Sequence record: PZ445530.1 | DNA from: a phage | DNA: 64,000 nucleotides | Strand: one strand, 5' to 3' | Shown: piece by piece, positions 1 through 64,000 of the stretch | Layout of the letters: each line of letters opens with the position of its first letter | How positions within the stretch are numbered: position 1 is the first letter of the stretch | Program-made: the position numbers and the translations under genes | Notes under the pieces: generated by a model | Databases searched by the model: none | What the model saw: only the letters and a program-made list of their open reading frames with translations | Told to the model about the DNA's origin: nothing

Positions 1-476
1 TTGACGAAGTTGGTAATCAACTTGGTATTCTTAGGAATGGACTTTCAGATACTGATTTTCGTGCCACACTAATTATTCAGCAGGCCGCAGCATCAAGGGG
101 CGGGACTCGCGAAGATGTCATCTCCACCTTGCGACAATTGTTCGGAAGAGACAATTTCGATACGTGGAAAGGAGACAACTTCAGGTTTGACATAAATATT
201 AGAAAAACTTGCTTTGACATATTGCAGTCTATCGATCAGATCTTAGATATGCTACCATTACCTTGTCATTTGCGTCTTACAGAATCGCAAGGGCAAGCTT
301 TTGGTTTTGAAGGGGACTCTACAGCTCTTGGCTTCGGATCAGTGTGGGAAGAAAACCAATTCGGAGTTGGTGGGCTGGCTACTTTGCTATATGTTCCTGA
401 CGTAAGACCTGATTGGGACACCACAACCATTTATTGTGAAAGTATTACAGTAAACGCAACTAGACAGGAGGGTTAA
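1..476 (+). CDS. hypothetical protein, 5' end outside window (partial)
   Basis: Reading frame open from window start to stop at 474-476; followed immediately by next gene. Confidence 0.45.
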   Translation, partial: DEVGNQLGILRNGLSDTDFRATLIIQQAAASRGGTREDVISTLRQLFGRDNFDTWKGDNFRFDINIRKTCFDILQSIDQILDMLPLPCHLRLTESQGQAFGFEGDSTALGFGSVWEENQFGVGGLATLLYVPDVRPDWDTTTIYCESITVNATRQEG

Positions 477-2548
477 TGGCAACAGCTGTTTTTAAACCTT
501 ACCGTGATTACTCTACAATGGCTGCACAGTTTCATTACCGCACAGTTCAGGATACTGCCGTTCCTGGTAGAGATTATGATCATGTTGAGGGCGATGTAAC
601 TATCCCAGTTGGGGCAACCAGTATTGAGATCCCAGTGGAAATTGTTGACAAATTACCCAACAGGTTGCCAAGAAGCTTCTTTATGGAGTTTTCATCAAAA
701 TCTCAAGGGGTGATGATTGGAACACAAAGGGCGAAATGTACAATAGTTTCAGATGAGAATCTTGACAGGATATCTTGGGATACTGTTGAGGAGAGAATGT
801 TTCACCCCAGGTATTGGGTTACAACTACTCAGCAGACTGAAAGTACCTGTATTGTTGCAGATAACAACTGTTGTATTAACCGTTTAGTGTCAAGAACATA
901 TGGGGGTATGGCTGGGTGCATTTGGGAAACAGTTGACAAGTATGACCATTTCGGTATTGGGTTTGATGATCACTATGAGATGAGAAACACCAAGCTTTGG
1001 TTCAGAATGTCAATAACCAACGCCAGCAACTTCTCCACTCCTGAAAAGATGATTATGACTGTAGACCTTGTTGATGGCACAATCATCTATGTTCCTTTAG
1101 CTCAATATGCTGTCAGCATCTCAGAGGATAAAAATGTTGCAGAAATTCATATTGATTTTGAGGACTGCGTCGGGATGGACCAGAACAACAACATGATGGG
1201 TGTTGATCCTCGGCAGGTGAGAAGGATTTTAATACCACTTATGCCTAAAGACTGGGTAAGTAATAGCACAGATCCAAGAACGGAAAATGTAGAGTGTGAG
1301 TTGCGCCTAGATCTGCTTCAGCCAGACACAGGCTGGAAAATGATGCAGCTTAATAATATCCAGGTGAGAGAGCACGACGTTGGGATCTGCACCGCATATG
1401 ACGATATGTGGAACGTGTCCCCTTTAAGGGTGTTGAACAATATCAAGCGTCTGGGCTATACCGGAACCATAAACCATTATGTTGGTATGAGTCATTATTA
1501 TGACTACACATGGTCAGGAACCCAATGGTCTATAAACAGAACAGGAGCGCTAAACGCTGCAGCTTATAAATGGCATGATGATTTTATGTACAATGCTAAA
1601 CGACATAACTTCGACGTTATGCAATCTGTAAGTTTTGAGCTTTTCAGCGATGCCTGCCCGTTGGAATGGACCCAAAGAGACTGGAACGATAACTACGCTA
1701 AAACAGGGTATACACCTTGTAGCTACCTCCTGTCTCCAACCATTGAAGAGGGTATGAATTTCCTTACTGCAGTATTTAAGAATTTTGCATCAGCCGCTAT
1801 GAGAAACAACCTGCCAGTGATTATGCAGGTTGGTGAACCGTGGTGGTGGTACAATACCGATACTCGTAGACCTTGTATTTATGATTACCCTACAAAACAG
1901 GCGTTTTATGATGAGACAGGCGAGTATGCATTAGATATTGGGACTATTGACGATCCTAAAACTGGCGGTGTTTACGATAAGTATGTAGCATTTTGTCGTG
2001 GTAAGCTTGGCGCTCGTATTGCGGCTATTTCAAAGGCAATAAAGGCACACGCTGCATCAGCTCAGATGACAGCTCTGCTGTTTTTCCCAACCATTATGGA
2101 AACCGAGCTTACGCAAAAGCTTAACCTTGCTGACCAATATAAAAAGGAAGCAGGTGCTCTTGATTTCTTCTGCACCGAGTGCTACGATTGGGTGATGCAG
2201 GGAGGTATTGAAAAGGCAAAAGAGTCTGTAAACATACCTATCGTTAAGTTAGGTTGGCAACCGTCTGAAATACAATACCTTGCAGGGTTCGTTCCTAGTA
2301 AAGAGCTTGCTCCGGTATATGGTTACGACCCAACCAGGAATTACCAAGAATTTTTATGGAGATGTATTTGCGGAAACATGGCAACTATAGAGTATAGATA
2401 TCCTGAGGTAAAACAGTATGTGTGGGCATACCCGCAAGTAATGTCTGACAGCATCACTGTTACCGCTAGAGATTCTACCGTGCTTCATATGGGGCAGGTT
2501 GCTCTGAAAGGGTATGTAGAAGATGTTGTCCCGCCAGACTTCTCATAA
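476..2548 (+). CDS. hypothetical virion/tail-associated protein (690 aa)
   Basis: Long ORF with AGGAG-type RBS before ATG; heads the tail-fibre block; no catalytic motif recognised. Confidence 0.6.
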   Translation: MATAVFKPYRDYSTMAAQFHYRTVQDTAVPGRDYDHVEGDVTIPVGATSIEIPVEIVDKLPNRLPRSFFMEFSSKSQGVMIGTQRAKCTIVSDENLDRISWDTVEERMFHPRYWVTTTQQTESTCIVADNNCCINRLVSRTYGGMAGCIWETVDKYDHFGIGFDDHYEMRNTKLWFRMSITNASNFSTPEKMIMTVDLVDGTIIYVPLAQYAVSISEDKNVAEIHIDFEDCVGMDQNNNMMGVDPRQVRRILIPLMPKDWVSNSTDPRTENVECELRLDLLQPDTGWKMMQLNNIQVREHDVGICTAYDDMWNVSPLRVLNNIKRLGYTGTINHYVGMSHYYDYTWSGTQWSINRTGALNAAAYKWHDDFMYNAKRHNFDVMQSVSFELFSDACPLEWTQRDWNDNYAKTGYTPCSYLLSPTIEEGMNFLTAVFKNFASAAMRNNLPVIMQVGEPWWWYNTDTRRPCIYDYPTKQAFYDETGEYALDIGTIDDPKTGGVYDKYVAFCRGKLGARIAAISKAIKAHAASAQMTALLFFPTIMETELTQKLNLADQYKKEAGALDFFCTECYDWVMQGGIEKAKESVNIPIVKLGWQPSEIQYLAGFVPSKELAPVYGYDPTRNYQEFLWRCICGNMATIEYRYPEVKQYVWAYPQVMSDSITVTARDSTVLHMGQVALKGYVEDVVPPDFS

Positions 2549-2560
2549 TCAGGAGATAAA

Positions 2561-3601
2561 ATGTCAAAACCTAGTTTTCCATTAGAGATTTGGGCAGAGG
2601 AGGATCAGGTTCTGCCTAACACCCACAGACAGAACAGGCTACGCCCGATTGATGATTTGTGGAGAAAAGGTTGGGATCTTGGTCAAAAGCCCTCATGTGA
2701 AGAACTTAACTATATTTTCAATATGCTCGGGACTTGGGCAAAATACATCGCTGACGAGCAGATCCCCGCTCAAGAAGGCCGTTATCTGGTACGTGATAAT
2801 AACTTGAGTGATCTTTTGAACATTCCTGTTGCCCGTAGAAACCTTGGGATTATTACTAAGGAAGAGGCAGACGCCAGGTATGTAAAAGTTACAGGTGATA
2901 CAATGACAGGCCCATTGGGTTTGCAACGTATCAACTTTAAAGCTGCCGAGTCAGATAAGGCTTGGATAGAGACAACTATTGGCCCAGATAAGACAACTCT
3001 CGACTTTGGGTTAAGTGATAATACCGGGTCGTTTGATGATGGTGGTACATCTACAGTGGATGCGTTCCGTTGGAGATTCCAGCCAACTCAGCCGGATATT
3101 AATCCAGAGTTCACTTTGATGTACCTTAACGCGATCACGGCTAACCGTGCGCTGTTGAAAGTGGTAGGCAATGTTGAAGTTGTCGATAACATGAGGTGCA
3201 ATAACCTTACTATCAGCAATACAGCGACATTCACCAACTGTAATGTGGCTAGTCAGTTGACGGCTGGGTCAGTGTATGTTAATGGTGGTGCAAGTTGTGA
3301 CAGTATGGTTGTAAGAAGCCAGCACTGTGTTGTCGGTAACAGAAATGTGGTTCGCTCTGTGAACGGAGTGACGGCTAACGGTAACGGTGATGTAACGATC
3401 ACTATCCCGCAGACAGGTGTGCAAGACATCAGAATCGGTGCAAGACTTGTGGACGGAGTTTCTGAATCTCCAATCCGCAACGGCTACGTTGTCACAGGCT
3501 GGCATTTCGGTGACAAAAAAGAGATGCGTGGTTCAACCTACTGGGCAGGACCTTTACAAAAACTTGTAAATGGTCAATGGATCACTGTTAATTATGCATA
3601 G
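2561..3601 (+). CDS. tail fibre protein, paralog A (346 aa)
   Basis: RBS caggag before ATG; shares PLEIWA..., DGFRWRFQP, LNAITANRA, RNVVRxVNG and C-terminal QKLVNGQWIT(V/I)xYA with ORF 4616-5659; followed by a Tfa-like chaperone gene. Confidence 0.65.
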   Translation: MSKPSFPLEIWAEEDQVLPNTHRQNRLRPIDDLWRKGWDLGQKPSCEELNYIFNMLGTWAKYIADEQIPAQEGRYLVRDNNLSDLLNIPVARRNLGIITKEEADARYVKVTGDTMTGPLGLQRINFKAAESDKAWIETTIGPDKTTLDFGLSDNTGSFDDGGTSTVDAFRWRFQPTQPDINPEFTLMYLNAITANRALLKVVGNVEVVDNMRCNNLTISNTATFTNCNVASQLTAGSVYVNGGASCDSMVVRSQHCVVGNRNVVRSVNGVTANGNGDVTITIPQTGVQDIRIGARLVDGVSESPIRNGYVVTGWHFGDKKEMRGSTYWAGPLQKLVNGQWITVNYA

Positions 3602-3615
3602 ATCGGAGGACTAGC

Positions 3616-4200
3616 ATGAAAATACTTCAAGAGTTTAAACTTTACCAACCGGGATCTGGCGAATACCGCACCAACAAGGAAACCAAGGAGCTGACCCCTC
3701 AAGAGGTTGAGGATTACACAGCATGCACTGGGTATTTTTTACGTAATGATGATGGCGATTGGTATGTGCAGTCACGAACATTACGACAAGAAAATCCGGG
3801 GTGTATCTTCCTACTTGTTGACGAGAAGGGAATTCTTAAGACATCTACAGAAGAACCTGATGCCTTATGGCCTGCTCCAGGTCTTCGTGTGGTTATCGCC
3901 AAAAAAGAAGAGGTACCAGAAAACATTATGCTTCACCACGACGCTTTGCGTTTAGTTGGTGATGAATTTGTCACAGACAATGAATTCTTTGTTCAACAGG
4001 CAGAGGGTGTCATAGAGACAGAACTTGCTTGGGCTACTGCTAGAATTGGTGCCTATCAAGACATGATTGACCTTGAATATGATCTTACTGATGACCAGAA
4101 ACGTAACATCAGAGATTTGAAAATGTACAGGGTAAAACTTCTTGAAATAGATACATCTAAAGCCCCTGACATTTTCTTCCCGGAGCGACCTACCCTCTAA
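3616..4200 (+). CDS. tail fibre assembly protein (lambda Tfa-like)
   Basis: C-terminus YRVKLLEIDTSKAPDIFFPERP closely matches lambda Tfa C-terminus [22 protein letters not shown] (recalled from memory); positioned directly after a fibre gene. Confidence 0.65.
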   Translation: MKILQEFKLYQPGSGEYRTNKETKELTPQEVEDYTACTGYFLRNDDGDWYVQSRTLRQENPGCIFLLVDEKGILKTSTEEPDALWPAPGLRVVIAKKEEVPENIMLHHDALRLVGDEFVTDNEFFVQQAEGVIETELAWATARIGAYQDMIDLEYDLTDDQKRNIRDLKMYRVKLLEIDTSKAPDIFFPERPTL

Positions 4201-4211
4201 GAGGAGGTGTT

Positions 4212-4526
4212 GTGGAGTTGGATTTGGCGGCATTGTACGGTATCTGCATGGGTACCGTTGTCCCGATCTGTGTATGGGCTTTCAACCAGTGGCACACCAA
4301 ATGGAAAGGCATTTCCAAGAGGTTGGATGAACTGGAGAAAGACCTCATCTTAGTGAAAAACAGTATGGTTACAAAAGATAAACTTGATTCCGTTATCGAG
4401 ACCCGGTTAAGTAAGCTAGAGGCCGATATTAACGACCTTAAGCAGGATGTCAGGACAGATGTCTCCGGTATCCGAGCTGATGTACAAAAGATTTTGCACA
4501 TGCTCGTAGAGCATAGTAAAAGGTAA
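4212..4526 (+). CDS. small protein with N-terminal hydrophobic segment and coiled-coil-like C-terminus
   Basis: GTG start 5 nt after GAGGAGG; hydrophobic N-terminus (LAALYGICMGTVVPICVWAF). Confidence 0.45.
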   Translation: MELDLAALYGICMGTVVPICVWAFNQWHTKWKGISKRLDELEKDLILVKNSMVTKDKLDSVIETRLSKLEADINDLKQDVRTDVSGIRADVQKILHMLVEHSKR

Positions 4527-4534
4527 ACAAAGGT

Positions 4535-4568
4535 CAGAACGGAAAGGACTCCGTTCTTGCATTTTGTT
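4535..4568 (+). terminator. putative intrinsic terminator
   Basis: 7-bp stem AGAACGG/CCGTTCT with 9-nt loop followed by T-rich tract. Confidence 0.4.
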
Positions 4569-4615
4569 CCCTAAAGTGTTAAAATAGTCCTAAGGAATTT
4601 TCTCAGGAGAACGTG

Positions 4616-5659
4616 ATGACTAAACCAGTTATCCCTCTTGATATTTGGGCCAATCAGGATGTTGTGCTTGAAAATACGGGAGAGTTGAATAAGTCTCAAC
4701 CAAAAAAAGAAGAGAGATTGAAAGGTTGGGATATGACACAAAGAGTGGCATGTGAAGTTGTTAACTTTGAACTTCACATGCTTTCTGCGTGGTTGAAGCA
4801 TTTAACAGAAGATGTTGTCCCAGGATGGGATAATAGATTCTTAAGGGTCACTAATAATCTAGCAGACGTTCCAGACAAAGCTGCTGCACGTCAAGTTCTC
4901 AATGTATACTCACCTGAAGAAATGGACGATCTATATGTTGACAAGTCTGGAGACATAATGACTCAGACTCAAACTTTAGGTCTTCAAAGAATCGAGTTTG
5001 CATCTGCGTCAACAGACAGTGCGGCAATATATACCACCATAACTCCAGACAAGACGACGATGGATTTCTGGATTATGGACAACATCGGTGGTGCTGACGG
5101 CACAGACCTTGATGATCCTTCTCACCAAATAGATGGGTTCCGTTGGAGATTTCAACCTTCTGGTGGGCAGCCTGTGTTTTCAGCTATGAAGCTCAATGCT
5201 ATAACTGCCAACCGTGCAAGACTGGCTATCCAAGGAAATCTTGAATGCAACGATGCAAAAAGTTCCTCTGCAAATGCCAATGCGGTCACGATACCAAGAG
5301 CCACTGTTAATGGACAACAATCCTGCGGAAGCGCTCAAATAGGTGGAAGAGTTGATTGTAACGATGAAACCGTCAGGGGCCAATATGCAACAGTTGGTGG
5401 AAGAAACGTGGTCCGCAGGGTAAATGGTAACGGCGCAGACAGTAGCGGTAACCTTACTATCCCTATGCCTAGCAGAGGGGTTGATGATGTAAGGATAGCA
5501 AACCGTTTTAAAACCACCTACAGAGAGTCAAGAGTCTACCCTGGACATGTGATGTGCTCTGGTAACTACGCTTATAAACACCCTTATCAAGGTGATTACT
5601 GGACAGGTGCTATCCAAAAACTTGTAAATGGTCAATGGATCACTATATCTTATGCTTAA
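4616..5659 (+). CDS. tail fibre protein, paralog B (347 aa)
   Basis: ATG after aggaga RBS; paralogous to 2561-3601 with the same conserved blocks and C-terminal QKLVNGQWITISYA. Confidence 0.65.
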   Translation: MTKPVIPLDIWANQDVVLENTGELNKSQPKKEERLKGWDMTQRVACEVVNFELHMLSAWLKHLTEDVVPGWDNRFLRVTNNLADVPDKAAARQVLNVYSPEEMDDLYVDKSGDIMTQTQTLGLQRIEFASASTDSAAIYTTITPDKTTMDFWIMDNIGGADGTDLDDPSHQIDGFRWRFQPSGGQPVFSAMKLNAITANRARLAIQGNLECNDAKSSSANANAVTIPRATVNGQQSCGSAQIGGRVDCNDETVRGQYATVGGRNVVRRVNGNGADSSGNLTIPMPSRGVDDVRIANRFKTTYRESRVYPGHVMCSGNYAYKHPYQGDYWTGAIQKLVNGQWITISYA

Positions 5660-5670
5660 AAAGAGGGTAA

Positions 5671-5937
5671 ATGAAACTAACTCAGTTTTTATGGGGACTG
5701 GTTGCGGCATCTGATGACCCTACGAAAGTGTCCCAAACTAAGCTATGGTCGAACATAGGCATGGCGGTGATGACTGGGGTGTTTATTCATATGGGGTATA
5801 ATGATACGCTTCCTGAATGGTATACGTGGATATACGCGACTTCAGTAGCTTGCCCCCAGCTTATTAGCAAATTCATCTCGCTCCGGTGGGGTTGCCAGCA
5901 CCCTGACCACGTTAAAAACGAAGAGCAAAAAGCTTAA
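5671..5937 (+). CDS. small membrane protein (holin-like topology, function unproven)
   Basis: RBS aaagaggg; two hydrophobic segments (FLWGLVAA..., IGMAVMTGVFIHMGY). Confidence 0.45.
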   Translation: MKLTQFLWGLVAASDDPTKVSQTKLWSNIGMAVMTGVFIHMGYNDTLPEWYTWIYATSVACPQLISKFISLRWGCQHPDHVKNEEQKA

Positions 5938-5946
5938 GGAGAAATC

Positions 5947-7692
5947 ATGGCGCAAGACATGACAAGCTTTGAGCAGGCGGTAGATCAAGTAATTGTTGAT
6001 TCTGAACGTTTGCACCTGATTGTCAACGGTAACGCTGTGGATGAAGTTGTCGTAGAGGATGGGACCACCATCCCTACGGTACGAAAAGCCATGCTTGACA
6101 CCCTTTATTTTAAAACGCCACCGATCCCTTGGGCGTATGGTGCATCCACAACAGTTTTTAACCAGCTGTACGAGTTTAAAGGGGACACAGGCCCTCAGTG
6201 GTGGTACGCTCCCGCAGCATCAAAATCTAACCCGGTTAGAATGCCAGCAGATCCTTCACAATCTCCAAACTGGAGATTATATACCGATTCTGCAGTAATG
6301 GCAAAATACTACGCAAAACTTAACAGTCCGAGGTTCGAAGGTGACCCGCGAGTACCTACGCCTCCAATGGACGACAAATCCGAGTCTATAGCAAACACAG
6401 AGTTTGTTGTTGACTATGTGGATAGCATATTTGAAGCCATGGAGGGAATGAAAGTTACTGTAGGGTCTTTGGTGGTAAAAGGTCTTACAGAACTTGCTAA
6501 CACTATAGTTGGTGGCACACTCACCTTACATGGGCCTGTTAATGGAGCAGATTCTACTGCACGCTTCAGGAACCTAATCCTCACGGCAAATACTTCTACA
6601 CTTACTTTTGCGTGGAGTGATCCTAAGCATGCAGACTGGAGAAGCACAGAGCTGCAACCTCATAAAGTGTCCACCCACAGGGTTATAGCTGACACTATAA
6701 CTTCTGGGAAACCAGTGGCTAATAATAACGATGTGCATTTTGATGGTATAGGTAATAACTTTTTTGACTACGTGTACATTCGTGGTAATGCCATGAAGGC
6801 AGCAACCGAACCGACATTGCAGGTAGATGGAACCACCAGGGTTAAGAACCTTGAGGTGACAGGCACTGTTACAGGGATAACATACTCTGTCGATGGCACC
6901 ATGATCTACCCTAGCTATATTGAAAGCACGGGTGATGCATTGATAAATGGCGATTTGGAGGTTGGCGGGTCTGTAGTTATTCGAGGTACAGCCTCTATCC
7001 AAAATATAGCTCTGAATACTCTAAGAGTCAATGAGCGTGCAACTTTTGAAGGAGAAGGGCTTACAGCCAATAAAGGTACAATTACCGAGCTGACCACCAC
7101 CACTTTAACTGCAACAACTGCAAACTCTGAAAACTGCAACATTACCAGAAACTTGCAGGTAAATGGAGATGTTAGTTTAAACGCCGCAGGGACTGGCACC
7201 ACCTACCTTCACAATCTTGAAATATCCGGCACAGTGACCGGATGGCTGCCAGACTTCTCTAATGTCAACTTTGTCTGTAATGGCATTAACTCCAGTGGTA
7301 AGATAACCACCTCTCAAGAAATTGAGGCTGGTAAAACCATCACTGCCCCTACTTTCCACGCAGGAAAGGTAGATTTTGACTTAGAGGAGGTTGACGCGTC
7401 CAGTGGGACATGGACACCTAACGGGCAGGCCAGTATGTATGTTGTCCACGCTAAAGGGGATTTTACAATAGGTCAGTGGCCTGGGACATCAGCGGAAGAT
7501 AAACCTTATCCATTCACTGCAGTTATCTATGTCATTCAGGATGCTGTAGGTCACAACGTGACTTTGCACGATAAGTATGCTATCCTGTCGGCAACACCTG
7601 TTATTAACAACAGGGCTAACAGTGTTACCTTGCTGCAATTAACGTATTGTGGTGTTGGTGATATTGTAGACGTAGTAATTGCACAACGTTAA
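5947..7692 (+). CDS. tail fibre / receptor-binding protein (581 aa)
   Basis: RBS taaggag; Thr/Gly/Asn-rich repetitive beta-rich sequence typical of fibres. Confidence 0.55.
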   Translation: MAQDMTSFEQAVDQVIVDSERLHLIVNGNAVDEVVVEDGTTIPTVRKAMLDTLYFKTPPIPWAYGASTTVFNQLYEFKGDTGPQWWYAPAASKSNPVRMPADPSQSPNWRLYTDSAVMAKYYAKLNSPRFEGDPRVPTPPMDDKSESIANTEFVVDYVDSIFEAMEGMKVTVGSLVVKGLTELANTIVGGTLTLHGPVNGADSTARFRNLILTANTSTLTFAWSDPKHADWRSTELQPHKVSTHRVIADTITSGKPVANNNDVHFDGIGNNFFDYVYIRGNAMKAATEPTLQVDGTTRVKNLEVTGTVTGITYSVDGTMIYPSYIESTGDALINGDLEVGGSVVIRGTASIQNIALNTLRVNERATFEGEGLTANKGTITELTTTTLTATTANSENCNITRNLQVNGDVSLNAAGTGTTYLHNLEISGTVTGWLPDFSNVNFVCNGINSSGKITTSQEIEAGKTITAPTFHAGKVDFDLEEVDASSGTWTPNGQASMYVVHAKGDFTIGQWPGTSAEDKPYPFTAVIYVIQDAVGHNVTLHDKYAILSATPVINNRANSVTLLQLTYCGVGDIVDVVIAQR

Positions 7693-7701
7693 TATATCTA
7701 A

Positions 7702-7726
7702 CCGCTCCTGACGGGGCGGTTTTCTT
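7702..7726 (+). terminator. intrinsic terminator
   Basis: CCGCTCC-TGAC-GGGGCGG hairpin followed by TTTTCTT. Confidence 0.6.
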
Positions 7727-7740
7727 ATCTGGAGAACACA

Positions 7741-10700
7741 ATGCTTCCAATCCCTTTGCTAAAACTTGGTCGTCATTTCCTCGATAAGAGGGGTGGAATT
7801 AAGGAACTTGCTGTTCTGTCATACCCAATAGACAACAGTGATGGTACAAGCAACACAGTATCCTATGTAAATAGCTTGGCTATACTTTTTGATGATGGTC
7901 AGCTTAATATTACGGGCTATAACAAGTTCGGGGAGTGTCGCACTGGGGATCGTAACCCTATAAACTACCCAAGCGAAACAGCCTGGAATGTTGATCATGT
8001 GTGGAGAGCAGACCGTGCGTTTGTGATCCGGACTTTTGATAACCAGTTTTTCTACATCGGCTGCACTGCAGGTCTTATCGGATCCACTGCGGCAGGCGGT
8101 AATGATGTTTGCGTAAACGAGTGGACACCTCTTCCGGAACAGATTGTTAAAGGGTTGCACCTTGACACCCACCCAGAGCGCCTTATTGAGGTGATGGGTG
8201 GTATTAACAACACTGTCTGGGTTATTGCAGAGGCAGAAGGCACTGGCATACTTAAACTATATGGATCTGGTAACAACACCTACGGATCTTTGCATGTAGA
8301 TAAAAATCAGCATGCAACCCCTGTAAAGATTGGTGAGACATCGGAAAATCCGGAAACAGGTCCTTGGAAAAACCCAAGCATCAACTGCGAGGTGCATGAC
8401 AACTCTGTTATTTTCGGTGGTCCTAGAGGCTTCTGGATTGCTGGATACGACTTTCTAAGAAATAACAGTAGAAACGACCTTGTTTGGCCTCCTGTGCAGA
8501 TTACTCGTAACGATTTGAGGGGCATTCCTGCAGATGAAGAGTGGAAAGGGTTTATGTGCGGTCCTAACGGGGCAATAATTGCCACACAGAGGATGCACAA
8601 ACCAAATGACCAGCAGCTTGTTAACGTATTCTACGGGCAAGACGTTTGGGGAGATGACACGTGGCGTTCCTTAAATATCACCTACACCCATGAGGTGATA
8701 ATGGCTCGTGGATACGGCACAAGTGGCATTTTCTTCAATAATGGCACTAAACAGTATCGTGGATTCTCTCGCAACTTGTGTAATGATATTGGTGCACAAT
8801 CTGCAAACAATAGCCCTAGGGCTAATTTTATCCACTATCAGGCTCTTGCTACAGCTAAATATGTTGAGCAACGCCTGCCAGTTAGCTGGACAGAGAGTGT
8901 TTATTTCCAAGGCATCCACAGGGAAGGTTTCTTAGGAACCTTTACTGTTGTTAATGGCAAACTTTGGTGGTCAGGCATCCCAAGGGGGAGTTTTGCAGGA
9001 TCTAACAACCTCTTTGGCGGCAGACTTAACAGCCAAGGGTTCACAGAGATTCCGGAGAATTGGTATAAAAATGTCCCGGTAGATAGCTGGGGTATCGAAG
9101 ACATCTTTGATGTCAATGGTGTGAGCAATGTTAGCAACATTTACATCGGAGATACTGTCAAGATGAAATTGAAACCTCAGCCGGAGGGTGCTACGTTCAT
9201 TATTGACAAGATTGAGTTGGTAAATGCTGCAGGCACTGTTGTTACAGATGCAAACTATCAGTTCTCCACTAACTGGAACCATGGTGGTGCTAACGAAGTT
9301 GTGGTCACCCAGTATAACCGTAACATCAACAGACGTGGTTTGTATTCTATCAAGATCACCTACCATGACAAGCATGGCACTGGAAGAACCTATACGACAA
9401 GAACTTTGAACTGGAACACTATAGTTCCTGCGTATCCGTCCAACGGCAAGTGGCATACCGTTGGTAGAAACAAGCAGTTCCATGTTAACGATACTGTATA
9501 CTTTGGGCTGAATGGGACCCAGCCTGCAGTAGAAGGGGATACATCGTATATGGTCAGACTCCACAGAATGGATGCTGGATCAGTCACTTATGATGTGACC
9601 CAAGAGATCTACGATCAAAGACGTGCCACGTATGACAATATTGTAAAAACACAAGCCTTGTGGGAGTTCAATCCTAATGGCAAGGGTGGTAAAATGTTGC
9701 AGGTTAATGAGCAGAACGGAACGTCGTTGACTGTTCACGAACACCCAGACCCTTGGCCTGATCCTGGAAAACCTCACCCGAGAGCTCGTACACTGAAAAT
9801 TGTCAGCCATGATGCAGGATATTTCGGAATACGCTGGGAAGCTACAGTAAGATATGTCGACGGGACAACAAACAACATAGGGATTACACTTGGCGGCACT
9901 AGTGAAGATAACTCGCTGAAAATTGCCTACACGCCCAGAGGTATCTCTATTGATAGTATGGATGTTGTTCGCAATGGCTACGGCGATGTGAATGTCAAAG
10001 TTACTCTTGGCGAACATCTTGGTGGGGAAAGGATCATCATGTATGCCTTTGATCATGATCCACGCACCAATGGAACTTATGCAAATCAGGCATGGAGTTA
10101 CCTGATAAATGCACCTGAGCCGAATACTAAAGAGTTCTACTATGGTATGAAGCGAGATGTGTGCAAGAAAACAGGAACACATGACTGGATTGCTATCTGC
10201 GTTAAAGATGAGCGCACAGCTTGGGATGAGCCTGTTAACAGATGGTTCATAGGTATTCCTACCAGAAGTGATAAGTATGTCGCAGAATATATTGTATGCA
10301 TGGGCGGTACCAACCTAAACATGTGTTGGAACGAAGATGTAAACAAATACTCTGATTATGACTATATGAGGGATTACTCTTGTAATTTGTGGTTTAACCA
10401 AACTACAGGTTACCCTCCAAGACAGGCGAGAGTAAACCCTGCAATCTTCACAGACACGCAGGTTTTCTTGACAAAACAGGCCAACGAGGTTCAGACCTTC
10501 AAGAATAAATACGATCCTAACAAGTGGTTCTACAACTGTTACGGCGCATTTTTCTGGGGACCTGGTGAGTTACCTGGTGGGGGATCTTGCTTGAATGAGG
10601 CAACTTACGCAAGTGACTACATCATGGGGCAGGTCAAGAAGTATAAGATAATCCCCGGTCCTGAGACTTTGGGCAATGCCGTTGACCCTTATATCATCAT

Positions 10701-13368
10701 GACTGCACTGAGATCAAACATGGATGGGACATCCATGTCCATGCAAATTCCGGTAACAAACGGATACAAACGTGTTGTGATGATCATTAAGTGCGACCTG
10801 ATAGGTAAACAAGTTCTTGCAGAAAACGGGACATCCACACATCCTTTTGAGATCGCTCTGCACTATCAGTTTGCTGACTCACCTTTTGCAGGGGATAAGA
10901 GAATATCTGATACAGACGCACAGCGTTGTAAGAAAGTATTGTTGGGTGCAGGTTGGTGGTGGTATGAGTTTGATTTAACAGACAAATTCACCGACACGTC
11001 TAAAGTTGTAACAGGACTTCGTCTAGACCTTGGCGAGAACATGCACAAAGCTGTTTGTGATGGCACCTATGGTGACCCTACAATATACCTAAAATATGTT
11101 TCTTTTGAGCATCCGGAAGATGTTGTCTACGGTCCAAAACTGAGATTGTTTGGCAGCTGGATTGCAAAAGATAGGGTAGGCATGGGTAAGAAGGTAAGAG
11201 GGCTCTTGGTTGATGCAGGAACAGAAGACATGCTGGTTAATGCAGTGTGGCCTGAATTACCTGGGACTCAGTGGGACAACTCAGCCAAATCTATAAACTG
11301 GTTTAACATTCATAGGGCCATGTGGACCACTAACTGCTACTTGTGGAGAGAGCTTAACGATCAGGCCTTTGGATTCAGCGATGGTAGAAGGATGGCGATC
11401 ATTTGCTGGACAACACTGCAAAGATGTTATGACCATGACTATGAGATTGGGGGCAGGGCATGGAAAAATATCAGGGATAGAATCATAACCAATTTTGCAG
11501 ACGACAACGGTGGTGGAGCACATAACTTTGGCACAAGCCGACTCATCCATCTGAACGGATCCTCAGCCTACAAGAAAGAAGGTTACTCTGGGTCTATGAT
11601 CGAGTGGGGTCTGGTGAAAGATGCTCGCGTATTGATGGGCCAGCAACTTGCTGCCGCAATAGGTCCCAGCGCAGTGCAGTCGGTTAAACCAGCGTGGTTC
11701 GATATTCCATTGTGGTCACCCGGAACACCGGGAACTGCTGCAATCAACCCTACCACTGGGGATCTAGAAATCTCCGGGGAGGACTTGAAGCAGGTCGGTG
11801 GTTGGGACAAAACAGGGTACCAGGTTCAGTGGTGGAGAGCTGATGGATCTTTAGCTGCTGATGAGTTTGTTAAGGACAATTTCTACACTATGTCCTCTGC
11901 AAAAGCACAGCAATTATTTGGTCAGGCAACTCCGTCAACGATCACCATGTCTATGTGCTGTAAAGACAACAGGACTGGAGCTTTGGGGCCAAGGGTTGCT
12001 AAAGTTTTCTCAGGTATTAAATGGAATCTACCTGTCCAAAGTATTTCATGGAAGCAAATAGGTGATAACAAGCTGCTGGTTACCCCTGCCTGTCAGTTCA
12101 ACGCAACTCTTAACGTTGATCCTGCTGTTGCGGCAAACTCAGCTAAAGCTTCTGACTTCTCTGTGTCTAACACTGCTATGGCAGATGTGAGGAAGATTGA
12201 CACACTGAACGCCAGAATTACCTGTAAAAACACTTATGGCACATTCCAAATCATCAACAACTTCACAGATGCTGATTCTAAGGTAGTAAGGACAGCAAGC
12301 CAGACTCTGAGTTTAGGGACTCTGGCCTATGCGGCCCTGATCACCGAACAGTCGGCAACACTCCAAGGAGGCGGTGTAGGCAAGTCCATTGCAACACCTG
12401 TGTGGAAGCCAAATGAGTGGGTTGTGTTTGATTTGACTGTGGACTTCTCCAGCGATAATAGCTGGACATGGGTAAGGAATTGTTTGTCACAATTGATGGG
12501 CGGTCCAAGCTCCGTTAGTGATAGTCACGACTCTACTGACCCGAGTGTGTTCCAGGTAGGTAAAACTCACCCAGAGACTGGAGAAACGTTGCCTGACAGG
12601 AAGTATGCGTTGGTTTGCATCTCTTACGGGAAGGCAGATGTCACATTCTCAGGGACACACACTTATAACGGAACTTACAACTTCTCAAGGAAGTATAGTC
12701 TCAAAGCAGGGAACATTATAGACGAGGTCGGTGTGCTTTATAATCCGGGCAACGGCATAGGGATTGTGGGCGGTAAACTGCAGATGCAGGAACCTTCTAT
12801 CACCCCTTCCAACGTATCCGGGATTAGAAAGACTTGGGAAAGTAGTGATACCAACATTGCAACAGTGGATGCCACCACAGGGCTGGTAACATTTAAAGCT
12901 ACTGGGAATGTCACCATAAAGTTTGTAGTTAGAGATGATGCAGGCCGCAAAACGTCTTCAACATCGTTTACTGTCAGACAGATGGCACCTCAGTGGTTTA
13001 TTTGGGAAGGAAATCCTCTTGACGGGGCTTACCCTAGACCTGCAGGAACGTCCAATATGAGGGTCTTTACCGGTCCGGTCATGAACAATCCGACCACAAC
13101 CACCAACCCTACATTTTTTGGTGCTTACATACCTGAAATTATTGGCCTACCAAGGAACCAGATACAACTGCTTTTCGGAGCAGGTGTTGATGGTCTAGCC
13201 ACTTTTGGGTACAGTGACAACATTGATGCAGCCAGAAGCTCGGGTTGGATTGGATTTAAGTTTCAGTGGAACCCTGGTGGTAGAACATTAGGTGTTGCAA
13301 GCATAGGTGTTATGCTACCTGGTAACCAGCAATACCATCTCGAAGCTTATACAAACTTCCCTAGTTAA
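7741..13368 (+). CDS. large virion protein (1875 aa), probable tail/host-interaction protein with Ig-like domain near C-terminus
   Basis: Single uninterrupted 5.6 kb ORF with RBS; C-terminal segment (TWESSDTNIATVDATTGLVTFKATGNVTIKFVVRDDAGRKTSSTSFTV) resembles bacterial Ig-like (Big_2) domains. Confidence 0.65.
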   Translation: MLPIPLLKLGRHFLDKRGGIKELAVLSYPIDNSDGTSNTVSYVNSLAILFDDGQLNITGYNKFGECRTGDRNPINYPSETAWNVDHVWRADRAFVIRTFDNQFFYIGCTAGLIGSTAAGGNDVCVNEWTPLPEQIVKGLHLDTHPERLIEVMGGINNTVWVIAEAEGTGILKLYGSGNNTYGSLHVDKNQHATPVKIGETSENPETGPWKNPSINCEVHDNSVIFGGPRGFWIAGYDFLRNNSRNDLVWPPVQITRNDLRGIPADEEWKGFMCGPNGAIIATQRMHKPNDQQLVNVFYGQDVWGDDTWRSLNITYTHEVIMARGYGTSGIFFNNGTKQYRGFSRNLCNDIGAQSANNSPRANFIHYQALATAKYVEQRLPVSWTESVYFQGIHREGFLGTFTVVNGKLWWSGIPRGSFAGSNNLFGGRLNSQGFTEIPENWYKNVPVDSWGIEDIFDVNGVSNVSNIYIGDTVKMKLKPQPEGATFIIDKIELVNAAGTVVTDANYQFSTNWNHGGANEVVVTQYNRNINRRGLYSIKITYHDKHGTGRTYTTRTLNWNTIVPAYPSNGKWHTVGRNKQFHVNDTVYFGLNGTQPAVEGDTSYMVRLHRMDAGSVTYDVTQEIYDQRRATYDNIVKTQALWEFNPNGKGGKMLQVNEQNGTSLTVHEHPDPWPDPGKPHPRARTLKIVSHDAGYFGIRWEATVRYVDGTTNNIGITLGGTSEDNSLKIAYTPRGISIDSMDVVRNGYGDVNVKVTLGEHLGGERIIMYAFDHDPRTNGTYANQAWSYLINAPEPNTKEFYYGMKRDVCKKTGTHDWIAICVKDERTAWDEPVNRWFIGIPTRSDKYVAEYIVCMGGTNLNMCWNEDVNKYSDYDYMRDYSCNLWFNQTTGYPPRQARVNPAIFTDTQVFLTKQANEVQTFKNKYDPNKWFYNCYGAFFWGPGELPGGGSCLNEATYASDYIMGQVKKYKIIPGPETLGNAVDPYIIMTALRSNMDGTSMSMQIPVTNGYKRVVMIIKCDLIGKQVLAENGTSTHPFEIALHYQFADSPFAGDKRISDTDAQRCKKVLLGAGWWWYEFDLTDKFTDTSKVVTGLRLDLGENMHKAVCDGTYGDPTIYLKYVSFEHPEDVVYGPKLRLFGSWIAKDRVGMGKKVRGLLVDAGTEDMLVNAVWPELPGTQWDNSAKSINWFNIHRAMWTTNCYLWRELNDQAFGFSDGRRMAIICWTTLQRCYDHDYEIGGRAWKNIRDRIITNFADDNGGGAHNFGTSRLIHLNGSSAYKKEGYSGSMIEWGLVKDARVLMGQQLAAAIGPSAVQSVKPAWFDIPLWSPGTPGTAAINPTTGDLEISGEDLKQVGGWDKTGYQVQWWRADGSLAADEFVKDNFYTMSSAKAQQLFGQATPSTITMSMCCKDNRTGALGPRVAKVFSGIKWNLPVQSISWKQIGDNKLLVTPACQFNATLNVDPAVAANSAKASDFSVSNTAMADVRKIDTLNARITCKNTYGTFQIINNFTDADSKVVRTASQTLSLGTLAYAALITEQSATLQGGGVGKSIATPVWKPNEWVVFDLTVDFSSDNSWTWVRNCLSQLMGGPSSVSDSHDSTDPSVFQVGKTHPETGETLPDRKYALVCISYGKADVTFSGTHTYNGTYNFSRKYSLKAGNIIDEVGVLYNPGNGIGIVGGKLQMQEPSITPSNVSGIRKTWESSDTNIATVDATTGLVTFKATGNVTIKFVVRDDAGRKTSSTSFTVRQMAPQWFIWEGNPLDGAYPRPAGTSNMRVFTGPVMNNPTTTTNPTFFGAYIPEIIGLPRNQIQLLFGAGVDGLATFGYSDNIDAARSSGWIGFKFQWNPGGRTLGVASIGVMLPGNQQYHLEAYTNFPS

Positions 13369-13380
13369 CAGGAGGCAAAT

Positions 13381-13410
13381 AAAAAGGGGCCAGACGGCCC
13401 CTTTCTTTTT
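13381..13410. terminator. bidirectional intrinsic terminator between convergent genes
   Basis: AAAAAGGGGCC-AGAC-GGCCCCTTTCTTTTT: GC hairpin flanked by A-run and T-run. Confidence 0.65.
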
Positions 13411-13414
13411 ATAA

Positions 13415-13615
13415 TTAGTAATATTCCCAACACGACCCATCTTCAGACGGCTGGACACGCTTACCTTCATGATCGACATAGGTGTAACCACAGCCTTCAC
13501 AGATAACAGGGGCCGCATAACCTTCCTTCCACTGGTCCTCTGTGATCAGTCCTTTCAGATCTCCGCAGTCACGACCAAACAACTCTTCAGAACAATCTTT
13601 GCAAAAATCAGCCAT
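13415..13615 (-). CDS. small zinc-ribbon-like protein (66 aa)
   Basis: Cys pairs CKDC...CGDL...CEGCGY; first gene of minus-strand block. Confidence 0.45.
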   Translation of the reverse strand: MADFCKDCSEELFGRDCGDLKGLITEDQWKEGYAAPVICEGCGYTYVDHEGKRVQPSEDGSCWEYY

Positions 13616-13681
13616 CTCTATCAGTCTCCATATTTAACCAATCTATATTACATATTGCCGAAGAAACAGTATTTCATTTCA

Positions 13682-13900
13682 TCACAGATCTCCAACAACT
13701 TCCCAAATACCCCAGTGAGCATCTATATCCTTGATAAAGTATCTTTCTCCACGGTTTGTCCACACACCTATCCCAACTTTACCATCTATCCCATTGTATA
13801 CATCTGCCTCATACTCTTTGCCCGGTGTAAAGTGTACACCCATCATAAGGGCTGTTATTCCGTTAGGATTTTTAAATTTAACAAATTTTACTTTGCTCAT
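13682..13900 (-). CDS. hypothetical protein (72 aa)
   Basis: ORF in six-frame track, packed against neighbours. Confidence 0.4.
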   Translation of the reverse strand: MSKVKFVKFKNPNGITALMMGVHFTPGKEYEADVYNGIDGKVGIGVWTNRGERYFIKDIDAHWGIWEVVGDL

Positions 13901-13901
13901 A

Positions 13902-14480
13902 TTACTTAATCCTTGCAGTTACAGTAGCGCTATACCCCATGTAGTTATGAGACATAAAGAATGTAAGCCCTTTAAGTTCAGGATTCTTTCTAAGAAATCG
14001 TTTCAATTTTCGAATGCAATTAACACCATGATCATAGTTTGAGAAATTAAATTTAATACCCTGCTCCATCATAGTGCACACTTCTTCATGGGTATGCCAT
14101 TGTCTATCGTGGTCACAAAACCAGTAACCAATACCTTCTTTTTCTTGGATATGCAATCCCCAAAATACTTTATGCATTGGATATTTTGGTTTTCTACCAT
14201 GATAATGTAGTTTAATATTCACATGTGCCATTTTTTTTGTTACTCCGTTCTGTATCTGTGATAATGAGAATAGCAAACTGGGGTGTGTGCTGTCAACAAC
14301 ATTTTTAAGCGTTTTGGGGAAGTTTTTTGAAAGGTGGGTGTAATCCCAAGAGAGGGTGGAGTTATTGAAGGCACAGGCCTCTTTTGAGGCCTTAAAATCG
14401 ATTATGACACTTTGACGTAGCGCTCTGACAGAGCTGGAAAGCCAAAAGCAGTACCTACACTGCCGTACGCTATCCACCAT
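13902..14480 (-). CDS. hypothetical protein (192 aa)
   Basis: ORF in track; overlaps next ORF by 79 nt (start may be internal). Confidence 0.45.
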   Translation of the reverse strand: MVDSVRQCRYCFWLSSSVRALRQSVIIDFKASKEACAFNNSTLSWDYTHLSKNFPKTLKNVVDSTHPSLLFSLSQIQNGVTKKMAHVNIKLHYHGRKPKYPMHKVFWGLHIQEKEGIGYWFCDHDRQWHTHEEVCTMMEQGIKFNFSNYDHGVNCIRKLKRFLRKNPELKGLTFFMSHNYMGYSATVTARIK

Positions 14481-14782
14481 TGAAGTTCATCGTGACACCA
14501 TTTTCCGATCAGAAAGGTGCTTGGGTAGCGGGTCAGTATTTTGGCATAAGCTTTAGGGTCTGCATCCTCTGGGATAATGATGCTTGGAACATCTTTGTTA
14601 TGACCACAGCAGCAGTTTAGAGTTTTCAATCCTGCCGCCCATAGACTCATGATAGGCTTAGCCATGCACTTATCAAGGCACACACGTTTTTTGCCGTCTC
14701 GAAGTTTTTTAGGCACATCGACGATAACATTTGGATGCTTGGCACCTTTCACTTTCCAATTATAGGATTTACACTTGCACAT
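14402..14782 (-). CDS. Cys/His-rich hypothetical protein (126 aa)
   Basis: Cys-rich (CKCKSYNW..., CLDKC..., NCCCGHN). Confidence 0.4.
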   Translation of the reverse strand: MCKCKSYNWKVKGAKHPNVIVDVPKKLRDGKKRVCLDKCMAKPIMSLWAAGLKTLNCCCGHNKDVPSIIIPEDADPKAYAKILTRYPSTFLIGKWCHDELQWWIAYGSVGTAFGFPALSERYVKVS

Positions 14783-14989
14783 TTAATCAGTCTCCGTCTA
14801 GAAAGCAATACTTTACTTAAAATCTTTGTCACCTATTACGATTGCACGAATCCACTCATTGTGATGTTCAATGGCGGTAAGGTGTAACATAATGCAGTGA
14901 TTGTCATTACTAAACACGGTGCGGTAAGCTTTGGCAGCACCATGATATAACTTCCACATCAGGTAATGATATCTTCGCCTCATGACTCT

Positions 14990-15460
14990 TTACTCCGGTT
15001 CAGGATCTGGGTAATCTTCAATAATAAAGGGCCATCCGTTCCGCTTAGCCTCAGACTTATACTCAATCTCCTTCATTGCAAACTCTAACTGATTCTTAGC
15101 CGGAATACATGCCGGAGAATCATCAATCCAGATATCTGGGTAGATATCAAACTGCGCCAGATAGGCTGCCTTCTGAACACCACCAGTATAAAACACACCA
15201 ACATCAAGCTCCTTGCGCCAATACTCAATGTCTACATTGTCTTGAGTAATGAATCGGAAAGTCACAAGGTAGACTGTCCACCCCTCCTTCTTCAGATCCC
15301 TGATCAGGCGGGAGAAGATGAAAGGGCTCGCATTAAACGTTCCATCAAAGTCAATGGCAATGATGTGCGTGCCGTGGCGAGTCTCATATGGATTGCTCGT
15401 GGTAAGATTGCTGTAATTAAAAGGGACTTCTTCCCCGCAGTAGCTGTAGTCCATATTCAC
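14990..15460 (-). CDS. HAD-superfamily hydrolase-like protein (possible nucleotidase/phosphatase)
   Basis: Motif I IAIDFDGT near N-terminus and downstream IWIDD acidic motif. Confidence 0.5.
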   Translation of the reverse strand: MNMDYSYCGEEVPFNYSNLTTSNPYETRHGTHIIAIDFDGTFNASPFIFSRLIRDLKKEGWTVYLVTFRFITQDNVDIEYWRKELDVGVFYTGGVQKAAYLAQFDIYPDIWIDDSPACIPAKNQLEFAMKEIEYKSEAKRNGWPFIIEDYPDPEPE

Positions 15461-15732
15461 ACCTTCTCGTTGATAAATTTACGGGCGGTTTGGTGAGTTG
15501 TTTCTGCTGTCTTCAGAATGATATTAATTTTATTGTCAAGATCATTCATCTCAGCAGTTAATTCAGGGATTTCTCCAGCATGCATGGTGAAATCATACAT
15601 AGACATGCCCAGAATCTCATTGATGCGACGGTTGCATTCTGCAGCACGCTGGTTCATTTTCCAAGCTAACACCAAAGCCTCCTGCGTAGCCTCTAGTGCA
15701 AAATCTAATACGTCGGCCTCTTCTTTCGTCAT
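15457..15732 (-). CDS. hypothetical protein (91 aa)
   Basis: ORF in track, start/stop overlaps neighbours. Confidence 0.45.
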   Translation of the reverse strand: MTKEEADVLDFALEATQEALVLAWKMNQRAAECNRRINEILGMSMYDFTMHAGEIPELTAEMNDLDNKINIILKTAETTHQTARKFINEKV

Positions 15733-15789
15733 CTTAGTCTCTCCTGTTGTATTGTTGGTAGGTGTATGAATACCTTATAACTCACCTTT

Positions 15790-16356
15790 TTATTCAAACT
15801 GCAATAGTAAGTCCACCACCGCGCTAGGTCTGTCAACAAATTCCCCAGGTCCACATGCCCACAGAGGGTATCCGTCCACATACCGCCAAATCCAACCTGC
15901 AGTGTGGAGTTCGAGCAGGGCAGTACCGTCCTTACTGTCAACCACTCTTTCCCACAGTGTTGGGCAGCGAAGCTTGAGAATCGGATCACCTCCCTTATAC
16001 CCGTCCATGTAGATACCCATTGCAAAGTTCAGCATCATCTTTTTGTGCACTGATCTCTTACTGAGGGTGCTCATCACTTCCTCTTTGTGAATGTTTGTAA
16101 GCTTCTCTTTGGCTACCCGCAGATCGTTGCAACCATTGTTCAGCAAATCTTCCAGACACTTGATCCGGAGGTCGTGAATGTCTTTGTCGTGTACCGTTGG
16201 CACAGGGTCGTAGCGGTATAGCACTGTTGATACAAGGTTGCTCGGGTGTGGGTCTGACAACAACCCATAGCCCCAATACTCTTCTGTATCTGAAAGGACA
16301 AGGCACCCAATGTCTCTGTCAAGCTTTCCTGTGTTGTAAGCCACATTGACCGCCAT
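15790..16356 (-). CDS. hypothetical protein (188 aa)
   Basis: ORF in track. Confidence 0.5.
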   Translation of the reverse strand: MAVNVAYNTGKLDRDIGCLVLSDTEEYWGYGLLSDPHPSNLVSTVLYRYDPVPTVHDKDIHDLRIKCLEDLLNNGCNDLRVAKEKLTNIHKEEVMSTLSKRSVHKKMMLNFAMGIYMDGYKGGDPILKLRCPTLWERVVDSKDGTALLELHTAGWIWRYVDGYPLWACGPGEFVDRPSAVVDLLLQFE

Positions 16357-16358
16357 GA

Positions 16359-16604
16359 CTATAGCTCCACTAGCAAAGTGCTTTCAAAGTGCCGTTCATG
16401 CAGACCGTTGTAAGGGACCACCTCCACAACGCCATCACGGACATATGGGGCCATCATGGTGGTATAATCTCCAAACGGGTTGGTATTGTCACTAACCACA
16501 ACCACCTTCTGCCCTTCCTTGGCAGAGTGCCAAATAGATCTGCACTTCATCAGGTGTTCGAGAGCTCCAGGTAAAATTTTGTTACGTTCTTTACGGGTCT
16601 TCAT
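16359..16604 (-). CDS. hypothetical protein (81 aa)
   Basis: ORF in track, packed. Confidence 0.45.
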   Translation of the reverse strand: MKTRKERNKILPGALEHLMKCRSIWHSAKEGQKVVVVSDNTNPFGDYTTMMAPYVRDGVVEVVPYNGLHERHFESTLLVEL

Positions 16605-17050
16605 AACAGGTATAGCTCCTTATGAAAGTGATCTTTTAATTTCTCACTGAGAAACTTCTTGATACCTTCCTCTAAAGTGTTTTCGATGTAGTCCAGCTTA
16701 ACTGCTTCGATGGACATATCATAGATCGCCAGCTCTAAGCTGTCAAGTCCCATCATAGCATGAACCATAAGATTTTCATCTTCAGATACATTCAGGGGAC
16801 TTCCTATAACATCTGGAGGCAGAATAGTTTCCCAATTATTCTGGGTGGTAGTTCTCCCTCCCTCTGCTTTACGGCGCAGTTCGAATGTGTTCTTAGTATA
16901 AAACACTTCATAAGAAACGATACGACTGTCGCTCTCATAATAAACGAAGTTCAGGTAGGAGCCTAGCCGCAGTCGGCAAACTTCCACCCCAAACCATTGT
17001 TTCTTATAAGAATTCAGGCTAATGCTGTCGCATTCACGTTTGCTCAACAC
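16601..17050 (-). CDS. hypothetical protein (149 aa)
   Basis: ORF in track, ATGA-type overlap with downstream gene. Confidence 0.5.
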   Translation of the reverse strand: MLSKRECDSISLNSYKKQWFGVEVCRLRLGSYLNFVYYESDSRIVSYEVFYTKNTFELRRKAEGGRTTTQNNWETILPPDVIGSPLNVSEDENLMVHAMMGLDSLELAIYDMSIEAVKLDYIENTLEEGIKKFLSEKLKDHFHKELYLL

Positions 17051-17066
17051 GGCTATCTCCTTTTTG

Positions 17067-17300
17067 TTAATCTTCGTAAATCAGGATTTCTGCTTTAGGT
17101 TTTCGTGCTTTCAGGTCCAGCTCTATCCAGTGCACCATAGCTGTTTCAAGAAAAACAGCTTGGATGCATCCGTCCTCAGCGTGCCCCACCAACATAACGA
17201 GATCTTCACCTTCGTCATCTGCATCACGAACATAAAGAATCTCTCCAGATTCGAAGTCTTTCACAACCTGATTGCTAGATAATTTTCGAATTTTTGCCAT
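17067..17300 (-). CDS. hypothetical protein (77 aa)
   Basis: ORF in track. Confidence 0.45.
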   Translation of the reverse strand: MAKIRKLSSNQVVKDFESGEILYVRDADDEGEDLVMLVGHAEDGCIQAVFLETAMVHWIELDLKARKPKAEILIYED

Positions 17301-17301
17301 A

Positions 17302-17565
17302 TCAGAAACCCTCTAAAAAGCTCTTGTAGAAAACAATCTCAGTATCCACACCAGTCACAATCTTGTCGTTCCTGATTTCATCGGTAAGATAGGTGTCAAA
17401 ACGCAGAACCTGTGTGGTGTTGTCACACATCCACTCAGCTGCGACCATTGCGAAAATCTTAGCATCTTCATTATCTGGTGTGAATGTTACCACCTCACCG
17501 CACTTAAACTTTTCGATAGGCTGAGTGTTAGCTTTCGGTTCTGCGATAGTGATTTTTGTGGTCAT
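17302..17565 (-). CDS. hypothetical protein (87 aa)
   Basis: ORF in track. Confidence 0.45.
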   Translation of the reverse strand: MTTKITIAEPKANTQPIEKFKCGEVVTFTPDNEDAKIFAMVAAEWMCDNTTQVLRFDTYLTDEIRNDKIVTGVDTEIVFYKSFLEGF

Positions 17566-17831
17566 TATTCTTCCTCCATAGTTTCACCAAATACTTCGAT
17601 ACGAGCATCGAGCTCGGTTGCTTTCAGCTCCCCAACAAAATATTTTAGTTCTTTCTCGTCCAGATCGTAAGCCCACACACAAGAAGAACATGCAGATTTC
17701 ACAATCAGCAGCGTAGATACACGGCCTGACTCTGTGATCATGCTCACAATGGTTCCCACAGGGAACGTGTTGATAGCTTTTTTAACTGGGCGTTCAGCTT
17801 TAATTACTACCTCTGTTGCCATAAATAACAT
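17565..17831 (-). CDS. hypothetical protein (88 aa)
   Basis: ORF in track. Confidence 0.45.
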   Translation of the reverse strand: MLFMATEVVIKAERPVKKAINTFPVGTIVSMITESGRVSTLLIVKSACSSCVWAYDLDEKELKYFVGELKATELDARIEVFGETMEEE

Positions 17832-17837
17832 CCTCTC

Positions 17838-19319
17838 TTACTTAGCGTACTCGATTAATTCCACAGTTTTACCAAAGCTAGGGATATAATTTTTATTATA
17901 CCCTTCGGTTAGAACCCATAAAGTATCGTACTTTTTCCACTTGTTGTCAACAGCCTTTTGTTCAAAGTTATGCTCAAAGTATAGGTCGGTCAGGACGATG
18001 ACATCTTTTGCATTTGGTATGTTGGCATCCAGATACTCGAACACGCAAGCAGCTGTTGTTCCCCATGTTGAGTGGACCTCATAGTTGATCATTTCGTCTA
18101 TGTTGCCGCGAGTGTATACTTTAACCTCTCCAACCTCAGTTGACCAACAGAACATTGTAACCTTAAACTCTTTATACAGATTGCACAATCCGGTGATTTC
18201 ATTGAACATTTTCTTTAAAGTTCTTTGAGAGATCGAGCCAGAAACGTCTAAAGCCACCACAATATCTATAGTGTTTTCCGGATTACGACCAGGAACAATA
18301 ACGTGCTGGTTCTTGTTTATAGCCCCAACTTTTCGCATTGTGCTGGTCAAAGACCCAGATCGGCGACCAGGTTTTCTGTAGGTCAGTTCGGCCTTTCTTT
18401 TAGACAACATACGTTGCTTAATGATGTCTATATAGTTGATTACAGGCTTACCTCTGTTCTTGACAAACTCACGCACCGCCTCAGGGCAACGGCCTCCGGA
18501 CGCTTGCATTGCTGCCTCCAGCATATCACCAGAGTCCTGCATGGCCTGATCTTTATCAGATTGGCTGATTACAGGTTGTGGCTGATCATACCCCATAGCC
18601 TTTCCAAGATTATCACTGGTGCCACCGTTCCCACTCATGTGATCATCGGTTTGTCGCTTATCACTTTGAGAGTTCTCACCTTTACCGTTCTTACTTTTAC
18701 CGTTATTCTGATCTCTTTGCTTATCAAGAACTGCATAAACGTTCTCAGCAATCCATCCATGAAACTTCATGTCGCAGTAGCAGCTGGCTAAGAAGCCAAA
18801 AGGCTTACCTTTCATGAACGTAGTGCTTTTCCCCTTCGGGAAGAAAACACAAGGAGGTTTGCTAAAGTCAACCACAAGGCCTGTGTTGATAACGTGATCA
18901 CAAGCAATATTGAACAGTTCCGGCTCAAAGCTTTTACCACGGACTAGGTGATCACAGATAATATGCCCCACCTCATGTGACAGAAGGAAGGCCACCTCTT
19001 TCACAGATTTTGGGGAATAGAAAACTTCAGCCATCTCAAACTGCTCGTCAGTTAGAGAAGCCTTAAGAATAGCCTTGCGTTCATCAGCCAATCCCATAAT
19101 GAACTCAGGACTGTAATAGATGCGTTTATGGTCGGTTGCCATGGTGGAGCACCATGTGTGGTTTTCTACGAACTGCAACCCTGACAGTAGTGTGCCATAA
19201 AACGGCAGCTTTTCAAGGAGATACATACGTGCAGCCTGCAACATTCTCAGGGCATCATCTTTCTGCGAGGCAATGATTTCTGAACTTCTGCTATCCATTA
19301 AAACTCCAGAAGGGGCCAT
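17838..19319 (-). CDS. VWA-domain protein with N-terminal HExxH metallopeptidase-like motif
   Basis: HEVGHIICDH zinc-binding signature; C-terminal MIDAS-like IVVALDVSGSIS. Confidence 0.7.
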   Translation of the reverse strand: MAPSGVLMDSRSSEIIASQKDDALRMLQAARMYLLEKLPFYGTLLSGLQFVENHTWCSTMATDHKRIYYSPEFIMGLADERKAILKASLTDEQFEMAEVFYSPKSVKEVAFLLSHEVGHIICDHLVRGKSFEPELFNIACDHVINTGLVVDFSKPPCVFFPKGKSTTFMKGKPFGFLASCYCDMKFHGWIAENVYAVLDKQRDQNNGKSKNGKGENSQSDKRQTDDHMSGNGGTSDNLGKAMGYDQPQPVISQSDKDQAMQDSGDMLEAAMQASGGRCPEAVREFVKNRGKPVINYIDIIKQRMLSKRKAELTYRKPGRRSGSLTSTMRKVGAINKNQHVIVPGRNPENTIDIVVALDVSGSISQRTLKKMFNEITGLCNLYKEFKVTMFCWSTEVGEVKVYTRGNIDEMINYEVHSTWGTTAACVFEYLDANIPNAKDVIVLTDLYFEHNFEQKAVDNKWKKYDTLWVLTEGYNKNYIPSFGKTVELIEYAK

Positions 19320-19331
19320 TGGCCCCTGTCA

Positions 19332-20126
19332 TTATTTAACGTGTTTGAAAATACCTGCCAACTCGGTCATTGTCATGCGGGTGGTCTTCATAAGATCTGT
19401 CATAGCTTTCTCCATAATTGGAGATACTACCATAAAGTTTCCTTTAGTGAAACCTTTATTCCAGTCGGTCACCAACAGGGGTTTAAGTCCAGCTCCAAGA
19501 CGTTCACCAGTTAAAGCACAGCATTTGCGAATATACGAACTCTTAAATTGGCTGAACGACAGATCAACTTTCATACCTACATCGTAGAACGTTTGACAAT
19601 AGAAAGTGTAAGCTTTGGCAATCTCAACATCATCAGGTAGTGCAGGAACCTCTTCTGTAAGCTCCTCTTCGACCTCCTGAGTCTCTTTTTCCTCTTCATG
19701 CACCTGTTGCGTCATTTCTTCAATCTCTTCTGTGATAGGCTCGTTTACAATGTCGGAAATGTGCTTCTTGGGTGCACGATAAGTAACTTTAGACATCGGT
19801 AGCATATCTTCCTCCTCTTCTTCGTCAAAGAGTGCTAGTTTATCCTCTTCCGTTCCATATTGCAAGATGAAATCTTCAAAAGTATAATCACCTTTCAATT
19901 TCTCCATACGCTCTTCGCTCAGGTGGAGCATCATCTGCTGGACAATTTTTCGATCAGTTTCGTCTTTAATCAAGACTGCAGTCTTTTTATCTACCAGACA
20001 GTCCTTTAGAGAGTTGCATCTCAATCCCACCACACAACAGTTATCAACCGCATAAGGACCTTCATCATCTATCCGCTCCAGAGATGGGTAGAAAGGATTC
20101 CCCAGCCCGTTTTCATCTGTGTGCAT
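19332..20126 (-). CDS. acidic hypothetical protein (264 aa; possible internal start at 19796)
   Basis: Glu-rich central region; contains internal MSKVTYRA encoded by a 27-nt sequence identical to the start of gene 21639-21995. Confidence 0.5.
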   Translation of the reverse strand: MHTDENGLGNPFYPSLERIDDEGPYAVDNCCVVGLRCNSLKDCLVDKKTAVLIKDETDRKIVQQMMLHLSEERMEKLKGDYTFEDFILQYGTEEDKLALFDEEEEEDMLPMSKVTYRAPKKHISDIVNEPITEEIEEMTQQVHEEEKETQEVEEELTEEVPALPDDVEIAKAYTFYCQTFYDVGMKVDLSFSQFKSSYIRKCCALTGERLGAGLKPLLVTDWNKGFTKGNFMVVSPIMEKAMTDLMKTTRMTMTELAGIFKHVK

Positions 20127-20381
20127 GTCAAAAGGTATAAGGGTATAGTCGCATACTCCATCTCCTAAAAGTTTTTTACCAAATAGGAGATATTCTTCCC
20201 ATGACAGGTCGAACTCTATATCTCGTTTCCGTGCGTTATTCTGTTTGCGTCTATATTTTTGAGCAAGCGCTCTAACTCTTCTGGTGTATAATATTTTTCA
20301 AGATTCATGAGTCGTCTCTCGTGCTCTGTAAGTGAAGAAATCGTATCAATTGTCTCAACAGATGTCAACATCAAAAACGTG

Positions 20382-20410
20382 TTGACTTTACTCTAACTCC
20401 ACAATATAGT
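20382..20410 (+). promoter_or_regulatory. sigma70-like promoter for gene at 20451
   Basis: TTGACT - 17 bp - TATAGT in divergent intergenic region. Confidence 0.5.
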
Positions 20411-20450
20411 GCACCCATTCGAAAGAAAACTAACATAGGAGCACTTACTT

Positions 20451-21350
20451 ATGGCAAATCTTAACAGTTTTAGTACGCGGTGGAAACAGGACATAACAAC
20501 CAATCTTTCAGCTGGGGACATCCTTTCTGCAATTTACGAGGCTTTAGATGATAAAGCTACTTCAAAAGCGGTTTGTACCAACCCATTAATTCCTATAGTG
20601 ATGAAGGTTATTGAGCGTAGATTGGTATCTGGGTCTAATAAGTGGACATATTTAGATAATGAAGGACACACCTATTCCAATGGGTATGTCGATATAAAAG
20701 TAGAATACGCGGTATCATACCGCCGGAGCGGTTCTGTAACTTTCAACTTCTCTGGAGGTTTTCGATCTCTGGCTACCTCACCTTTTGTTTCCTCAGAGGA
20801 GAAGTATGAGCTGCCATTTCTTTGGATGATGGCTAACGCGACAGGAAAAACCCCCGTTAGCATCCGAGTAAAATACAACTACAACGGATCTAGTAAGATC
20901 TATGCCGAAAGTGTCTCAGCAAGTTTTTATTTTGTGATGGGGGATGGAATCCTCAAACATATAAAGATGTGCGATATGCATGATGTTATAAATGAAGTGA
21001 CTGATAAGAATGTTCTAGTGAAAGACCTCAACAATTTTTATACACCCGGAGACTATTACGTCAGCCGTCCACTGTGCATCTTTAATGCCGCACACCCTCT
21101 AGGTGAGTATTTGATCGCCAATAGCGATATTGCCAATAACCGCTTCGAGGTAGCAAGAGTTCAGAATGAGGTATTGACATCTTGCAAGAGCGGTGATAAG
21201 TTTACCGAAGAAGAGATGGGTGTTTTAGAAATGATGGGATATAAGTGTAGCCTTTGGGTAGATGAGGTGTTCAATGATTGCATCTATGGACAGGATATTT
21301 ACCCATTAAAGAAGTATACTGATTCCAGTTTAATTTACGCGGAGATTTGA
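20451..21350 (+). CDS. hypothetical protein (299 aa)
   Basis: RBS taggagc before ATG. Confidence 0.55.
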   Translation: MANLNSFSTRWKQDITTNLSAGDILSAIYEALDDKATSKAVCTNPLIPIVMKVIERRLVSGSNKWTYLDNEGHTYSNGYVDIKVEYAVSYRRSGSVTFNFSGGFRSLATSPFVSSEEKYELPFLWMMANATGKTPVSIRVKYNYNGSSKIYAESVSASFYFVMGDGILKHIKMCDMHDVINEVTDKNVLVKDLNNFYTPGDYYVSRPLCIFNAAHPLGEYLIANSDIANNRFEVARVQNEVLTSCKSGDKFTEEEMGVLEMMGYKCSLWVDEVFNDCIYGQDIYPLKKYTDSSLIYAEI

Positions 21351-21352
21351 CT

Positions 21353-21625
21353 ATGATGAAGTCATGTGGTAGTGTATATTATGTTGGTGAGAATGTTCAG
21401 GCAGATAGTGTGTGGAAATCCATTAAGTCCACCACCGATGATGCCTTTCTGAGCGGGTTATGTTTTCCCAGCCCAGGGGACACTCTCCCTTACCCTGGAG
21501 ATTTTGTTGTCAACAAGATGGACGGTTATACCGTGTGCCTGATGGTTGAAAAAATCTTTTTAGACACTAGACACAATCACCGTCTTGTGTTAAAATTTCA
21601 AGAATGTAAAATGACAATTGCCTAA
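21353..21625 (+). CDS. hypothetical protein (about 90 aa)
   Basis: First in-frame ATG of track ORF 21347-21625. Confidence 0.45.
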   Translation: MMKSCGSVYYVGENVQADSVWKSIKSTTDDAFLSGLCFPSPGDTLPYPGDFVVNKMDGYTVCLMVEKIFLDTRHNHRLVLKFQECKMTIA

Positions 21626-21638
21626 GGAGACCTTGCCG

Positions 21639-21995
21639 ATGTCTAAAGTTACTTATCGTGCAGCTATTTACTGCAATGAACACCCAATCAATAATGATGG
21701 TCACTGCCTTTTTAAAGAAAATCAATTGGGCTGTATTGTCCTCCCTGATGAAGGGGAAGGTTATCTGATTGCGTTGACAGGGTTTGAACCTGAAGCTCTG
21801 GAAGCCAATCTTGACTACCTGGTAGAGGAGGGTGCTGCAGACCTGGTTGCCAATGGCCTCTCCATAAGCCTTGACGAAGTGGAGCGCTTCATGGGCAATT
21901 ACCGTGTAGTGCGTGAGTTTACTGTCGAGATGGAAACTCCCGAGTGGGGTAGCCATGAAACTAATGCCGAAGAAAAAGAAGAGGAGGTAGAATAA
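21639..21995 (+). CDS. hypothetical protein, N-terminus MSKVTYRA
   Basis: AAGGAG RBS 7 nt before ATG at 21639 (track start 21618 is an upstream alternative). Confidence 0.5.
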   Translation: MSKVTYRAAIYCNEHPINNDGHCLFKENQLGCIVLPDEGEGYLIALTGFEPEALEANLDYLVEEGAADLVANGLSISLDEVERFMGNYRVVREFTVEMETPEWGSHETNAEEKEEEVE

Positions 21996-22252
21996 TGAAA
22001 GTGCAGATCTTGACTAATGCCGAGAAGATGTTTATTGAAGATACACCTTTTGAAGCTGGTGAGCTACAGTTCGTTTATTTTGTTGACTTAGATAAGGTGT
22101 TTCCTGCACTGAATCTAGGTTTGGATGAAGTTCCTCATAAGGTTTTGTGCCAAGTTGTTCGTGCCTTAGCGGCAGAGGGGGAGTTCCACACCCTTCAAGA
22201 TATCCAGACCTACGGGTATCTTGAACTACAACGAGAAGAAGAGGTGGACTGA
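21995..22252 (+). CDS. hypothetical protein (85 aa)
   Basis: GAGGAGG RBS; ATGA overlap with upstream stop. Confidence 0.45.
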   Translation: MKVQILTNAEKMFIEDTPFEAGELQFVYFVDLDKVFPALNLGLDEVPHKVLCQVVRALAAEGEFHTLQDIQTYGYLELQREEEVD

Positions 22253-22254
22253 TA

Positions 22255-22635
22255 ATGGCTCAGTGGAAGACAACAGTTGACCTTCATGATCAGTGGTTAG
22301 GACGCATCACTGAAGACGGGAAGCTAGTGGAGTGGGACAATAAGCATGTTAGCGAGTTGGCAAGTATTGTGGCTGGCAAGTTACGCTCCAAGTTCCCTGA
22401 ACAACTGGATCCTGATAGTTCAAAGTTCGATCCTGAGTTAGAGGATGTTGTATACTACTTCGACACCGTTGATGACTACGACGCGTGGTTTGCAGCACGG
22501 GAGCTTTACCCACAAGGCTCTGCTATGCGCCAGATGGAAGAAGATTATCCTCCGTGTGAGCAATTCAATAGTGCAATGACTTGCCTCTATGATTGGGCAG
22601 ATAAGAACCTTGTCTGGATTCGGACTGCATTTTAG
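22255..22635 (+). CDS. hypothetical protein (126 aa)
   Basis: ORF in track with upstream GAGG. Confidence 0.5.
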   Translation: MAQWKTTVDLHDQWLGRITEDGKLVEWDNKHVSELASIVAGKLRSKFPEQLDPDSSKFDPELEDVVYYFDTVDDYDAWFAARELYPQGSAMRQMEEDYPPCEQFNSAMTCLYDWADKNLVWIRTAF

Positions 22636-22679
22636 TGGGCAGGAATGGCGGCAAGGATGCTGCTTAAGGAGTGGTAGAG

Positions 22680-22949
22680 ATGTTATACCAGCAATATGAA
22701 CTTCGTGCAGAAAAAGAGTTAAATTTTGACAAAGATATTCACAGATATTATTATGGGAAAGTTAGAGGGCAAGCAAGAAAGTGTACTCCAACACTCTTTT
22801 ATGCCAGCAGACGACTAGCGCCAGAAGAGGCAACAGCAGAAAGGGTTGCGTACAACTGGAGAGTCACGTATGATATTGACAGATTCGATATGATATCTGT
22901 TTTGGAAAACTTTGAAAACACTTACACACAAGTAGAGGACTTTTACTAA
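22680..22949 (+). CDS. hypothetical protein (about 89 aa)
   Basis: ATG after aaggagtgg within track ORF 22671-22949. Confidence 0.45.
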   Translation: MLYQQYELRAEKELNFDKDIHRYYYGKVRGQARKCTPTLFYASRRLAPEEATAERVAYNWRVTYDIDRFDMISVLENFENTYTQVEDFY

Positions 22950-24133
22950 TGTCAAGAAACGTATTCGAAAGTGGTCAAATCACTGTCCGTGAGTTGCCAG
23001 CTATTATTCAGTTTGCCCAACGTCATAGCCGATCTGTCCTAATTTTGGGACCAATGGGTGTGGGTAAAAGCCAGGTGATGAAGCAGATCGCTGATAATAT
23101 GTTCGGTGAGCGAGATGACAACCTTGTTGACGTGCGACTGTCAGATAAAGATCCTGCCGACTTATCTGGGCTACCTATCCCTGTAGAAGCGGATGGAACT
23201 ACACGTACAGTGTTTGCAATTCCAGAATTTTGGCCTGCGGATCCTGACTGGAGCGGAATTATCTTTCTGGATGAGCTCACTCATGCAGATAACTACCTGC
23301 AAAAGGTTGCAATGCAAATTATGCTTGACCACAAGTGCGGCACCTATGCATTCCCTAAGGGTTCTGTTTTTGTGGCTGCGGGTAACCGTTCTACAGATGG
23401 TGCGGTTCTTTCGGCGCTCGAAGCCCCTCTGGCTAACCGTTTTATCATTGTAGAGGTTACAAGCAATGCAGAGGTGTTTATTGAGGACTACGCATTCCTC
23501 AACGGGGTTCACTCCTCTGTAATTGGGTATCTGAAAAGAGTTCCATCAGCTATTGATAATTATGAGGCTATGGCTGAGATTAATTGTCCATCTTTTGCCA
23601 CACCACGATCTTGGGTTGCTGCATCTGACATCTTGCACGATTTTGACAGCGGTATTATTTCTGACGCTATGGCCCGTGTTCTTCTACAAGGTGCTATTGG
23701 TCACACTGCAGCGGTAGAGATCTGGACTTACCACACCAAGAAACGTAATTTACCGGAAATCGGTCGGATTATGGCAGGTGGCTGCAAAGAATACGTAGGT
23801 CCTAAGCAGCCAGACATTTTGTGGATTCTTGGATCTGAAGGTTGTATCGCTATTCGCAATATGATGGAAAATGCAAGTATCTCCGACGAAGATCTTGTTA
23901 GCTGTGTGGCAAACTTCCTCGATTTCCTTTGGGAAAATTTCAAGGACGAGAACCGAGATTTTGTATTCTCAGTCTTTATGGCGATGATGAAACCTAACGC
24001 CTTAGGAAATGCCTTGCTTATCGGTAAAGGGCGTGACAAGATTGTTGCTCAGTTGATCAAAGCATATCCAAACCTGATGAAGATTGTAAAAGAGTTTGGT
24101 GAAGAGTTTAGCGCCATTTTGGCTAAAGCTTAA
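22949..24133 (+). CDS. AAA+ ATPase (MoxR/CbbQ-like)
   Basis: Walker A GPMGVGKS, Walker B IIFLDELTHA, sensor-1 AAGN, Arg finger LANRF. Confidence 0.7.
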   Translation: MSRNVFESGQITVRELPAIIQFAQRHSRSVLILGPMGVGKSQVMKQIADNMFGERDDNLVDVRLSDKDPADLSGLPIPVEADGTTRTVFAIPEFWPADPDWSGIIFLDELTHADNYLQKVAMQIMLDHKCGTYAFPKGSVFVAAGNRSTDGAVLSALEAPLANRFIIVEVTSNAEVFIEDYAFLNGVHSSVIGYLKRVPSAIDNYEAMAEINCPSFATPRSWVAASDILHDFDSGIISDAMARVLLQGAIGHTAAVEIWTYHTKKRNLPEIGRIMAGGCKEYVGPKQPDILWILGSEGCIAIRNMMENASISDEDLVSCVANFLDFLWENFKDENRDFVFSVFMAMMKPNALGNALLIGKGRDKIVAQLIKAYPNLMKIVKEFGEEFSAILAKA

Positions 24134-24142
24134 GGGGGTTGT

Positions 24143-24523
24143 ATGGCTAAAGTAGGTAAGCGGGGAAACTACCTGGTGGTATTGACCGAGGAGCCGGAGA
24201 AGGAGTACGAATGCAGCTCCACTTGCGTGATCGATATCCGAGAAAAGGATGTGGATGAAATCTGGTTTGAAATATTAGACGCTTGCGACAGCAGTGATTA
24301 TTTCTTCATCTATGTCAACGATAAGGCTGGATTCTTCCATGACGACGGAGAGTTGCCGTATGAAATCTATGAACTTGTAGAGGCTTGCCATCGTGGAGAT
24401 GCGGAGTTGTTTGGCCTACGGCTGAAAAGCGGTAAATTCTTCTATCAAGATGAGTGCATGAATCTTCATAACTTTGTAGAGGGAACTTGCAACGATGGAG
24501 AGATTTTGGCACACTACGATTAA
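24143..24523 (+). CDS. hypothetical protein (126 aa)
   Basis: RBS aaggggg before ATG. Confidence 0.5.
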   Translation: MAKVGKRGNYLVVLTEEPEKEYECSSTCVIDIREKDVDEIWFEILDACDSSDYFFIYVNDKAGFFHDDGELPYEIYELVEACHRGDAELFGLRLKSGKFFYQDECMNLHNFVEGTCNDGEILAHYD

Positions 24524-24535
24524 TTTCTAAGACCT

Positions 24536-24560
24536 CCCCCGCTTCGGCGGGGATTTTCTA
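24536..24560 (+). terminator. intrinsic terminator
   Basis: CCCCGC-TTCG-GCGGGG hairpin followed by ATTTTCTATTT. Confidence 0.55.
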
Positions 24561-24572
24561 TTTGGAGTCATT

Positions 24573-25073
24573 GTGAAAATTAAGATCTTTGCTATTATTT
24601 TGAGCGCACTTTTATCGCTGCCTGTTGTTGCAGCACCAAAACAAAAAGTATATCATACTTGCAAGCCATCAGATACTAAGGAAAACATTCTGGCATGCAA
24701 TATCTACAGGGAAGCTAGAGGAGATGGCACGATGGGTATGCTGGCATCTGGGTTTGCCACACTAAACAGGAAATCCCACCCTAAATACCCAGACACTATA
24801 AGAAAGATTGTCTACCAACCTAACCAGTTTTCGTGGACAAACCACGGCAAAACTTTTAAGGTGACAGAAAAAGATTCATGGGATCACGCTAAAAGTCTTG
24901 CAAAGATGCTTCTAAAGGTCTATAATAACAACCATGTTGCATACATGGCTATGGACATAACAGGTGGAGCAACACACTACCATACAACCAAAGTACGACC
25001 GAAATGGGCAAAAAAGATGCAGAGGACAGCTCAATTCGGGAGCCATATCTACTACAAGGAGCGCAATAAATGA
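24573..25073 (+). CDS. secreted cell-wall hydrolase, SleB/CwlJ-like (candidate endolysin)
   Basis: GTG start after GGAG; N-terminal signal peptide MKIKIFAIILSALLSLPVVAAP; CNIYREARGDG resembles SleB-family motif. Confidence 0.5.
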   Translation: MKIKIFAIILSALLSLPVVAAPKQKVYHTCKPSDTKENILACNIYREARGDGTMGMLASGFATLNRKSHPKYPDTIRKIVYQPNQFSWTNHGKTFKVTEKDSWDHAKSLAKMLLKVYNNNHVAYMAMDITGGATHYHTTKVRPKWAKKMQRTAQFGSHIYYKERNK

Positions 25074-27052
25074 TCGTAAACAGTAATGAAACTAAAGCGG
25101 TACTAACCGGGAATATGGAGGTCACCAGGGGCTCAATTTCTCTGAACAAAGAGACTTTTGGGCTAATCATTAAAGGGATTTACGAAGATAAGGTGCTGGC
25201 AAGCTGCCGTGAACCAATCTTCAATGCCGTGGACTCCCATGTTGAGTCTGGACGGGGTGATGTACCGATCATTATTCACTCTCCTACAGACCTTGAACCA
25301 TACTTCTTTGTGCAGGACGTTGGATTGGGCATGTCAGAAGAGATGGTCCGCAACACTTTCATGAACCTCGGGGAGTCAACCAAGCGCAACAGCAACGCTC
25401 TGGTAGGTAATAAAGGTGTTGGTTCAAAGGCTCCGTTCAGCATGGTGGACACTTTCGATGTTATCAGTGTGCACAATGGTGTTGAAAGCACATATCTATT
25501 GTTCTTGGATCAGGGTATCCCAAACGTTACCAAGATCCGTGAGCGGAAGACTGAAGAGCACAACGGGGTAAAAGTTCAGTTCCATGTTAAGAAAGAGCAT
25601 GTCCTGAAATATCGCACTGCTATTGCATCGTGCTTACGCTATGCGAAGTTTCCGTTCATCGTCACCGATCCTATGACCAGTAAGATGTTAGAAGGTGACA
25701 AGGTTGAGGCACAGTATCATTACGAGAAGGATGGCTGGAAAATGACCATCCTGAAAGGTTATACCAGTTCTGATGAGAGCCGTGTTGTGATGGGTCACCA
25801 ACCTTACCGCTCCAAGTTCCTGGAGACATTGACCGATTACCCTGCAATCTGCGTGGAAATTCCTATTGGGGATTGCAATATTAACCCTGGGCGTGAATGG
25901 ACCATAGAGGGCCATGACGACGGTGGATTCCAGGATCGCCTGGAGGCCTTTGTCAAAGAAGGTATACGTCTTCGCGGGGCAGAAGTTGTTGCAGAACTGG
26001 AGACGGCAAAAACCTCCGCAGAAGCACGTGAAATGATGAAGAATAGTGGAGTGTTCGGACACATCTTCGGCAAAAACTTTATGTGGAACCGTTGGGAAGA
26101 AACAGGGCTTGGCGACTTAGGCGATTGTGAAATTTTCGCTGGCGGCTTAAATAAAGGCCGCATAGGCTATGCTCGTTACGGAAAGTCGGAGTTCTTACGA
26201 GGTGTATACCTTGTATTTAACGACGGAGACGGCAAATATAACCGGAATAAGTGTAACTACTTAAGCGAGATCACCGGACGCAACGTTTTCTATTGCCGGA
26301 ACACGGATCTGGTGAAAGAGTTTAAAGAGGCGGCACACCATCCGTTCTTTGCAGATACGGTCAAATTGTTATCGGAGCTTCCACGCCGACCTGCGAAGAA
26401 AGGTGAAACCAAAACTCGTTACGAGCCAGGCTACTGGGTTAAGAAGCTTAGAGAGGATGGCTACTTCCATCGTGAGCGCCTCACGAAGGCAGAGTTCAAG
26501 AAGATTAAGCATTGCATCCCTTATGAGGGGGATATCCAACGGGGAAGCTGCTGGCTGGGCCAGATGAGTAACATCTACCAGCAAAATTATGACCGTGTGC
26601 GTGCTGCACTCCAGATTCCTGAAGGTGAAGATCTGTACCTGGTATCAGAATCTCGTCTGCTTTGGACTGATCCTGATTGCCAGTATGTTACAGAGAAGAA
26701 TGTGGAACATTTGTTGAAAGAGGATGCTTGGAAATTCTTACTGACTCGCGCAGCAAATGAAACTTCATATGACAGCCTGTATAGACAATTAGGGAAAATT
26801 ATCCCCATGCAGGATTTTGGAAATTATCGGCCACATTTCCACAAGTGGGAAGGTAACACCGCGTGGAAGCACAGTGAGCTAAATCATCGTGCCAAAATCT
26901 TAATCGCCAACCGAGTTAAATGCGGGAAGGCCTATATTGCAAGATTGGAAAAGAAATACCCACTTTTGAAGCATGTAGGCTTGAAATATTGGGACACCCC
27001 TGCTATGATTGAATACCGTGAGCTGATTGATACAAAGAATAACACCAAATAA
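25070..27052 (+). CDS. rIIA: rIIA-like protein with GHKL (histidine-kinase-like) ATPase domain
   Basis: N-box NAVDS, G1-box QDVGLGM, G2-like GNKGVGSKAPF; size 660 aa and position before a second large ORF as in rIIA/rIIB pairs. Confidence 0.55.
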   Translation: MIVNSNETKAVLTGNMEVTRGSISLNKETFGLIIKGIYEDKVLASCREPIFNAVDSHVESGRGDVPIIIHSPTDLEPYFFVQDVGLGMSEEMVRNTFMNLGESTKRNSNALVGNKGVGSKAPFSMVDTFDVISVHNGVESTYLLFLDQGIPNVTKIRERKTEEHNGVKVQFHVKKEHVLKYRTAIASCLRYAKFPFIVTDPMTSKMLEGDKVEAQYHYEKDGWKMTILKGYTSSDESRVVMGHQPYRSKFLETLTDYPAICVEIPIGDCNINPGREWTIEGHDDGGFQDRLEAFVKEGIRLRGAEVVAELETAKTSAEAREMMKNSGVFGHIFGKNFMWNRWEETGLGDLGDCEIFAGGLNKGRIGYARYGKSEFLRGVYLVFNDGDGKYNRNKCNYLSEITGRNVFYCRNTDLVKEFKEAAHHPFFADTVKLLSELPRRPAKKGETKTRYEPGYWVKKLREDGYFHRERLTKAEFKKIKHCIPYEGDIQRGSCWLGQMSNIYQQNYDRVRAALQIPEGEDLYLVSESRLLWTDPDCQYVTEKNVEHLLKEDAWKFLLTRAANETSYDSLYRQLGKIIPMQDFGNYRPHFHKWEGNTAWKHSELNHRAKILIANRVKCGKAYIARLEKKYPLLKHVGLKYWDTPAMIEYRELIDTKNNTK

Positions 27053-27061
27053 GGAGACAGT

Positions 27062-28268
27062 TATGATTTTCATCTACGAACACTTCAAAACTCGTAAAGA
27101 AGCACGCGACCGCCGTGCAGAACTTGAGAAGAAGGGTTTCACATGTGCCATTGAGAAAGGCGACACAACCTGGACACTGGCAGTTGGTGCCCCAGAGTTG
27201 TTCGATCCTGACCGTGACAGCGTCTGCTACACCCGTGAGGATTTTGAAACCCGTGAAGAGGCCCGTCTATTTCGATATGGGCTGGAAGATAATGGTAAGT
27301 ACGCCATGATCTTAGACTTAGGCGAAGGTTCCGTTAAACGTTGGGGCGTGGTATACCCACTGTGTGTTGTTCACGGTGTGGGGTTCACTGGGGTGGCAAT
27401 CAAGTCAGAAGAACCTTTAGTAGAAGTCAAAGACCCGGTGCTGGAGGTGGTGAGCAGTGTGTCTCAGCAACAGACTCGAAGCATCGAGCCTTTAGTAGTT
27501 ATTTGTGGGGAACTCCTCCAGATCACCTGCAACGAAGGCATTTTTGAAATTCGCCGCAGCGAAAGTGAGGAAGTTTACCAGAAAGTCTTCGACCATATCT
27601 CTGTTCAGGAATATGATGAGGCAATTGGTGAAATCCTTGTCTGGCTGGAACGCAAGAATGAGTTCACCACACTTGCAGACAACCTGATCATGAAAGATGG
27701 TAAGCTCTACTACTACGGTGTAGAGATGCGATCCACCATTGCAAAGAAAATTGAGAAAGACTATGCAGACGGAACACTGGATGACCGCTATGTGAAATTC
27801 CTCGTTCGCCTGCTACGCAATCCTTCTGCAAAATCTGTAAACATGCTCTACGATTTTATGCAGGCCAACGATATCCAGATTGCAGAAGATGGTCGAATCA
27901 TTTGCTACAAAGGGGTTCAGTTTAACGGCAGCAAGTGGGTGGATTGGCACAGTGGTAAAGTTCCACAATACCAGGGTGCTTTTGTATCCATGCCTCGTAA
28001 CTTTGTAGAGGATGATCCTGAAGCTGCGTGCTCCTATGGCTTACACTGCGCCAGCAAGGAGTATGCAAAGAGCTACGGCACTGTAATGACTGTCATGGTT
28101 GACCCTGCAGATGTGGTTAGTGTGCCATACCAACACAATAGCGCTAAGTGCCGTGCATGCCGCTATGAGATTGTGGTAGCTCCGGAAGCACGCAAGGACG
28201 GAGACCCGATTGAATACGTGGTTGACCGAGACGGTAACACTATCGACATTCTTTACGAGGAGGCGTAA
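27062..28268 (+). CDS. hypothetical protein, positional candidate for rIIB-like partner
   Basis: ATG after aaggagac; follows rIIA-like gene; no diagnostic motif recognised. Confidence 0.45.
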
Positions 28269-29638
28269 TGGAAAAAGGGCAGTATGATGTAGGCACAGAT
28301 GCTGCCCTTGTTGCAATCATGAGTGGGGAGAATGTCTTCGTTTCAGGACCCGCAGGTTGTGGGAAGACGTACCTCATCAACATGATCCAGTCAATGTATG
28401 GAGACTCTTGCATAACGGTTGCCCCGACAGGGGTAGCCGCTTTAAACGTTAATGGAGCAACAGCACACCGAACCTTCGATCTTGCAGCAGGTGTGAGCAT
28501 GGAGTCTGACTGGACTGCAATAAGGGCAAAAACAGCAAAGCCTTTGAAAAGCAAGGCATTTACCATCCTAATTATCGATGAAATCTCTATGATCCGTGCT
28601 GATAAGTTTATAGAGATGGATAGGAAACTCCGCTTCCTTCGAAAAAATGACAAACCTTTCGGAGGCATACAGGTCATATTGTTTGGCGATTTTTACCAGG
28701 CACCTCCTGTTGTCTCTTCTATGGAGAAGGAGGCCTACTTCAACTTCTACCACACAGACCTATGTTGCTATACCGAATCTTGGAAAGAGCTGGACCTTCA
28801 CAACATAGCCCTAATAGACCAGTTCCGACAGGAGTCTATTCGATTTGCCACAATGCTCAACTGTGTTCGTGAGGGTCGTCGCATAAAAGAGGTTGTAGCA
28901 GAACTTAATGCTCGCTGTTACAAAGGCGGTGTACCAACAGACGCTCTCACAATTTGCGCCACCAACAAACAAGCAGAGGAAGTGAACAGAAGGTTCTATG
29001 ATGCCATCAACGCCCCAGAGAAGGTATACACTGGTGAAATGAAGGGTAAGTTTCCCTCCACCCTGCCAGTTGAGCAGGAGATGAAGTTGAAAATTGGCAT
29101 GAAAGTTATGATAACCGCCAACGATGTTGACCCGACGCACAAAGTACCTTATTATGTTAACGGAACACGTGCCACAATTGTTAAATTTAAGAACAAGGCG
29201 GTGGTGGTAGAGCTTGAAGATGGAACACAGGTTGACATAGAGCAGAGGTTGTGGGAAAATAACGAGTATAAGCCATCTCAGAGATACAACATTGCAGAAA
29301 GGAAGATGGAGAAGTTTATAGAGAGGGTAGTGATTGGGTCATACAGGCAACTTCCTCTGAAATCTGGGTATGCCGTAACATCTCATAAAAGTCAAGGACT
29401 TACGCTAGATTGTTACAACCTGGACCTTGGAAAGAACGGAGCTTTCTCTCCTGGGATGACGTATGTTGCTTTGAGTCGGGTTAAGACAATACAAGGAATA
29501 AACTTGTTGCGTCCACTAAGAGAAGTTGACATTATTGTTGACCCGCGAGTCGTAGAGTTTTACAATACAACATTCCCTGACTTAGACAAAATTGTCAGGA
29601 AAGATTTTGAAACCAGAGCCGAAGAGGGGGACGTATGA
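28268..29638 (+). CDS. SF1B DNA helicase (Dda/RecD/Pif1-like)
   Basis: Walker A GPAGCGKTY, Walker B LIIDEISM, C-terminal VTSHKSQGLTLD motif. Confidence 0.7.
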   Translation: MEKGQYDVGTDAALVAIMSGENVFVSGPAGCGKTYLINMIQSMYGDSCITVAPTGVAALNVNGATAHRTFDLAAGVSMESDWTAIRAKTAKPLKSKAFTILIIDEISMIRADKFIEMDRKLRFLRKNDKPFGGIQVILFGDFYQAPPVVSSMEKEAYFNFYHTDLCCYTESWKELDLHNIALIDQFRQESIRFATMLNCVREGRRIKEVVAELNARCYKGGVPTDALTICATNKQAEEVNRRFYDAINAPEKVYTGEMKGKFPSTLPVEQEMKLKIGMKVMITANDVDPTHKVPYYVNGTRATIVKFKNKAVVVELEDGTQVDIEQRLWENNEYKPSQRYNIAERKMEKFIERVVIGSYRQLPLKSGYAVTSHKSQGLTLDCYNLDLGKNGAFSPGMTYVALSRVKTIQGINLLRPLREVDIIVDPRVVEFYNTTFPDLDKIVRKDFETRAEEGDV

Positions 29639-29976
29639 GTTTGTGGAGAAATATAGTTAACTACGTGTGTGGCAATCCAACTCCTGAAGAGAAGGATGTT
29701 GTGATTCACGATTTTACTAAAAGATCCCGTGAAAAAGATCTACTGTTAACAAAGGTGACTGATAAAGACCCTGCAGTAGGGGACTGGGCAGGTTTTGCGT
29801 TTACATCGGACAAATACACCTTTAACAAAGGTGACTACCTTGTTGTGGATTTTAACGAAGACATTGAGGGTGCTGAACCTTACTATCAGACCCTTATTGT
29901 TGCAGGGTGTGTTGATCTCTCTGCAGGTATGCACAGTTTGATTCTTTTTGAGCTTGACTCTGAAGACCTCCAGTAG
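29635..29976 (+). CDS. hypothetical protein (113 aa)
   Basis: ATGA overlap with helicase stop. Confidence 0.45.
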   Translation: MSLWRNIVNYVCGNPTPEEKDVVIHDFTKRSREKDLLLTKVTDKDPAVGDWAGFAFTSDKYTFNKGDYLVVDFNEDIEGAEPYYQTLIVAGCVDLSAGMHSLILFELDSEDLQ

Positions 29977-30037
29977 TAAGATGTAAGTATAAAGGGGAGG
30001 CACTCCTCCCCACAAAAACTAAGGAGAGCACCAAACG

Positions 30038-31362
30038 ATGAGTAAAACCAAATTAGAACTTACCTGGATAGGTAAAAACGAGCGCAAAAAGTTAGAGCCG
30101 CACATTTTGTTAGAAGATTCTAGCAAGTCTTACCACAGCCAGAAAGTGACCGAAAACGATATTTTTGATAATAAACTGATTTTTGGAGATAACTTATTAG
30201 CATTGAAGGCGCTAGAGCAAGAGTACGCAGGCAAAGTGAAGTGTGTTTACATAGACCCACCATTCAACACCGGGAGGGCTTTTGAGCACTACGATGATAG
30301 CCTGGAGCATTCCATTTGGCTGGGCTTAATGAGGGATAGGTTAGAAATAATTCGTAATCTTCTAAGTGATGATGGGGTAATATTCGTTCACTTAGATGAT
30401 TGCGAAATGGCGTATTTAAAAGTTTTGATGGACGAGATTTTTGGTCGTGCAAATCAGTTAAATACCATATCGATGACCACAAATTCCCCTTCGGGATTTA
30501 AGGCAACGGGAGCCACAGTTTTCTCCACAGCAAACTTTTTGCTTGTATATGCAAAAGATCGCACCCAGAAACCGCTTAACAAAATCTATATACCTAAAGG
30601 GTATGATACCGGATATAACAAATACCTATTAAACCCGGATGATCATTATAAAAATTGGACGTGGTGCGGTATTGCCGATGCGTTTGCAAAGGCCAATGGC
30701 TATAAAGATGCAAAAGAAGCCAAGAAAAAACTGCCTGACACATTCGATAATGAATTAGCACAATTTGCAATTGATAATGCAGAACGTGTATTTCAATCTG
30801 TTGCAATTGGTGGTGGTGCTAAAATAAAGAGAAAAGAAACTATAGAGAAGTCAAAGAAAGATAGGGATAAGGTTTATGTACATCCAAATGAGGATGTTGA
30901 AGGATTTTATATCGCAAATGGTAGGCAAATGGTCTTTTACTCCAACAGGCTTTTGGAAATTGACGGTGATATGCAACCTGCGGAACTAATAACTGATGTT
31001 TGGACAGACATTAGTTGGAATGGAATAGCAAATGAAGGCGGCGTTAGTTTCAAAAATGGGAAAAACCAGAAGCGCTTTTGAAGCGGATTTTCGAAATGTG
31101 TACGCGAGAAGGTGATTTGGTATTGGATTCATTCGGTGGTTCGGGAACTACTGCCGCTGTAGCTCACAAGATGAAAAGACGTTGGATCTCCATCGAGATT
31201 GGTGATCATTGCCATACCCATATTATTCCGCGCTTGGAAAAAGTGATCGATGGGGAAGATCAAGGTGGTATTTCTAAGTCTGTAAACTGGCAAGGTGGTG
31301 GTGGCTTCCGTTATTACAAACTTGCCCCGACCTTAATTGCGAAAGATAAGTCTGATCAATAA
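30038..31362 (+). CDS. beta-class DNA amino-methyltransferase (N6A/N4C type), reading frame interrupted by a frameshift near 31048-31062
   Basis: Motif IV VYIDPPFN in frame A; conserved KPEALLKRI...GDLVLDSFGGSGTT (motif I) continues only in frame B; frames swap within an A-rich tract. Confidence 0.6.
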
Positions 31363-31375
31363 AGAGTACAATCAA

Positions 31376-31681
31376 ATGATGAAACGTTATAAACCATACA
31401 CTTTTGAAATCGATTTCGAACTTGACGATATGTTCACTGTAGAAGCTCAGGCAGTTGTCCAGTTGCCAGACCCGGAGTGCCGTGATTCTGATGTTGACTA
31501 TTACGGATTTAGACAGATCACTGATGTGCATGTTTACCACAACGGTGAAGAGGTGGACTTCCACCAACTGCCAAACGATATTCGCCACTCAATTTACAAA
31601 CGTGCAGCCCGTGAACTAGAGTCCTATCTGGATGCAGCGACGACAGCAGCTGCATTTGCCGAAGAAGTGGGAGGTTTCTGA
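31376..31681 (+). CDS. hypothetical protein (101 aa)
   Basis: ATG at 31376 in track ORF frame. Confidence 0.45.
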   Translation: MMKRYKPYTFEIDFELDDMFTVEAQAVVQLPDPECRDSDVDYYGFRQITDVHVYHNGEEVDFHQLPNDIRHSIYKRAARELESYLDAATTAAAFAEEVGGF

Positions 31682-32076
31682 TGATTACAGGTGTGAAGAT
31701 TCTCCAATACCACTTAACCAAATTGGAAGATGCTGAAAAAGAGCTTGCAGAAGTTCTGAATAGTGGATATACTTTGCTATCATGCGCCTGCTCAGACACC
31801 TACGTTGTGTGGACACTTATCCGGAAGGAAGAGCCTGCAGGGATCTTGGTGCCAAACCCTAAGATTATTAGTGAGGTGGATGACTATTCCCAGGACGGCC
31901 TGCCAGAAGGCTGGGAAGTATGGGAAGGTGGTGAAAACCCTGCACCAGGTAAGTGGGTAAAATACAAACTACGTAGTGGTGCACAGTACGCTGACTACTC
32001 TGATGACCTAGACTGGAGTCATTCTTCACCAGGATCATCTGCAAGTTCATATGATATCGTTGCTTTTCAGGAATAA
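31681..32076 (+). CDS. hypothetical protein (131 aa)
   Basis: RBS gggagg; ATGA overlap. Confidence 0.5.
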   Translation: MITGVKILQYHLTKLEDAEKELAEVLNSGYTLLSCACSDTYVVWTLIRKEEPAGILVPNPKIISEVDDYSQDGLPEGWEVWEGGENPAPGKWVKYKLRSGAQYADYSDDLDWSHSSPGSSASSYDIVAFQE

Positions 32077-32088
32077 GGAGAGGGTGTT

Positions 32089-32571
32089 ATGTCAGATTTT
32101 ATGTGGAAAGTAGGCTATGCCACTCCTGAAATGTGCGAGGCTTGCTTTGTGAAAATAGGCCGCGAGGATATCGACAAAGTGATCCTTAAGTTTCGTGATG
32201 TGACTGTGATCGGCAACCGAGTGCTTAAGCACTTAAAGAATCTGAAGCTCACCAAAAAGAAGTTCTTCGGGCTTTTCGAAGAGAAAGTTGATGCTTGGAC
32301 CCATTGCATTCAGGAAGCTAAATCTCACTACAGTGCTATCGTTACTCCAGAACGGGCAGCTAAGATGGAAGGATTCATTAACAGCACAGAATTTGAGTGT
32401 CTGAAAGCTGCACTCGATAGTTATCCGAAATGCCTTAAGCACTTGGACAAGTATGCAGAAAAGGATGGGGAAATGTATCTAACCCTGGACGCATATTATG
32501 AGATGCAAGAAATTTTAAATTTAGATTTGACATTGGTATCCACCGAGTATACAATAGGTATCCGGGTTTAA
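32089..32571 (+). CDS. hypothetical protein (160 aa)
   Basis: RBS aggagagg before ATG. Confidence 0.5.
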   Translation: MSDFMWKVGYATPEMCEACFVKIGREDIDKVILKFRDVTVIGNRVLKHLKNLKLTKKKFFGLFEEKVDAWTHCIQEAKSHYSAIVTPERAAKMEGFINSTEFECLKAALDSYPKCLKHLDKYAEKDGEMYLTLDAYYEMQEILNLDLTLVSTEYTIGIRV

Positions 32572-32577
32572 CACTAG

Positions 32578-32604
32578 GCCCTGCCCGAAAGGGTGGGGCT
32601 TTTT
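32578..32604 (+). terminator. intrinsic terminator (copy 1 of a repeated terminator)
   Basis: GCCCTGCCC-GAAA-GGGTGGGGC hairpin followed by TTTTT; identical element at 43565-43592. Confidence 0.6.
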
Positions 32605-32622
32605 GCATTAGGAGACAGCAAA

Positions 32623-33387
32623 TTGAAATTTATCTACAAAGAACACTACCACAAAGGTGTTGTGTGGAGTCTATTTGACGGGTCTGGTGGTGCAGTCATT
32701 GACTGGGCAAAAGCTGGGTACCTGTGCCTGTGCTTTAATGCAGAAGGCGCTGATCACGGCAGTTATGCAGAGGTGATCACCGATCATCCCAACATTCACT
32801 ATGTGGACTATTGGATCGACCCGTGGTTCCCTCAGGAAACTTTTTGCATGTATCCGGCTCCAGATTTTATTCTTGCATTTCCTCCGTGCACGCATTTAGC
32901 GGTATCAGGTGCTGCACATTTTAAGAAAAAGCTGGCTAAGGACCCCATGATCCAAATTAATGCTGTAAAGGATGCTCGGGTTGCGGAAGAGCTGGGAGAG
33001 ATTTACGATTGCCCGTGGCATGTAGAGAATCCTGTGGGTGTTATGTCCACACTGTGGCGCAAACCTGATTACCGTTTTCACCCTTCGGATTATGGCGGGT
33101 ATTTACCGGAAGATGATGTAAACCCATGGTTTCCTGAATTTATAGCTCCACGTGATGCCTATCCAAAAATAACTTGCGGCTGGATAGGTAATGGATTTAT
33201 AATCCCAGCCACAAAACCTGTCCCGCAAATAGTTGACGCGGTTAGCGGGTATTCCATGCAACACGCCAAGCTGGGTGGAAAGAGTGCAAGAACGAAGATG
33301 ATTCGAAGCCTCACACCACGTGGCTGGGCAAAAGCCGTATTCCTAGCAAACGAGCCTGTAGTAAGGAGCAGAATTAATGGGAAGTAA
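32623..33387 (+). CDS. C5-cytosine DNA methyltransferase-like protein (compact, non-canonical)
   Basis: TTG start 7 nt after AGGAGA; motif I-like SLFDGSGG, motif IV-like FPPCTHLAVSGA (Gln replaced by Thr), motif VI-like HVENPVG in canonical order. Confidence 0.45.
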   Translation: MKFIYKEHYHKGVVWSLFDGSGGAVIDWAKAGYLCLCFNAEGADHGSYAEVITDHPNIHYVDYWIDPWFPQETFCMYPAPDFILAFPPCTHLAVSGAAHFKKKLAKDPMIQINAVKDARVAEELGEIYDCPWHVENPVGVMSTLWRKPDYRFHPSDYGGYLPEDDVNPWFPEFIAPRDAYPKITCGWIGNGFIIPATKPVPQIVDAVSGYSMQHAKLGGKSARTKMIRSLTPRGWAKAVFLANEPVVRSRINGK

Positions 33388-35455
33388 ATTTATGGCATCT
33401 GCATACAACCGTTTCGGTGAGCCAAACCCGAAAGCAACTAAGTATAAAAGTGGGGGAAGTGTGAAACGAGACTATCGTGATGAAAAAGAAGTTGAAACTG
33501 TAGAGACTGTTTTAGAAAATACTAAAATTGTCCCTGTCCCACAACAAAATATCGGTCTGATGGCTGCACAATATTTTGGTGTGCGATCAGCATTGTCACA
33601 AGAAGACGGTGTGACAGTCACTGCAACATATTTCCCATATTACGACCGCTACGGAAATCTGTCCGGTTTCAAAAAGCGTGACTGGACTATTCCTAAAGAA
33701 CAAAGGGGCCACTTCTCCGTTGTTGGCATCGTAAAGGCCAACTCCCAGATGTTTGGTCAAAAGCTGTGTGCATCTTCCAACAACCGTAAGCAGATTAACG
33801 TTTGTGAGGGGGAAGGTGATGTTATTGCAGCATGGCAGGCTGCATATCAGATACAAGTAAAAGGGATTCTCACCAACGCTAAAGCCCCGGCAAAGGTGAA
33901 GCAGTGGGCTAAAGAAGTCCAGGACGGGATCGATGCAGTTATCAACGGTGGTGATCTGGCAGGAAAACCATGCCTGCCTTTTGTTGGAATTAACTGTGGA
34001 TGTGCAAACGCAGTAGATACTTTTGCAAACAATGAGAAGTTTATCCGTAGCTATGGAACAGTTGTGCTGGCAATGGATAACGATGCAGCTAACGAGGTAG
34101 AGAAGCAAAAACACGTCATTAAAGGTGTTGAGGCCACGCACAATATCGCAGCATTTTTGATGGCTGATAACGTTTACCACGTAGAATACCCTGGTGAAGT
34201 AAACGACCCTGACGGTGTAAAAGATATCCGAGACATGCTGAAGGCTAAAAAGCTGGAAGATATTGTCAACATGTTCCGGCATCCTGTTAAATATGTGCCT
34301 GATGCGGTGTCGGATTTAGAAGACTTCTCTATCGAGTCTTTGCGGAAAAAGACTTCCAACGGGGTAGATATCAGCGCAGAGTTCCCAAAACTGCAAAAAA
34401 TGCTAAAAGGCTTGCACAAAGGGACACTCGTAATGCTTACAGGTCCATCAGGTGGCGGTAAAACAACCGTAGCTAAAAAACTGGAACACTGTATTGCAAG
34501 ATACCTAATGGACCCGACATGCCCGAAGGCTGATGACTATGAAGAGGATGATCGTCTATGTATGATCCATCTTGAGGAGGACCCAGAGGAAGCAATTAAC
34601 TCCTTGTATGCAAACCAGTTAGGGTTTGATGTTAAAGAGTTTGTTGAAGATCCTAGCCAGTTTTTAACTGATCAAGAACACGCAGAGATTCACCAATCAT
34701 GGGCAAAAGCTGGAAAAATCAAAGTGTTCAAACATTTCGGGTCTATTCCGGTGGATGAGTTGATTACCAAGCTTAAGCAAATGGTTTGCCTGTACCATTG
34801 CCGTTATATTGTGCTGGATCACCTGTCCATGGTAATTTCAGGGCTTAATGTTAAGGATGAGCGAAAAGAACTGGACATGGCTATGACTCAGCTGGCTGCG
34901 TTTTGTAAGCAGTTTAACGTGTTTATCTTGGTGATCGCTCACCTCAAACGTACAGAGATTGTGCCTCCTAAGGACAAGGATGGTAACCCGTTACCTTTCT
35001 GGTATCCTGTGCGAAAAGAGAATTTGCGAGGATCGGCGGGGCTTGAACAGTTGAGTTGGGTAGTCATAGGTGTCGAGGCCGAAGAAATGGTGGATCGTTC
35101 TCGTGGACGTGTCCGTCTGGTAGGTCTTAAAAACCGTCCAGCAAAAACTCTAGGTATTGCTGACACTTTGGTTATGGACCCGCACACAGGTAAGTTCCAT
35201 GATGCCAGTAATTGGTACTGGGACAAAGAAATGCAAATGTTTACAGACGGAGAAGGTGGGGAGGTTGTTTGGAGACCTCAGGCTATGTTTGAGGATCAGG
35301 AGCATGCAGTTGTAGAAACACCTATGGGCAAGGTTGTGGCTGATAAGGTTGTAACTCCTACTGTTAAGCCTGTTGACACGCAGGAAGACCTCCAGTACGA
35401 TGATCCGTCCTCTGACCATGTTCCTGGTTTTGAGGATGATGAAACACCTTTTTAA
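33377..35455 (+). CDS. DNA primase-helicase (TOPRIM primase + DnaB-like helicase, T7 gp4-type)
   Basis: TOPRIM motifs VCEGEGD and VLAMDNDAANE; helicase Walker A GPSGGGKTT and Walker B IVLDHLS. Confidence 0.75.
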   Translation: MGSKFMASAYNRFGEPNPKATKYKSGGSVKRDYRDEKEVETVETVLENTKIVPVPQQNIGLMAAQYFGVRSALSQEDGVTVTATYFPYYDRYGNLSGFKKRDWTIPKEQRGHFSVVGIVKANSQMFGQKLCASSNNRKQINVCEGEGDVIAAWQAAYQIQVKGILTNAKAPAKVKQWAKEVQDGIDAVINGGDLAGKPCLPFVGINCGCANAVDTFANNEKFIRSYGTVVLAMDNDAANEVEKQKHVIKGVEATHNIAAFLMADNVYHVEYPGEVNDPDGVKDIRDMLKAKKLEDIVNMFRHPVKYVPDAVSDLEDFSIESLRKKTSNGVDISAEFPKLQKMLKGLHKGTLVMLTGPSGGGKTTVAKKLEHCIARYLMDPTCPKADDYEEDDRLCMIHLEEDPEEAINSLYANQLGFDVKEFVEDPSQFLTDQEHAEIHQSWAKAGKIKVFKHFGSIPVDELITKLKQMVCLYHCRYIVLDHLSMVISGLNVKDERKELDMAMTQLAAFCKQFNVFILVIAHLKRTEIVPPKDKDGNPLPFWYPVRKENLRGSAGLEQLSWVVIGVEAEEMVDRSRGRVRLVGLKNRPAKTLGIADTLVMDPHTGKFHDASNWYWDKEMQMFTDGEGGEVVWRPQAMFEDQEHAVVETPMGKVVADKVVTPTVKPVDTQEDLQYDDPSSDHVPGFEDDETPF

Positions 35456-35513
35456 TGTTTAACAAAGAGTGGGAGGGGTAGTACAACCGCCTCCCCTTTA
35501 AGGAGAACTGTAT

Positions 35514-38500
35514 ATGAGCATGTGGTCGTTCGATTTTGAGTCATCCGGTTTGCTGGAAGACCCAGATCTTTATTATCACTGCGGCCTGTTTAAAGAGCTG
35601 AATAAGAACCGTTTTATGCTGTTCCTTCCTCTGAATGACCGCACACACTACTCCGAGGAGGATATAGAGAAGGCCAAGAACTTTATTCTGGCAAAGAAAA
35701 CTCTTTATAAGGATTTTGAAGTTCGCATAGCAGATTTTTCGGAGTTGGAAGGTTGGCTTACAGGAAATTCCGACTGGTCACCAACAGCTTTGAACTGCCA
35801 TAACTGCTACAGTTATGACTTTATGCTGATGGAGAGATTATCCGGTATTCATTTTGATATGTTCCGTGATCCTAAATGTATGGGGACTATCAACGACCAC
35901 CAGGTTAACCTGTTTGATACGTTGGCGATGAGCCGAATCTTGTGGCCTGATCGCCCTTTACCAAAAGGTTGTCCGGACTCCGTATTCAACCCGGTTACTA
36001 AGAAAATGCAGCCTGTTGGTCCTCACGGCCTTATGGCATGGGGCTACGCCCTTGGTAACCAGAAAGTTCAAATTGATGATTGGCGCGATCTTCCGTTGTG
36101 GAAGTATGTGGATCGTGTATTCGAGGACGTTATCATCCAGGAGCTACTCTGGAAAGAGCTGGTAGCGGAATCAAAAGGTGTATTCTACGGCAAATCTGAC
36201 ATGCAGAACTTTATGTACGATCCTGCCAAAGAGAAGCCGAAAGGGTTCAAGAAGATCACCTGGAAGAACGCATTGCGCCGGGGTATGCTGCAACACTTCC
36301 TGATGGAGCTGCAGGCCCGTCAGGGTGTGTATTTTGACATAGATGGAGCTATTGCTTTACGTGACCGTTGCGATGCGTGGATGAAAGAAATCGCTGATCG
36401 TGTTGAACCACAACTGCCTTTAAAAGAGCTGTCAATGTCTCAGCGGCCCAAGTTCCCTGAAAAGCCGTTTAACCAAGATGGGACAATCTCTAATAATGGT
36501 TGGAAATGGTTAAAAGATAAGCTTGGCTATCCTGTGGACATGAGTGCTTTAGAGTTCAAAGCCCCACCTAAGCGAGCATTTACCTCTACAGGAGATGTCA
36601 GTAAGATGGGGATAAAATGGTGTGAAGAGATGGGCTGCAAAGACCACGATAAGATGGCTGATTTCTTGAGAGGCTATATTAAGGGCACCTCCACACCACA
36701 ACCTTTACCTAAAGAGCTGATGGATCAGGCAATAAGCGATCTGCAGCAGAAGCGAATGCCTGACTGCAAGATACCTATGAAAATCAGCAATCAGGACGAT
36801 ATTAAGCGATACCTGATCAGTGCTGGTTGGCTTCCGACAATGTGGAGAACTAAGGATGTAACTAAAGACAGCAAGAAGAAAGCTTTACCTGATGCAGATG
36901 TTGATGCACGAGTATATGCATATATGGACGAGCTTTTGGAGTCAGAGTATTGTGACCTAATTATCAACTTCTGGAACAAAACTGATGCTAAGTTCCAGAC
37001 AACCGTGCACAAGTTCCGAAGCTTTCCTAACTCCGAAAGGATTAAAAAGGAAGTATTCGGGAAAATACGTAGAAAAGCTAGGGCACTTATTACTTCTCCG
37101 CAACTGAAAGATACGTTTGGACACCTGTGTCCGAATCTTGAAAAATTGAACGGAGAGATGGCTAAAGATATCGTCTTATGGTTATCATTGCGAAACCGCA
37201 GATCGGTACTTGATCCAATCAAGGAGGATAAGGTTGACACTGGTCTTCTTAATCACCCACGTTTGAAGATTGACCATAAGCTTCCTGCTAAAAGCTCTGG
37301 ATTAACAAACACTTCCAGACAGAAACACAGTATTTGTGCAAACATGCCTAAACCCTCTCCTAAAGTGGTTATGGGTAAAGAGATGCGTAGCTTGTGGGGT
37401 GTTCCTCCAGGATACTTTGAGATCGGTATCGACGGGTCCAACTTAGAGCAGCTTATCGGGGCTTGGGGTGCCTTTGAGTTCGACAACGGCCTGTATTACG
37501 ATGTTGTAAGTAACGGAGACGCACACCAAAACAATGCTGAGGCATATACAAAAGTAGCAGGCAGAGAGGTGTCCCGTAACGACGGTAAACCTATCACGTA
37601 TGGGGTTATGTACGGGGCACAAAAAGATAAAGTTGCAGATATGCTGGACATCTCTCCAGAGTTGGGACAAAGGGTAATCGATGCGCTTTGGGATGCCAAC
37701 CCTGGTCTTAAGGGCCGTAAAGAGGATCTGGAGAAATTCTGGGAAGCAACGGGTAAGAAGTTTATCTACTCTTTTGATGGTCATGCCATCTGGACCCGAT
37801 CTAAACACTCTTTACTTAATGCATACCAACAGAATGGTGGTGCATCGCTGTGTGACTTGGTTGGGATACTTATGCACCACCAAATGGTGAAGCGTGGGTG
37901 GTACGATGAAGGTGTTCGTCGTATTATCTATTACCATAAATAACATTGTGGCTTCGTGCAGTGATGCACGTCGAAAACCTCTTTAATTGACGGGAAGGCT
38001 AAGTTGACTTTTACACCTAAACATGGTAAAAGCTCAATATGCTAATCCGCAGCGAAGACTAAAGGGGTGTAGTTAAAATGGCTAGATCAGTTGAGTATCA
38101 CGGATATACCGTGTTTGATGATGGAACAATACCTTTATCGAAACGTGATCATACAACAATGTTTTGTTTTGATAATGGTCGAGGTTACCTTTGCGTAACC
38201 ATGTTCATCGAGGGGAAGCAGTGCACAAAAGGTGTCCACCACTTGGTTGCTGAATGCTTTGTATCAAACCCTGATCCTGAAAGGCTCACATGGGTGAACC
38301 ATAAGGACGGAAACAAATACAACAATGCATACTGGAACCTTGAATGGACCACCCCTGGTGGAAATATCAAACACGCTTATGATAATGACCTCAGAGTAAG
38401 GCCAGTCGGTGAGTATAATGCCAACGCTGTACTGACCGAGGATGAGGTAACGGAGATTTGCGAACTGTTACAAAGTGGTTTACGACAATGCGAGATTAGG

Positions 38501-39133
38501 GATCTTGGGTATCCTTATGAGACGGTCAGAGCCATAAAGCAAAGAAGACAGTGGAAACATATCTCTAAAAACTACACCTGGTAGTAACGTTCAGAGACTA
38601 TCGAAAGCATAGCGCCAACATAAATTGGTGCGAAGAAGCGAGTAGAGTAGACCAGCAAGTGCGGTCGAAATGGGAGGTGCCTTGGTAACAAGGTAGTGAG
38701 ATAGTCCGATCCATACAGGAAACTGTATGGCTGTGCACGTAATGGTGCGGGGTAGCTTAACGACCTACCTGAACTATTGGATGAGTACCAACTTCAAGTC
38801 CCTGACACACCGAAGTATAAGACTGTGTACACCTTCGACACAATTGAAGAATTGGAAGCATTTAAGGCAGAGCAGGAGGCCAAACTTCATGTGTTCGACG
38901 GTCATAAGTACAAAAAGGCACGCAAGGATGAAAACGGAAACGAAGTGGTTGACAGAGACGGAAACACGGTGTACGATCCTATCTTGAACGATGACGGAAA
39001 GCTTGAACTTATCTGGAGTCCTGTGGGCGAAATGGTGGTACATTGCTTCTGGCAAGCTTCTAAAATGATGGGAGTCCCGTTCCAGATCACAGGTGAATAC
39101 TTGTGTGGTCGTAATTGGGGTGATTGTCACTAA
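35514..39133 (+). CDS. family A DNA polymerase with 3'-5' exonuclease, interrupted by a group I intron (exon 1 35514-37937, exon 2 38780-39133)
   Basis: Exo I FDFES; motif A GIDGSNLEQL; motif B KPITYGVMYGAQ; splicing joins ...RIIYYH to DEYQLQV giving motif C HDE; C-terminus NWGDCH resembles T7 polymerase end. Confidence 0.8.
37938..38779 (+). mobile_element. group I self-splicing intron carrying an HNH endonuclease ORF
   Basis: Exon ends in U; internal guide GUGG pairs with exon CCAU; P2 hairpin CGTGCA-GTGA-TGCACG; P-like AATTGACGGGAAGG (37985-37998); Q AATCCGCAGC (38044-38053); R GTTCAGAGACTA (38589-38600); S-like GAGATAGTCC (38698-38707); terminal G at 38779. Confidence 0.75.
38078..38584 (+). 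CDS. HNH homing endonuclease (intron-encoded)
   Basis: HHLVAECF...NHKDGNKYNNAYWNLEW HNH/AP2-type motif; lies between intron Q and R elements. Confidence 0.8.
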   Translation: MARSVEYHGYTVFDDGTIPLSKRDHTTMFCFDNGRGYLCVTMFIEGKQCTKGVHHLVAECFVSNPDPERLTWVNHKDGNKYNNAYWNLEWTTPGGNIKHAYDNDLRVRPVGEYNANAVLTEDEVTEICELLQSGLRQCEIRDLGYPYETVRAIKQRRQWKHISKNYTW

Positions 39134-39182
39134 TGTAAACTATCAACACATGGAAGTGTTGTTGAGCAAAGAGGAGACTTTT

Positions 39183-39467
39183 ATGGTAGTAGAACCAACA
39201 AAAACATTTACATCTATGACTATCCCTGTTATTATGCAGGTGGAGTGTGTTCAGGTATCTCAAGTGTGGCCTGGTACCAAAATCCCAACAGGGCCTGATT
39301 TCTTTCAGGTTGGGAAAGTGTACAATGTCTGGAAGGCACCAGATTGTTACCCTTTCATCAAAGATGACCGTGGAATGTTGTGGTATCTTGGAAATGATTT
39401 GACACTGCACCTTGGGAATGTTATTATTGCAGTATTCAGACTTAACAAGAAGGAGACCGATCAATGA
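39183..39467 (+). CDS. small hypothetical protein (member of small paralog family)
   Basis: ATG 6 nt after GAGGAG, just downstream of polymerase stop. Confidence 0.4.
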   Translation: MVVEPTKTFTSMTIPVIMQVECVQVSQVWPGTKIPTGPDFFQVGKVYNVWKAPDCYPFIKDDRGMLWYLGNDLTLHLGNVIIAVFRLNKKETDQ

Positions 39468-39691
39468 CAACTTTGGTTAAAGCTACTTTTGTAGAAGAAA
39501 AGATGACAGACCTGTCATTCTTTAAAGAAGGAAAGACCTACGAGGTTTATTACGATAAAAATCGTGCAAACAAGATGATTAAAGACGAGGAAGGGATTGC
39601 CTGGTTTATCTCCCATCTGGCAAACGGTGAGTATCATATCTACGGAACCACCCTGCTTGCCAAGTTTGTAGCTGTAGAAGAGGACCTATGA
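39464..39691 (+). CDS. small hypothetical protein (75 aa)
   Basis: RBS ggagacc; ATGA overlap. Confidence 0.45.
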   Translation: MTTLVKATFVEEKMTDLSFFKEGKTYEVYYDKNRANKMIKDEEGIAWFISHLANGEYHIYGTTLLAKFVAVEEDL

Positions 39692-39882
39692 AAGTAAAGT
39701 ATCTTGCTGAAGGTATGAGTAGGTATTTTACCCTTGGCGAAGAATATTGGCCCTTTACAAGCAACGGCGATGTCTACGTGAAAGATAATTTCGGAACGCC
39801 GTGGTTTCTGCACTCTAATGGGCTGGGATACTCCATTTACTGCGGTGCAGTGAACAACACAACTCTTGCAGAGTTCGTTTAG
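39688..39882 (+). CDS. small hypothetical protein (64 aa)
   Basis: ATGA overlap; similar hydrophobic/aromatic pattern to neighbours. Confidence 0.4.
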   Translation: MKVKYLAEGMSRYFTLGEEYWPFTSNGDVYVKDNFGTPWFLHSNGLGYSIYCGAVNNTTLAEFV

Positions 39883-39892
39883 AGGAGGTAGG

Positions 39893-40264
39893 ATGTTAGT
39901 AAAAGGTACCCACACAGTCAAACAACGTATTGAAGTTGAGATTGATGATTGTGAGCTGAAGCATATTCTACGGTCATGTTCTAACGTTTTGCTCCTTAGC
40001 ATTCTCCAAGAGCGAGCGGAGAACGAGTTCTTAAATGCATTGGCAGGCCGTCCGGGTGACTTTTGTGTGCGTAAGCGTGGTGACAACAAGTCATGGCTGT
40101 GGGAAATCGATGCCGACTGGGATTACCACAAAAATGAGGGTATAGATGAGCCTATTCGTGAACTGACGGACAAAGAGATTCAGATGTACAATGAAGTTTG
40201 TCATTGGGCAACACGCCAACAAATTTACCTCGACCCTGTGTGGCTGATTGAAAATAGCCATTGA
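39893..40264 (+). CDS. hypothetical protein (123 aa)
   Basis: ATG after GAGGAGG. Confidence 0.45.
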   Translation: MLVKGTHTVKQRIEVEIDDCELKHILRSCSNVLLLSILQERAENEFLNALAGRPGDFCVRKRGDNKSWLWEIDADWDYHKNEGIDEPIRELTDKEIQMYNEVCHWATRQQIYLDPVWLIENSH

Positions 40265-40340
40265 CAAGAAGTAAGATTAGATATAAGATGCTTCACACAA
40301 ACAGATCGGTGATTTTTAAATAACTAAGGAGACTGCCAAG

Positions 40341-40595
40341 ATGAAAATTACTTTGAAGCCAGATTGCGTTGCAAATGACCGAGCTTTTAAAGATTGCCCA
40401 GTCGGTGCAATTTATGAAGCAGAGTTTTGTGAGAACCCTCTGGTAAAAGCCCTTCTGGAAGAAGGGGCCCCTTTATCACAAGAAGAGATCGATGAGCTGG
40501 AAAACTCAGCACAGTGCCTTACCTTTAAAGATGATGAAGGAGACTCTGTCTGGTGCACTGTTAATGAAGTCGTTTTTGTAAAACCTGAACATTAA
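40341..40595 (+). CDS. small hypothetical protein (84 aa)
   Basis: RBS taaggag; paralogous to 40659-40931 (KPD...AF(K/R)DC...DD(E/Q)GD.V.CT). Confidence 0.45.
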   Translation: MKITLKPDCVANDRAFKDCPVGAIYEAEFCENPLVKALLEEGAPLSQEEIDELENSAQCLTFKDDEGDSVWCTVNEVVFVKPEH

Positions 40596-40598
40596 TAC

Positions 40599-40627
40599 TT
40601 GACAACAGCGATAGGACCTAGTACAAT
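40599..40627 (+). promoter_or_regulatory. sigma70-like promoter with -10 inside an inverted repeat
   Basis: TTGACA - 17 bp - TACAAT; AGGACC...GGTCCT inverted repeat brackets the -10. Confidence 0.4.
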
Positions 40628-40658
40628 GGTCCTATCAAAACGAAAGGGGACCACAACA

Positions 40659-40931
40659 ATGACCAAACAATACCAACGAATTAAAGCCAAGGTTAAGCCA
40701 GACTATCTGGAGAAGGACTCTGCTTTTCGGGACTGCACAGCTGACAAAGTTTATACAGGGGCCGTCCTGTTGAACGATGAACTTGAAGTAGATATTCTGG
40801 GTAAAGAGGCAACTATTAAGGACGACCAAGGCGATTATGTTTGCTGCACCACACGTGAGCTAGAAATCTTAGAATACTTCGGTGAAATCTTCACCTCTCT
40901 TGATGATTACTTAGATGATGAGGAAGCGTGA
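40659..40931 (+). CDS. small hypothetical protein (90 aa)
   Basis: ATG after aaagggga; paralog of 40341-40595. Confidence 0.45.
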   Translation: MTKQYQRIKAKVKPDYLEKDSAFRDCTADKVYTGAVLLNDELEVDILGKEATIKDDQGDYVCCTTRELEILEYFGEIFTSLDDYLDDEEA

Positions 40932-41320
40932 TGAAAAATATTTGGGATATCGATATCTTTGAAGCCTCTAAGCTTGATGGTGCTGATGGAGTGATTATGG
41001 TGTCTGATGGCAAGGCAACACTAACTTCCGGAGATATCATCTATGCCTTGGACGAGCTGGCGCTTCTGAAATCTACCGGTAACACTTTGGAGGAGCGTCT
41101 TCAAGGATTCGCTTTCAAAGAAGGTACAAATACAGCCATGATGTGCACCACACGGACAGTTCAGGTTGGTAACGGTGTCTATATGATTATTGCTGTGTGT
41201 CCTAAATTCAGCAACGTCAACAAAGATGATGCTGACGCGGTCAACGATGTGGTTGTTCTCTTCGTGGGTGACGCTATGGCAGATCTGATGAATGCAGGAG
41301 AAGCAGCAAATGAAGACTGA
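40931..41320 (+). CDS. hypothetical protein (about 129 aa)
   Basis: ATG after gaggaag. Confidence 0.45.
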   Translation: MKNIWDIDIFEASKLDGADGVIMVSDGKATLTSGDIIYALDELALLKSTGNTLEERLQGFAFKEGTNTAMMCTTRTVQVGNGVYMIIAVCPKFSNVNKDDADAVNDVVVLFVGDAMADLMNAGEAANED

Positions 41321-41612
41321 AAACATCACCCCAGCAGGGTTCTTAAAAGTATACCGTGAACTGCTATATACTACAGAGGACAGTGTTCTAGAGTATCCAG
41401 AATATCTTTTGCTGTATAAGTATCTGCAGGAGGCTGGTGAAAATCTGCCAGTTAGTGCAGAAGGTGGTCCAAACTGGATATACAGTGCATGGAGAAAGGT
41501 TGACATTCTCCCAGACCCAGGTAAAGATATGGTAGTTTGGCAGCTTATCAACAACATCGGGATTCCAATCTTTGATGAAGCTGTTAAAATCTATTTTGAA
41601 CTTGACGATTAA
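41310..41612 (+). CDS. hypothetical protein (100 aa)
   Basis: ATG after caggagaag; overlaps upstream gene end. Confidence 0.4.
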   Translation: MKTENITPAGFLKVYRELLYTTEDSVLEYPEYLLLYKYLQEAGENLPVSAEGGPNWIYSAWRKVDILPDPGKDMVVWQLINNIGIPIFDEAVKIYFELDD

Positions 41613-41629
41613 TATCAGGAGACCTTAAG

Positions 41630-41875
41630 ATGACTGAAGCAGTTGCTCGCGCAGGACAGAAAGTACGTTGTGTTGAAGTAGGTTTTGGTGGCAAAGGGTG
41701 TCAAAACTTGACTCAAGGTAAGGAATACGCTGTTATCTCTGGGGGCGGAGACGAAAGTATTGTGTTCGAGGGCCACATCCTGGATGCTGAAAACTTTGAA
41801 ATCTTTGACGACGATGGGGACCCGATCACCTGCCTGCTGGACGGGAATTGGGGAACTTTCGAAGTGATTGGCTAA
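41630..41875 (+). CDS. small hypothetical protein (81 aa)
   Basis: RBS caggagacc. Confidence 0.45.
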   Translation: MTEAVARAGQKVRCVEVGFGGKGCQNLTQGKEYAVISGGGDESIVFEGHILDAENFEIFDDDGDPITCLLDGNWGTFEVIG

Positions 41876-41958
41876 CAAATACCTATTGTAATTTACAGAA
41901 GGGGATGCTAAAATAGTGTCTCCTTCTATGTTGTTCAAATAAAATCGGAGATTCCATA

Positions 41959-42327
41959 ATGGAACAAATGAACGATCAAGCGTCGGTTGCGATGAACGAG
42001 CAAGAACAACCTCAAGAATTTTTCTTAGGGTTAAGTAAAGATCAAGTGTCTCTTCTGCTAGTGCTTTCTTCTTTCATGGGAAGACTTCAGGAGCTCACAC
42101 AACAGCCAGAGGCTGAACAATTATTTCAGGCTCTGCGTGAAGAAGAAAAATATCGTCGTTTGGACTATGCCTTGGGTTGGGTAGCTCAACAACGAGATAT
42201 GCTGATGGCCCTCTCTGGGACCACAAGTTTTGCAATGGGCCTGTTGGCTCAAGTTCAGGACAAATTAATTCAAGCAGGGTTTGCACACACGGCAAACACT
42301 AACGAAGAACAAGGAGACAAAGAATGA
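41959..42327 (+). CDS. hypothetical protein (122 aa)
   Basis: RBS cggagatt. Confidence 0.45.
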   Translation: MEQMNDQASVAMNEQEQPQEFFLGLSKDQVSLLLVLSSFMGRLQELTQQPEAEQLFQALREEEKYRRLDYALGWVAQQRDMLMALSGTTSFAMGLLAQVQDKLIQAGFAHTANTNEEQGDKE

Positions 42328-43550
42328 GCGTTATTCAACAATTCGCTAACCCGATGAATCCGCGTGAAACTGTTTTACTGGCTCACGGCATGATTAAACG
42401 CGTCAGCATCAAGCCTATCAAAGGTGCTGATCCTACAACAGGTATTAAAACCACTGTGTGGCAAGGTAAGAAAATTGAGTCCAGCCACACCATCTCTTTA
42501 CTGATTTCTGAACTGGATTCCTCTGATAACCTACTTCAAGGTGGTGAAGAAGTTTGGATCAGTATGGGCGATAAGCTGCTTAAACCGGGTCATCAAGACT
42601 CTGTCTCTGTTAAAATTGATGACAAGTGGGAAACCGTAACGCCAGGATGGATCGTAAATATCCCTTTGAAGGCAAACGAGCATAACGGTAAGACCTACTA
42701 CAAAGGCTCACTGGCTAAGATGGTTAAGCTGGGTGCAGGAGAGGCTCCAGCAGCGACTCAGCAGCAAAAACAGCAACAAGGTGCACAATCACAAGGCCAG
42801 AAGCAGAAACCTCAGCAGAATGCCAATCAGGACGTTTTACGCATCTATGGTGATGTGACTCAGATTGTTGGCAACGTGGTTACTGTTAATGACCACAAGA
42901 TTGGCGAAGGTGCTATGGTTGTAACTGATGAGCAGCTTAAAGACCTGGTGGTAGGTGGTCGTGTTGCAGCCATTGTTGACAAAGACACCGGAAACATTAT
43001 CAGTGGTTTCAAAGCCTATCCTCCTAAGGCAGAGAACGGTACTCAAGGCTCTGGTGGCAAGCGTAAATCCTCTTACGACCCTATCGGTGTGGAAACGGGG
43101 CATAGCATCAATGCGTTGCAAATCATCCTGGATCGCGGGTTTAAGGTAGACGACCCACTAGGAGTGGCTAAAACACTACACGTAGTCACTATTGAGCTTA
43201 AGAAAGAGTATGCTCAAGCCACCAACCGAACTGAAGATGAAGTAGGTGCCAGTGTCGGTAATGCGGTGTTGAACGCTTGTCGCCGTATTGACAAGAAAAC
43301 GAAAGTTGATGATTTTGCAGCGGCAATTACTGCAGAAGCAAAAGATGTCTTGACTAATCTGGCTGAGCCGTTGTACGATTGGATCAAGAACGGTGCTGGG
43401 TCAACTGACCATCAAGAACCTCAGGCTGCCAAACAGGAAGCAGCTCCACAGCAAAACACTGTAGACGCTCCTCCTGTAAATGATGGGGAAGATGACCCGA
43501 TGGATCAGAATCCAGCACAGTACGCCTTTGATGATGACATCCCATTCTAA
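42324..43550 (+). CDS. protein with SSB-type C-terminal tail (ssDNA-binding protein or SSB-tail mimic)
   Basis: RBS caaggagac; Gln-rich low-complexity linker; C-terminus ...YAFDDDIPF identical to the bacterial SSB tip DDDIPF. Confidence 0.55.
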   Translation: MSVIQQFANPMNPRETVLLAHGMIKRVSIKPIKGADPTTGIKTTVWQGKKIESSHTISLLISELDSSDNLLQGGEEVWISMGDKLLKPGHQDSVSVKIDDKWETVTPGWIVNIPLKANEHNGKTYYKGSLAKMVKLGAGEAPAATQQQKQQQGAQSQGQKQKPQQNANQDVLRIYGDVTQIVGNVVTVNDHKIGEGAMVVTDEQLKDLVVGGRVAAIVDKDTGNIISGFKAYPPKAENGTQGSGGKRKSSYDPIGVETGHSINALQIILDRGFKVDDPLGVAKTLHVVTIELKKEYAQATNRTEDEVGASVGNAVLNACRRIDKKTKVDDFAAAITAEAKDVLTNLAEPLYDWIKNGAGSTDHQEPQAAKQEAAPQQNTVDAPPVNDGEDDPMDQNPAQYAFDDDIPF

Positions 43551-43564
43551 CATCTAGTTAACAT

Positions 43565-43592
43565 AGCCCTGCCCGAAAGGGTGGGGCATTTT
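43565..43592 (+). terminator. intrinsic terminator (copy 2 of repeated terminator)
   Basis: Same GCCCTGCCC-GAAA-GGGTGGGGC hairpin as 32578, followed by ATTTTT. Confidence 0.6.
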
Positions 43593-43612
43593 TGTATAAG
43601 GAGATCTGAAAA

Positions 43613-44029
43613 ATGACATTAGAAGATATCATTGTTAAACCTGAGAACTATGACCAATACAACCTGTCAACTCAATCTGTAGACCTTGGATGCGCCACAG
43701 TTAGTGCGTGGCTGGTTAACGGAAAAGAGCTGGACAAGTGCTTAGAAGCTCACATGTCTGTTAACAAGTTTCTGGATGAAAATACTCACTGGCTGGAAGG
43801 TGCAGGCGTATATGCTTCATGGTTGGAGAGCATGGGCTTTGACTATCAATCTGATGAAGGGTGGTGGAGCTATCTAGCTATCTGTCCAGAAACACGGCAA
43901 TGCTTCATGAAATACTCTGAAGATCTTGAGTACCGAGCGGTGGTTGATAGTGCTATTGCCCGTTATAGCCGTAAACCTTTTTCCCACGACATTAAAACTG
44001 TGGAAGAATTTGTTGAAGTTTTCTGTTGA
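43613..44029 (+). CDS. hypothetical protein (138 aa)
   Basis: RBS taaggagat. Confidence 0.5.
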   Translation: MTLEDIIVKPENYDQYNLSTQSVDLGCATVSAWLVNGKELDKCLEAHMSVNKFLDENTHWLEGAGVYASWLESMGFDYQSDEGWWSYLAICPETRQCFMKYSEDLEYRAVVDSAIARYSRKPFSHDIKTVEEFVEVFC

Positions 44030-44125
44030 CACAGGTTGAAAGGTGTGCAATTATAACTTCATATAACGGGAGGACGCGATGAACGAAGAAAACTGGGATG
44101 TATAACTAACAGGAGGCCACTGCCC

Positions 44126-44323
44126 ATGATTTATCGAATCCGTGTAAGAGAAGATGCACCAGGCTGTTACTTTGACTGGCGTGGGTGGTGGTTTCTCCAC
44201 CCAATGGATGGACTCACAGATAGAATGCTGGATGCTGCCCTTTATACAGATACCGACATAGAATATAATCTCTATCTGAAGGACGGTATAGATAACGGTC
44301 TATTTGAAGCAATTCCTGTGTAA
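44126..44323 (+). CDS. hypothetical protein (65 aa)
   Basis: RBS caggagg. Confidence 0.4.
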   Translation: MIYRIRVREDAPGCYFDWRGWWFLHPMDGLTDRMLDAALYTDTDIEYNLYLKDGIDNGLFEAIPV

Positions 44324-44388
44324 GAGACTGTGATAGCCATGTTTTATGATCTTCCTGTAGCACCACCTGTTGAACCTAGAGAACTAAG

Positions 44389-44814
44389 ATGATCTATGAA
44401 ATGCCAAAACTGATTCGTGACGATGCCCAAAACGCTAACACCATTATTATGGGCAAACGCATGGATATTATTTGTCATAAAGATTTCTGGGAAGGGAGTT
44501 ACTTCACAGAGTATTTTGGTAAACTGGACAATGGTCTGCTGATCCAGTTCTACACCGATGCGGAAAACAATATCTGCTGGGAGTTCGAAACTGAAGATAT
44601 CCATAAACTTTTCACCTTCCTAGGTATTAAGGTTGAGGCCAAGTTCGAAGAAGGTGAGTGCGACGATTGTGGATTCTACGAGGTAACAGATTTCTATCTC
44701 CCAAGTGGTGAGAACCTTTACTATGAAAGCCACTTCGGTAACTCCAATATGCCACAGTGCTGGACTGAGTTTTTTGAAATTGCGGAAGAGGAGCTGGCAT
44801 ACCGTGATTATTGA
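44389..44814 (+). CDS. hypothetical protein (141 aa)
   Basis: ORF in track. Confidence 0.45.
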   Translation: MIYEMPKLIRDDAQNANTIIMGKRMDIICHKDFWEGSYFTEYFGKLDNGLLIQFYTDAENNICWEFETEDIHKLFTFLGIKVEAKFEEGECDDCGFYEVTDFYLPSGENLYYESHFGNSNMPQCWTEFFEIAEEELAYRDY

Positions 44815-45262
44815 TACTGTAGAGGGAGATTTAATCTCCCTTTTTAAGAGCGGTGCTGGTCACCTGATCCACGGTTGTAACTGCTTCCACACAATGGGCA
44901 AGGGGATAGCAAAACAGATTTCCCGTGAGTTCCCTCAAGCATTGGCAGCTGACAAAGAGACTAGATATGGTTGCCTAAGTAAACTGGGTGCGTTCTCCCG
45001 ATGGGAGCACTTATCTCCGAGAGGTATTGTCTACGGAATCAATCTGTATACTCAGTTCTACCCAGGACCTAATGCTGAATATTTCTCAATTCTGAAAGGC
45101 TTTGAGCTAGTCAATGAGGTATTCAGTAGATCGACTTTACCATTCTACATCCCTAAGATCGGGTGCGGCATAGGCGGTTTGAAGTGGGAGCACGTAGAGG
45201 ACGTTATTAACCTTGCCACTTTTGATATGGATATTATCGTGGTAGACTACAAAAAGTGTTGA
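44804..45262 (+). CDS. macrodomain protein (TARG1/OARD1/DarG-like ADP-ribosyl hydrolase)
   Basis: GTG start after GAGGAG overlapping upstream stop; GDLISLF, HGCNCFHTMGKGIA and PKIGCGIGGLKWEHV parallel TARG1 blocks GDLF, HCISEDCRMGAGIA, PRIGCGLDRLQWENV (recalled from memory). Confidence 0.7.
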   Translation: MIIDTVEGDLISLFKSGAGHLIHGCNCFHTMGKGIAKQISREFPQALAADKETRYGCLSKLGAFSRWEHLSPRGIVYGINLYTQFYPGPNAEYFSILKGFELVNEVFSRSTLPFYIPKIGCGIGGLKWEHVEDVINLATFDMDIIVVDYKKC

Positions 45263-45315
45263 CAGCTGGTTTTTGGGATGGTGTAGTCACCACAACGATT
45301 GAGATAGGGAGCACT

Positions 45316-45486
45316 ATGGAGACTAAAATCTTAATTCTAGCTGTGATAGATACAACCGAAGGGGCTGTGTTCGAATCTGCAGGAGGGTATTTCTACCTAC
45401 CCTACGGAAAAAGAACTGCTGAACCAGGTAAAGATTCAATCATCAAAGTGTTCCCGTGTGCTTTCTGGCTGGAGATTTTGGTATAA
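45316..45486 (+). CDS. small hypothetical protein (56 aa)
   Basis: ATG after gatagggag; below track size cutoff. Confidence 0.3.
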   Translation: METKILILAVIDTTEGAVFESAGGYFYLPYGKRTAEPGKDSIIKVFPCAFWLEILV

Positions 45487-45512
45487 GATTGCAGAGGATT
45501 TGGGAGAGAATT

Positions 45513-45707
45513 ATGAGAAACAAGAGAGAGCTTTACTCTGGCGAGTGGATAAACGATCAACAGGTTGGAGAGGTAACCTGCTTCCGGTGTTTTACTCGGT
45601 ACAATCTTAAAACTGCACCAAAAAGTATTCCAAAGACTGATGGTTATTACATAAAAGAACCTCATTGCCCGAAATGTAAATGCCGATTATACTGGAGCAA
45701 CCTGTAA
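45513..45707 (+). CDS. small zinc-ribbon protein (64 aa)
   Basis: ATG after tgggagag; CFRC...CPKCKC Cys pairs. Confidence 0.4.
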   Translation: MRNKRELYSGEWINDQQVGEVTCFRCFTRYNLKTAPKSIPKTDGYYIKEPHCPKCKCRLYWSNL

Positions 45708-45711
45708 AAGA

Positions 45712-45739
45712 TTGACATCTGAAAACTACAGTGTATAAT
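45712..45739 (+). promoter_or_regulatory. sigma70-like promoter
   Basis: TTGACA - 16 bp - TATAAT upstream of gene 45771. Confidence 0.5.
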
Positions 45740-45770
45740 ATACGCACAGACTAACAGAGAGCGATGTATT

Positions 45771-45962
45771 ATGGTAATTTTTAACCGGGATGGTATCATA
45801 GTTAGACAGCACCCCTTCCTTGAATACTATCAAATTGAGCAATGGTGCTACGGGGATTGCAGTCACTCCTATGGGCAAAGTTGGGGATATCGCACAGTTT
45901 TTGAATCAACAGACCTTGACAAAGTAAGACAGAAAGTTTTAGAACTTATTAACAACAAGTGA
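45771..45962 (+). CDS. small hypothetical protein (63 aa)
   Basis: ORF in track downstream of promoter. Confidence 0.4.
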   Translation: MVIFNRDGIIVRQHPFLEYYQIEQWCYGDCSHSYGQSWGYRTVFESTDLDKVRQKVLELINNK

Positions 45963-45971
45963 GTATGATAC

Positions 45972-46304
45972 ATGGTAACATTAGAAAGACGTAAAGCTAT
46001 CGCCGCCACACTGGCAGACATCTTTTGGGATTGCAACTTAAAAGATACCCGAAATTGTGGCGCATCTGTAGATGTATTATTCCCACGGCCCACCATTGTT
46101 GCAATGGGAAACCTGTTAAACGTAGTGTACGGAGCATGGGACAAAGAAGGTGGATTCTATATCTGGCAACCTGACTACGGAGCCTGGAAAGAGGTAAGGG
46201 GTGCGGATGACTTTGGGCCTACAGTTGCTAAGATGGATGGCTGGGAAATTTATGTTGGAAACGACATGAAGCTGAAAGGCGAGATTGTTTACTGGTTACC
46301 TTAA
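45972..46304 (+). CDS. hypothetical protein (110 aa)
   Basis: ORF in track. Confidence 0.45.
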   Translation: MVTLERRKAIAATLADIFWDCNLKDTRNCGASVDVLFPRPTIVAMGNLLNVVYGAWDKEGGFYIWQPDYGAWKEVRGADDFGPTVAKMDGWEIYVGNDMKLKGEIVYWLP

Positions 46305-46324
46305 GAAAGTGCAGGAGATAAAGT

Positions 46325-46570
46325 ATGAACAAAGGGTGGACATTTGTAGACGGCGTTAAAAACATGCCTCTAGGAAAGTATATCGTAGCCATGGCTGATG
46401 AGGATGGCAATGTAGATTTCGGAGCTTGCGAGGTTGTTCTTGCAGGATCTGGTAACTATGTGAGTAAAACCGGGATAATTAACGGTCAGTTCTACTTTGA
46501 TCACAACCCTGTTGTAGCGTATATGACTATGCCAGAGTTCAAGTTCCCAAAGGAGGGTGCAGATGTTTAA
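46325..46570 (+). CDS. hypothetical protein (81 aa)
   Basis: RBS caggagat. Confidence 0.45.
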   Translation: MNKGWTFVDGVKNMPLGKYIVAMADEDGNVDFGACEVVLAGSGNYVSKTGIINGQFYFDHNPVVAYMTMPEFKFPKEGADV

Positions 46571-46760
46571 GCTTAAATCTGCATGGAACATCGCTGTGGG
46601 GGACGAGATCCGTATCCCAGGTGGAAAGACCATTATGAAGATATCTCGTATTGAGTACGAAGGTGACCGTGTATTCCACATCCTCGCAGAAGATGGTCGA
46701 GAAATTTATATACAGGCAGGTTCTCACATTTATATCCGTAAGAAAGGGGACGACAAATGA
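46563..46760 (+). CDS. small hypothetical protein (65 aa)
   Basis: ATG after aaggaggg. Confidence 0.4.
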   Translation: MFKLKSAWNIAVGDEIRIPGGKTIMKISRIEYEGDRVFHILAEDGREIYIQAGSHIYIRKKGDDK

Positions 46761-47086
46761 CAGAGATCATCATTTCAACTGCAGGGTATGTGTTCCTGAC
46801 AATCATTGCACTGACTATTTTGGTGACAGTGTATGGGTTTGTTATCCTTCCTATCCTTGAGACATTTAGTTTGTGTCGGTGTTGGAGAAAAGCTTACGGT
46901 CCACAACCATGGAAGGACTGGCCCCACCTGGTGCGCTTAGCGTTCTCTTATGCTTACGATCACTCCAGTAGTGCATGCATAACCGGATACCACGCCCACA
47001 ACTGGAGCTGGGAAGGATTGAGGAAATGGAATGTTACAAAGACCATACCTCTACGCATGTACAAACCTAAAAACAAAGACAGCTGA
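46757..47086 (+). CDS. membrane protein (109 aa)
   Basis: RBS aaagggga; N-terminal hydrophobic stretch AGYVFLTIIALTILVTVYGFVILPIL. Confidence 0.45.
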   Translation: MTEIIISTAGYVFLTIIALTILVTVYGFVILPILETFSLCRCWRKAYGPQPWKDWPHLVRLAFSYAYDHSSSACITGYHAHNWSWEGLRKWNVTKTIPLRMYKPKNKDS

Positions 47087-47397
47087 TACTTGAAAATTCC
47101 TGGCATATCAAGTGTAAGGGGGATTTCTAAAATGGATTTCCTCCTTTTGATATTTCACCGGGCTGGATATTTTAAAATTCTTAGAAAATCAGAAAATGGA
47201 TCGAAAACTAAAATGGATTTTTCAGAGTAGGCGCGACAAGCTGAATAACTCATCCTATCGTTTGCACCATATTCCAGGCCACCATTATAGATTTTCCACA
47301 CATGCTAACCTCCCTCTACTAGAACTTCCTCCACTTGCCCTTAACCTTCTATGGTAACAATCTAACCACTATCTTGAAGTTGCGGTGCAGCTTTCCA

Positions 47398-47481
47398 AGT
47401 ACTCGATCTGTTTTTCATTTCATGGCTTGGATTTTCTGAAAATTTTTCTCGATAAATTTCTCAGTACTCGATCTGTTTTTC
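47398..47481. repeat. tandem direct repeat (19-nt perfect core AGTACTCGATCTGTTTTTC, 2 copies) within ORF-free region
   Basis: Core at 47398-47416 and 47463-47481, each followed by GGATTTTCTG(A/G)AAAT-like sequence; AAATGGATTT motif recurs 47129-47575. Confidence 0.6.
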
Positions 47482-47690
47482 GTTTTCTGAATCGGATTTT
47501 CTGGAAATCGTTCCGGATCTCGACCTGAAATTTTTGGGGACGAAATCGATTTTTCGTTTTCAGAAATGGATTTTTAAAATTTCTATATGGGAATATTTTA
47601 TGGGATACTGTTTTATAGGAAATTGTTACGGAGGGTAATTAGCATGCTAATTAAATTTATTAAATGCGAGGAGTTCTCATTTAGAATTTT

Positions 47691-47900
47691 GAATGATAAT
47701 CATTCTCGTTTGCAGAATAACGGGCAGGCCCGGTGATTGTCTCCCGGCCCCTGTTGCCCCGGCTTGTTATTATAGTATCACACAGGACAAAGAAAGCAAG
47801 GATTTTTTGCATAAATTTTTAAATGATAATGATAACCGTTCTCATTTTATGCAGCGCCCATCCCCGGTGGTTGTCTTCCCCGTCACCGGTGCCTGCCGTC
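47691..47900. repeat. pair of imperfect ~65-bp direct repeats (AATGATAAT...TGCAG...CCCGGTG(A/G)TTGTCT)
   Basis: Shared ordered blocks at 47691-47760 and 47820-47890. Confidence 0.4.
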
Positions 47901-48114
47901 CTTTCGATAGGTATATTGTGCCACCTGGCGGGGCCGCTGTCAACACTTTTCAAAAAATTTTTCTAACCTGATGCGCTAACCGCTGCAACCTGGCGGGGCC
48001 AGCCTGGCAGGACCTAACTGACCAGGTAGGAGAGAATGAAGGCTTGTAAACCTGGTGGGCCTATGCTATAGGACAGGTAACAATTGAAGAGGAGGTACAA
48101 AAATAAAAGGTAAT

Positions 48115-48273
48115 ATGATCCCCCTGGAAAATGTAGCTATTAATGACGCTGAGGCTATCGCCCTGGTTGAAAAGGCCATGGCGGGAGCGTTGGAACATAA
48201 AGAAGAGTACGAAAAAATGATGGTTAACCTGGCAGGGCGGCGGCAGGTGGATTCTATCATAAAAATAATTTAA
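48115..48273 (+). CDS. small hypothetical protein (52 aa)
   Basis: ATG-initiated ORF below track cutoff, ends just before promoter at 48282; weak RBS. Confidence 0.3.
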   Translation: MIPLENVAINDAEAIALVEKAMAGALEHKEEYEKMMVNLAGRRQVDSIIKII

Positions 48274-48281
48274 AATAATTG

Positions 48282-48309
48282 TTGACAACCGGGGGAGTCC
48301 TGCTATTCT
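48282..48309 (+). promoter_or_regulatory. early-type sigma70-like promoter (cassette 1)
   Basis: TTGACA - 16 bp - TATTCT; CA-rich leader and purine-rich SD before ATG 48362. Confidence 0.5.
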
Positions 48310-48361
48310 TACCCTACAAGGTGAACAACACCGCACTAACTAGTAAAGAGGATAAAAAATC

Positions 48362-48559
48362 ATGAACGCATACGGAATCAAAGTACGTCGCAACACTCGC
48401 CAGGTGGTCACCGATCAAGTGGTTTGCCTGGTGGATGTAACCATCAACAACGGGCAAGGCCTTTATAAATTTCGTCGCGGTCATAGCTATACCCTGCAAC
48501 AGCTTAATCGTTGCGCCCTGACAAAAGGTCAGATCAATCACTGGTTTAATAAAAAATAA
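48362..48559 (+). CDS. small hypothetical protein (65 aa)
   Basis: ATG downstream of cassette promoter and SD gaggataaaa. Confidence 0.5.
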   Translation: MNAYGIKVRRNTRQVVTDQVVCLVDVTINNGQGLYKFRRGHSYTLQQLNRCALTKGQINHWFNKK

Positions 48560-48562
48560 GTA

Positions 48563-48591
48563 TTGACATACGCCCCGACACAAAATATACT
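48563..48591 (+). promoter_or_regulatory. early-type sigma70-like promoter (cassette 2)
   Basis: TTGACA - 17 bp - TATACT; CACAAAAGA leader; SD agaggataaaa. Confidence 0.55.
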
Positions 48592-48623
48592 GAAATCACA
48601 AAAGACACTAAGAGGATAAAATC

Positions 48624-49022
48624 ATGAAAACCACAACCTTTAATTTTGACAATGCCGACTTCTCTTTTTCTGATGTCAAGAACTGCCGCCGTGATCGTGG
48701 ATTTTACAAGGCTTATAATCTGGTTGGCCTGGACGATGATAATAATTTGCACGAAGTAGCGGAGATCCGGTACTATGCCGCCGCCAGCGGTAACACTAAC
48801 TACTGCGTTTTTTGGATACACGACAACAAGAACAATAAGTACGGTTATACTGGCGGCAAGGCGAGCGGTCACGGTTATGATAAAGCTAACGCAGCACTTG
48901 AGAGCGCATTAAATGCTATGGGGATCACTGCCAACGGCTGGATCTACGAAGAAGAGTTTTTGTCGGCACTTGCTGACCACCTAGGCTATAAAAAGCACAT
49001 TGTAACATGTGCCCACGAATAA
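48624..49022 (+). CDS. hypothetical protein (132 aa)
   Basis: ATG downstream of cassette. Confidence 0.5.
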   Translation: MKTTTFNFDNADFSFSDVKNCRRDRGFYKAYNLVGLDDDNNLHEVAEIRYYAAASGNTNYCVFWIHDNKNNKYGYTGGKASGHGYDKANAALESALNAMGITANGWIYEEEFLSALADHLGYKKHIVTCAHE

Positions 49023-49029
49023 AAAATTA

Positions 49030-49057
49030 TTGACACGCTGCAAAATTCAAGTAAACT
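49030..49057 (+). promoter_or_regulatory. early-type sigma70-like promoter (cassette 3) followed by 5' hairpin
   Basis: TTGACA - 16 bp - TAAACT; hairpin GGCGGG-GATGTTT-CCCGCC at 49068-49086; CACAAAGGAAAAAG leader. Confidence 0.55.
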
Positions 49058-49105
49058 AGACACAAAAGGCGGGGATGTTTCCCGCCAGCACAAAGGAAAA
49101 AGATC

Positions 49106-49510
49106 ATGAATAAGAACGTACGCCGCATCATGAACGAACTGGCAAACGATGAAAAAATTATTGACATGCATTTATTCAACATTTGCCGCCGTTGTGTAAC
49201 ATATAACAACCGCGCCGCAAAAGCGCGTGAGATGAACGCAAAAGGCACCTTAAAGCCATTCCAGGTGGTGGTAAAGGCCATTAAAGATGTAACTAATACG
49301 GCAAACCAGGTACAGGGGAACACCAACGAGAGTACCAATATTGATCCGGCTTACATCATGAAACGGATCCGGACCTGCAAGAACAAAGAGCAAGTGTATA
49401 ATATCATAGACTGGTTGGATTCTATGGGCGATGTGGTTTACAATAGGTTTTCTGCAGCTATCGAGATCCAGCTTGACAGGTTGGACGGTAAAGTACTGAA
49501 AACTTACTAA
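49106..49510 (+). CDS. hypothetical protein (134 aa)
   Basis: ATG downstream of cassette. Confidence 0.5.
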   Translation: MNKNVRRIMNELANDEKIIDMHLFNICRRCVTYNNRAAKAREMNAKGTLKPFQVVVKAIKDVTNTANQVQGNTNESTNIDPAYIMKRIRTCKNKEQVYNIIDWLDSMGDVVYNRFSAAIEIQLDRLDGKVLKTY

Positions 49511-49512
49511 GT

Positions 49513-49558
49513 TTATTTTTAGATGGCCTTGACTTCAGGGCCATCAATAAAGTAAACT
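49513..49558 (+). promoter_or_regulatory. palindrome-embedded promoter element, copy 1
   Basis: TTATTTTTA-GATGGCC-TTGACT-TCAG-GGCCATC-...-TAAACT: -35 inside loop of 7-bp inverted repeat, 18-bp spacer to -10. Confidence 0.5.
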
Positions 49559-49591
49559 AATCTCAACTAAGCGAAAAAAGGGGGCTTTAAG

Positions 49592-49711
49592 ATGAGCACT
49601 ACACGCCAATACACAAAGGTAACTATTATCGTTTGCGTTGTCGGTTACATCCTGGCGCAAATGTTAATGAGTAGCGCTAACAGTTTTGCAAAATTTTTCT
49701 TAAATTTTTAA
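49592..49711 (+). CDS. small hydrophobic protein (39 aa)
   Basis: ATG after aaagggggc; hydrophobic core VTIIVCVVGYILAQML; below track cutoff. Confidence 0.35.
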   Translation: MSTTRQYTKVTIIVCVVGYILAQMLMSSANSFAKFFLNF

Positions 49712-49712
49712 T

Positions 49713-49739
49713 TGACAAACTAACTTAGATCGATATACT
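49713..49739 (+). promoter_or_regulatory. early-type sigma70-like promoter (cassette 4) followed by 5' hairpin
   Basis: TTGACA - 15/16 bp - TATACT; hairpin GGGAA-AAC-TTCCC; CACACAAAAGGAGAAAA leader. Confidence 0.5.
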
Positions 49740-49790
49740 TAAACACGTAAACGGGAAAACTTCCCAGAGCACACAAAAGGAGAAAACACC

Positions 49791-50132
49791 ATGACTACTA
49801 TGACCGCCGCAGAAAAAGCTATGCAGATCGCCGCGCTGAAAAAACAGATCGCAGACCTTGAGAACAAGATCGACAACTTTGAAATCGACGAGGACAAGTA
49901 CGACGAAAACTATGATGAATGGTTAGACGAGATCTACGGCGAAATTATGATCGGAAACATTTCTTTTCTTCCGTCGCGTATCCTCAAGGAGCTAGATCCT
50001 ATCGCTTACCGCTGCGGATTTAGCGACTACATCGACAGCCTGGATATTGAGGAAGATGAAGAATACCAGGAACTACAGACAGAGTTAGAAGAAGCAAAAG
50101 AAGAGCTTGCGGAGCTGGAAGAAAACGAGTAA
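49791..50132 (+). CDS. acidic coiled-coil-like protein (113 aa)
   Basis: ATG downstream of cassette; Glu/Asp-rich. Confidence 0.5.
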   Translation: MTTMTAAEKAMQIAALKKQIADLENKIDNFEIDEDKYDENYDEWLDEIYGEIMIGNISFLPSRILKELDPIAYRCGFSDYIDSLDIEEDEEYQELQTELEEAKEELAELEENE

Positions 50133-50133
50133 G

Positions 50134-50179
50134 ATTATTTTTAGATGGCCTTGACTCCAGGGCCATCAATAAAGTAAAC
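50134..50179 (+). promoter_or_regulatory. palindrome-embedded promoter element, copy 2
   Basis: Same 46-bp element as 49513 with one loop substitution. Confidence 0.5.
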
Positions 50180-50221
50180 TTTATACTGTTAACACTGAAC
50201 TAATTCAGAGGAGTTAAAACC

Positions 50222-50467
50222 ATGGCAGCACTAATCACCAAATATTATGCCCCTACCAACACCAAAAGCGCCCGTATCATGGTAAAAGGCTTCGGACGTA
50301 AAAAGGTTTACACCTGGGATTATGCCTTAGACATGGAAGACAACTACACCAACGCGATGACCGATTTTATTAATGATCTGAACACGCGGATCTTGACAAA
50401 TTATAAAATTACCGATATTGCCTATATAGGGGAAGGCGGGATCTGTTTTGTCGGTATCGTCAAATAA
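50222..50467 (+). CDS. hypothetical protein (81 aa)
   Basis: RBS gaggagtt before ATG. Confidence 0.5.
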   Translation: MAALITKYYAPTNTKSARIMVKGFGRKKVYTWDYALDMEDNYTNAMTDFINDLNTRILTNYKITDIAYIGEGGICFVGIVK

Positions 50468-50542
50468 GCTGTTTTTTCGGTGGTCCTGGTAGCAGGGCCA
50501 TCTATAAAGATAGTTTATCAACACAATGAAAGGAGAAAGTAC

Positions 50543-50890
50543 ATGATCAGCGGGGCAAGTTTTATTATTGGCGCTATTGCTACGGCTTTAATTGTAAACA
50601 AGATCCAATCTAAAAACGAAAAAGAGAGCAACGCGCTCACAGAATACCCATTTTGGGTATTCAACGACAATGAAGACTACATTATCAAGTACAAGAATGA
50701 GAAGGGCGACCAGGTAACACCGCGACCGATCCCGGCCTACAAGATGCAAGAAACACTATACCGCCTAAAGGCTGGAGGCGCAAAAATCGTAGACTTTTGG
50801 GGATATGATTGCAAGGATCAGGAGGTTATAAAACGGCGTATCCGGGCTATTCAGGCCAATATTGAAGTTAGCAAGGGGGGGAATATATGA
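50543..50890 (+). CDS. membrane-anchored hypothetical protein (115 aa)
   Basis: ATG after aaaggagaaag; N-terminal hydrophobic segment; preceded by degenerate copy of palindromic element (about 50477-50510). Confidence 0.45.
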   Translation: MISGASFIIGAIATALIVNKIQSKNEKESNALTEYPFWVFNDNEDYIIKYKNEKGDQVTPRPIPAYKMQETLYRLKAGGAKIVDFWGYDCKDQEVIKRRIRAIQANIEVSKGGNI

Positions 50891-51084
50891 AGATTAATTT
50901 TGAGAAGATTGTAAAGCGATCTCATGATTCCGAAGAGCTGCCGGAACGACGCCAACGTAACAATAAACTGAATAAGCCAAAAAGATTTGGAAAGATCTGG
51001 CGAAATCATTATGATCGTAAATTGCCTGGCCTACTTTTGGAACGTGAACGACAGGCAGAACGATACCGCCATAAAGACAAATAA
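50887..51084 (+). CDS. small basic protein (65 aa)
   Basis: ATGA overlap; Arg/Lys-rich. Confidence 0.45.
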   Translation: MKINFEKIVKRSHDSEELPERRQRNNKLNKPKRFGKIWRNHYDRKLPGLLLERERQAERYRHKDK

Positions 51085-51094
51085 CAACCAACGC

Positions 51095-51120
51095 CCCCGC
51101 CATTGTGCGGGGCTTTTTAT
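51095..51120 (+). terminator. intrinsic terminator
   Basis: CCCCGC-CATTGT-GCGGGG hairpin followed by CTTTTTAT. Confidence 0.55.
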
Positions 51121-51242
51121 TTCTATCCTACGAATAGCGCCCCTGGTTGGCCCTGTAAGCGCCAAAAAGGCCCCACCTATGCAATCGCCCCCTTTAACCT
51201 GAAAACATCGCCCAGGGCCGTTTCATGGCGTTAAAAATATCA

Positions 51243-51270
51243 TTGACATCGTCAACAGGTTAGCTATACT
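51243..51270 (+). promoter_or_regulatory. early-type sigma70-like promoter (cassette 5)
   Basis: TTGACA - 16 bp - TATACT; SD gaaaggag. Confidence 0.55.
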
Positions 51271-51302
51271 AACCACATCAAAGAGAGAAAGGAGTAAACG
51301 CC

Positions 51303-51563
51303 ATGCGTAAATTAAAAAATTTTGATAAAGTTGATGTTGTCCTGAATAATTTTTACTACTGCAACAACAAGGCCATTTGGTGGCGTGATAGTTCCACCGA
51401 TAAAGTCAAGGCGCGCTTTCTCCAGGGGCACTGGCAAGGCCGCCCAGTGATTAAAATCATGGGGCAATTGGTAGCGTTTAAAAATTGCCGCCGTGTTGAT
51501 GACGTTGAGGAGATTTTAAACATTTTGCGCCACAATAATTTAAAAAATAGTGTTGACAAGTAA
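51303..51563 (+). CDS. hypothetical protein (86 aa)
   Basis: ATG downstream of cassette. Confidence 0.5.
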   Translation: MRKLKNFDKVDVVLNNFYYCNNKAIWWRDSSTDKVKARFLQGHWQGRPVIKIMGQLVAFKNCRRVDDVEEILNILRHNNLKNSVDK

Positions 51564-51580
51564 ATCTCAATAAGTATAAT
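51553..51580 (+). promoter_or_regulatory. early-type sigma70-like promoter (cassette 6) followed by 5' hairpin
   Basis: TTGACA - 16 bp - TATAAT; hairpin GGCGG-GAAAACTTA-CCGCC at 51591-51609; SD caggagaaaa before ATG 51638. Confidence 0.55.
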
Positions 51581-51637
51581 TAAACACACAGGCGGGAAAA
51601 CTTACCGCCACTAACAAAGAAAACAGGAGAAAATATC

Positions 51638-52262
51638 ATGACCACCGTTAACATTACCACAGGTTACAATTTATCTTTCGACGTGCTGACCGATGAACAA
51701 AAAAGAAAAAGCTATTGAAATGGTCCGCGAAAGAGAAGAACACAGCGGGGATAACTTTTTTGCAGAAAGTGTAATTGAAGACTACAAAGAACATATCTTT
51801 CCAGAGTATGGCCTTGAAGATACCAAGGTACATTGGTCCGGCTTTTGGTGCCAGGGCGACGGCGCGTCAATCAGTGCGGAAAACGTGGATTTAGAAAAAT
51901 TCTTGCGTAAAGTCAAGTCTCTGACTAAATTCCGCTCAATTCGTCACTTGTTCGGCACAATGCACGATGGCGAGCTATCCGCAAGTGTTGAGCGTGATCC
52001 ATATAGCCGCTATAGTCACGAAAACACTGTAAGCGGGTACATCGATACTACATGGCTAGACCTGACAGCCAAGCAAGAAAGTAAGGTTGAAGAGCTGGAA
52101 GAGTTGATCACCGAGAACGTACGGGAACTATCCCGCAAGGTTTACGTAGACCTGGAGCAAGCTTATCTTGAACAATTTACTACCGAAAACCTGATCGGCC
52201 TTATCGAGGCCAATGATTGGCGGTTTGATGTGGATGAATATGGAGAGATGAGTTTTTCATAA
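51638..52262 (+). CDS. hypothetical protein; frame interrupted after 26 codons at an A-rich tract (about 51699-51712), continuing in another frame as track ORF 51693-52262
   Basis: Cassette-positioned ATG at 51638 hits a stop after 26 codons; the long ORF resumes in a different frame within GAACAAAAAAGAAAAAGC and its own ATG lacks an SD. Confidence 0.4.
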
Positions 52263-52270
52263 ATAAAGTG

Positions 52271-52299
52271 TTGCAATAATCTAAAAACCTGCTATATTA
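52271..52299 (+). promoter_or_regulatory. early-type sigma70-like promoter (cassette 7) followed by 5' hairpin
   Basis: TTGCAA - 17 bp - TATATT; hairpin GGGGCAA-GACGT-TTGCCCC at 52307-52325; CACACAAAACAAAGAGGAAAA leader. Confidence 0.55.
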
Positions 52300-52352
52300 A
52301 AACTCAAGGGGCAAGACGTTTGCCCCCCACACAAAACAAAGAGGAAAACATC

Positions 52353-52733
52353 ATGAAAAACACTACTAAAGCTATTGACACCGTCATGTTTAACCTGGTT
52401 ACCTTTCGCGAGGATATGAAAGATCTTCCACGTGAAACAGTGTGCGATCACATTGAAAACTATCGCAAACTAATCAAAGAGTTGCCTTTAAAACGTGATC
52501 AGTATGCGGCTAACGCCATGCTTAATGCCATGATCAAAAAGATGATCCAGTGTGATTTAACTCTGGCCTATGACTATGCGGGTGGTCGTTTTGCAGTATA
52601 CAATCAGCCCGTGCCCGGTATGGGCACCACCGAAGAATTGCACGCGTTAAATCTGAAGCAAGATGTATGGGATAACATGCCCCGCGTGGTGGTGTGGGCA
52701 GAAAGCGGAAAGATTTACGGCGATAATTTTTAA
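52353..52733 (+). CDS. hypothetical protein (126 aa)
   Basis: ATG at cassette position. Confidence 0.5.
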   Translation: MKNTTKAIDTVMFNLVTFREDMKDLPRETVCDHIENYRKLIKELPLKRDQYAANAMLNAMIKKMIQCDLTLAYDYAGGRFAVYNQPVPGMGTTEELHALNLKQDVWDNMPRVVVWAESGKIYGDNF

Positions 52734-52736
52734 TCA

Positions 52737-52768
52737 GGTAACAGGCGGCATATTTGCCGCCTTATTGT
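52737..52768 (+). terminator. putative intrinsic terminator
   Basis: AGGCGGCA-TATTT-GCCGCCT hairpin followed by TATTGTT. Confidence 0.4.
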
Positions 52769-52797
52769 TAAACAGAGCTGCAAAAGAGGTACATAGA

Positions 52798-53169
52798 ATG
52801 GAATTTATTATTTTGGCTGTAGTAGTTGCCTTGTTCAACGCCTGGATAGCTGGCAAAATAGGTAGATCCGCTTTTCTATGGTTTGTTATATCTATTTTCC
52901 TGGGAGTGGTTGCAACCATTGTACTAGTTATCCTTGCAATTGTTGACAAGGATAATAATAAGAAGGGTAAAGTATTTTCCGACCTGTATGACGCCCAAAC
53001 TTTTGTTAACGCCTATTATAGTGATCTTCCGGTCTCCTTGCGCTGCAGCCTGGCGCAACAAGTTTTTGATGAGGCTAAAACCAGAGATCAAGCCCATGAG
53101 ATATGTTTAACTGAGGCGGATCGCCTATTTGAGAGGAATAGAAAATATGTGGGCCAGCCGTTTAAATAA
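52798..53169 (+). CDS. membrane protein (123 aa)
   Basis: ATG after aaagaggt; two hydrophobic segments near N-terminus. Confidence 0.45.
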   Translation: MEFIILAVVVALFNAWIAGKIGRSAFLWFVISIFLGVVATIVLVILAIVDKDNNKKGKVFSDLYDAQTFVNAYYSDLPVSLRCSLAQQVFDEAKTRDQAHEICLTEADRLFERNRKYVGQPFK

Positions 53170-53392
53170 TACCACGTTAATTAATCCCTTTAGTGAAGAT
53201 TTGAAGCCAGCCGCCTGGCGTGATGGATTCAATAACGAACGCTTTATTTTCAAGCCTGATCTTGAGGAATTTTATAACAATGGATCGAACAACAGCGGAG
53301 ATAATTTTTCTTGGGATGTGCGTGGTGATGGTACTCCTGGGGGCCATTGTAAACCACGTCACTACTACCAGGAGGAAAGGGGGAGACGATGA
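53147..53392 (+). CDS. hypothetical protein (81 aa)
   Basis: ATG after gagaggaatag. Confidence 0.4.
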   Translation: MWASRLNNTTLINPFSEDLKPAAWRDGFNNERFIFKPDLEEFYNNGSNNSGDNFSWDVRGDGTPGGHCKPRHYYQEERGRR

Positions 53393-53508
53393 CAACCAAG
53401 GATAAGCCCCGTACCGATAAGGCGCGCCGGGTTATGGTATGGCTTGAGATCATCGCCCTTGAAATATTGCTAGGCGTAGGGATGTACTTTATCGCTGTAA
53501 GTAACTAA
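53389..53508 (+). CDS. small membrane protein (39 aa)
   Basis: Strong RBS caggaggaaaggggg; hydrophobic C-terminal half; ATGA overlap. Confidence 0.45.
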   Translation: MTTKDKPRTDKARRVMVWLEIIALEILLGVGMYFIAVSN

Positions 53509-53512
53509 GAAC

Positions 53513-53540
53513 GGCCCCCGATCATGGGGGCCTATCTTTT
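53513..53540 (+). terminator. intrinsic terminator
   Basis: GGCCCCC-GATCAT-GGGGGCC hairpin followed by TATCTTTTT. Confidence 0.6.
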
Positions 53541-53563
53541 TAAAAAATTTCCCTTTCAGGGTG

Positions 53564-53591
53564 TTGCAATCCGGTCCGCAATATGGATAAT
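53564..53591 (+). promoter_or_regulatory. early-type sigma70-like promoter (cassette 8) followed by 5' hairpin
   Basis: TTGCAA - 16 bp - GATAAT; hairpin CGGGGA-AACA-TCCCCG at 53601-53616; CACACAAACAAAAG leader. Confidence 0.5.
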
Positions 53592-53650
53592 AACAATCAA
53601 CGGGGAAACATCCCCGCCACACAAACAAAAGCCCGAAGAGGAGAAAGAAG

Positions 53651-53850
53651 ATGAGCAACAATATCCGCGTTATTAACTTCAAAAAGAAGAAAAAATTGCC
53701 GTGCTGATTGACGGTCAAGAAATCTTCAAGGGCGACTATGAAGATCATCAAACGGCGATTAGTATCACTCGCGTGATTGGTTATCATAATTTCTACCCCC
53801 AAGGCGCTGAGGCAGCAGTTAAACGAATCAAAGAGATTGTAGGCCTGTAA
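53651..53850 (+). CDS. small hypothetical protein; frame interrupted at an A-rich tract (about 53683-53696)
   Basis: Cassette ATG at 53651 hits a stop after 17 codons; a 51-codon ORF continues in another frame through stop at 53848-53850; one extra A in the run would fuse them. Confidence 0.35.
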
Positions 53851-53852
53851 AA

Positions 53853-53899
53853 TTTATTTTTAGATGGCCTTGACTTCAGGGCCATCGATAAAGTAAATT
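53853..53899 (+). promoter_or_regulatory. palindrome-embedded promoter element, copy 3
   Basis: TTATTTTTA-GATGGCC-TTGACT-TCAG-GGCCATC-...-TAAATT. Confidence 0.5.
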
Positions 53900-53943
53900 T
53901 AAACCCTGTTAAAATACCACGCAGTTAACAAGGAGTGATAGAC

Positions 53944-54243
53944 ATGTTTATCCAGGCTAATAATCTTTATTTCTTTGATGGTCAGATCGTAGATGGTGTG
54001 GAAGTGGAGATCACCGGGTGCCCTGGTGGTCAGGCTATGACTTTCCGGAATAATGCCTTTGATGATTCTCATATCGTTATGAGAATGGAAGTTACGAAGC
54101 TGGACGACAAGAAAACACTTATTGACTATTCTGTGAAAGATCATCCAGACTACCACATGATCTATGGTGATTTGTGCATTGTTGACCGTGACAAGGTGGG
54201 CGGCATTGTGATCGCTATTGTGAACGATGTTTTCTCAAACTAA
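53944..54243 (+). CDS. hypothetical protein (99 aa)
   Basis: ATG after caaggagtga. Confidence 0.5.
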   Translation: MFIQANNLYFFDGQIVDGVEVEITGCPGGQAMTFRNNAFDDSHIVMRMEVTKLDDKKTLIDYSVKDHPDYHMIYGDLCIVDRDKVGGIVIAIVNDVFSN

Positions 54244-54260
54244 TTTCAGCAGGTGATTTT

Positions 54261-54611
54261 ATGAAAGTAAAACTATATTACCTTAATGAGCTTAACCCCC
54301 TTGCCCAGGTCCGCGCCCTGGCTAATACCTTGATTTGTGAGAAATCTGTATATTGTGTTGAGCTTAACGCCATGCGTGAACGTCTCAAAGGTGGTTACTT
54401 TGACATCCATGCTGCAATCAACGGCCTGAATATGGAATTTATCCGCTTACGTAACAACAGCCGGAATCTGGCAAGAATGGAACAAGATCCGGCCCACCTT
54501 CGTAAGCTGGTTATTGAAAATCATCTGATGTTCAATGCCGAGGGTGATTATTACCATTTTCACCGCAAACGTTGGTACCGTGGCGGCAATACAAGCAAGA
54601 ATGCAAAATAA
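54261..54611 (+). CDS. hypothetical protein (116 aa)
   Basis: ORF in track. Confidence 0.5.
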   Translation: MKVKLYYLNELNPLAQVRALANTLICEKSVYCVELNAMRERLKGGYFDIHAAINGLNMEFIRLRNNSRNLARMEQDPAHLRKLVIENHLMFNAEGDYYHFHRKRWYRGGNTSKNAK

Positions 54612-54645
54612 GGCCCCTAGCAGGGCCTGCAGCGATATAATCACA

Positions 54646-54680
54646 TAAAGGCTATGCGGTTGCATGGCCTTTATTATTTT
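54646..54680 (+). terminator. putative intrinsic terminator
   Basis: AAAGGCTATGC-GGTT-GCATGGCCTTT imperfect hairpin followed by ATTATTTT. Confidence 0.45.
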
Positions 54681-54729
54681 AGCGTTACAGCGACCCCTAA
54701 GGCGCTTAAAAAATTTTTTAAAGAAGTAC

Positions 54730-54757
54730 TTGCATCAAGCCCTACAGTATGGATAAT
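54730..54757 (+). promoter_or_regulatory. early-type sigma70-like promoter (cassette 9) followed by 5' hairpin
   Basis: TTGCAT - 16 bp - GATAAT; G/C hairpin at 54766-54780; SD taggag. Confidence 0.5.
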
Positions 54758-54813
54758 AGGACGTGTCGGGGGGCGGCCCCCAATCATTAACCGGATAGAT
54801 AGGAGTTAAAACC

Positions 54814-55098
54814 ATGGCTATTGTTACCGCTGGCGATGTAGTAGAAATGGAAGCAAAATACTTAAAAGCGGGTATGCATATCCTACGCAACGATCTTGAA
54901 CTGGTCCTGACAATGGTTGACTATAACCCAGGGCAAGATTATCCAAGTGTTGACTACTTTTTTGAGTATGTTGATGAAGAATTAAAAGAGGATGAGGCTT
55001 ATCAGGGCGAATTCTGTAATTTCTTTTGCTCTGATGAGGTTGTAAAAGTTATCTATCAACCTGGCGTACCTTTCCCGCTGCACGCTATCAATAAATAA
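54814..55098 (+). CDS. hypothetical protein (94 aa)
   Basis: ATG downstream of cassette. Confidence 0.5.
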   Translation: MAIVTAGDVVEMEAKYLKAGMHILRNDLELVLTMVDYNPGQDYPSVDYFFEYVDEELKEDEAYQGEFCNFFCSDEVVKVIYQPGVPFPLHAINK

Positions 55099-55154
55099 AC
55101 CTGGCGGGGCCGAAAAGGCCCCCCAATTATGAAAATAAAGAGAGGCAAATCATC

Positions 55155-55388
55155 ATGATGGAACAAATTAAACGCGCCGAGGCTATTAATGGCAACGTGA
55201 TCTATTTTGTCAGCAAAAACGAAAAAGGCGTACCCTATGCGGCTGTAATAGTACAGCCTGACGGCGATTATTGGTGCACTGTGTACGGCGCTTATTCTTT
55301 TGGGCGTCCAGTGCATGATAAAATTTTGAAAGTAGCGAACCCTACCGGGAAAAATATTACAGCAGAAAAATTTTTTGAAAAGTGTTGA
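55155..55388 (+). CDS. hypothetical protein (77 aa)
   Basis: RBS aaagagagg. Confidence 0.5.
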   Translation: MMEQIKRAEAINGNVIYFVSKNEKGVPYAAVIVQPDGDYWCTVYGAYSFGRPVHDKILKVANPTGKNITAEKFFEKC

Positions 55389-55412
55389 CATGACCTTATA
55401 AGACTGTAGAAT
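55385..55412 (+). promoter_or_regulatory. early-type sigma70-like promoter (cassette 10) followed by 5' hairpin
   Basis: TTGACA - 16 bp - TAGAAT; hairpin GGGGGGC-AACAA-GCCCCCC at 55423-55441; CACCAACCACAAAGAGGATAAAAA leader. Confidence 0.55.
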
Positions 55413-55466
55413 ATAAATCAAAGGGGGGCAACAAGCCCCCCACCAACCACAAAGAGGATAAAAATC

Positions 55467-55646
55467 ATGGCTATTATTGCAAAGACTGAGATCGTAGGCT
55501 TAGATTCTATTCTCCTCGCATATGAGGAAGCTATAGAAATGTATGTGGTTTCCTATGGTGAGTATATTCGTGAATATAAATCTATTGATCTGGCTTTTGA
55601 ATGTTATATTCGCCAGGTAAATAAAGCATATGATGATTATCGTTAA
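55467..55646 (+). CDS. small hypothetical protein (59 aa)
   Basis: ATG at cassette position; one codon below track cutoff. Confidence 0.45.
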   Translation: MAIIAKTEIVGLDSILLAYEEAIEMYVVSYGEYIREYKSIDLAFECYIRQVNKAYDDYR

Positions 55647-55652
55647 AATAGT

Positions 55653-55680
55653 TTGACAACAATTACAAATCGGGTAGAAT
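55653..55680 (+). promoter_or_regulatory. early-type sigma70-like promoter (cassette 11) followed by 5' hairpin
   Basis: TTGACA - 16 bp - TAGAAT; GTATTTCGTAG then hairpin GCGGCA-ATGA-TGCCGC. Confidence 0.55.
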
Positions 55681-55731
55681 GTATTTCGTAGGGCGGCAAT
55701 GATGCCGCTCACAACTAAAAGAGAGATCATC

Positions 55732-55926
55732 ATGGCGCTTAAAAAACTAACAAGCAATACTCGTTGGGATGAAATCGACGGGGAAGTTTACATTTTTGCC
55801 CGTAAACCAGGGGATCAAAAATGGTCAAAGGCTTTTACTTGCCATCCTGCAACAATAGATCTGATAAAAAGTCAAGGACTACGTGAAGCAGTAGCAAGAA
55901 GTTTACTGATCCCTTGTAAAAATTAG
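55732..55926 (+). CDS. small hypothetical protein (64 aa)
   Basis: ATG after aaaagagag; track start 55699 lies inside the leader hairpin. Confidence 0.45.
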   Translation: MALKKLTSNTRWDEIDGEVYIFARKPGDQKWSKAFTCHPATIDLIKSQGLREAVARSLLIPCKN

Positions 55927-55927
55927 T

Positions 55928-55955
55928 TTGACAACAGTCAACAATCTGGTAAAGT
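55928..55955 (+). promoter_or_regulatory. early-type sigma70-like promoter (cassette 12) followed by 5' hairpin
   Basis: TTGACA - 16 bp - TAAAGT; hairpin GCGGGA-ATACT-TCCCGC; leader CCATTAATGAGGGTA shared with cassette 13. Confidence 0.55.
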
Positions 55956-56003
55956 GTACTACATAGCGCGGGAATACTTCCCGCCATTAATGAGGGTAAT
56001 TTA

Positions 56004-56141
56004 ATGAAAACTTTCAACGCAACAGCCTCGACAATTGGTTATATTATTACAGTACAAGCCGTGGATCTGGTAGCAGCAGCAAACAAGATTAAAAAGATGA
56101 TTCCGCCAGGTAGTGAATTTTCCGTTTGGGAAGTAAAATAA
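56004..56141 (+). CDS. small hypothetical protein (45 aa)
   Basis: ATG after tgagggtaattta; below track cutoff. Confidence 0.4.
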   Translation: MKTFNATASTIGYIITVQAVDLVAAANKIKKMIPPGSEFSVWEVK

Positions 56142-56144
56142 ATC

Positions 56145-56172
56145 TTGACAATAATTTATTACTTGATAGACT
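56145..56172 (+). promoter_or_regulatory. early-type sigma70-like promoter (cassette 13)
   Basis: TTGACA - 16 bp - TAGACT; GTATTTCGTAG...CCATTAATGAGGGTA leader duplicated from cassettes 11/12. Confidence 0.55.
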
Positions 56173-56224
56173 GTATTTCGTAGTGCGGGGAAATAAGGCA
56201 ACGCCCATTAATGAGGGTAGAATC

Positions 56225-56329
56225 ATGTTAGAGAAAATTTTCACGGTTGTAGTAGTTGGCCTGGCATTATCGGTTGGATGGGTTGCAACTATGGCTAACA
56301 TGATCCTATCTTCCCACGGTATCGGTTAA
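56225..56329 (+). CDS. small hydrophobic peptide (34 aa)
   Basis: ATG at cassette position; hydrophobic FTVVVVGLALSVGWVATMANMIL. Confidence 0.4.
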   Translation: MLEKIFTVVVVGLALSVGWVATMANMILSSHGIG

Positions 56330-56330
56330 G

Positions 56331-56555
56331 GTGAATCAAATGATCACGAATAAAACAGGTAAAACGGAATTCTTGCGCGGCTTGCAGGTCGGCAAGCCTG
56401 AGATCTGGCATTGCACTAAAACACCACGTGACGAAATGAAAGACTTCACCGCCACGCTGCAACGGGTAAAGATATCCATTACGCAGAAAAAAGCCTTGAT
56501 AGTGGTGGAAGGTGAGATCCCTCAAGCCGTTGTTATAGTTGAGCGTACAGCATAG
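56331..56555 (+). CDS. hypothetical protein (74 aa)
   Basis: RBS aaggtga. Confidence 0.45.
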   Translation: MNQMITNKTGKTEFLRGLQVGKPEIWHCTKTPRDEMKDFTATLQRVKISITQKKALIVVEGEIPQAVVIVERTA

Positions 56556-56646
56556 TTTAATTTATACCGATACCCGAAAATTAACCAACAAAGCATAAAC
56601 AGGCGGTTGCCGCCGCCTTAAACGTAGCAGAAAGAGGATAGATACA

Positions 56647-56880
56647 ATGAAAAAGATGATCGCAGTAGTTGCCCTGGTTCTGGAAGAAGAAATTAAAGCC
56701 ATGCACCATAGCAACAGATTTATTGGTGACGCGCAGGATAATATGAAAGTATGCCGCCATAAAGTTAATGAAGTGCTTAAAGAGTACGGCTATAAAGATC
56801 TTATGATCAAACGTGAGGAAAAATTCCGCTACCGTAACGACCTGGCAAATCGGATTTTTGAAATATACGAATCATTATAA
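56647..56880 (+). CDS. hypothetical protein (77 aa)
   Basis: RBS agaaagaggat. Confidence 0.5.
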   Translation: MKKMIAVVALVLEEEIKAMHHSNRFIGDAQDNMKVCRHKVNEVLKEYGYKDLMIKREEKFRYRNDLANRIFEIYESL

Positions 56881-56898
56881 TTTTTTAACTGAATTATC

Positions 56899-56925
56899 AA
56901 GGGGCTTAGGCCCCTTTCTTTTTGT
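56899..56925 (+). terminator. intrinsic terminator ending the plus-strand small-gene block
   Basis: AAGGGGC-TTAG-GCCCCTT hairpin followed by TCTTTTTG. Confidence 0.6.
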
Positions 56926-57529
56926 CTGCTCTTCTCCTACCATAAACGGCCCTACCTGGCAAGTGGAATAATTGACTAGCCATCAATCCCACATACTGTA
57001 CAAATATACATGGAAAATAACTATTGCATAATTTTTCATTGTGTGGTAGCAAGTCCATTTTTACCCGTTTTCTCTCCCAAAAGTGCACGTAATGCCGCTA
57101 TTGCACAAATTTTAACCTGATGCACATCTCCAATATCTTGTCAACAACTAAAAATCTTTATAAGTCATACACTTACACAGCATCGAAAGCGTGTTCTACG
57201 CGAAAAATCGAGTATAACTATAGCCGCCAGATCTCAGAATTCACGTACGCACGCCATTCTATAGCCTGCAAAGTATTTATTCCAACCACAGAATAACGGA
57301 ATAGTCAATACCTGCATAAAATAATTATTCGTGCAAACTGCATAACATAAATCAGCTCAGGTGTCAACATTTTTCGTAAACAGTCCGAAATTATAACGAT
57401 GAGTTATCATAAACAGAGAAATCTTTAGTCGTCTAATGTTTACTGTACATTACTATACTGACTGGAATCATTAGATGACTAAGAGAAAGATAAGAAATAA
57501 TTAATAATGTAATTATTTTACCTGTAACA

Positions 57530-57791
57530 ATAAGGCAACTATGCAAACGAATGGCATGGCGCGACGGAGTCGCGACATAATATAAAAGCAGTAACCATCA
57601 CCCCCGTGATAGTTTGTCTGCAAACTATTAATCAGATCATAGTTGCCTTGTATTTAGTTAATCATGACATAACAAGCAAGGCAACTATAGATCTGCTAAT
57701 AGTTGCCCTGCTTTTATATTATGTCATGCTAATTATAATCAGTGCGATTATTGTCATGTATAATTATTGTCATGCAAACGAATGGCATGGC
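57530..57791. repeat. repeat cluster: 20-nt perfect direct repeat ATGCAAACGAATGGCATGGC (57541-57560, 57772-57791) and four alternating AGTTGCC/GGCAACT copies
   Basis: Direct repeat 231 bp apart; AGTTGCC-family at about 57534, 57641, 57680, 57701; palindrome CGCGAC-GGA-GTCGCG at 57562-57576. Confidence 0.6.
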
Positions 57792-57800
57792 TGATTATCG

Positions 57801-57890
57801 GTGTGTAAACAGTCAATCATGTAAATGGTTAGCATGTGAACAATCAGGAATGTAAACAATCCAGTGTGTAAACTAATAGGTGTGTAAAAG
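57801..57890. repeat. iteron-like array: six copies of TGTAAAC-like heptamer at 15-16 bp spacing
   Basis: TGTAAAC 57804, TGTAAAT 57820, TGTGAAC 57836, TGTAAAC 57851, TGTAAAC 57867, TGTAAAA 57883. Confidence 0.6.
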
Positions 57891-58439
57891 TGTCATGTTG
57901 TGTCAGTTAGGTCACATTATGTCAGACAAGTTTTTCTCCTCTTTGTCAAGTGCTGCATGAAAAATTTACAAACTGGTATGGTAGCATTTTTGCGGCCCTG
58001 TTTACATTCAGTAATGTATGTATAATCCTTGTTGTGTGGGCGTTTAGACGTCTAGACGGTTGGAAGTCCACAGGTCAATATCTAATCTATCGGCTGCTAA
58101 CTATATCCCACACAAATAGCAAGAAATATGATTGTTATATGCGTAAACTGTAACTCATGTTATCAATCCCTGTATGGATCGCCAGTGGTGCGCATAATGG
58201 GTATTATGTTAAATTGCCCGTAATGATAACTATTCTCACAATGATAGGTATTCTCATTCATCCACATAAAATAGGTTGCAAATGTTGTGCCACTGTGTGA
58301 ACGGCCTGGCCTATTAATTTGCCTCACTGCCTTGATATTTGAGAATTGTTATAAGAATGAGAAGTATTCCCATTTCGTCCGCCTGGCAGCACTCCTGTAG
58401 GTCAGGTCAAAATCGTGGTAGAATTGGGCCTGTTCAGAT

Positions 58440-58700
58440 ATTTCTGGCTGACTCTTCAGGTCTGTGTGGGAAAAGCCAACCTCTCCGGCGGGGCAGGGGG
58501 TCATGACGGGAAAATTGCAGGTCAATTAAAAATTTACGTGGTGTATGAAGCGCTCTTCAGGTAAGGCATGTATTATGGGATGAAACCCGCTTCAGGCAAT
58601 GATATTTGTGGGTGTGATATTTGCTGGAAAGCCAGATATGACGGGACTCCCGGCGGGGATGGGGTAGTACAGACAGGGAAAATATGAGAATGTAGTTGGG
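58440..58700. repeat. degenerate ~70-bp direct repeats (CTTCAGG...GTGGG...GAAA(A)GCCA...CTCC(C)GGCGGGG...ATGACGGGA) in ORF-free region
   Basis: Ordered shared blocks about 58446-58515 and 58570-58680; no ORF of 60 codons or more on either strand 58154-58776. Confidence 0.45.
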
Positions 58701-59360
58701 GAAATTGATCAGACAGGTAGAGTATGGAATATGTTACAAGTATGTTAAATATGGAGGTTGAATATCTGTAGGATTTGTGTGTAAAATCAAAGACTTAAGG
58801 GGTGTTGTGGTATTTTCTATAAATAATTCAAGTTTAATAGGCAATATTTGTCTCTATCCGTTTTGTGTGGTAAACAGATTCAGATTAGATTGGTTTACAA
58901 GTGTATACATAATATACAAATTAAAGATACAAGAAACCCCCCTCCCCCCTTCGGCTACCATTCACCTTTTCCTCTGACTGGTACTTAAACACTTATTCAG
59001 ACTCTTCAGGTTATCACCCATATATCATATGGCAGTGACTGGTGTCCTCCGGCCCCTCTTTCGTCACCCGTCCGCTTCGCCATGCTAATGCCATAGCCAA
59101 TGGTTCGGTTGTTCACCCTGTTCACTCAGGTGTATCTCCATACCCCTTCAAACCGAAGAGAACAGAAAACCCGAATTACTCGGTAAAAGAAAAGAGAAGA
59201 ACTTAATTTTATCAGGATAGGCAAGAATGTCAAGGCATGACTGCTCACTAAACAAGCAAACAGTCATGTGTGGAAGGTAAGTGATTGTGGTGGTGGGAAA
59301 TTTAGTTGAAAGATGTGTTATAGGTGCTTCCAGCACTTTAGCCGGGCAGCTAATTGTGTG

Positions 59361-59576
59361 TCAGTCCAGCGGTTCATCCTCTACTTCACTGAAATCAATG
59401 TTCATGGTCTCTTCCCAACCATCGATCTCAGCACAAGAGTGGAGTTCTTTAGGGTTTACTCCCAAAGCCTCAGCAACAGAGTCTATATTTAACACCTCTG
59501 GCAGGTATGATTCATCGAATTCAAGGTAAATCAGGCCACGAGTGTTGTCAGCTCCACCAAATATTTCTATCTTCAT
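59361..59576 (-). CDS. small acidic protein (71 aa)
   Basis: GAGGAG RBS upstream of ATG on minus strand. Confidence 0.5.
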   Translation of the reverse strand: MKIEIFGGADNTRGLIYLEFDESYLPEVLNIDSVAEALGVNPKELHSCAEIDGWEETMNIDFSEVEDEPLD

Positions 59577-59697
59577 GAAATCTCCTCTGGAAATGAGAGT
59601 GTGAACAGGGTTTTATACGTTCCGATGCACAGGAATTATGCACGTTTGCCTCTTCAGGCCATGCTTTAGCATGAGGAACCTGTGTGGGCTCGGTGCT

Positions 59698-59910
59698 TCA
59701 TAGTCTACCACCCCTGAACTCTTCGTGCTCAGGCATAATAGAGAACCAGATATCTACGATGTCTTCCCACGTTAGGTCATCAGCCTCAGGATCTACCTGG
59801 AGCGAAGATGGAGAATCTTCAGAATCTAAGTTTTCCTCTTTCACTGGCTCAGCCAAGGGACATATAGTCACTCCTTTGGATGTCTCTTCAGATGCATGTG
59901 TGTTTATCAT
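59698..59910 (-). CDS. small acidic protein (70 aa)
   Basis: ORF in track with upstream GGGTGG. Confidence 0.45.
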   Translation of the reverse strand: MINTHASEETSKGVTICPLAEPVKEENLDSEDSPSSLQVDPEADDLTWEDIVDIWFSIMPEHEEFRGGRL

Positions 59911-60270
59911 GTTCCACCCGTGAGTATTCCGGCAACAGCCGCTATGGACGTAATGATCATCAGGATCACCACTAAAACTTCGGACAATGTTCTCATTGTG
60001 TACTCCATATTCTACAAACTATGTGTGGATACTATCACTGGATCGGTAATGTGTCAACAGAAACGCCGCGAGGGTTTGGTTAAAATCCGAGCGTATGGTG
60101 ATTTGGGTCAAAACGGACGTGCGTTCTCGCTACGCTCGAAATACGGAGTTGTTTGTAGGGAGCTCTTAAACGCTCTGTAATGAGATTAACTGCCCAAGGT
60201 ATGCAATCGTGCACCAGATAAAGAAAAGGACGCCACAGAGCGTCCTAGGTGTCTTAAATTTGATATTTTG

Positions 60271-60582
60271 CTATACCCACGAGGGCTTATCAAGGTTGGA
60301 GTAGCTGAAAGGTGTCAAAAGGTGACTGTCAAAATCTCTCAAACTATCCAAATCTTTTTCCTCGTCCTGACACCATCTGTGCCTACATTTGTTGTTGTAG
60401 TGCATGGAATGCATAGCGTTCTGCAACTTAACAGGCACAAGTGATTCAGGAGTAGATAGTATTGTTGGGTATGCCAGAACCACCTCAAACAGTGGAAACA
60501 CATCGAAACTAAAGTCTACCTCTGCAGAGGTTGATGGCATGTAGGAGTATTTAGCCGCCTTTGTAGACATAATCCACCTCAC
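60271..60582 (-). CDS. hypothetical protein (103 aa)
   Basis: RBS gaggtgg. Confidence 0.5.
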   Translation of the reverse strand: MRWIMSTKAAKYSYMPSTSAEVDFSFDVFPLFEVVLAYPTILSTPESLVPVKLQNAMHSMHYNNKCRHRWCQDEEKDLDSLRDFDSHLLTPFSYSNLDKPSWV

Positions 60583-60911
60583 ACAGGTTTGATAATACCT
60601 TCACCGAATAGCTCTTCGTATCTAATCTTGTCCGGATCCCACTCCTGGATAATTTCGAAGACAATATCCAACCCAGGAACAATCACTTCTCCAGTGTCAA
60701 GCTTAGCAAGAACAAAACCGGAAGGTTGAATGGTTTCCCAGTTACGGCGATCAGAATAAAATACTTCGAAAATATCACCAACCTCAATCCGTTTCTGTTG
60801 CTCAAGATGCTCAAGGTTCTCTTTCATACGGATGCAGCGTATTTTTCGTGCAGGCCATAGACCACCTGCATCACGTTCATTCAATTCTTTTACAGTGATC
60901 GGTATACCCAT
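60579..60911 (-). CDS. hypothetical protein (110 aa)
   Basis: RBS aaggag; overlap with downstream gene. Confidence 0.5.
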   Translation of the reverse strand: MGIPITVKELNERDAGGLWPARKIRCIRMKENLEHLEQQKRIEVGDIFEVFYSDRRNWETIQPSGFVLAKLDTGEVIVPGLDIVFEIIQEWDPDKIRYEELFGEGIIKPV

Positions 60912-60938
60912 CTCAAATCTCCTTCATAGATAGTAAAA

Positions 60939-60965
60939 AGAGGGGCCCAAGCCCCTCTTTTTGTC
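60939..60965 (-). terminator. intrinsic terminator (hairpin flanked by A- and T-runs, potentially bidirectional)
   Basis: AGAGGGGC-CCAA-GCCCCTCT with AAAA upstream and TTTTT downstream. Confidence 0.55.
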
Positions 60966-60966
60966 A

Positions 60967-61272
60967 TTATTCTACAGAGCGTTTGAACAGAATGTCTGCC
61001 TCGGACATGTGCTCAACCTCTTCTTCGATTTTAGCTCGACGTTTTTCAGCCTCATAGCGAATATCGAACTCGGTAGCCACCAGAGATTTGATGAATTTAG
61101 GAGAATACAGGTGATCCTGCTTCTCAACGAGAATGATATCCTTAATGGCATCTTTCAGATCTTTAATCTGAAGTTGGAGTTCCACCAGTTCTTCGATTGT
61201 CTTGCGAAGGCGATCACGCTCTGCAGTGTCAGAAGGAAGAGAGGTGAACAGTTCAACTTTAGATTTAGCCAT
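60967..61272 (-). CDS. hypothetical coiled-coil-like protein (101 aa)
   Basis: RBS aaggagac. Confidence 0.5.
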   Translation of the reverse strand: MAKSKVELFTSLPSDTAERDRLRKTIEELVELQLQIKDLKDAIKDIILVEKQDHLYSPKFIKSLVATEFDIRYEAEKRRAKIEEEVEHMSEADILFKRSVE

Positions 61273-61300
61273 AGTAAGAGTCTCCTTATGTTGTTTTAAA

Positions 61301-61553
61301 TTAACGTTCTACAAAAATACCGTTCAGTTCAATAACCAGGAATTTCTGGTCTTCACTGTCGTCTCGTGCCAGCACCTCACAGACGTATCGGTCATCTCCA
61401 TCATCATCGCAGTCAAATACAAGACTGAGGACTTTATCATGATAAACCTTCGCCACTACCGCCTCGTAAGTATTGCCGATTGTGAATCCAAGATAATCTC
61501 CGATGCATTTGACAACAACATGGTCGCCAGCATTCAAGTCAATCTTCGTCATT
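61301..61553 (-). CDS. hypothetical protein (84 aa)
   Basis: ATG at 61553 preceded by aggagcg; internal start of track ORF 61301-61618. Confidence 0.45.
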
Positions 61554-61707
61554 ACTGCGCTCCTTGGGTAATAATACTGTATGTAAAACTTTAACCAGAG
61601 ATGTGAATAACGCCCCAAAACACACCGATAGCGCTAAAACAGACAAGGCCATCATTAAAGCTTCAGTAAAATCAGTCACTCCTCACCTCTTGTTAGTCAC
61701 TATACTG

Positions 61708-61971
61708 TCATTTATCCTTGCCGTCAAGAACTTTTTTAAATCTTTCAGGGATATCGCCTGTTCTTAGATAGCTCATGACCTCACAAGGTTCCCACTTGAA
61801 TTTCTTACAAAGCAGGGCGGCTGAGATTGTTTCATTGCGAAAAGAAAGGATATTAATATCCCATTCTGAGAACCCCAACTTCCGAAGGGTAGCTACAGAA
61901 ATCCTCACCGCAACCCAGCAGCAAAAACATGCAACAAACGCCACTGCTATAACCCACATCAGGATGTTCAT
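61708..61971 (-). CDS. small membrane protein (87 aa)
   Basis: RBS gaggtg; N-terminal hydrophobic MNILMWVIAVAFVACFCCWVAV. Confidence 0.5.
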   Translation of the reverse strand: MNILMWVIAVAFVACFCCWVAVRISVATLRKLGFSEWDINILSFRNETISAALLCKKFKWEPCEVMSYLRTGDIPERFKKVLDGKDK

Positions 61972-62060
61972 ACAAGCACCTCACTGAAATACAAGACACA
62001 GTGTTAAGGTTACAGACCAGCAAATAATTAACAGTGCCGTTGCAACCTTGGCAAGATTTA

Positions 62061-62348
62061 TCATAGTGCCTCTAAGATTTCATATCCTTCGGGTCGGAAT
62101 ACAAGCCACTCCGTGGCTCCGTTTGGTCGATACGTTTTATACAGAACAACCTGATCTCGGCACATGCACATAGCTACATAGTTTTCATCCACACCTGCAG
62201 CCTGCATTGCAGCTTCTTCTCCGGCAACTGCTTTGCTTACAACCTCCTTAGTAGGCAGGTGTGCGATCAGCTCGTCACCATCATTAATTCCAAAATGGCT
62301 GAGTTCTCCATTGGTATCTTTAATCTTAATCTTAACCAGATCTTTCAT
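62061..62348 (-). CDS. hypothetical protein (95 aa)
   Basis: RBS ggaggaag. Confidence 0.5.
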   Translation of the reverse strand: MKDLVKIKIKDTNGELSHFGINDGDELIAHLPTKEVVSKAVAGEEAAMQAAGVDENYVAMCMCRDQVVLYKTYRPNGATEWLVFRPEGYEILEAL

Positions 62349-62400
62349 TAGTCTTCCTCCAGGTTCAAAGGCCCTAAGATTTCATATGCCAGATTAGAAG

Positions 62401-62679
62401 TTACCAGAGGGTCTTCTGCATCTTTAGTATTATACCACCCGTGAATAACCAGAGTCCCACACTCTGTTTCATATCTAACTGGAACTGTTCTGCAGTTTCC
62501 TCATCCATCTCTAAGATCTCCATAAGGTACTTGATGTTAGGAAGGTATGCAGCTGTTACAGTTCCCTCTACCAGACCTTCGGGCCAACCTACATCCGGAT
62601 GACAAGTAGGAACCAGATTAGTCAGCTTAATAGTGTACGCTTTTTCTGCACGAGCCTTCAGTAACGGGTCAATCTTCAT
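62401..62679 (-). CDS. hypothetical protein (92 aa)
   Basis: RBS gaggagg; overlap with upstream gene. Confidence 0.5.
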   Translation of the reverse strand: MKIDPLLKARAEKAYTIKLTNLVPTCHPDVGWPEGLVEGTVTAAYLPNIKYLMEILEMDEETAEQFQLDMKQSVGLWLFTGGIILKMQKTLW

Positions 62680-63029
62680 TATTCGTCCTCCTCTTCGGTG
62701 CCTGCTTCCAGTAATAAGTTAAGAATATCTTCTGCACAAGGCTCATAGAACTCTTGGCCTTCATTATCAATGATTTTGTAGTCATCTCCACGAATAATCA
62801 GGGGATCACTCTCAAAATTATCGAGACCTTTAACAACGACAACACGATCGATTGCCATCATTGTAAGAACTTTATCGACATCTTCCTCTGCTACACCATA
62901 CTGCAGCAGAATGTCTTTGGTAGGAGGAACAGCATCCACCACAACGCCGTTACCAAAACCTTCCGGAAGTTTAGCTAAAATATCTTCCGGAACCACATTC
63001 ACATCAAAACCGGTAATTTCTACTTTCAT
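62679..63029 (-). CDS. hypothetical acidic protein (116 aa), paralog of 63030-63290
   Basis: Shares VN(V/I)..E(D/L)I..(K)..GFGN pattern with neighbour. Confidence 0.5.
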   Translation of the reverse strand: MKVEITGFDVNVVPEDILAKLPEGFGNGVVVDAVPPTKDILLQYGVAEEDVDKVLTMMAIDRVVVVKGLDNFESDPLIIRGDDYKIIDNEGQEFYEPCAEDILNLLLEAGTEEEDE

Positions 63030-63290
63030 TTACAGCACCTCTTCGTCAACTACTTCATAAAAATGGCCTGGGATTGCAATAGCGTTCTCACCTTCACCTA
63101 CAAACACAGTTCCGTCAAGAATCAACATCATAAGAATTTCTGTAATATCCTCTTCCGGAACGTTGCCAAAACCTTTAATCAGCTCGTAGGTTGGAATATT
63201 TACCTCTAAGATGTCACCATCTTTAGAACGGAAATCAACACCGTCCTGAATCTCTGCCGTTTCAAGGTTTTTCAATTTAATCTTCATCAA
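63030..63290 (-). CDS. hypothetical protein (86 aa), paralog of 62679-63029
   Basis: RBS aggagac. Confidence 0.5.
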   Translation of the reverse strand: MMKIKLKNLETAEIQDGVDFRSKDGDILEVNIPTYELIKGFGNVPEEDITEILMMLILDGTVFVGEGENAIAIPGHFYEVVDEEVL

Positions 63291-63366
63291 TCGGTCTCCT
63301 GTCTTGTTAAGATGAAGGTATTATTTCACACAGGGTTGGCGTTGTCAACACCTGTGTGCAAGAAAA

Positions 63367-63762
63367 TTACTGAAACAGTGCGGATAAATTACCTTCTGGT
63401 GGGAACTTATCTGCCAAAAACGGTGTTAGCACAGTAGCCTTCTGAAGATCTGGGGTCCACTCGTTGTTCAGAACATCCCAGTAGTACGCAATGTTGCTGT
63501 GTGGGTGCCGCATTACGAACTTTTTCCCTTCGTAGTCATCTGAAACCTCTACAGAAGAAATAACAACAGAATCTTCAAGGGTTTCTTCATAGAAAGATCC
63601 ACCTTCAAATTTCCAACGAGATGCAAGAGCCCCTGCCTTGAACGCTGCAGATAACGGACTGTCGGCAAGAACATACATTTCTTGCACTCTGTCGCTGCGA
63701 TCTTTGCTTCTTACGTTGTATACAGTATCTGAGCTATACTCAACACGGTATAGGCTTACCAT
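63367..63762 (-). CDS. hypothetical protein (131 aa)
   Basis: RBS gaggaggtg. Confidence 0.5.
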   Translation of the reverse strand: MVSLYRVEYSSDTVYNVRSKDRSDRVQEMYVLADSPLSAAFKAGALASRWKFEGGSFYEETLEDSVVISSVEVSDDYEGKKFVMRHPHSNIAYYWDVLNNEWTPDLQKATVLTPFLADKFPPEGNLSALFQ

Positions 63763-64000
63763 TACCGCACCTCCTCAATAACTTCCACATCTGAACCTAC
63801 CGCAAATGCAAAAGGACAGGTTTCATGAAAGATATCCGGATCGCCGCCAAGCTTGCTAACAATTTCTCCACCACTAATAAACACAAGCTCACCGATATTC
63901 ATCAGATTGCTGAAATAGTACCCATAATGATTAAAGAATGCAGCAGGGTCAGGTAGACTAGTAGCCTCAAGCACTACATCGGTTGAGGTTACTTTCTTAT
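63762..64000 (-). CDS. hypothetical protein, 5' end probably beyond window (partial)
   Basis: Frame stays open to window edge; track start at 63974 is a GTG. Confidence 0.4.
   Translation of the reverse strand, partial: KKVTSTDVVLEATSLPDPAAFFNHYGYYFSNLMNIGELVFISGGEIVSKLGGDPDIFHETCPFAFAVGSDVEVIEEVR

What the first reader, a model, noticed from the sequence alone, without database searches (positions are those of the whole stretch)
32623..33387. Compact C5-cytosine methyltransferase-like protein with altered catalytic motif
Motif I-like SLFDGSGG, motif IV-like FPPCTHLAVSGA (Cys retained, canonical Gln replaced by Thr) and motif VI-like HVENPVG occur in canonical order within only about 254 aa, leaving little room for a target-recognition domain. 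Could be a minimal Dcm-like enzyme or one repurposed for another C5 chemistry.
Basis: partly seen in the sequence, partly recalled or inferred. Interest (0 to 1): 0.5.

Follow-up and report, generated by a model that had tools for sequence, protein, structure and literature searches.

The report
Compact phage Dcm-like cytosine methyltransferase
This gene of an rV5-like coliphage encodes a very small DNA cytosine-C5 methyltransferase from a large phage family that is already annotated and has one studied member, so the finding is real but ordinary.

Summary
Window 32623-33387 (+) is a 254-aa ORF with a TTG start and an AGGAGA Shine-Dalgarno. It carries SLFDGSGG, FPPCTHLAVSGA and HVENPVG in that order. 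The window is an rV5-like Vequintavirus. The same gene is annotated 'Dcm-like C5 cytosine methyltransferase' in BASEL phage MaxBurger. It matches PHROG 757 'DNA methyltransferase' (E 3e-87) and has homologues in about 1500 phage records.

A 54%-identical relative, the Dcm of phage K42/KarlJaspers, carries the same motifs. It was reported to raise 5mC on retron Ec86 msDNA and to trigger that defence. The segment between motif VIII and motif X is 45 residues, against 138 in M.HhaI, so the enzyme really is nearly TRD-less.

The target sequence has never been mapped directly, and the rV5 orthologue is untested. I found no support for a repurposed chemistry. Verdict: already known, low interest.

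The parts
32623..33387 (+). CDS of the compact Dcm-like C5-cytosine DNA methyltransferase (254 aa, TTG start, TAA stop). Its last 11 nt overlap the ATG (33377) of the primase/helicase gene.
   Evidence: Orthologue bas54_0074 is annotated 'Dcm-like C5 cytosine methyltransferase'. PHROG 757 E 3.4e-87. AF2 pLDDT 92.8.
32610..32615 (+). Shine-Dalgarno AGGAGA, 7 nt upstream of the TTG start
   Evidence: Read directly from the sequence.
32576..32604 (+). Terminator-like G+C-rich hairpin plus T-run between the upstream ORF (ends 32571) and the methyltransferase gene. It contains the in-frame GTG 32593, which is therefore unlikely to be the start.
   Evidence: (11-pair stem, 7 GC pairs). This is a consensus match only; function is not shown.
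32527..32555 (+). Sigma-70-like promoter match TTGACA-17-TACAAT (11 of 12) at the 3' end of the upstream ORF
   Evidence: This is a consensus match only.
32668..32691 (+). Motif I (AdoMet-binding loop), SLFDGSGG, residues 16-23
   Evidence: PF00145 profile positions 4-94 align to this N-terminal half in relatives that pass the Pfam threshold.
32878..32913 (+). Motif IV, FPPCTHLAVSGA, residues 86-97. Cys89 is the predicted catalytic nucleophile, and Thr90 replaces the usual Gln.
   Evidence: C89 is invariant in 81 of 81 and T90 is Thr in 73 of 81. It equals C82 of K42 Dcm, which was mutated in the dead quadruple mutant. It aligns to the PC of E. coli Dcm and M.HhaI.
33019..33039 (+). Motif VI, HVENPVG, residues 133-139. 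Glu135 is the predicted general acid for cytosine N3.
   Evidence: E135 and P137 are invariant and N136 is Asn in 78 of 81. It equals E128 of K42 Dcm. It aligns to the ENV of E. coli Dcm.
33154..33183 (+). Motif-VIII-position block DAYPKITCGW, residues 178-187 (D-x-Y-x-K in place of Q-x-R-x-R)
   Evidence: Y180 and W187 are invariant, and K182 is Lys in 80 of 81. The spacing Glu135 to Lys182 is 46 residues, against 45 for E119 to R165 in M.HhaI. K182 equals K176 of K42 Dcm. The equivalence to R165 is an inference.
33193..33270 (+). Short, poorly conserved loop (residues 191-216), the only stretch in the place of a target-recognition domain
   Evidence: Mean conservation is 0.36, with gaps in most relatives at about residues 207-211. 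AF2 shows mostly coil with one short helix.
33301..33342 (+). Motif-X-like block IRSLTPRGWAKAVF, residues 227-240, which starts the long C-terminal helix
   Evidence: R228 is Arg in 79 of 81, S229 is Ser in 74 of 81 and P232 is Pro in 77 of 81. Rare relatives read IGSITPPGFSEAVY, which resembles the canonical IGNAVPPxLAxAI. Helix 233-251 in the model. The assignment is an inference.

Best explanation
The gene encodes an active, AdoMet-dependent DNA cytosine-C5 methyltransferase of the compact, nearly TRD-less 'Dcm-like' phage family (PHROG 757). It is an orphan enzyme encoded in the replication module of an rV5-like Vequintavirus, directly ahead of the primase/helicase gene.

The proposed mechanism is the classical one. 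Cys89 (motif IV, FPPCT) attacks C6 of a flipped-out cytosine. Glu135 (motif VI, ENP) protonates N3. Lys182 takes the place of the motif VIII arginine at O2. The methyl group then passes from AdoMet, held by motif I (FDGSGG) and the motif-X-like helix, to C5.

The product, 5mC on phage DNA and on any accessible host DNA, would mask sites from 5mC-sensitive restriction enzymes. As a side effect it can be sensed by defences such as retron Ec86/Eco1.

Shown here: the ORF, the motifs, their conservation, the fold and the family membership. Inferred by homology: catalytic activity, from a 54%-identical relative reported to raise 5mC. Unknown: the target sequence. CCWGG has been assumed in the literature but never mapped. 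How a roughly 26-residue loop could specify a site is also unknown.
For: - Family membership: PHROG 757 'DNA methyltransferase' E 3.4e-87. Homologues occur in 1504 phage records, many named DNA cytosine methyltransferase or Dcm. The orthologue is annotated 'Dcm-like C5 cytosine methyltransferase'.
- Sequence link to the superfamily: 42 of 71 relatives match PF00145 at E<=1, and three relatives pass the gathering score at 24.7-28.5 bits.
- Catalytic residues: invariant or nearly so in 81 relatives of 32-54% identity.
- Characterised relative: 54% identity (E 2e-86) to KarlJaspers Dcm. Its C82, E128 and K176 correspond to C89, E135 and K182 here. For the K42 enzyme, whose phage genome is 95.4% identical to KarlJaspers, escaper phages disrupt dcm, the wild type but not the C82A/E128A/K175A/K176A mutant raises 5mC on msDNA by LC-MS, and it triggers retron Ec86 (bioRxiv 10.1101/2023.08.16.553469; published as Wang et al., Cell Rep 43:114857).
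- Domain fusion: relative P0261 is fused to a D12 Dam-type DNA adenine methyltransferase.
- Genomic context: the gene sits among DNA replication genes.
Against: - There is no experiment on the rV5-type protein itself.
- The window protein gives no PF00145, NCBIfam or PDB sequence hit.
- Profile-profile comparison with E. coli Dcm or an M.HhaI family profile aligns only motif IV, with probability below 1%. The homology therefore rests on structure prediction and on weak transitive Pfam hits.
- The motif II acidic residue, Asp in 76 of 81 relatives, is Asn39 here. K42/KarlJaspers Dcm also has Asn.
- CCWGG specificity is an assumption of the K42 study. Its host MG1655 is dcm+, yet msDNA had little 5mC without the phage enzyme. 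The phage enzyme may therefore differ from host Dcm in site, substrate or dose.
- BASEL reports Vequintavirinae as exceptionally susceptible to RM systems. For Drexlerviridae it found no simple link between methyltransferase genes and restriction resistance (PMC8594841). A protective role is thus unproven.
- CCWGG counts in the window are uninformative: z -0.6 or -2.7 depending on the null model.
Confidence: 0.8

Rival explanations
1. It is an active C5-methyltransferase, but its target is not Dcm's CCWGG. It might recognise a shorter or relaxed site, or recognise DNA as a DNMT3-like dimer. The 'Dcm-like' label would then be a misnomer. This is a variant of the best explanation rather than a contradiction of it.
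For: No TRD similar to Dcm/EcoRII exists. Only a roughly 26-residue variable loop occupies that place. The closest solved structures are DNMT3A/B, which have a minimal TRD and are known to act as oligomers. The K42 study did not map sites, and host Dcm in MG1655 did not produce the same msDNA methylation.
Against: Mutating CCTGG in the msDNA stem-loop abolished Ec86 defence against K42. Most of the likely DNA-facing blocks are strongly conserved across the family, which argues for one shared specificity. There is no direct evidence for any other site.
Confidence: 0.3
2. It is a carboxymethyltransferase or another non-methyl C5 transferase like phage CmoX. It would use Cx-SAM made by the host CmoA to install 5-carboxymethylcytosine.
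Against: The CmoX criteria are SPPC plus Arg at the N304 position. Here the motif is FPPC, and by the motif-X alignment the N304 position is Ser229. No CmoA or amide ligase gene is nearby. The K42 homologue, with an identical IRSLTPRG block, raised 5mC in vivo. That LC-MS looked only for 5mC, so 5cxmC was not excluded.
Confidence: 0.03
3. It is a catalytically dead or non-DNA enzyme: a DNA-binding remnant, or an RNA/tRNA m5C methyltransferase like DNMT2.
Against: Cys, Glu and Lys are invariant across the family, as expected under selection for catalysis. The DNA enzymes DNMT3B, CmoX and HhaI score higher than DNMT2. The K42 homologue has the same substitutions, and a catalytic-site mutant loses both msDNA methylation and retron triggering. 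One relative is fused to a Dam DNA methyltransferase.
Confidence: 0.05
4. The motifs are a chance resemblance on an unrelated fold.
For: The window protein has no direct Pfam hit.
Against: The high-confidence model matches C5-methyltransferases first in two independent structure searches. The motifs are conserved in more than 2000 clusters of relatives. Relatives pass the PF00145 threshold.
Confidence: 0.01

Closest known systems
Phage K42 / KarlJaspers (Bas06) 'Dcm', the compact Dcm-like phage C5-methyltransferase family (PHROG 757)
   Same: The two proteins are 54% identical over the full length (E 2e-86). Size is similar (236 vs 254 aa). They share FPPCT, ENPVG, the Y-x-K-x-TC-x-W block and the IRSLTPRG block. 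Both are orphan genes in lytic coliphages.
   Different: The window protein has 9 extra N-terminal and about 10 extra C-terminal residues. K175 of K42 is Pro181 here. The host phage is a 136-kb myovirus rather than a 51-kb Drexlerviridae siphovirus. Activity and retron triggering are untested for the rV5-type protein.
E. coli Dcm / M.EcoRII (classical CCWGG C5-methyltransferases, PF00145)
   Same: Same superfamily and same order of motifs I, IV and VI. PC and EN align in register. The same reaction is presumed.
   Different: Dcm has 472 aa with an N-terminal extension and a large TRD. It has PCQ, ENV, QxRxR, and motifs IX and X (RRLTPRE..., FGNSV). No TRD similarity is detectable. hhalign aligns only motif IV. 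There is no vsr partner gene here.
Mammalian DNMT3A/DNMT3B catalytic domain
   Different: Sequence identity is only 12-17%. DNMT3 enzymes are eukaryotic, CpG-directed, regulated by ADD/PWWP domains, and active as DNMT3L-containing or homo-oligomers. The oligomeric state of the phage enzyme is unknown.
M.HhaI (archetypal bacterial C5-methyltransferase)
   Different: M.HhaI has 138 residues (TRD plus motif IX) between R165 and N304, against 45 here. It has PCQ rather than PCT, RxR rather than YxK, and GN rather than RS in motif X.
CmoX, phage DNA cytosine C5-carboxymethyltransferase (PDB 8yf3)
   Different: CmoX is defined by SPPC and Arg350 at the HhaI-N304 position, and it usually sits beside cmoA and an amide ligase. 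Here the motif is FPPC, the N304 position is Ser229, and no such neighbours exist.

Membership tests
C5-cytosine methyltransferase superfamily (Pfam PF00145) | Class I Rossmann-like methyltransferase fold of the C5 type | tested here: met
C5-cytosine methyltransferase superfamily (Pfam PF00145) | Motif I F-x-G-x-G (AdoMet binding) | tested here: met
   F18-D-G20-S-G22-G23. It aligns to LFAGIGG of E. coli Dcm and to PF00145 positions 4 onward in relatives.
C5-cytosine methyltransferase superfamily (Pfam PF00145) | Motif IV Pro-Cys nucleophile | tested here: met
   P88-C89. Cys is invariant in 81 of 81. It aligns to the PC of Dcm and HhaI. The following Gln is Thr, a family hallmark (73 of 81).
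C5-cytosine methyltransferase superfamily (Pfam PF00145) | Motif VI E-N-V glutamate | tested here: met
   E135-N136-P137. Glu and Pro are invariant. It aligns to the ENV of Dcm.
C5-cytosine methyltransferase superfamily (Pfam PF00145) | Motif VIII Q-x-R-x-R | tested here: not met
   The corresponding block reads D178-A-Y180-P-K182. Lys (80 of 81) stands where spacing predicts R165. This is a functionally plausible substitution, but not the canonical motif.
C5-cytosine methyltransferase superfamily (Pfam PF00145) | Target-recognition domain between motifs VIII and IX, and motif IX | tested here: not met
   Only 45 residues lie between K182 and R228, against 138 in HhaI. There is a variable loop of about 26 residues and no recognisable motif IX.
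C5-cytosine methyltransferase superfamily (Pfam PF00145) | Motif X (G-N-x-V-P...) helix closing the AdoMet site | tested here: inconclusive
   The IRSLTPRGWAKAVF block precedes the C-terminal helix. Rare relatives read IGSITPPGFSEAVY, which resembles IGNAVPPxLAxAI. There is no residue-level structural alignment to confirm this.
C5-cytosine methyltransferase superfamily (Pfam PF00145) | Score above the Pfam gathering threshold | tested here: not met
   The window protein has no hit. Relatives P0055, P0071 and P0072 pass at 24.7-28.5 bits against a cut-off of 22, and 42 of 71 match at E<=1.
C5-cytosine methyltransferase superfamily (Pfam PF00145) | AdoMet-dependent formation of 5-methylcytosine in DNA | not testable with these tools
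   Reported only for the 54%-identical K42 enzyme.
Compact phage 'Dcm-like' methyltransferases (PHROG 757) | Full-length match to the family profile | tested here: met
   E 3.4e-87, residues 10-261 of the 264-aa ORF against profile positions 3-226 of 247.
Compact phage 'Dcm-like' methyltransferases (PHROG 757) | Family signature blocks FPPCT, ENP, DxYxKxTCxW and RSxTPRG in a protein of about 210-270 aa | tested here: met
   All are present in the window protein. Family lengths are 209-270 aa with median 237.
E. coli Dcm / EcoRII-type CCWGG methyltransferases | Homologous TRD and CCWGG specificity | tested here: not met
   The TRD part is not met: hhalign and local alignments find no TRD similarity. 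The specificity part cannot be tested with these tools.
CmoX C5-carboxymethyltransferases | SPPC motif plus Arg at the HhaI-N304 position, usually with cmoA and ligase neighbours (PMC12783734) | tested here: not met
   The motif is FPPC (F86 in at least 90% of relatives). Ser229 stands at the inferred N304 position, with Arg at -1. No CmoA or ligase lies among the neighbours. The alignment of motif X is an inference.

The most novel reading that the evidence does not exclude
The compact family, this protein included, may recognise DNA in a way no studied bacterial C5-methyltransferase does. Conserved core loops (the GGYLPEDD...PRDAY block and the short 191-216 loop) would do the reading, perhaps as a DNMT3-like dimer. 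The site specificity would then differ from the CCWGG that the 'Dcm-like' label assumes. No methylome of any member was found in the papers searched, so this is not excluded.
Probability: 0.25. Interest if true: 0.45.

Novelty: already known. Interest (0 to 1): 0.2.

Why it matters
As a finding it adds little. The gene is already annotated as a Dcm-like C5 methyltransferase in rV5-like phages, and a family member has been studied.

The residual value is practical. Phage cytosine and adenine methyltransferases are now known triggers of retron defences (Ec86/Eco1, Asa1, Squ1). The presence of this gene therefore predicts which defences may sense rV5-like therapeutic phages.

The family is also the smallest C5-methyltransferase architecture seen here, about 210-270 aa. 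Mapping its specificity and solving a DNA complex would show how a site can be read almost without a TRD, which may be useful for enzyme engineering.

Tried and rejected
Sequence searches that gave nothing useful:
- Pfam and NCBIfam scans of the window protein gave no relevant hit.
- phmmer and a family-profile hmmsearch against PDB sequences gave only a motif I fragment of M.HaeIII at E 1, then nothing.
- hhalign of the family profiles against E. coli Dcm, M.HhaI and a 20-sequence M.HhaI/Dcm profile aligned only motif IV, with probability below 1%.
- A local hmmsearch of the family HMM against Dcm and HhaI aligned motifs IV to VI in register, but at insignificant scores.
- The homologous-protein search with M.HhaI returned only relatives of 71% identity or more, so it did not give a diverse classical profile.

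Inferring the target site from word statistics failed. CCWGG is at the expected frequency under an order-2 model (z -0.6) and mildly depleted under a maximal-order Markov model (z -2.7, rank 12 of 112 palindromes). This is inconclusive.

Literature searches found no methylome or 5mC data for Vequintavirinae or for the family's specificity. The published Cell Reports version of the K42 study is not held.

The CmoX-like and TET-coupled hypermodification readings were rejected on motif and neighbourhood grounds.

A residue-level structural superposition was not possible, because the tools return no coordinates or alignments.

Full report
**Observation**

The + strand carries an ORF ending at 33387. 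The mechanical ORF begins at GTG 32593. That codon sits inside a G+C-rich hairpin followed by a T-run (32576-32604), which looks like the terminator of the upstream gene. The TTG at 32623 is preceded at 7 nt by AGGAGA (32610-32615) and is the start used for the GenBank orthologue.

SLFDGSGG (residues 16-23), FPPCTHLAVSGA (86-97) and HVENPVG (133-139) are present in that order. The stop overlaps the ATG (33377) of a 692-aa primase/helicase gene.

**Identity of the window and of the gene**

The region is 98-99% identical to rV5-like Vequintavirus coliphages. In BASEL phage MaxBurger the orthologue (bas54_0074, 765 nt) is annotated 'Dcm-like C5 cytosine methyltransferase'. Other records call it DNA cytosine methyltransferase, site-specific DNA methylase or hypothetical protein.

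The protein matches PHROG 757 'DNA methyltransferase' at E 3.4e-87. tblastn finds homologues in 1504 phage records. These include Escherichia, Klebsiella, Salmonella and Vibrio phages, the linear-plasmid prophage phiKO2, and phapecoctaviruses.

An exhaustive HMM search finds 2114 clusters at 50% identity with E<=1e-3. Most of the best 150 are 200-260 aa long. The gene thus belongs to a large, already named phage family.

**Is it a C5-methyltransferase?**

Direct sequence evidence is weak:
- The window protein has no PF00145, NCBIfam or PDB sequence hit.
- Profile-profile comparison with E. coli Dcm or an M.HhaI family profile aligns only motif IV.

Transitive and structural evidence is strong:
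- 42 of 71 close relatives hit PF00145 at E<=1.
- Three relatives pass its gathering score (24.7-28.5 bits against 22), over motifs I-IV.
- The AlphaFold2 model is confident (pLDDT 92.8, pTM 0.91).
- Foldseek against the PDB returns only C5-cytosine methyltransferases in its top 50. Forty-nine are DNMT3A/3B/3C catalytic domains and one is a prophage enzyme, with E down to 6e-7.

**Anatomy and conservation**

I compared 81 relatives of 32-54% identity (A3). The conserved positions are:

| Position | Conservation |
|---|---|
| C89, E135, P137, Y180, W187 | invariant |
| K182 | 80 of 81 |
| N136 | 78 of 81 |
| T90 | 73 of 81 |
| R228 | 79 of 81 |
| S229 | 74 of 81 |

The Thr that replaces the canonical Gln of PCQ is therefore a hallmark of the family and not a lesion.

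Spacing compared with M.HhaI:

| Segment | This protein | M.HhaI |
|---|---|---|
| Motif VI Glu to K182 / R165 | 46 residues | 45 residues |
| K182 to R228 / R165 to N304 | 45 residues (family median 41) | 138 residues |

From the first row I infer that the block D178-x-Y180-x-K182 stands for Q-x-R-x-R. The second row shows that the TRD and motif IX have been reduced to a short stretch. Only residues 191-216 of it are variable.

The conserved C-terminal block IRSLTPRGWAKAVF precedes the last long helix. A few relatives read IGSITPPGFSEAVY, which resembles the canonical motif X, IGNAVPPxLAxAI. I therefore assign this block to motif X, with Ser229 at the position of HhaI N304. This is an inference with no structural superposition behind it.

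**Function by homology**

KarlJaspers (Bas06) Dcm is 54% identical over the full length (E 2e-86). Its C82, E128 and K176 correspond to C89, E135 and K182 here.

The preprint 10.1101/2023.08.16.553469 was later published as Wang et al., Cell Rep 43:114857, according to the reference list read. It studied the dcm of phage K42, whose genome is 95.4% identical to KarlJaspers. It reports:
- Escapers of retron Ec86 disrupt this 711-bp gene.
- A C82A/E128A/K175A/K176A mutant is inert.
- LC-MS shows high 5mC on msDNA only with the wild-type enzyme.
- 34 of 35 Ec86-sensitive phages encode such a Dcm.

This makes an active 5mC-forming DNA methyltransferase the most likely function of the window protein. 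A natural fusion of the compact domain to a D12 Dam-type methyltransferase (P0261) and the location in the replication module agree with a DNA substrate.

**What remains open**

The CCWGG site was taken over from E. coli Dcm in that study and not mapped. The supporting experiment is loss of defence when CCTGG in the msDNA stem-loop is mutated. The host MG1655 has its own Dcm, yet gave low msDNA methylation.

I found no 5mC methylome for any member of the family or for any Vequintavirus. CCWGG frequency in the window is uninformative.

BASEL reports Vequintavirinae as exceptionally susceptible to restriction-modification systems. For Drexlerviridae it found no simple link between methyltransferase genes and resistance. 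The benefit to the phage is therefore unproven.

**Alternative chemistry**

Here the motif is FPPC and the inferred N304 position is Ser229, although Arg228 is adjacent. The neighbouring genes are a split N6-adenine methyltransferase, three small proteins of unknown function and the primase/helicase. None is a CmoA, TET or glycosyltransferase. The K42 enzyme, with an identical IRSLTPRG block, raised 5mC. I put this reading at about 3%.

**Verdict**

The gene is an already annotated member of a known and partly characterised family. The 'altered catalytic motif' is normal for that family. Interest is low. The only open questions are the unmapped specificity and the way a nearly TRD-less enzyme reads DNA.

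Noticed in passing
window 30038-31362 (+), A-run at 31061-31065: The upstream N6-adenine DNA methyltransferase gene (PF01555) is an intact 1326 nt in phage MaxBurger. In the window it is split into two ORFs (30038-31081 and 31078-31362) by a 1-nt deletion in an A-run (A6 to A5). Pfam profile positions 1-177 fall in the first ORF and 171-217 in the second. A paper on the Vequintavirinae phage Bas51 reports that its N6-adenine methyltransferase methylates GATC and triggers retrons Asa1 and Squ1, and that escaper phages mutate it (PMC12548924). The frameshift could therefore be a natural loss of function, or it could be a homopolymer sequencing error. I did not verify orthology to the Bas51 gene.
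   Followed up: partly
window 32527-32604 (+): A near-consensus sigma-70-like promoter (TTGACA-17-TACAAT, 11 of 12) lies at the end of the upstream ORF. It is followed within about 20 nt by a terminator-like hairpin and then by the Shine-Dalgarno and TTG start of the methyltransferase gene. A transcript from this promoter would carry the hairpin in its 5' leader. Whether the hairpin terminates upstream transcription, attenuates, or stabilises the mRNA is unknown.
   Followed up: no
window 31337-32571 (+): Three small conserved ORFs lie between the two methyltransferase genes (PHROGs 4240, 11995 and 12900, all of unknown function). The first also gives a weak hit to a PHROG named 'DNA methyltransferase' (phrog_1573, E 3.6e-5).
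   Followed up: no
public records, e.g. MG065661.1; 16 records: Sixteen records labelled 'Campylobacter phage', with host Campylobacter jejuni written in 15 of them, match this rV5-like coliphage region in the megablast search, which finds DNA of roughly 85% identity or more. One of them (phage C9, MG065661.1) encodes a methyltransferase 98.5% identical at protein level. This suggests mislabelled or contaminant records.
   Followed up: no
proteins P0261; BFVD A0A6J5SE15 and A0A6J5NPY6: The compact C5-methyltransferase domain also occurs fused to other modules. These are a D12 Dam-type adenine methyltransferase (563 aa) and very large proteins of uncultured Caudovirales (1126 and 1397 aa, one named helicase/UvrB N-terminal).
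   Followed up: no
whole window: GTAC (123 observed against 199 expected, z -7.0) and CTAG (z -6.0) are the most avoided short palindromes in the window. Several 6-bp sites (TGGCCA, GGCGCC, GCTAGC, CCCGGG) are absent.
   Followed up: no

Follow-up and report, generated by a model that had tools for sequence, protein, structure and literature searches.

Organization of the Polymerase Locus

The window, a 64,000-nt stretch of phage DNA (record PZ445530.1), belonged to the genome of a Vequintavirus (rV5-like) coliphage. Its DNA polymerase gene was divided into two exons, arranged as follows:

35514..37937, plus strand, DNA polymerase exon 1, 808 codons, C-terminus ...RRIIYYH (ORF list, homologues)
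37938..38779, plus strand, predicted group I intron, 842 nt, subgroup IA (IA2-like) (Rfam, intron-less alignment, covariation)
38078..38584, plus strand, HNH homing-endonuclease ORF, 168 aa (phmmer to I-HmuI, tblastn to I-BasI)
38780..39133, plus strand, DNA polymerase exon 2, 117 codons and stop, DEYQLQV...NWGDCH

Based on a weak Pfam DNA_pol_A match, alignment to T7 gp5 and uninterrupted homologues, exon 1 encodes the N-terminal exonuclease region, palm and fingers of a family A polymerase, as far as the motif C His. It ends with CGT ATT ATC TAT TAC CAT, the final base being U37937, and exon 2 opens in the same frame with GAT GAG TAC CAA (DEYQ), so that the insertion splits the catalytic HDE (motif C) after its His codon and before its Asp codon. 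Exon 2 had neither an ATG nor a Shine-Dalgarno sequence, and the sole in-frame start listed for it was a UUG at the intron terminus. The ligated junction, predicted to join UAUUACCAU to GAUGAGUAC, yields a 2778-bp gene and a polymerase of 925 aa, in which both the HDE and the C-terminal ...NW..CH of T7-like family A enzymes are restored. The spliced YYHDEYQL aligned with WVHDEIQV of T7 gp5, the HDE corresponding to T7 H653-D654-E655, and BLASTP of the polymerase against T7 gp5 gave an E-value of 3e-20 across 469–658, with the alignment ending at HDEIQV/HDEYQL. The C-terminal NWGDCH was collinear with T7 NWAICH in a weak BLAST segment (E 0.21), which is the one basis for describing this terminus as T7-like; exon 2 searched by itself found no meaningful relative among PDB sequences. 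A true intein is present elsewhere in the polymerase gene of some sister phages.

The intron boundaries were set by alignment to intron-less alleles. Sister phages YN3 and V18 carry a contiguous 2778-bp gene encoding 925 aa, equal in length to exon 1 plus exon 2, with an uninterrupted ...YYH/DEYQLQV precisely at the predicted splice junction, and the predicted spliced junction agreed with theirs at 100% / 99.5% protein identity. The reading frame was thus continuous after excision. The -1 U and the GAUG at +1 to +4 were unchanged in 14/14 intron-bearing alleles, and CAC and GAC also occurred in intron-less ones. The intron-less target of YN3/V18 reads ...TATTACCATGACGAATATCAGCTT..., and the spliced-type exon sequence ...CATGATGAGTACCAACTT...; four synonymous differences between intron-plus and intron-less alleles were clustered in the opening 12 nt of exon 2. 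The first-pass annotation had ended exon 1 at U37937 and resumed the frame at DEYQLQV 842 nt later, after a terminal G38779, rebuilding motif C and a T7-like C-terminus. All of these coordinates fitted the sequence, the rebuilt motif aligned with D654/E655 of T7 gp5, and the contiguous alleles of YN3 and V18 answered the comparison with intron-less polymerases that it had put forward as a check.

Intron Structure and Classification

The first six bases of the intron, AAAUAA, put a stop in frame if the RNA is not spliced, and its last base is omega-G38779. Local cmscan returned a match to the full model (1–253) of Rfam RF00028 (Intron_gpI) at 37928–38729, with 39.1 bits and an E-value of 3.7e-8, but under the curated 50-bit gathering threshold. 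A default Rfam scan of the window at the gathering threshold consequently gave no match, the intron appearing only in E-value mode; in that mode, Intron_gpI was the sole match in the whole window at E ≤ 0.01 (E 1.8e-6), and no second intron was found. The shortfall can be put down to two insertions, the 510-nt ORF within P6 and the P7.1/P7.2 segment. Homologues that occupy this site but have no ORF all exceeded 50 bits (JLBYU08, 72.5; JEP1, 73.7; rV5, 64.7; 19-1-2, 91.2), and the intron core of JEP1 was 96.5% identical to that of the window. The following elements were assigned:

37934..37951, plus strand, P1, exon CCAU and intron AA (37934–37939) pairing with guide UUGUGG (37946–37951)
37955..37970, plus strand, P2 hairpin CGUGCA-GUGA-UGCACG with GNRA loop, 6/6 pairs with compensatory changes in homologues
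37978..38053, plus strand, core 5' half (Rfam alignment, strand registers, pairing)
37978–37983, plus strand, P3 5' strand
37985–37998, plus strand, P element AATTGACGGGAAGG
37988–37994, plus strand, J3/4 and P4 5' strand, with bulged A37990
37997–38043, plus strand, P5 with extended P5a arm
38044–38053, plus strand, Q element AATCCGCAGC
38046–38051, plus strand, P4 3' strand
38052–38053, plus strand, P6 5' strand
38058..38074, plus strand, P6a and P6b 5' strands (complementarity from sequence)
38589..38707, plus strand, core 3' half
38589–38600, plus strand, R element GTTCAGAGACTA, comprising P6 3' strand and R/P7 5' strand
38601–38646, plus strand, P7.1 region
38647–38649, plus strand, GUA linker
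38650–38666, plus strand, P7.2 GACCaGC/GCGGUC, 5/6 pairs changed on both sides
38672–38677, plus strand, P3 3' strand
38678–38695, plus strand, P8 UGCCUUG-GUAA-CAAGGUA, followed by J8/7
38698–38707, plus strand, S element GAGATAGTCC
38702–38707, plus strand, S/P7 3' strand
38711..38779, plus strand, peripheral 3' domain, P9, P9.1 and P9.2, then UGAACUAUUG with omega-G as end
38711–38730, plus strand, P9 with GAAA loop, covarying
38735–38748, plus strand, P9.1, covarying
38751–38769, plus strand, P9.2, covarying

Within P1, GUGG (37948–37951) pairs with exon CCAU (37934–37937), forming a U37937.G37948 wobble at the 5' splice site, and a possible P10 would join the GAUG of exon 2 (38780–38783) to CAUU at 37944–37947. 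The minimum free energy fold of an ORF-less homologue gave the same P4-P5-P6. In P6a, ACUA (38058–38061) pairs with UAGU (38582–38585) and covaries; in P6b, GGUGUAGUU (38066–38074) pairs with AACUACACC (38570–38578), a helix that Av-05 retains through a G-C to A-U change. The HNH ORF sits in the P6b loop, between Q and R, with P6b and P6a taking their 3' strands from its last codons and stop codon. The extra helices P7.1 and P7.2, joined by G-U-A between P7 and P3', are those that define subgroup IA2 (PMC3428280).

Covariation Among Homologous Introns

The comparison covered 14 homologous introns, all inserted after CAU and before GAUG, that came from Vequintavirus, Avunavirus, Seunavirus, Certrevirus and one Aeromonas phage. 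Pairing was conserved in 99.6% of 910 helix cells and compensatory changes on both sides were found in 36 of 65 pairs, counts that are biased towards the proposed structure since helix strands were extracted by anchored patterns and registers were set by hand. The covariation score was 0.509 vs 0.205 in shuffles, none of 500 shuffles reaching the observed value, and slid-register controls gave only 27–35% pairing. A MAFFT alignment of the ORF-trimmed introns was not used for the pair counts because its columns were inaccurate in P3, P4 and P8. Covariation was strong in every helix that varies, and compensatory changes supported the core helices P3–P8 with P, Q, R and S. P7.1 was outside the test because its length is too variable, as was P1 because it is essentially invariant: paired in 14/14 homologues, it keeps CCAU, GUGG and the U.G wobble throughout, with a single distal change from A-U to G.U in phiA019.

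The group I intron at motif C proposed in the first-pass annotation was thus upheld jointly by the Rfam match, the intron-less alleles and covariation. The four core elements lay where it had placed them, the GUGG guide and its pairing with exon CCAU could be read directly from the sequence, the P2 hairpin that it had noticed covaries, and the HNH ORF that it had located between Q and R proved homologous to I-HmuI. The Rfam scan that it had suggested found Intron_gpI, at the sub-threshold score given above.

The HNH Endonuclease Gene

The ORF matched I-HmuI (PDB 1U3E) by phmmer (E 4.4e-6, residues 12–100), with VHHLVA...VNHKDGNKYNN...NLEW aligned to VHRLVA...VDHKDGNKDNN...NLRW, and I-BasI by tblastn. 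Homology to a characterised enzyme therefore extends over the N-terminal DNA-binding and HNH region, including the conserved HKDGNK..NN...NLEW motif. Pfam HNH_3 scored 17.7 bits, below its cut-off of 24.8 (E 0.0027, residues 73–92 only), and the residue preceding the catalytic His is Asn in the window ORF vs Asp in I-HmuI. Every sequenced carrier that was examined had the ORF intact, at 168 aa. Compared with Av-05, it showed 74 synonymous and 48 non-synonymous codon differences, non-synonymous sites being about four times more numerous, a pattern indicating that it is under purifying selection. P6b overlaps GGGGUG, a Shine-Dalgarno-like sequence of the ORF. Within the intron, the stretch upstream of the ORF contained no promoter-like site, overall counts equalling those in shuffles, and expression may be low because of this and because the ribosome-binding site is buried in P6b.

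Distribution and Evidence for Transfer

Among about 117 Vequintavirus records, roughly half carried an intron and about 33 the HNH ORF. Alleles at this one site comprised no intron, ORF-less introns of 276, 317 and 328–329 nt, an HNH ORF in P6, and a LAGLIDADG ORF in P7.1 (PVP-SE1). A scan of IMG/VR with the 5' junction pattern returned 11 loci, eight on contigs of ~98–147 kb and three on fragments of 11–21 kb; none of the 11 was a complete T7-sized genome, and only large myovirus-type contigs were seen.

The ORF-less forms occur in many relatives, implying that the HNH ORF is dispensable and gets lost. Together with the sub-threshold HNH_3 score and the Asn in place of the I-HmuI Asp, they would suit an intron that still splices but is now immobile and vertically inherited, its HNH ORF a decaying or inactive relic. 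This we regard as unlikely, given the intact ORF in the carriers examined, its synonymous excess, and the patchy occurrence of the intron among phages more than 95% identical. The window was also identical to AlexBoehm over 964 nt (37881–38844; the intron with 57 and 65 nt of exon), a tract flanked by ~4% divergence with seven mismatches in the 50 nt directly upstream, and its backbone is isim-like, yet 37 intron positions differ from isim. This shared tract points to a recent transfer, and the four clustered synonymous differences at the start of exon 2 likewise argue against simple vertical descent.

Proposed Splicing and Homing

The element is very probably a mobile, self-splicing group I intron of subgroup IA (IA2-like), lodged in motif C of a family A polymerase. 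The polymerase gene would be transcribed as a single pre-mRNA, in which the intron RNA folds into a P1–P10 core. An external guanosine would attack after U37937, positioned in P1 by the U.G wobble with the GUGG guide, and the freed exon 1 would then attack after omega-G38779, aligned by P10, to give a ligated mRNA for the 925-aa polymerase. Translation of RNA left unspliced would stop two codons into the intron, and the product would be without the catalytic Asp and Glu. When relatives without the intron co-infect, the I-HmuI-type HNH enzyme most likely nicks or cuts their polymerase alleles close to where the intron would insert, whereupon recombinational repair would copy the intron and short exon flanks into the cut allele (homing). 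That the intron catalyses splicing in the window phage, and that the endonuclease is active and specific, are both inferred. More speculatively, the intron may be homing in present-day coliphages as an interference weapon, its nuclease damaging the essential polymerase gene of intron-less Vequintaviruses that co-infect, with the silent changes in exon 2 conferring immunity and the family of alleles at this site recording a full cycle of endonuclease-gene gain, loss and replacement; this wider scenario is somewhat doubtful.

A non-splicing explanation was also considered, in which the HNH ORF and its flanks are an insertion that stays in the RNA and the polymerase is made from two separate polypeptides. 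The mobE insertion in nrdA of Aeromonas phage Aeh1 is reportedly non-splicing. Most relatives' GenBank records annotate two separate "DNA polymerase" CDSs, and Pectobacterium phage vB_PatM_CB7 has one unspliced HNH-associated insertion, in a different gene (PMC7344957). However, a non-splicing spacer would not preserve every part of a group I core through extensive compensatory change, exon 2 lacks both ATG and Shine-Dalgarno sequence, the break divides H from DE within one catalytic motif, ORF-less versions of 276–329 nt persist at the site, and the CB7 homologue at the same site does splice (PMC7344957). The split gene was rejected and is very improbable. An intein or other in-frame protein-level element, for which the inteins elsewhere in sister polymerase genes offer a precedent, is refuted by in-frame stop codons (read-through from exon 1 ends after one codon, AAA UAA), is at odds with a length of 842 nt, not divisible by three, and can be dismissed as the RNA structure accounts for the whole element.

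Comparison With Known Systems

Since the work on SPO1 and phiI/W31, phage genes for family A polymerases have been known to harbour IA2 introns that carry HNH genes. The present element is of this well-known kind and is already annotated in near-identical phages. The 842-nt intron of AlexBoehm/Bas56 (MZ501048) is 100% identical to that of the window, with flanking exons ~3–4% different, and in its record the polymerase CDS is a join of two pieces, with a "putative homing endonuclease" annotated within it; the same intron is annotated in EmilHeitz, HeinrichReichert and WalterGehring, also BASEL-collection Vequintaviruses. The boundaries of such homing endonuclease-associated introns were found by comparative annotation (Maffei et al., 2021; PMC8594841), a paper that contains no structure, splicing or endonuclease data for this intron. 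Biologically, then, there is nothing categorically new, this exact element having been joined in those records. For annotation, the polymerase should be one joined 925-aa gene, whereas the rV5 type genome (NC_011041) and most relatives list exon 2, and even spurious intron ORFs, as separate "hypothetical proteins". The value of the locus is modest: a natural series of alleles, all at a single site, in coliphages that are close relatives and easy to grow, suited to experiments on homing, co-conversion and phage–phage competition.

Intron 2 in the polymerase gene of vB_PatM_CB7 (Certrevirus) is reported to splice in vivo, on the evidence of RT-PCR and Sanger sequencing (PMC7344957). It shares with the window intron its insertion site (YYH/DEYQLE), guide sequence and a homologous 3' core (P7.2–P9.2). 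It differs in length (687 nt vs 842 nt) and in its HNH gene, CB7_50, lying between CB7_51 and CB7_49, which begins upstream of Q and reads through P4'/P6, unlike that of the window. The CB7 intron also has a promoter-like TTGACA...TATGAT in its P5 extension, and the CB7 polymerase gene has a second intron further upstream, absent from the window.

The His of the HDE in motif C corresponds to position 881 of E. coli Pol I. In the T7-like coliphages phiI and W31 there is an IA2 polymerase intron with an HNH ORF (Bonocora and Shub, 2004, J Bacteriol 186:8153) that, according to the passages on these phages in PMC3428280, lies at Pol I 881 in a family A polymerase, with P7.1-GUA-P7.2 as in the window and the HNH ORF in P6a. 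It thus occupies the same polymerase site as the window intron and, on the likeness conveyed by that description, may be homologous to it; phiI and W31 are ~40-kb podoviruses and the window phage is a ~137-kb myovirus. SPO1, SP82, phi-e and Bastille (I-HmuI, I-HmuII, I-BasI) and Pf-WMP3 (I-PfoP3I) similarly combine IA2 introns, a family A polymerase and HNH nicking endonucleases with the N-terminal motif. These introns, as placed in PMC3428280, lie at Pol I 674–676 (fingers), whereas that of the window lies at 881, and the HNH ORF shares only ~30–40% protein identity with their endonucleases over the N-terminal 90 residues.

The polymerase locus

The interval 35514-39133 was the DNA polymerase locus. 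Megablast against phage genomes returned 121 matching records, mostly Escherichia Vequintavirus with 93-97% identity, which are rV5-like myoviruses of ~135-140 kb. A T7-gp4-like primase-helicase (DnaB_C + AAA_25) was encoded upstream at 33377-35455. Sixteen of these matches, and 21 in the tblastn search described below, were unannotated GenBank records (MG0656xx; H11, H12, H15, H27-H29 and others) named 'Campylobacter phage' and assigned to Campylobacter jejuni; most matched this E. coli Vequintavirus locus at 96-97%, three of them at 86.6%. The host given for these records seems doubtful. Two promoter-like sites with the same hexamers (TTGACA, 17 nt, TACGAT; 10/12 matches) were seen upstream of the polymerase start (35373-35401) and within exon 2 (38949-38977), and the count of such sites in the region equalled the shuffled expectation.

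Splice junction and restored reading frame

The sequence and ORF list contained an 809-codon ORF (35514-37943, ending ...RRIIYYHK*), a 168-aa ORF (38078-38584) and a polymerase frame restarting at DEYQLQV... and continuing to 39133. The first-pass annotation had placed an 842-nt intron here, following U37937 and ending at G38779, and both ends and the length were borne out, as were a GUGG (37948-37951) facing exon CCAU, the P2 hairpin, and the core elements P (37985-37998), Q (38044-38053), R (38589-38600) and S (38698-38707). It had further held that splicing rebuilds the HDE of motif C, and alignment to intron-less polymerases confirmed this with an exact junction. By tblastn, a 214-aa query across the predicted ligation point aligned in one piece with vB_EcoM_YN3 (100%) and with V18, nom and inoa (99.5%); the polymerase CDS of YN3 and V18 is 2778 bp, exactly 2424 + 354. 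In the DNA alignment, intron-less alleles read ...TATTACCAT|GACGAATATCAG... and the window ...TATTACCAT[842 nt]GATGAGTACCAA.... The intron boundaries cannot slide: its first and last bases are A and G, and the exon bases on either side are T and G. The restored YYHDEYQL aligned with WVHDEIQV of T7 gp5 (D654/E655, motif C), and the C-terminus was T7-like as proposed (...GRNWGDCH, paralleling ...GPNWAICH). Residue 881 of E. coli Pol I is the His of the HDE motif.

All 14 intron-bearing alleles had CAU at the 5' splice site, its U being the partner in the U.G wobble, and GAUG, the P10 partner of CAUU, opening exon 2; alleles lacking the intron had CAT or CAC, and GAC or GAT. Between intron-plus and intron-less Vequintavirus alleles, four synonymous substitutions (GAC>GAT, GAA>GAG, TAT>TAC, CAG>CAA) fell within 12 nt of the exon 2 start, and no difference tracking intron state was found among the substitutions in the neighbouring ~100 nt of the Vequintavirus DNA alignment. 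JLBYU08 retained only the P10-relevant GAT. Clustered silent changes of this kind would typically be left by co-conversion or by target-site immunity beside a homing site.

Secondary structure and covariation

A default Rfam scan of the interval gave no match. An E-value scan, in agreement with the group I assignment, matched the complete Intron_gpI model (1-253) at 37928-38729 (39.1 bits, E 3.7e-8), the sole match at E <= 0.01 across the entire 64 kb. The score lies under the gathering value of 50 because 510 nt are inserted in the P6 loop and 49 nt after P7; the ORF-less homologues and PVP-SE1 passed it (54.4-91.2 bits). Helices were assigned from the Rfam alignment and by inspection.

Helices of the window intron (5' strand / 3' strand, or span)
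P1: 37934-37939 / 37946-37951
P10: 38780-38783 / 37944-37947
P2: 37955-37970
P3: 37978-37983 / 38672-38677
P4: 37988-37994 (A37990 bulged) / 38046-38051
P5: 37997-37999 / 38041-38043, with P5a arm
P6: 38052-38053 / 38589-38590
P6a: 38058-38061 / 38582-38585
P6b: 38066-38074 / 38570-38578
P7: G38594 plus 38596-38600 / 38702-38707
P7.1 region, GUA linker, then P7.2: P7.2 at 38650-38666
P8: 38678-38695
P9: 38711-38730
P9.1: 38735-38748
P9.2: 38751-38769
omega-G (last base of the intron): 38779

Because a MAFFT alignment of the ORF-trimmed introns was not column-accurate, strands were extracted by anchored patterns and concatenated (alignment A2) before pairs were counted. Standard pairs filled 99.6% of 910 cells and both sides had changed in 36 of the 65 pairs (157 cells), figures that lean towards structure as the registers were set with structure in mind. 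The covariation score was 0.509 against 0.205 ± 0.012 for shuffles (reached by 0 of 500), and sliding the partner strands by 1-3 columns left only 27-35% pairing; given this effect size and the slid-strand controls, the covariation conclusion is safe. Only P1, which hardly varies, lacked compensatory changes; the catalytic-core helices P3, P4 and P7 were among those that had them. For the natural ORF-less intron of JLBYU08, the MFE fold recovered P4-P5-P5a, P6/P6a, P7.2, P8, P9 and P9.1 (z = -2.16). Subgroup IA2 is recognized by P7.1 and P7.2 linked by GUA (PMC3428280), and the window intron shows a P7.1 region-GUA-P7.2 arrangement.

The HNH open reading frame

The 168-aa product was, as first annotated, a putative HNH endonuclease: residues 12-100 resembled I-HmuI (E 4.4e-6), the nicking endonuclease from the SPO1 polymerase intron (PDB 1U3E), with the HKDGNK-NN...NLEW motif kept. 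It also matched I-BasI (tblastn), and Pfam HNH_3 below threshold. Synonymous codon differences outnumbered non-synonymous ones between ORF carriers (e.g., 74 vs. 48 in the comparison with Av-05) despite ~4x as many non-synonymous sites, so the protein is under purifying selection.

The ORF is housed in the P6b loop. Its ribosome-binding GGGGUG is part of the P6b 5' strand, and the P6b and P6a 3' strands are made up of its final codons (AAC UAC ACC) and its UAG stop; in Av-05, a 5'-strand G-to-A is offset by a synonymous UAC-to-UAU. In A5-4, GEC_vB_MG, CR9 and phiA019, an 11-bp or 7-bp P6a encloses the start and end of the homologous ORF. Translation presumably competes with intron folding. No promoter-like site was found ahead of the ORF in our scan.

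A family of introns at one site

Homologues were gathered by blastn and tblastn and their loci retrieved. The introns always followed the CAT of YYH (DYH in phiA019) and preceded GATGA.

Forms of the intron
Vequintavirus, HNH ORF: 842 nt
JEP1 and JLBYU08, ORF-less: 328-329 nt
ORF-less form including type phage rV5, LL12 and EPFV3: 276 nt
Avunavirus Av-05, HNH: 843 nt
Avunavirus 19-1-2, ORF-less: 317 nt
A5-4 and Certrevirus CR9: 772 nt
Seunavirus GEC_vB_MG: 771 nt
PVP-SE1 (L012 601-1519): 919 nt; P6a an intact hairpin, LAGLIDADG ORF after R in the P7.1 region
Certrevirus CB7: 687 nt
Aeromonas phage phiA019, Plateaulakevirus (L016 997-1839): 843 nt; homologous ORF in P6a, site DYH|DEFAVE

The JEP1 core was 96.5% identical to that of the window intron. 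Salmonella phage PVP-SE1, with LAGLIDADG in the P7.1 region and no HNH in P6a, indicates that one intron was independently invaded by a different endonuclease family. The phiA019 intron suggests that the element has passed between phages that are only distantly related, as phiA019 belongs to another genus, outside Vequintavirinae.

In CB7 (L014, intron start near 2950), a sigma-70-like TTGACA...TATGAT lay ~110-130 nt into the intron within an enlarged P5 arm, and the HNH ORF started upstream of Q and read across the P4'/P6 strands. Further upstream in the polymerase gene, CB7 (at ...TYG|VMYGAQ) and Av-05 contained another intron or HNH gene. Exon 1 of the VB-EcoM-WM polymerase (L002 1501-4899) carried a 969-bp in-frame insertion, absent from the window, corresponding to ~37526/37527 (after codon 671, GDAH|QNN). 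It was also present in JEP1 (L007) and EPFV3 (L006), judged by CDS length, and probably in Mangalyan, by span. The 323 aa it encodes start at a Cys, finish in ...VCGN with a Cys next, and include LAGLIDADG-like blocks (LLIAIHDDGN). The insertion resembles an intein that contains a homing endonuclease.

Evidence for mobility

The intron was identical to that of AlexBoehm (842/842) and the adjoining exons were 95.8% and 96.9% identical. The identical tract (37881-38844, 964 nt) comprised the intron with 57 and 65 nt of exon, flanks differing by ~4%, and 7 mismatches in the 50 nt bounding it upstream. Isim differed at only 2 of 237 nt at the end of exon 1, yet at 37 intron positions. At the start of exon 1 (790 nt, 35514-36300), AlexBoehm was only 78% identical and isim 98%; with an isim-like start and an AlexBoehm-identical tract, the window polymerase gene is a recombination mosaic. 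Among ~117 Vequintavirus-level records, ~33 had the ORF-containing intron, ~25-30 an ORF-less one and the remainder none, as estimated from coverage and identity bands of the searches.

Comparison with known systems

The first-pass annotation was correct in both observation and interpretation. A genuine group I intron (IA2-like), carrying an HNH gene of the I-HmuI type, interrupts motif C of an essential polymerase gene. Its splicing competence and recent mobility are both very probable. Nearly identical genomes already have it annotated, and the class is long established. In the AlexBoehm GenBank record the polymerase CDS is joined from two pieces and encloses a 'putative homing endonuclease', and intron boundaries were identified in annotation in the BASEL paper (PMC8594841). 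The rV5 paper (PMC3606486, 2013) described no introns other than those of the terminase and put the polymerase at 775 aa. In rV5 RefSeq NC_011041 (L013 3001-3630) the 276-nt ORF-less intron is present but unannotated; spurious 'hypothetical proteins' (ORF 227 and ORF 226) are called inside or spanning it, and exon 2 appears on its own as ORF 225. PMC3428280 places the IA2 introns of the T7-like phages phiI and W31, which carry an HNH ORF in P6a, at E. coli Pol I position 881. For CB7, splicing of the HNH intron located between CB7_51 and CB7_49 is reported from RT-PCR and Sanger sequencing (PMC7344957), and sequence comparison makes that intron homologous to the window intron, at the same insertion site.

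Follow-up and report, generated by a model that had tools for sequence, protein, structure and literature searches.

Directly downstream of its DNA polymerase gene, this coliphage has a conserved gene cassette for six small, mostly very acidic, non-enzymatic proteins, predicted to be SH3-type barrels, which form two groups generated by old tandem duplications and which probably serve as stand-alone binding modules, mainly for host proteins. The six are real genes, paralogous within their groups and held under purifying selection.

The window, that is, the whole 64,000-nucleotide stretch analysed (record PZ445530.1), is 98.8% identical to phage FFH2 and corresponds to a Vequintavirus, an rV5-like coliphage. 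The original prediction of a cluster of tiny genes downstream of the polymerase was correct: the polymerase gene ends at 39133, and the open reading frames proposed beyond it were recovered at the same positions, each start being preceded by a Shine-Dalgarno sequence. Ten tiny genes occupy the interval between the polymerase and a gene for an SSB-like 408-aa product with the C-terminal SSB tip motif FDDDIPF, and six of the ten fall into two paralog families, A (A1 and A2) and B (B1-B3, which the more distant C joins) (Table 1). These six proteins are 64-94 aa long, with pI values of 4.1-6.5 (4.1-5.1 in five of them). Each matches one PHROG end to end (phrog_12922, 12623, 12802, 12544, 11936 and 4927; E 1e-27 to 3e-67), but these are listed separately under 'unknown function', and neither the paralogy nor the fold assignment appears in PHROG. 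Scans of Pfam, NCBIfam and PHROG gave no functional name for the cluster proteins, and none of the six matched a catalytic family in the family libraries. Three interspersed genes belong to neither family by PHROG and sequence searches. The first, which bears no similarity to A, B or C, is kept in other Vequintavirinae genera, with homologs in SSE121, 4MG and Ro1; the second has no detectable paralog within the window; the third has homologs in Seunavirus and Mydovirus.

Table 1. Features of the polymerase-proximal cassette, in window positions.
Feature	Position	Strand	Length (aa)	pI	PHROG	Remarks
DNA polymerase	35514-39133					cluster lies directly downstream
B1	39183-39467	+	94	6.5	phrog_12922	
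B2	39464-39691	+	75	5.05		predicted six-stranded beta-barrel
B3	39688-39882	+	64	5.0	phrog_12802	
Unrelated gene	39893-40264	+	123		phrog_6273	between B block and A block
Promoter-like site, sigma70 type	40261-40289	+				TTGACA-17-TAAGAT; upstream of A1; scan
A1	40341-40595	+	84	4.2	phrog_12544	
Promoter-like site, sigma70 type	40599-40627	+				TTGACA-17-TACAAT, 11/12; upstream of A2; scan
Inverted repeat	40610-40636	+				GATAGGACC / GGTCCTATC; between A1 and A2; 9-nt loop = -10 region
A2	40659-40931	+	90	4.2	phrog_11936	acidic C-terminal tail DDYLDDEEA
Unrelated gene	40931-41320	+	129		phrog_8284	acidic protein
Unrelated gene	41310-41612	+	100		phrog_1451	Pfam DUF7238 (PF23885, 30.2 bits; cut-off 27)
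C	41630-41875	+	81	4.1	phrog_4927	LTQGKEYAV...FEIFDDDGDPITC

A1 and A2, which had been proposed to be paralogs, are indeed so. They share 32% identity over 77 aa in blastp (41 bits), are each other's best non-orthologous match when phmmer is run on 1112 ORFs of the window and of related loci (E 1e-7 to 5e-7), cross-match reciprocally in PHROG (E about 1e-5), and are joined by hhalign of their ortholog alignments with 97% probability (E 6e-11). The motif quoted in the original prediction is exact: the pairwise alignment shows K-P-D, A-F-[KR]-D-C and D-D-[EQ]-G-D-x-V-x-C-T without variation, and most of the motif is likewise invariant across the 15 sequences of the family, which hold 14 invariant columns, two cysteines among them. 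A1 differs from A2 by an insert of about 25 residues (ENPLVKALLEEGAPLSQEEIDELENS) between strands 2 and 3.

The related motifs claimed for 39464-39691 and 39688-39882 are borne out in part: these two genes, B2 and B3, bear no significant similarity to the A pair but are akin to each other and to B1, a gene that the prediction had omitted and that is annotated in phage nimi. In B1, which is preceded by a GAGGAG Shine-Dalgarno sequence, the barrel module corresponds to the C-terminal 65 aa or so (FFQVGKVYNV...IKDDRGMLWY...AVF). Leave-one-out profiles retrieved all three proteins among 2854 ORFs (B1, E 1.2e-9; B2, E 9e-10; B3, E 2e-6), hhalign linked B1 to B2 at 77%, and B3 aligned end to end with both. 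The B profile also retrieved larger proteins, one of them on a phage-like contig, in which a B-type unit of about 55 aa occurs in three to five tandem copies. C, located 1.7 kb downstream of the B block, joins B at the profile level and is, on sequence comparison, a distant member of the same superfamily: it was found by the B-plus-repeat profile (E 2e-5), and by a profile of the external repeat units alone, from which C was absent (E 8e-6 among 2854 ORFs; hhalign with the C alignment, 97%, E 4e-11), a test that is independent for C and only partly so for B, the repeat proteins having themselves been retrieved with the B profile. The earlier linkage of C to the A pair did not hold. Word-indexed protein searches with A1, the A alignment and the B alignment returned Vequintavirus orthologs only. 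Two false positives of the representative search, the fn3 protein P0072 and the ankyrin protein P0074, were discarded.

Alignments and HMMs thus revealed significant similarity within A and within B/C. That this similarity is compositional chance and that the ORFs are not genes is hardly credible: pairwise scores inside B are weak (23-27 bits), but against it speak the reciprocal best matches, the leave-one-out profiles with E as low as 1e-9, the low dN/dS, far under 1, the ribosome-binding sites, the persistence of the genes in over 100 genomes as well as a divergent lineage, and two confident structural models. Profile E-values, dN/dS and models likewise contradict the notion that the likeness goes no further than composition.

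The six genes are conserved rather than fast-evolving. Pooled dN/dS, a gene-wide average over nine Vequintavirus genomes, ranged from 0.016 to 0.18 for every cluster gene (B1, 0.016; B3, 0.11; C, 0.12; A1, 0.13), and gene content was constant across these aligned genomes. Of the 118 phage records with a match, 115 cover at least 80% of the 3-kb block, mostly at 90-99% identity, and a divergent metagenomic lineage (L009-L012), whose neighbouring gene is only 42% identical, keeps the A pair, two of the B genes and C in synteny. Together, the low dN/dS, the near-complete block and this synteny indicate that the duplications are old and the copies under purifying selection; the description of the array as diversifying is therefore not supported, although the gene-wide averages leave room for individual positively selected sites. 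Beyond the genus, Seunavirus, Mydovirus and Certrevirus carry the same polymerase and SSB-like protein with different small genes between them, among which we found no A gene and never more than a single B/C-like one.

As to the folds, A2 was modelled as an SH3-like barrel of generic type with five strands (pLDDT 83), and B2 as a six-stranded small beta-barrel of the Gp54-Bas11 type, in which a prominent loop joins strands 1 and 2; both models were built on shallow alignments of 15-20 sequences. All six proteins are thus predicted to be built on a small SH3-type beta-barrel, from models for A2 and B2 and by homology for B1, B3, C and A1; the B1-B3 trio is predicted to share the rare Gp54-Bas11 fold. 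Since the unit is repeated in larger proteins and no catalytic family was matched, it appears to be a module and not an enzyme.

Do A, B and C descend from a single array? The tandem paralogs and tiny proteins of the original prediction are present, but they form two sequence families, not one array. hhalign of A against B/C mostly reached about 3% or less, its highest value being 5.0% for A2 and C, and E was about 0.01 or worse; the external-repeat profile scored A1 at E 67 and A2 at E 1.4 among 2854 ORFs; and neither hhalign with single-group or merged profiles nor a broad HMM of the units yielded a significant A-to-B/C signal. We therefore make no claim of a single superfamily. It is nonetheless conceivable, if somewhat doubtful, that the A pair represents strongly diverged barrels of the B/C type and that all six stem from one old array. 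The genes are adjacent on one strand, and A, B and C share the same order of elements: the first strand reads hKAKV or hKChh and is followed by a long loop, by strand 2 with G-x-x-Y and by an h-x-D-D-x-G-D hairpin. In the models, moreover, the exact position of the extra strand of B2 is taken in A2 by a short helical turn, which is the difference between an SH3 domain and Gp54 described by the Gp54 authors (PMC11578894).

The B1 stop and B2 start, and the B2 stop and B3 start, overlap as ATGA, suggesting that the three genes are translationally coupled; the promoter scan found no strong promoter of their own. A1 and A2 would each lie behind their own sigma70-type promoter. The site upstream of A1, where the rV5 GenBank record annotates promoter P220, has both hexamers invariant and a variable spacer in nine genomes; in the site upstream of A2, the -35 is invariant and the -10 reads TACAAT or TATAAT. 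The arms of the inverted repeat at the latter site covary, GGACC/GGTCC becoming GGGCC/GGCCC in L008, L022 and L023, and the repeat could be either a hairpin or a palindromic operator. The cassette may be expressed from host-RNA-polymerase promoters or by read-through of the replication operon. Literature searches on Vequintavirus early-gene expression turned up nothing relevant to these genes.

What, then, may these proteins do? A host-protein-binding role is plausible, since they are small, acidic, non-enzymatic barrels, two of them with conserved promoters and one family with the predicted fold of Gp54, which an immune sensor binds. Each barrel would inhibit or redirect the protein that it binds, which would be one of the host or, with lower likelihood, one of the phage, and the paralogs would have come to bind different partners. 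Counter-defence genes tend to occupy variable regions, and the strong conservation and near-universal presence of the cassette in the genus would be unusual for such genes. The position of the cassette inside the replication module fits a replisome accessory role equally well. Under this alternative, which we judge unlikely overall, the barrels would have no anti-host function and would adjust phage DNA replication by binding the phage polymerase, primase-helicase or SSB-like protein, or else the clamp or SSB of the host; they lie between the polymerase and the protein ending in FDDDIPF, behave like genus core genes under strong purifying selection, and B1-B3 directly follow the polymerase as a coupled block. 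Against it, the three related genera place other small genes between the same two proteins, A1 and A2 have their own promoter-like sites, and two propagating isolates, JLBYU08 and Alma, have a frameshifted or split A1 in their deposited sequences, which suggests that A1 is dispensable, with the caveat that both frameshifts could be sequencing errors. Still less probable is a role as nucleic-acid-binding barrels of Sm, KOW or cold-shock type, controlling phage transcripts or attaching to DNA. The A2 model does bear a likeness to two KOW-type ribosomal proteins, eL14 and eL27, and to the barrels inserted in the RNA helicases Ski2 and Mtr4, and the repeat proteins have weak Pfam matches to PRC, CSD-like and PUA barrels, but the low pI of five of the six proteins favours protein binding or DNA mimicry over nucleic-acid binding. 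Host-protein binding thus remains our preferred reading. A far-reaching extension of it, to which we also give little credence, is that A, B and C together form a single ancient superfamily of stand-alone barrels of the SH3/Gp54 type that large coliphages multiplied against several host sensors or defence proteins, that CapRel-type host proteins in turn evolved to recognise them, and that the Gp54 fold would be a widespread, sequence-cryptic counter-defence or decoy class rather than a Drexlerviridae oddity. Literature searches for a CapRel-Vequintavirinae link likewise turned up nothing relevant to these genes.

Comparison with known systems places the cassette near several small barrels. Canonical SH3/KOW-type small barrels, namely the Ski2 insertion domain, the InlB SH3-like repeats and the RecD SH3 domain, are among the closest known. 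DUF7244, which is assigned to the SH3 clan (PMC13164509), and DUF6501 are stand-alone SH3-clan domains of phages and bacteria with the same module length and motif logic (V-x-C-h ... T-x-G-K-x-Y-x-V ... h-x-D-D-x-G) as the cluster. None of the six window proteins reached the threshold of either family; C came nearest to DUF7244 at 14.5 bits (E 0.039), below the gathering threshold of 27 bits, and neither the A or B proteins nor six homologs aligned with C matched it. One multi-repeat protein retrieved with the B profile passes the DUF6501 threshold and falls just short of that of DUF7244. The genomic setting differs, the Drexlerviridae DUF7244 protein adjoining lysis genes and the cluster lying in the replication module.

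The closest parallel for B is Gp54 of Escherichia phage Bas11 (PDB 9AXB; Zhang et al., Nature 2024, PMC11578894), published as a function-unassigned protein of very rare barrel topology. Gp54 is non-essential, is bound directly by the host protein CapRelSJ46, which it triggers, and may, according to its authors, inhibit another defence system (PMC11578894). Only the Bas11 variant is known to activate CapRelSJ46; three substitutions abolish activation and close Gp54 homologs fail (PMC11578894), so nothing suggests that B proteins trigger CapRelSJ46. The B-Gp54 link rests on predicted structure, because sequence support is marginal, whether from a single Gp54 sequence or a six-member profile: hmmsearch gave E above 1, hhalign of a six-sequence Gp54 alignment with all B 1.5-2% (E 0.03, colinear over 64 columns) and with the Bx1 subgroup of B, the best case, 25% (E 7.5e-4), and a PDB sequence search with the B profile returned nothing meaningful, 9AXB being absent from the results. 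Weak tblastn matches of B2 in phages Ivi and JLBYU41 fell in larger proteins related to Bas11 gp48, not Gp54. In tblastn searches, the Gp54 family appeared only in siphophages of the Drexlerviridae type, about 50 kb in size. If the prediction holds, the Gp54 fold occurs three times in tandem in unrelated coliphages (rV5, FFH2 and BASEL Bas48-59), a group of widely used therapeutic and model phages, and has a wider distribution than can be seen from sequence alone; the diverged copies would also offer a natural panel for probing barrel binding targets and detection by host sensors besides CapRelSJ46. In the annotation of over 100 genomes, six 'hypothetical proteins' could be renamed SH3-type small barrel proteins of two paralog groups. 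Like Gp54, B2 is predicted to be a six-stranded small barrel with a prominent strand 1-2 loop; unlike Bas11, which has a single Gp54, this phage carries three tandem B copies and a distant fourth.

The 3-kb region is matched by 118 phage records, nearly all from Vequintavirus, the rV5-like myophages of ~137 kb, the closest being that of Escherichia phage FFH2 (98.8%). Every gene of the region is annotated as 'hypothetical protein' across these records. Sixteen records named 'Campylobacter phage' (host Campylobacter jejuni) share 96-98% identity with this region of the E. coli phage, and their naming or host assignment looks doubtful. The gene calls of phage nimi and the ORF list of the window place ten small plus-strand genes in the stretch that separates the DNA polymerase from a 408-aa SSB-like protein. 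These ten genes are real and evolve under constraint. A GGAG-type ribosome-binding site lies ahead of each start, each gene is an end-to-end match to its own PHROG, all of 'unknown function', and gene-wide dN/dS of all interval genes is 0.016-0.18 (pooled Nei-Gojobori, nine Vequintavirus genomes), a range similar to the values of the polymerase C-terminal exon and the SSB-like gene (both 0.04).

Small genes and promoter-like sites of the interval, and small proteins of phage Bas11 matched by the B/C superfamily profile
Feature	Coordinates	Strand	Detail
B1	39183-39467	+	94 aa
B2	39464-39691	+	75 aa
B3	39688-39882	+	64 aa
Unrelated gene	39893-40264	+	123 aa
Promoter-like site of A1	40261-40289	+	TTGACA-17-TAAGAT; sigma70 promoter P220 in the rV5 record
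A1	40341-40595	+	84 aa
Promoter-like site of A2	40599-40627	+	TTGACA-17-TACAAT
A2	40659-40931	+	90 aa
Unrelated gene	40931-41320	+	129 aa
Unrelated gene	41310-41612	+	100 aa
C	41630-41875	+	81 aa
Unrelated gene	41959-42327	+	122 aa
Bas11 (L020, MZ501085.1) gp48	37578-37943
Bas11 gp61	42369-42554
Bas11 gp71	45147-45338
Bas11 gp41	33759-33929

Four IMG/VR contigs (L009-L012, sample 3300045988, 118-141 kb) come from an uncultured lineage whose gene order over this region follows that of Vequintavirus, with proteins only ~30-60% identical. Two B copies are present instead of three, together with A1, A2 and C, in the same order, and the sequences are useful to deepen alignments. The gene next to the cluster is only 42% identical between this lineage and Vequintavirus, and the duplications are older than that split. 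The original prediction had read the cluster as a diversifying array. With duplications this old, copies that evolve under purifying selection overall, as their low gene-wide dN/dS indicates, and a gene content that is stable over the genus, that reading is unsupported.

A1 and A2 constitute one family, which tblastn places at two loci in practically all Vequintavirus genomes on record. They are 32% identical over a stretch of 77 residues (41 bits), are mutual best non-orthologous matches in the ORF set drawn from the window and related loci (phmmer E 1e-7 to 5e-7), and match one another's PHROG (E about 1e-5); their ortholog alignments match with an hhalign probability of 97%. The recurring motif first noticed in this pair proved exact: K-P-D, A-F-[KR]-D-C and D-D-[EQ]-G-D-x-V-x-C-T align without shift, and 14 columns, including two cysteines, are invariant in 15 A1 and A2 sequences. 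The main difference is a ~25-residue insert in A1, between strands 2 and 3. The A1 gene carries a frameshift or is split in two deposited genomes, those of JLBYU08 and Alma; barring sequencing errors, this suggests that the phage can do without it in the laboratory. In P0084, a 131-aa protein of a metagenomic Vequintavirus relative, A2 runs in frame into the C-terminal portion of the 129-aa protein encoded downstream, implying a deletion of the A2 tail and of the start of the next gene.

Pairwise scores within the B family are weak (23-27 bits; B1 and B2, 33% over 45 aa; B2 and B3, 29% over 69 aa), but both pairs are reciprocal best hits, and the three proteins are colinear over their full length on F-x-x-G-x-x-Y, h-K-D-x-x-G-x-x-W and A-x-F. 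Leave-one-out profiles recovered B1, B2 and B3 among 2854 ORFs with E-values of 1.2e-9, 9e-10 and 2e-6. When the divergent lineage was included, hhalign matched B2 to the two divergent B groups at 96% and 91%, and B1 to B2 at 77%. When 1.84 billion representative proteins were searched exhaustively with HMMER, the B profile had few relatives. Among these, six phage-type proteins (P0068, P0069, P0071, P0073, P0075 and P0077) contain 3-5 tandem copies of the B-type unit of ~55 residues; the P0068 gene adjoins a Prim-Pol gene on a phage-like contig, and P0073 scores above the Pfam DUF6501 threshold and just short of that of DUF7244, a family assigned to the SH3 clan in a 2026 paper (PMC13164509). 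C was found by a profile of B plus these repeat units (E 2e-5) and by one of the external units only (E 8e-6). An alignment of C homologs, which includes Klebsiella and Vibrio siphophage genes that stand first in their operons, matched the broad profile at 97% (E 4e-11) and B alone at 49%. On these profile matches, C belongs with B. By contrast, A showed chance-level similarity to B, C or the broad profile in every profile comparison. Hence B2, B3 and C are relatives of one another, as had been proposed, although not through the A motif, and B1 had been overlooked.

B2 and B3 each begin in an overlap with the stop codon of the gene before (ATGA), implying that B1-B2-B3 are translationally coupled. 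The hexamers of the promoter-like sites of A1 and A2 are conserved in nine genomes, with variable spacers. Since the -10 hexamer of A2 overlaps the ATG at 40626, used as its start in several records, and the divergent lineage starts at the equivalent of 40659, the latter position, that of the original prediction, is the better start. Between A1 and A2, an inverted repeat at 40610-40636 (GATAGGACC / GGTCCTATC) encloses this -10 hexamer in its loop. Its arms covary in three of the nine genomes (GGACC/GGTCC to GGGCC/GGCCC), and the repeat may control A2 as either an operator palindrome or an RNA hairpin.

The flanking genes have features of their own. An insert divides the family A DNA polymerase gene at its catalytic motif, between ..IIYYH and DEYQ.. 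(35514-37943 and 38777-39133). This insert (37928-38729) matches the Rfam group I intron model (39 bits, E 3e-8), below the gathering score of 50, and holds a 168-aa ORF (38078-38584), an HNH endonuclease in the annotation of phage FV3. The polymerase gene of nimi is uninterrupted, and the inserts of JLBYU08 and HMD-6 are ~320 nt long and lack this ORF. On the other side, the 408-aa protein (42324-43550) has a long Gln-rich linker mid-protein and ends in FDDDIPF, the motif at the C-terminal tip of E. coli SSB. It is labelled single-stranded DNA-binding in one record and hypothetical in most, and has relatives throughout Vequintavirinae.

Five of the six A, B and C proteins are strongly acidic (pI 4.1-5.1, net charge down to -12.5), and none of the six matches a catalytic family. 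A barrel that is small, acidic and without enzymatic character, and that recurs elsewhere as a repeat unit, points to a binding module, and the charge argues against nucleic-acid binding. We therefore favour a role as stand-alone binders of host proteins, or possibly of phage proteins. The position of the cluster within the replication module keeps open a replisome accessory role for the small barrels; however, Seunavirus, Mydovirus and Certrevirus have the polymerase and the SSB-like protein in common with Vequintavirus, but their interval is filled by other small genes, with no A gene and never more than one that is B/C-like.

The AlphaFold2 model of B2, built from 20 aligned orthologs and paralogs, has six strands (pLDDT 85), the first two of which are joined by a 12-residue loop. 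That of A2 (pLDDT 83) has five, with a short helix in the corresponding loop, a helical turn ahead of the final strand and an acidic tail that is disordered. In BFVD, its top non-self match is an A1 ortholog (E 2e-4), and the remaining matches are uncharacterised small phage proteins. The helical turn of A2 is located exactly at the position of the extra strand of B2, the same difference as that described between Gp54, the CapRelSJ46 trigger of phage Bas11, and SH3 domains (PMC11578894). On this ground, A and B could have arisen from one ancestor, although this is less likely than not.

While the genes were already known as hypothetical proteins and separate PHROGs, their grouping into two paralog families of predicted SH3-type barrels is new, as is the Gp54-type fold predicted for B. 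In Bas11 itself, the B/C superfamily profile matched gp48, gp61, gp71 and the 56-aa gp41, which lies directly upstream of the holin gene (E 1e-4 to 0.03); from these matches, small SH3-type barrels appear frequent among the small, functionally uncharacterised genes of coliphages. Gp54 corresponds to bas11_0054, whose sequence agrees with all 11 residues named in the paper (PMC11578894), and its family is found by sequence only in Drexlerviridae-type phages. The Gp54 profile is colinear with B, but the match is not significant (E 0.03; best 7.5e-4, against one subgroup), and the predicted connection between them is one of fold.
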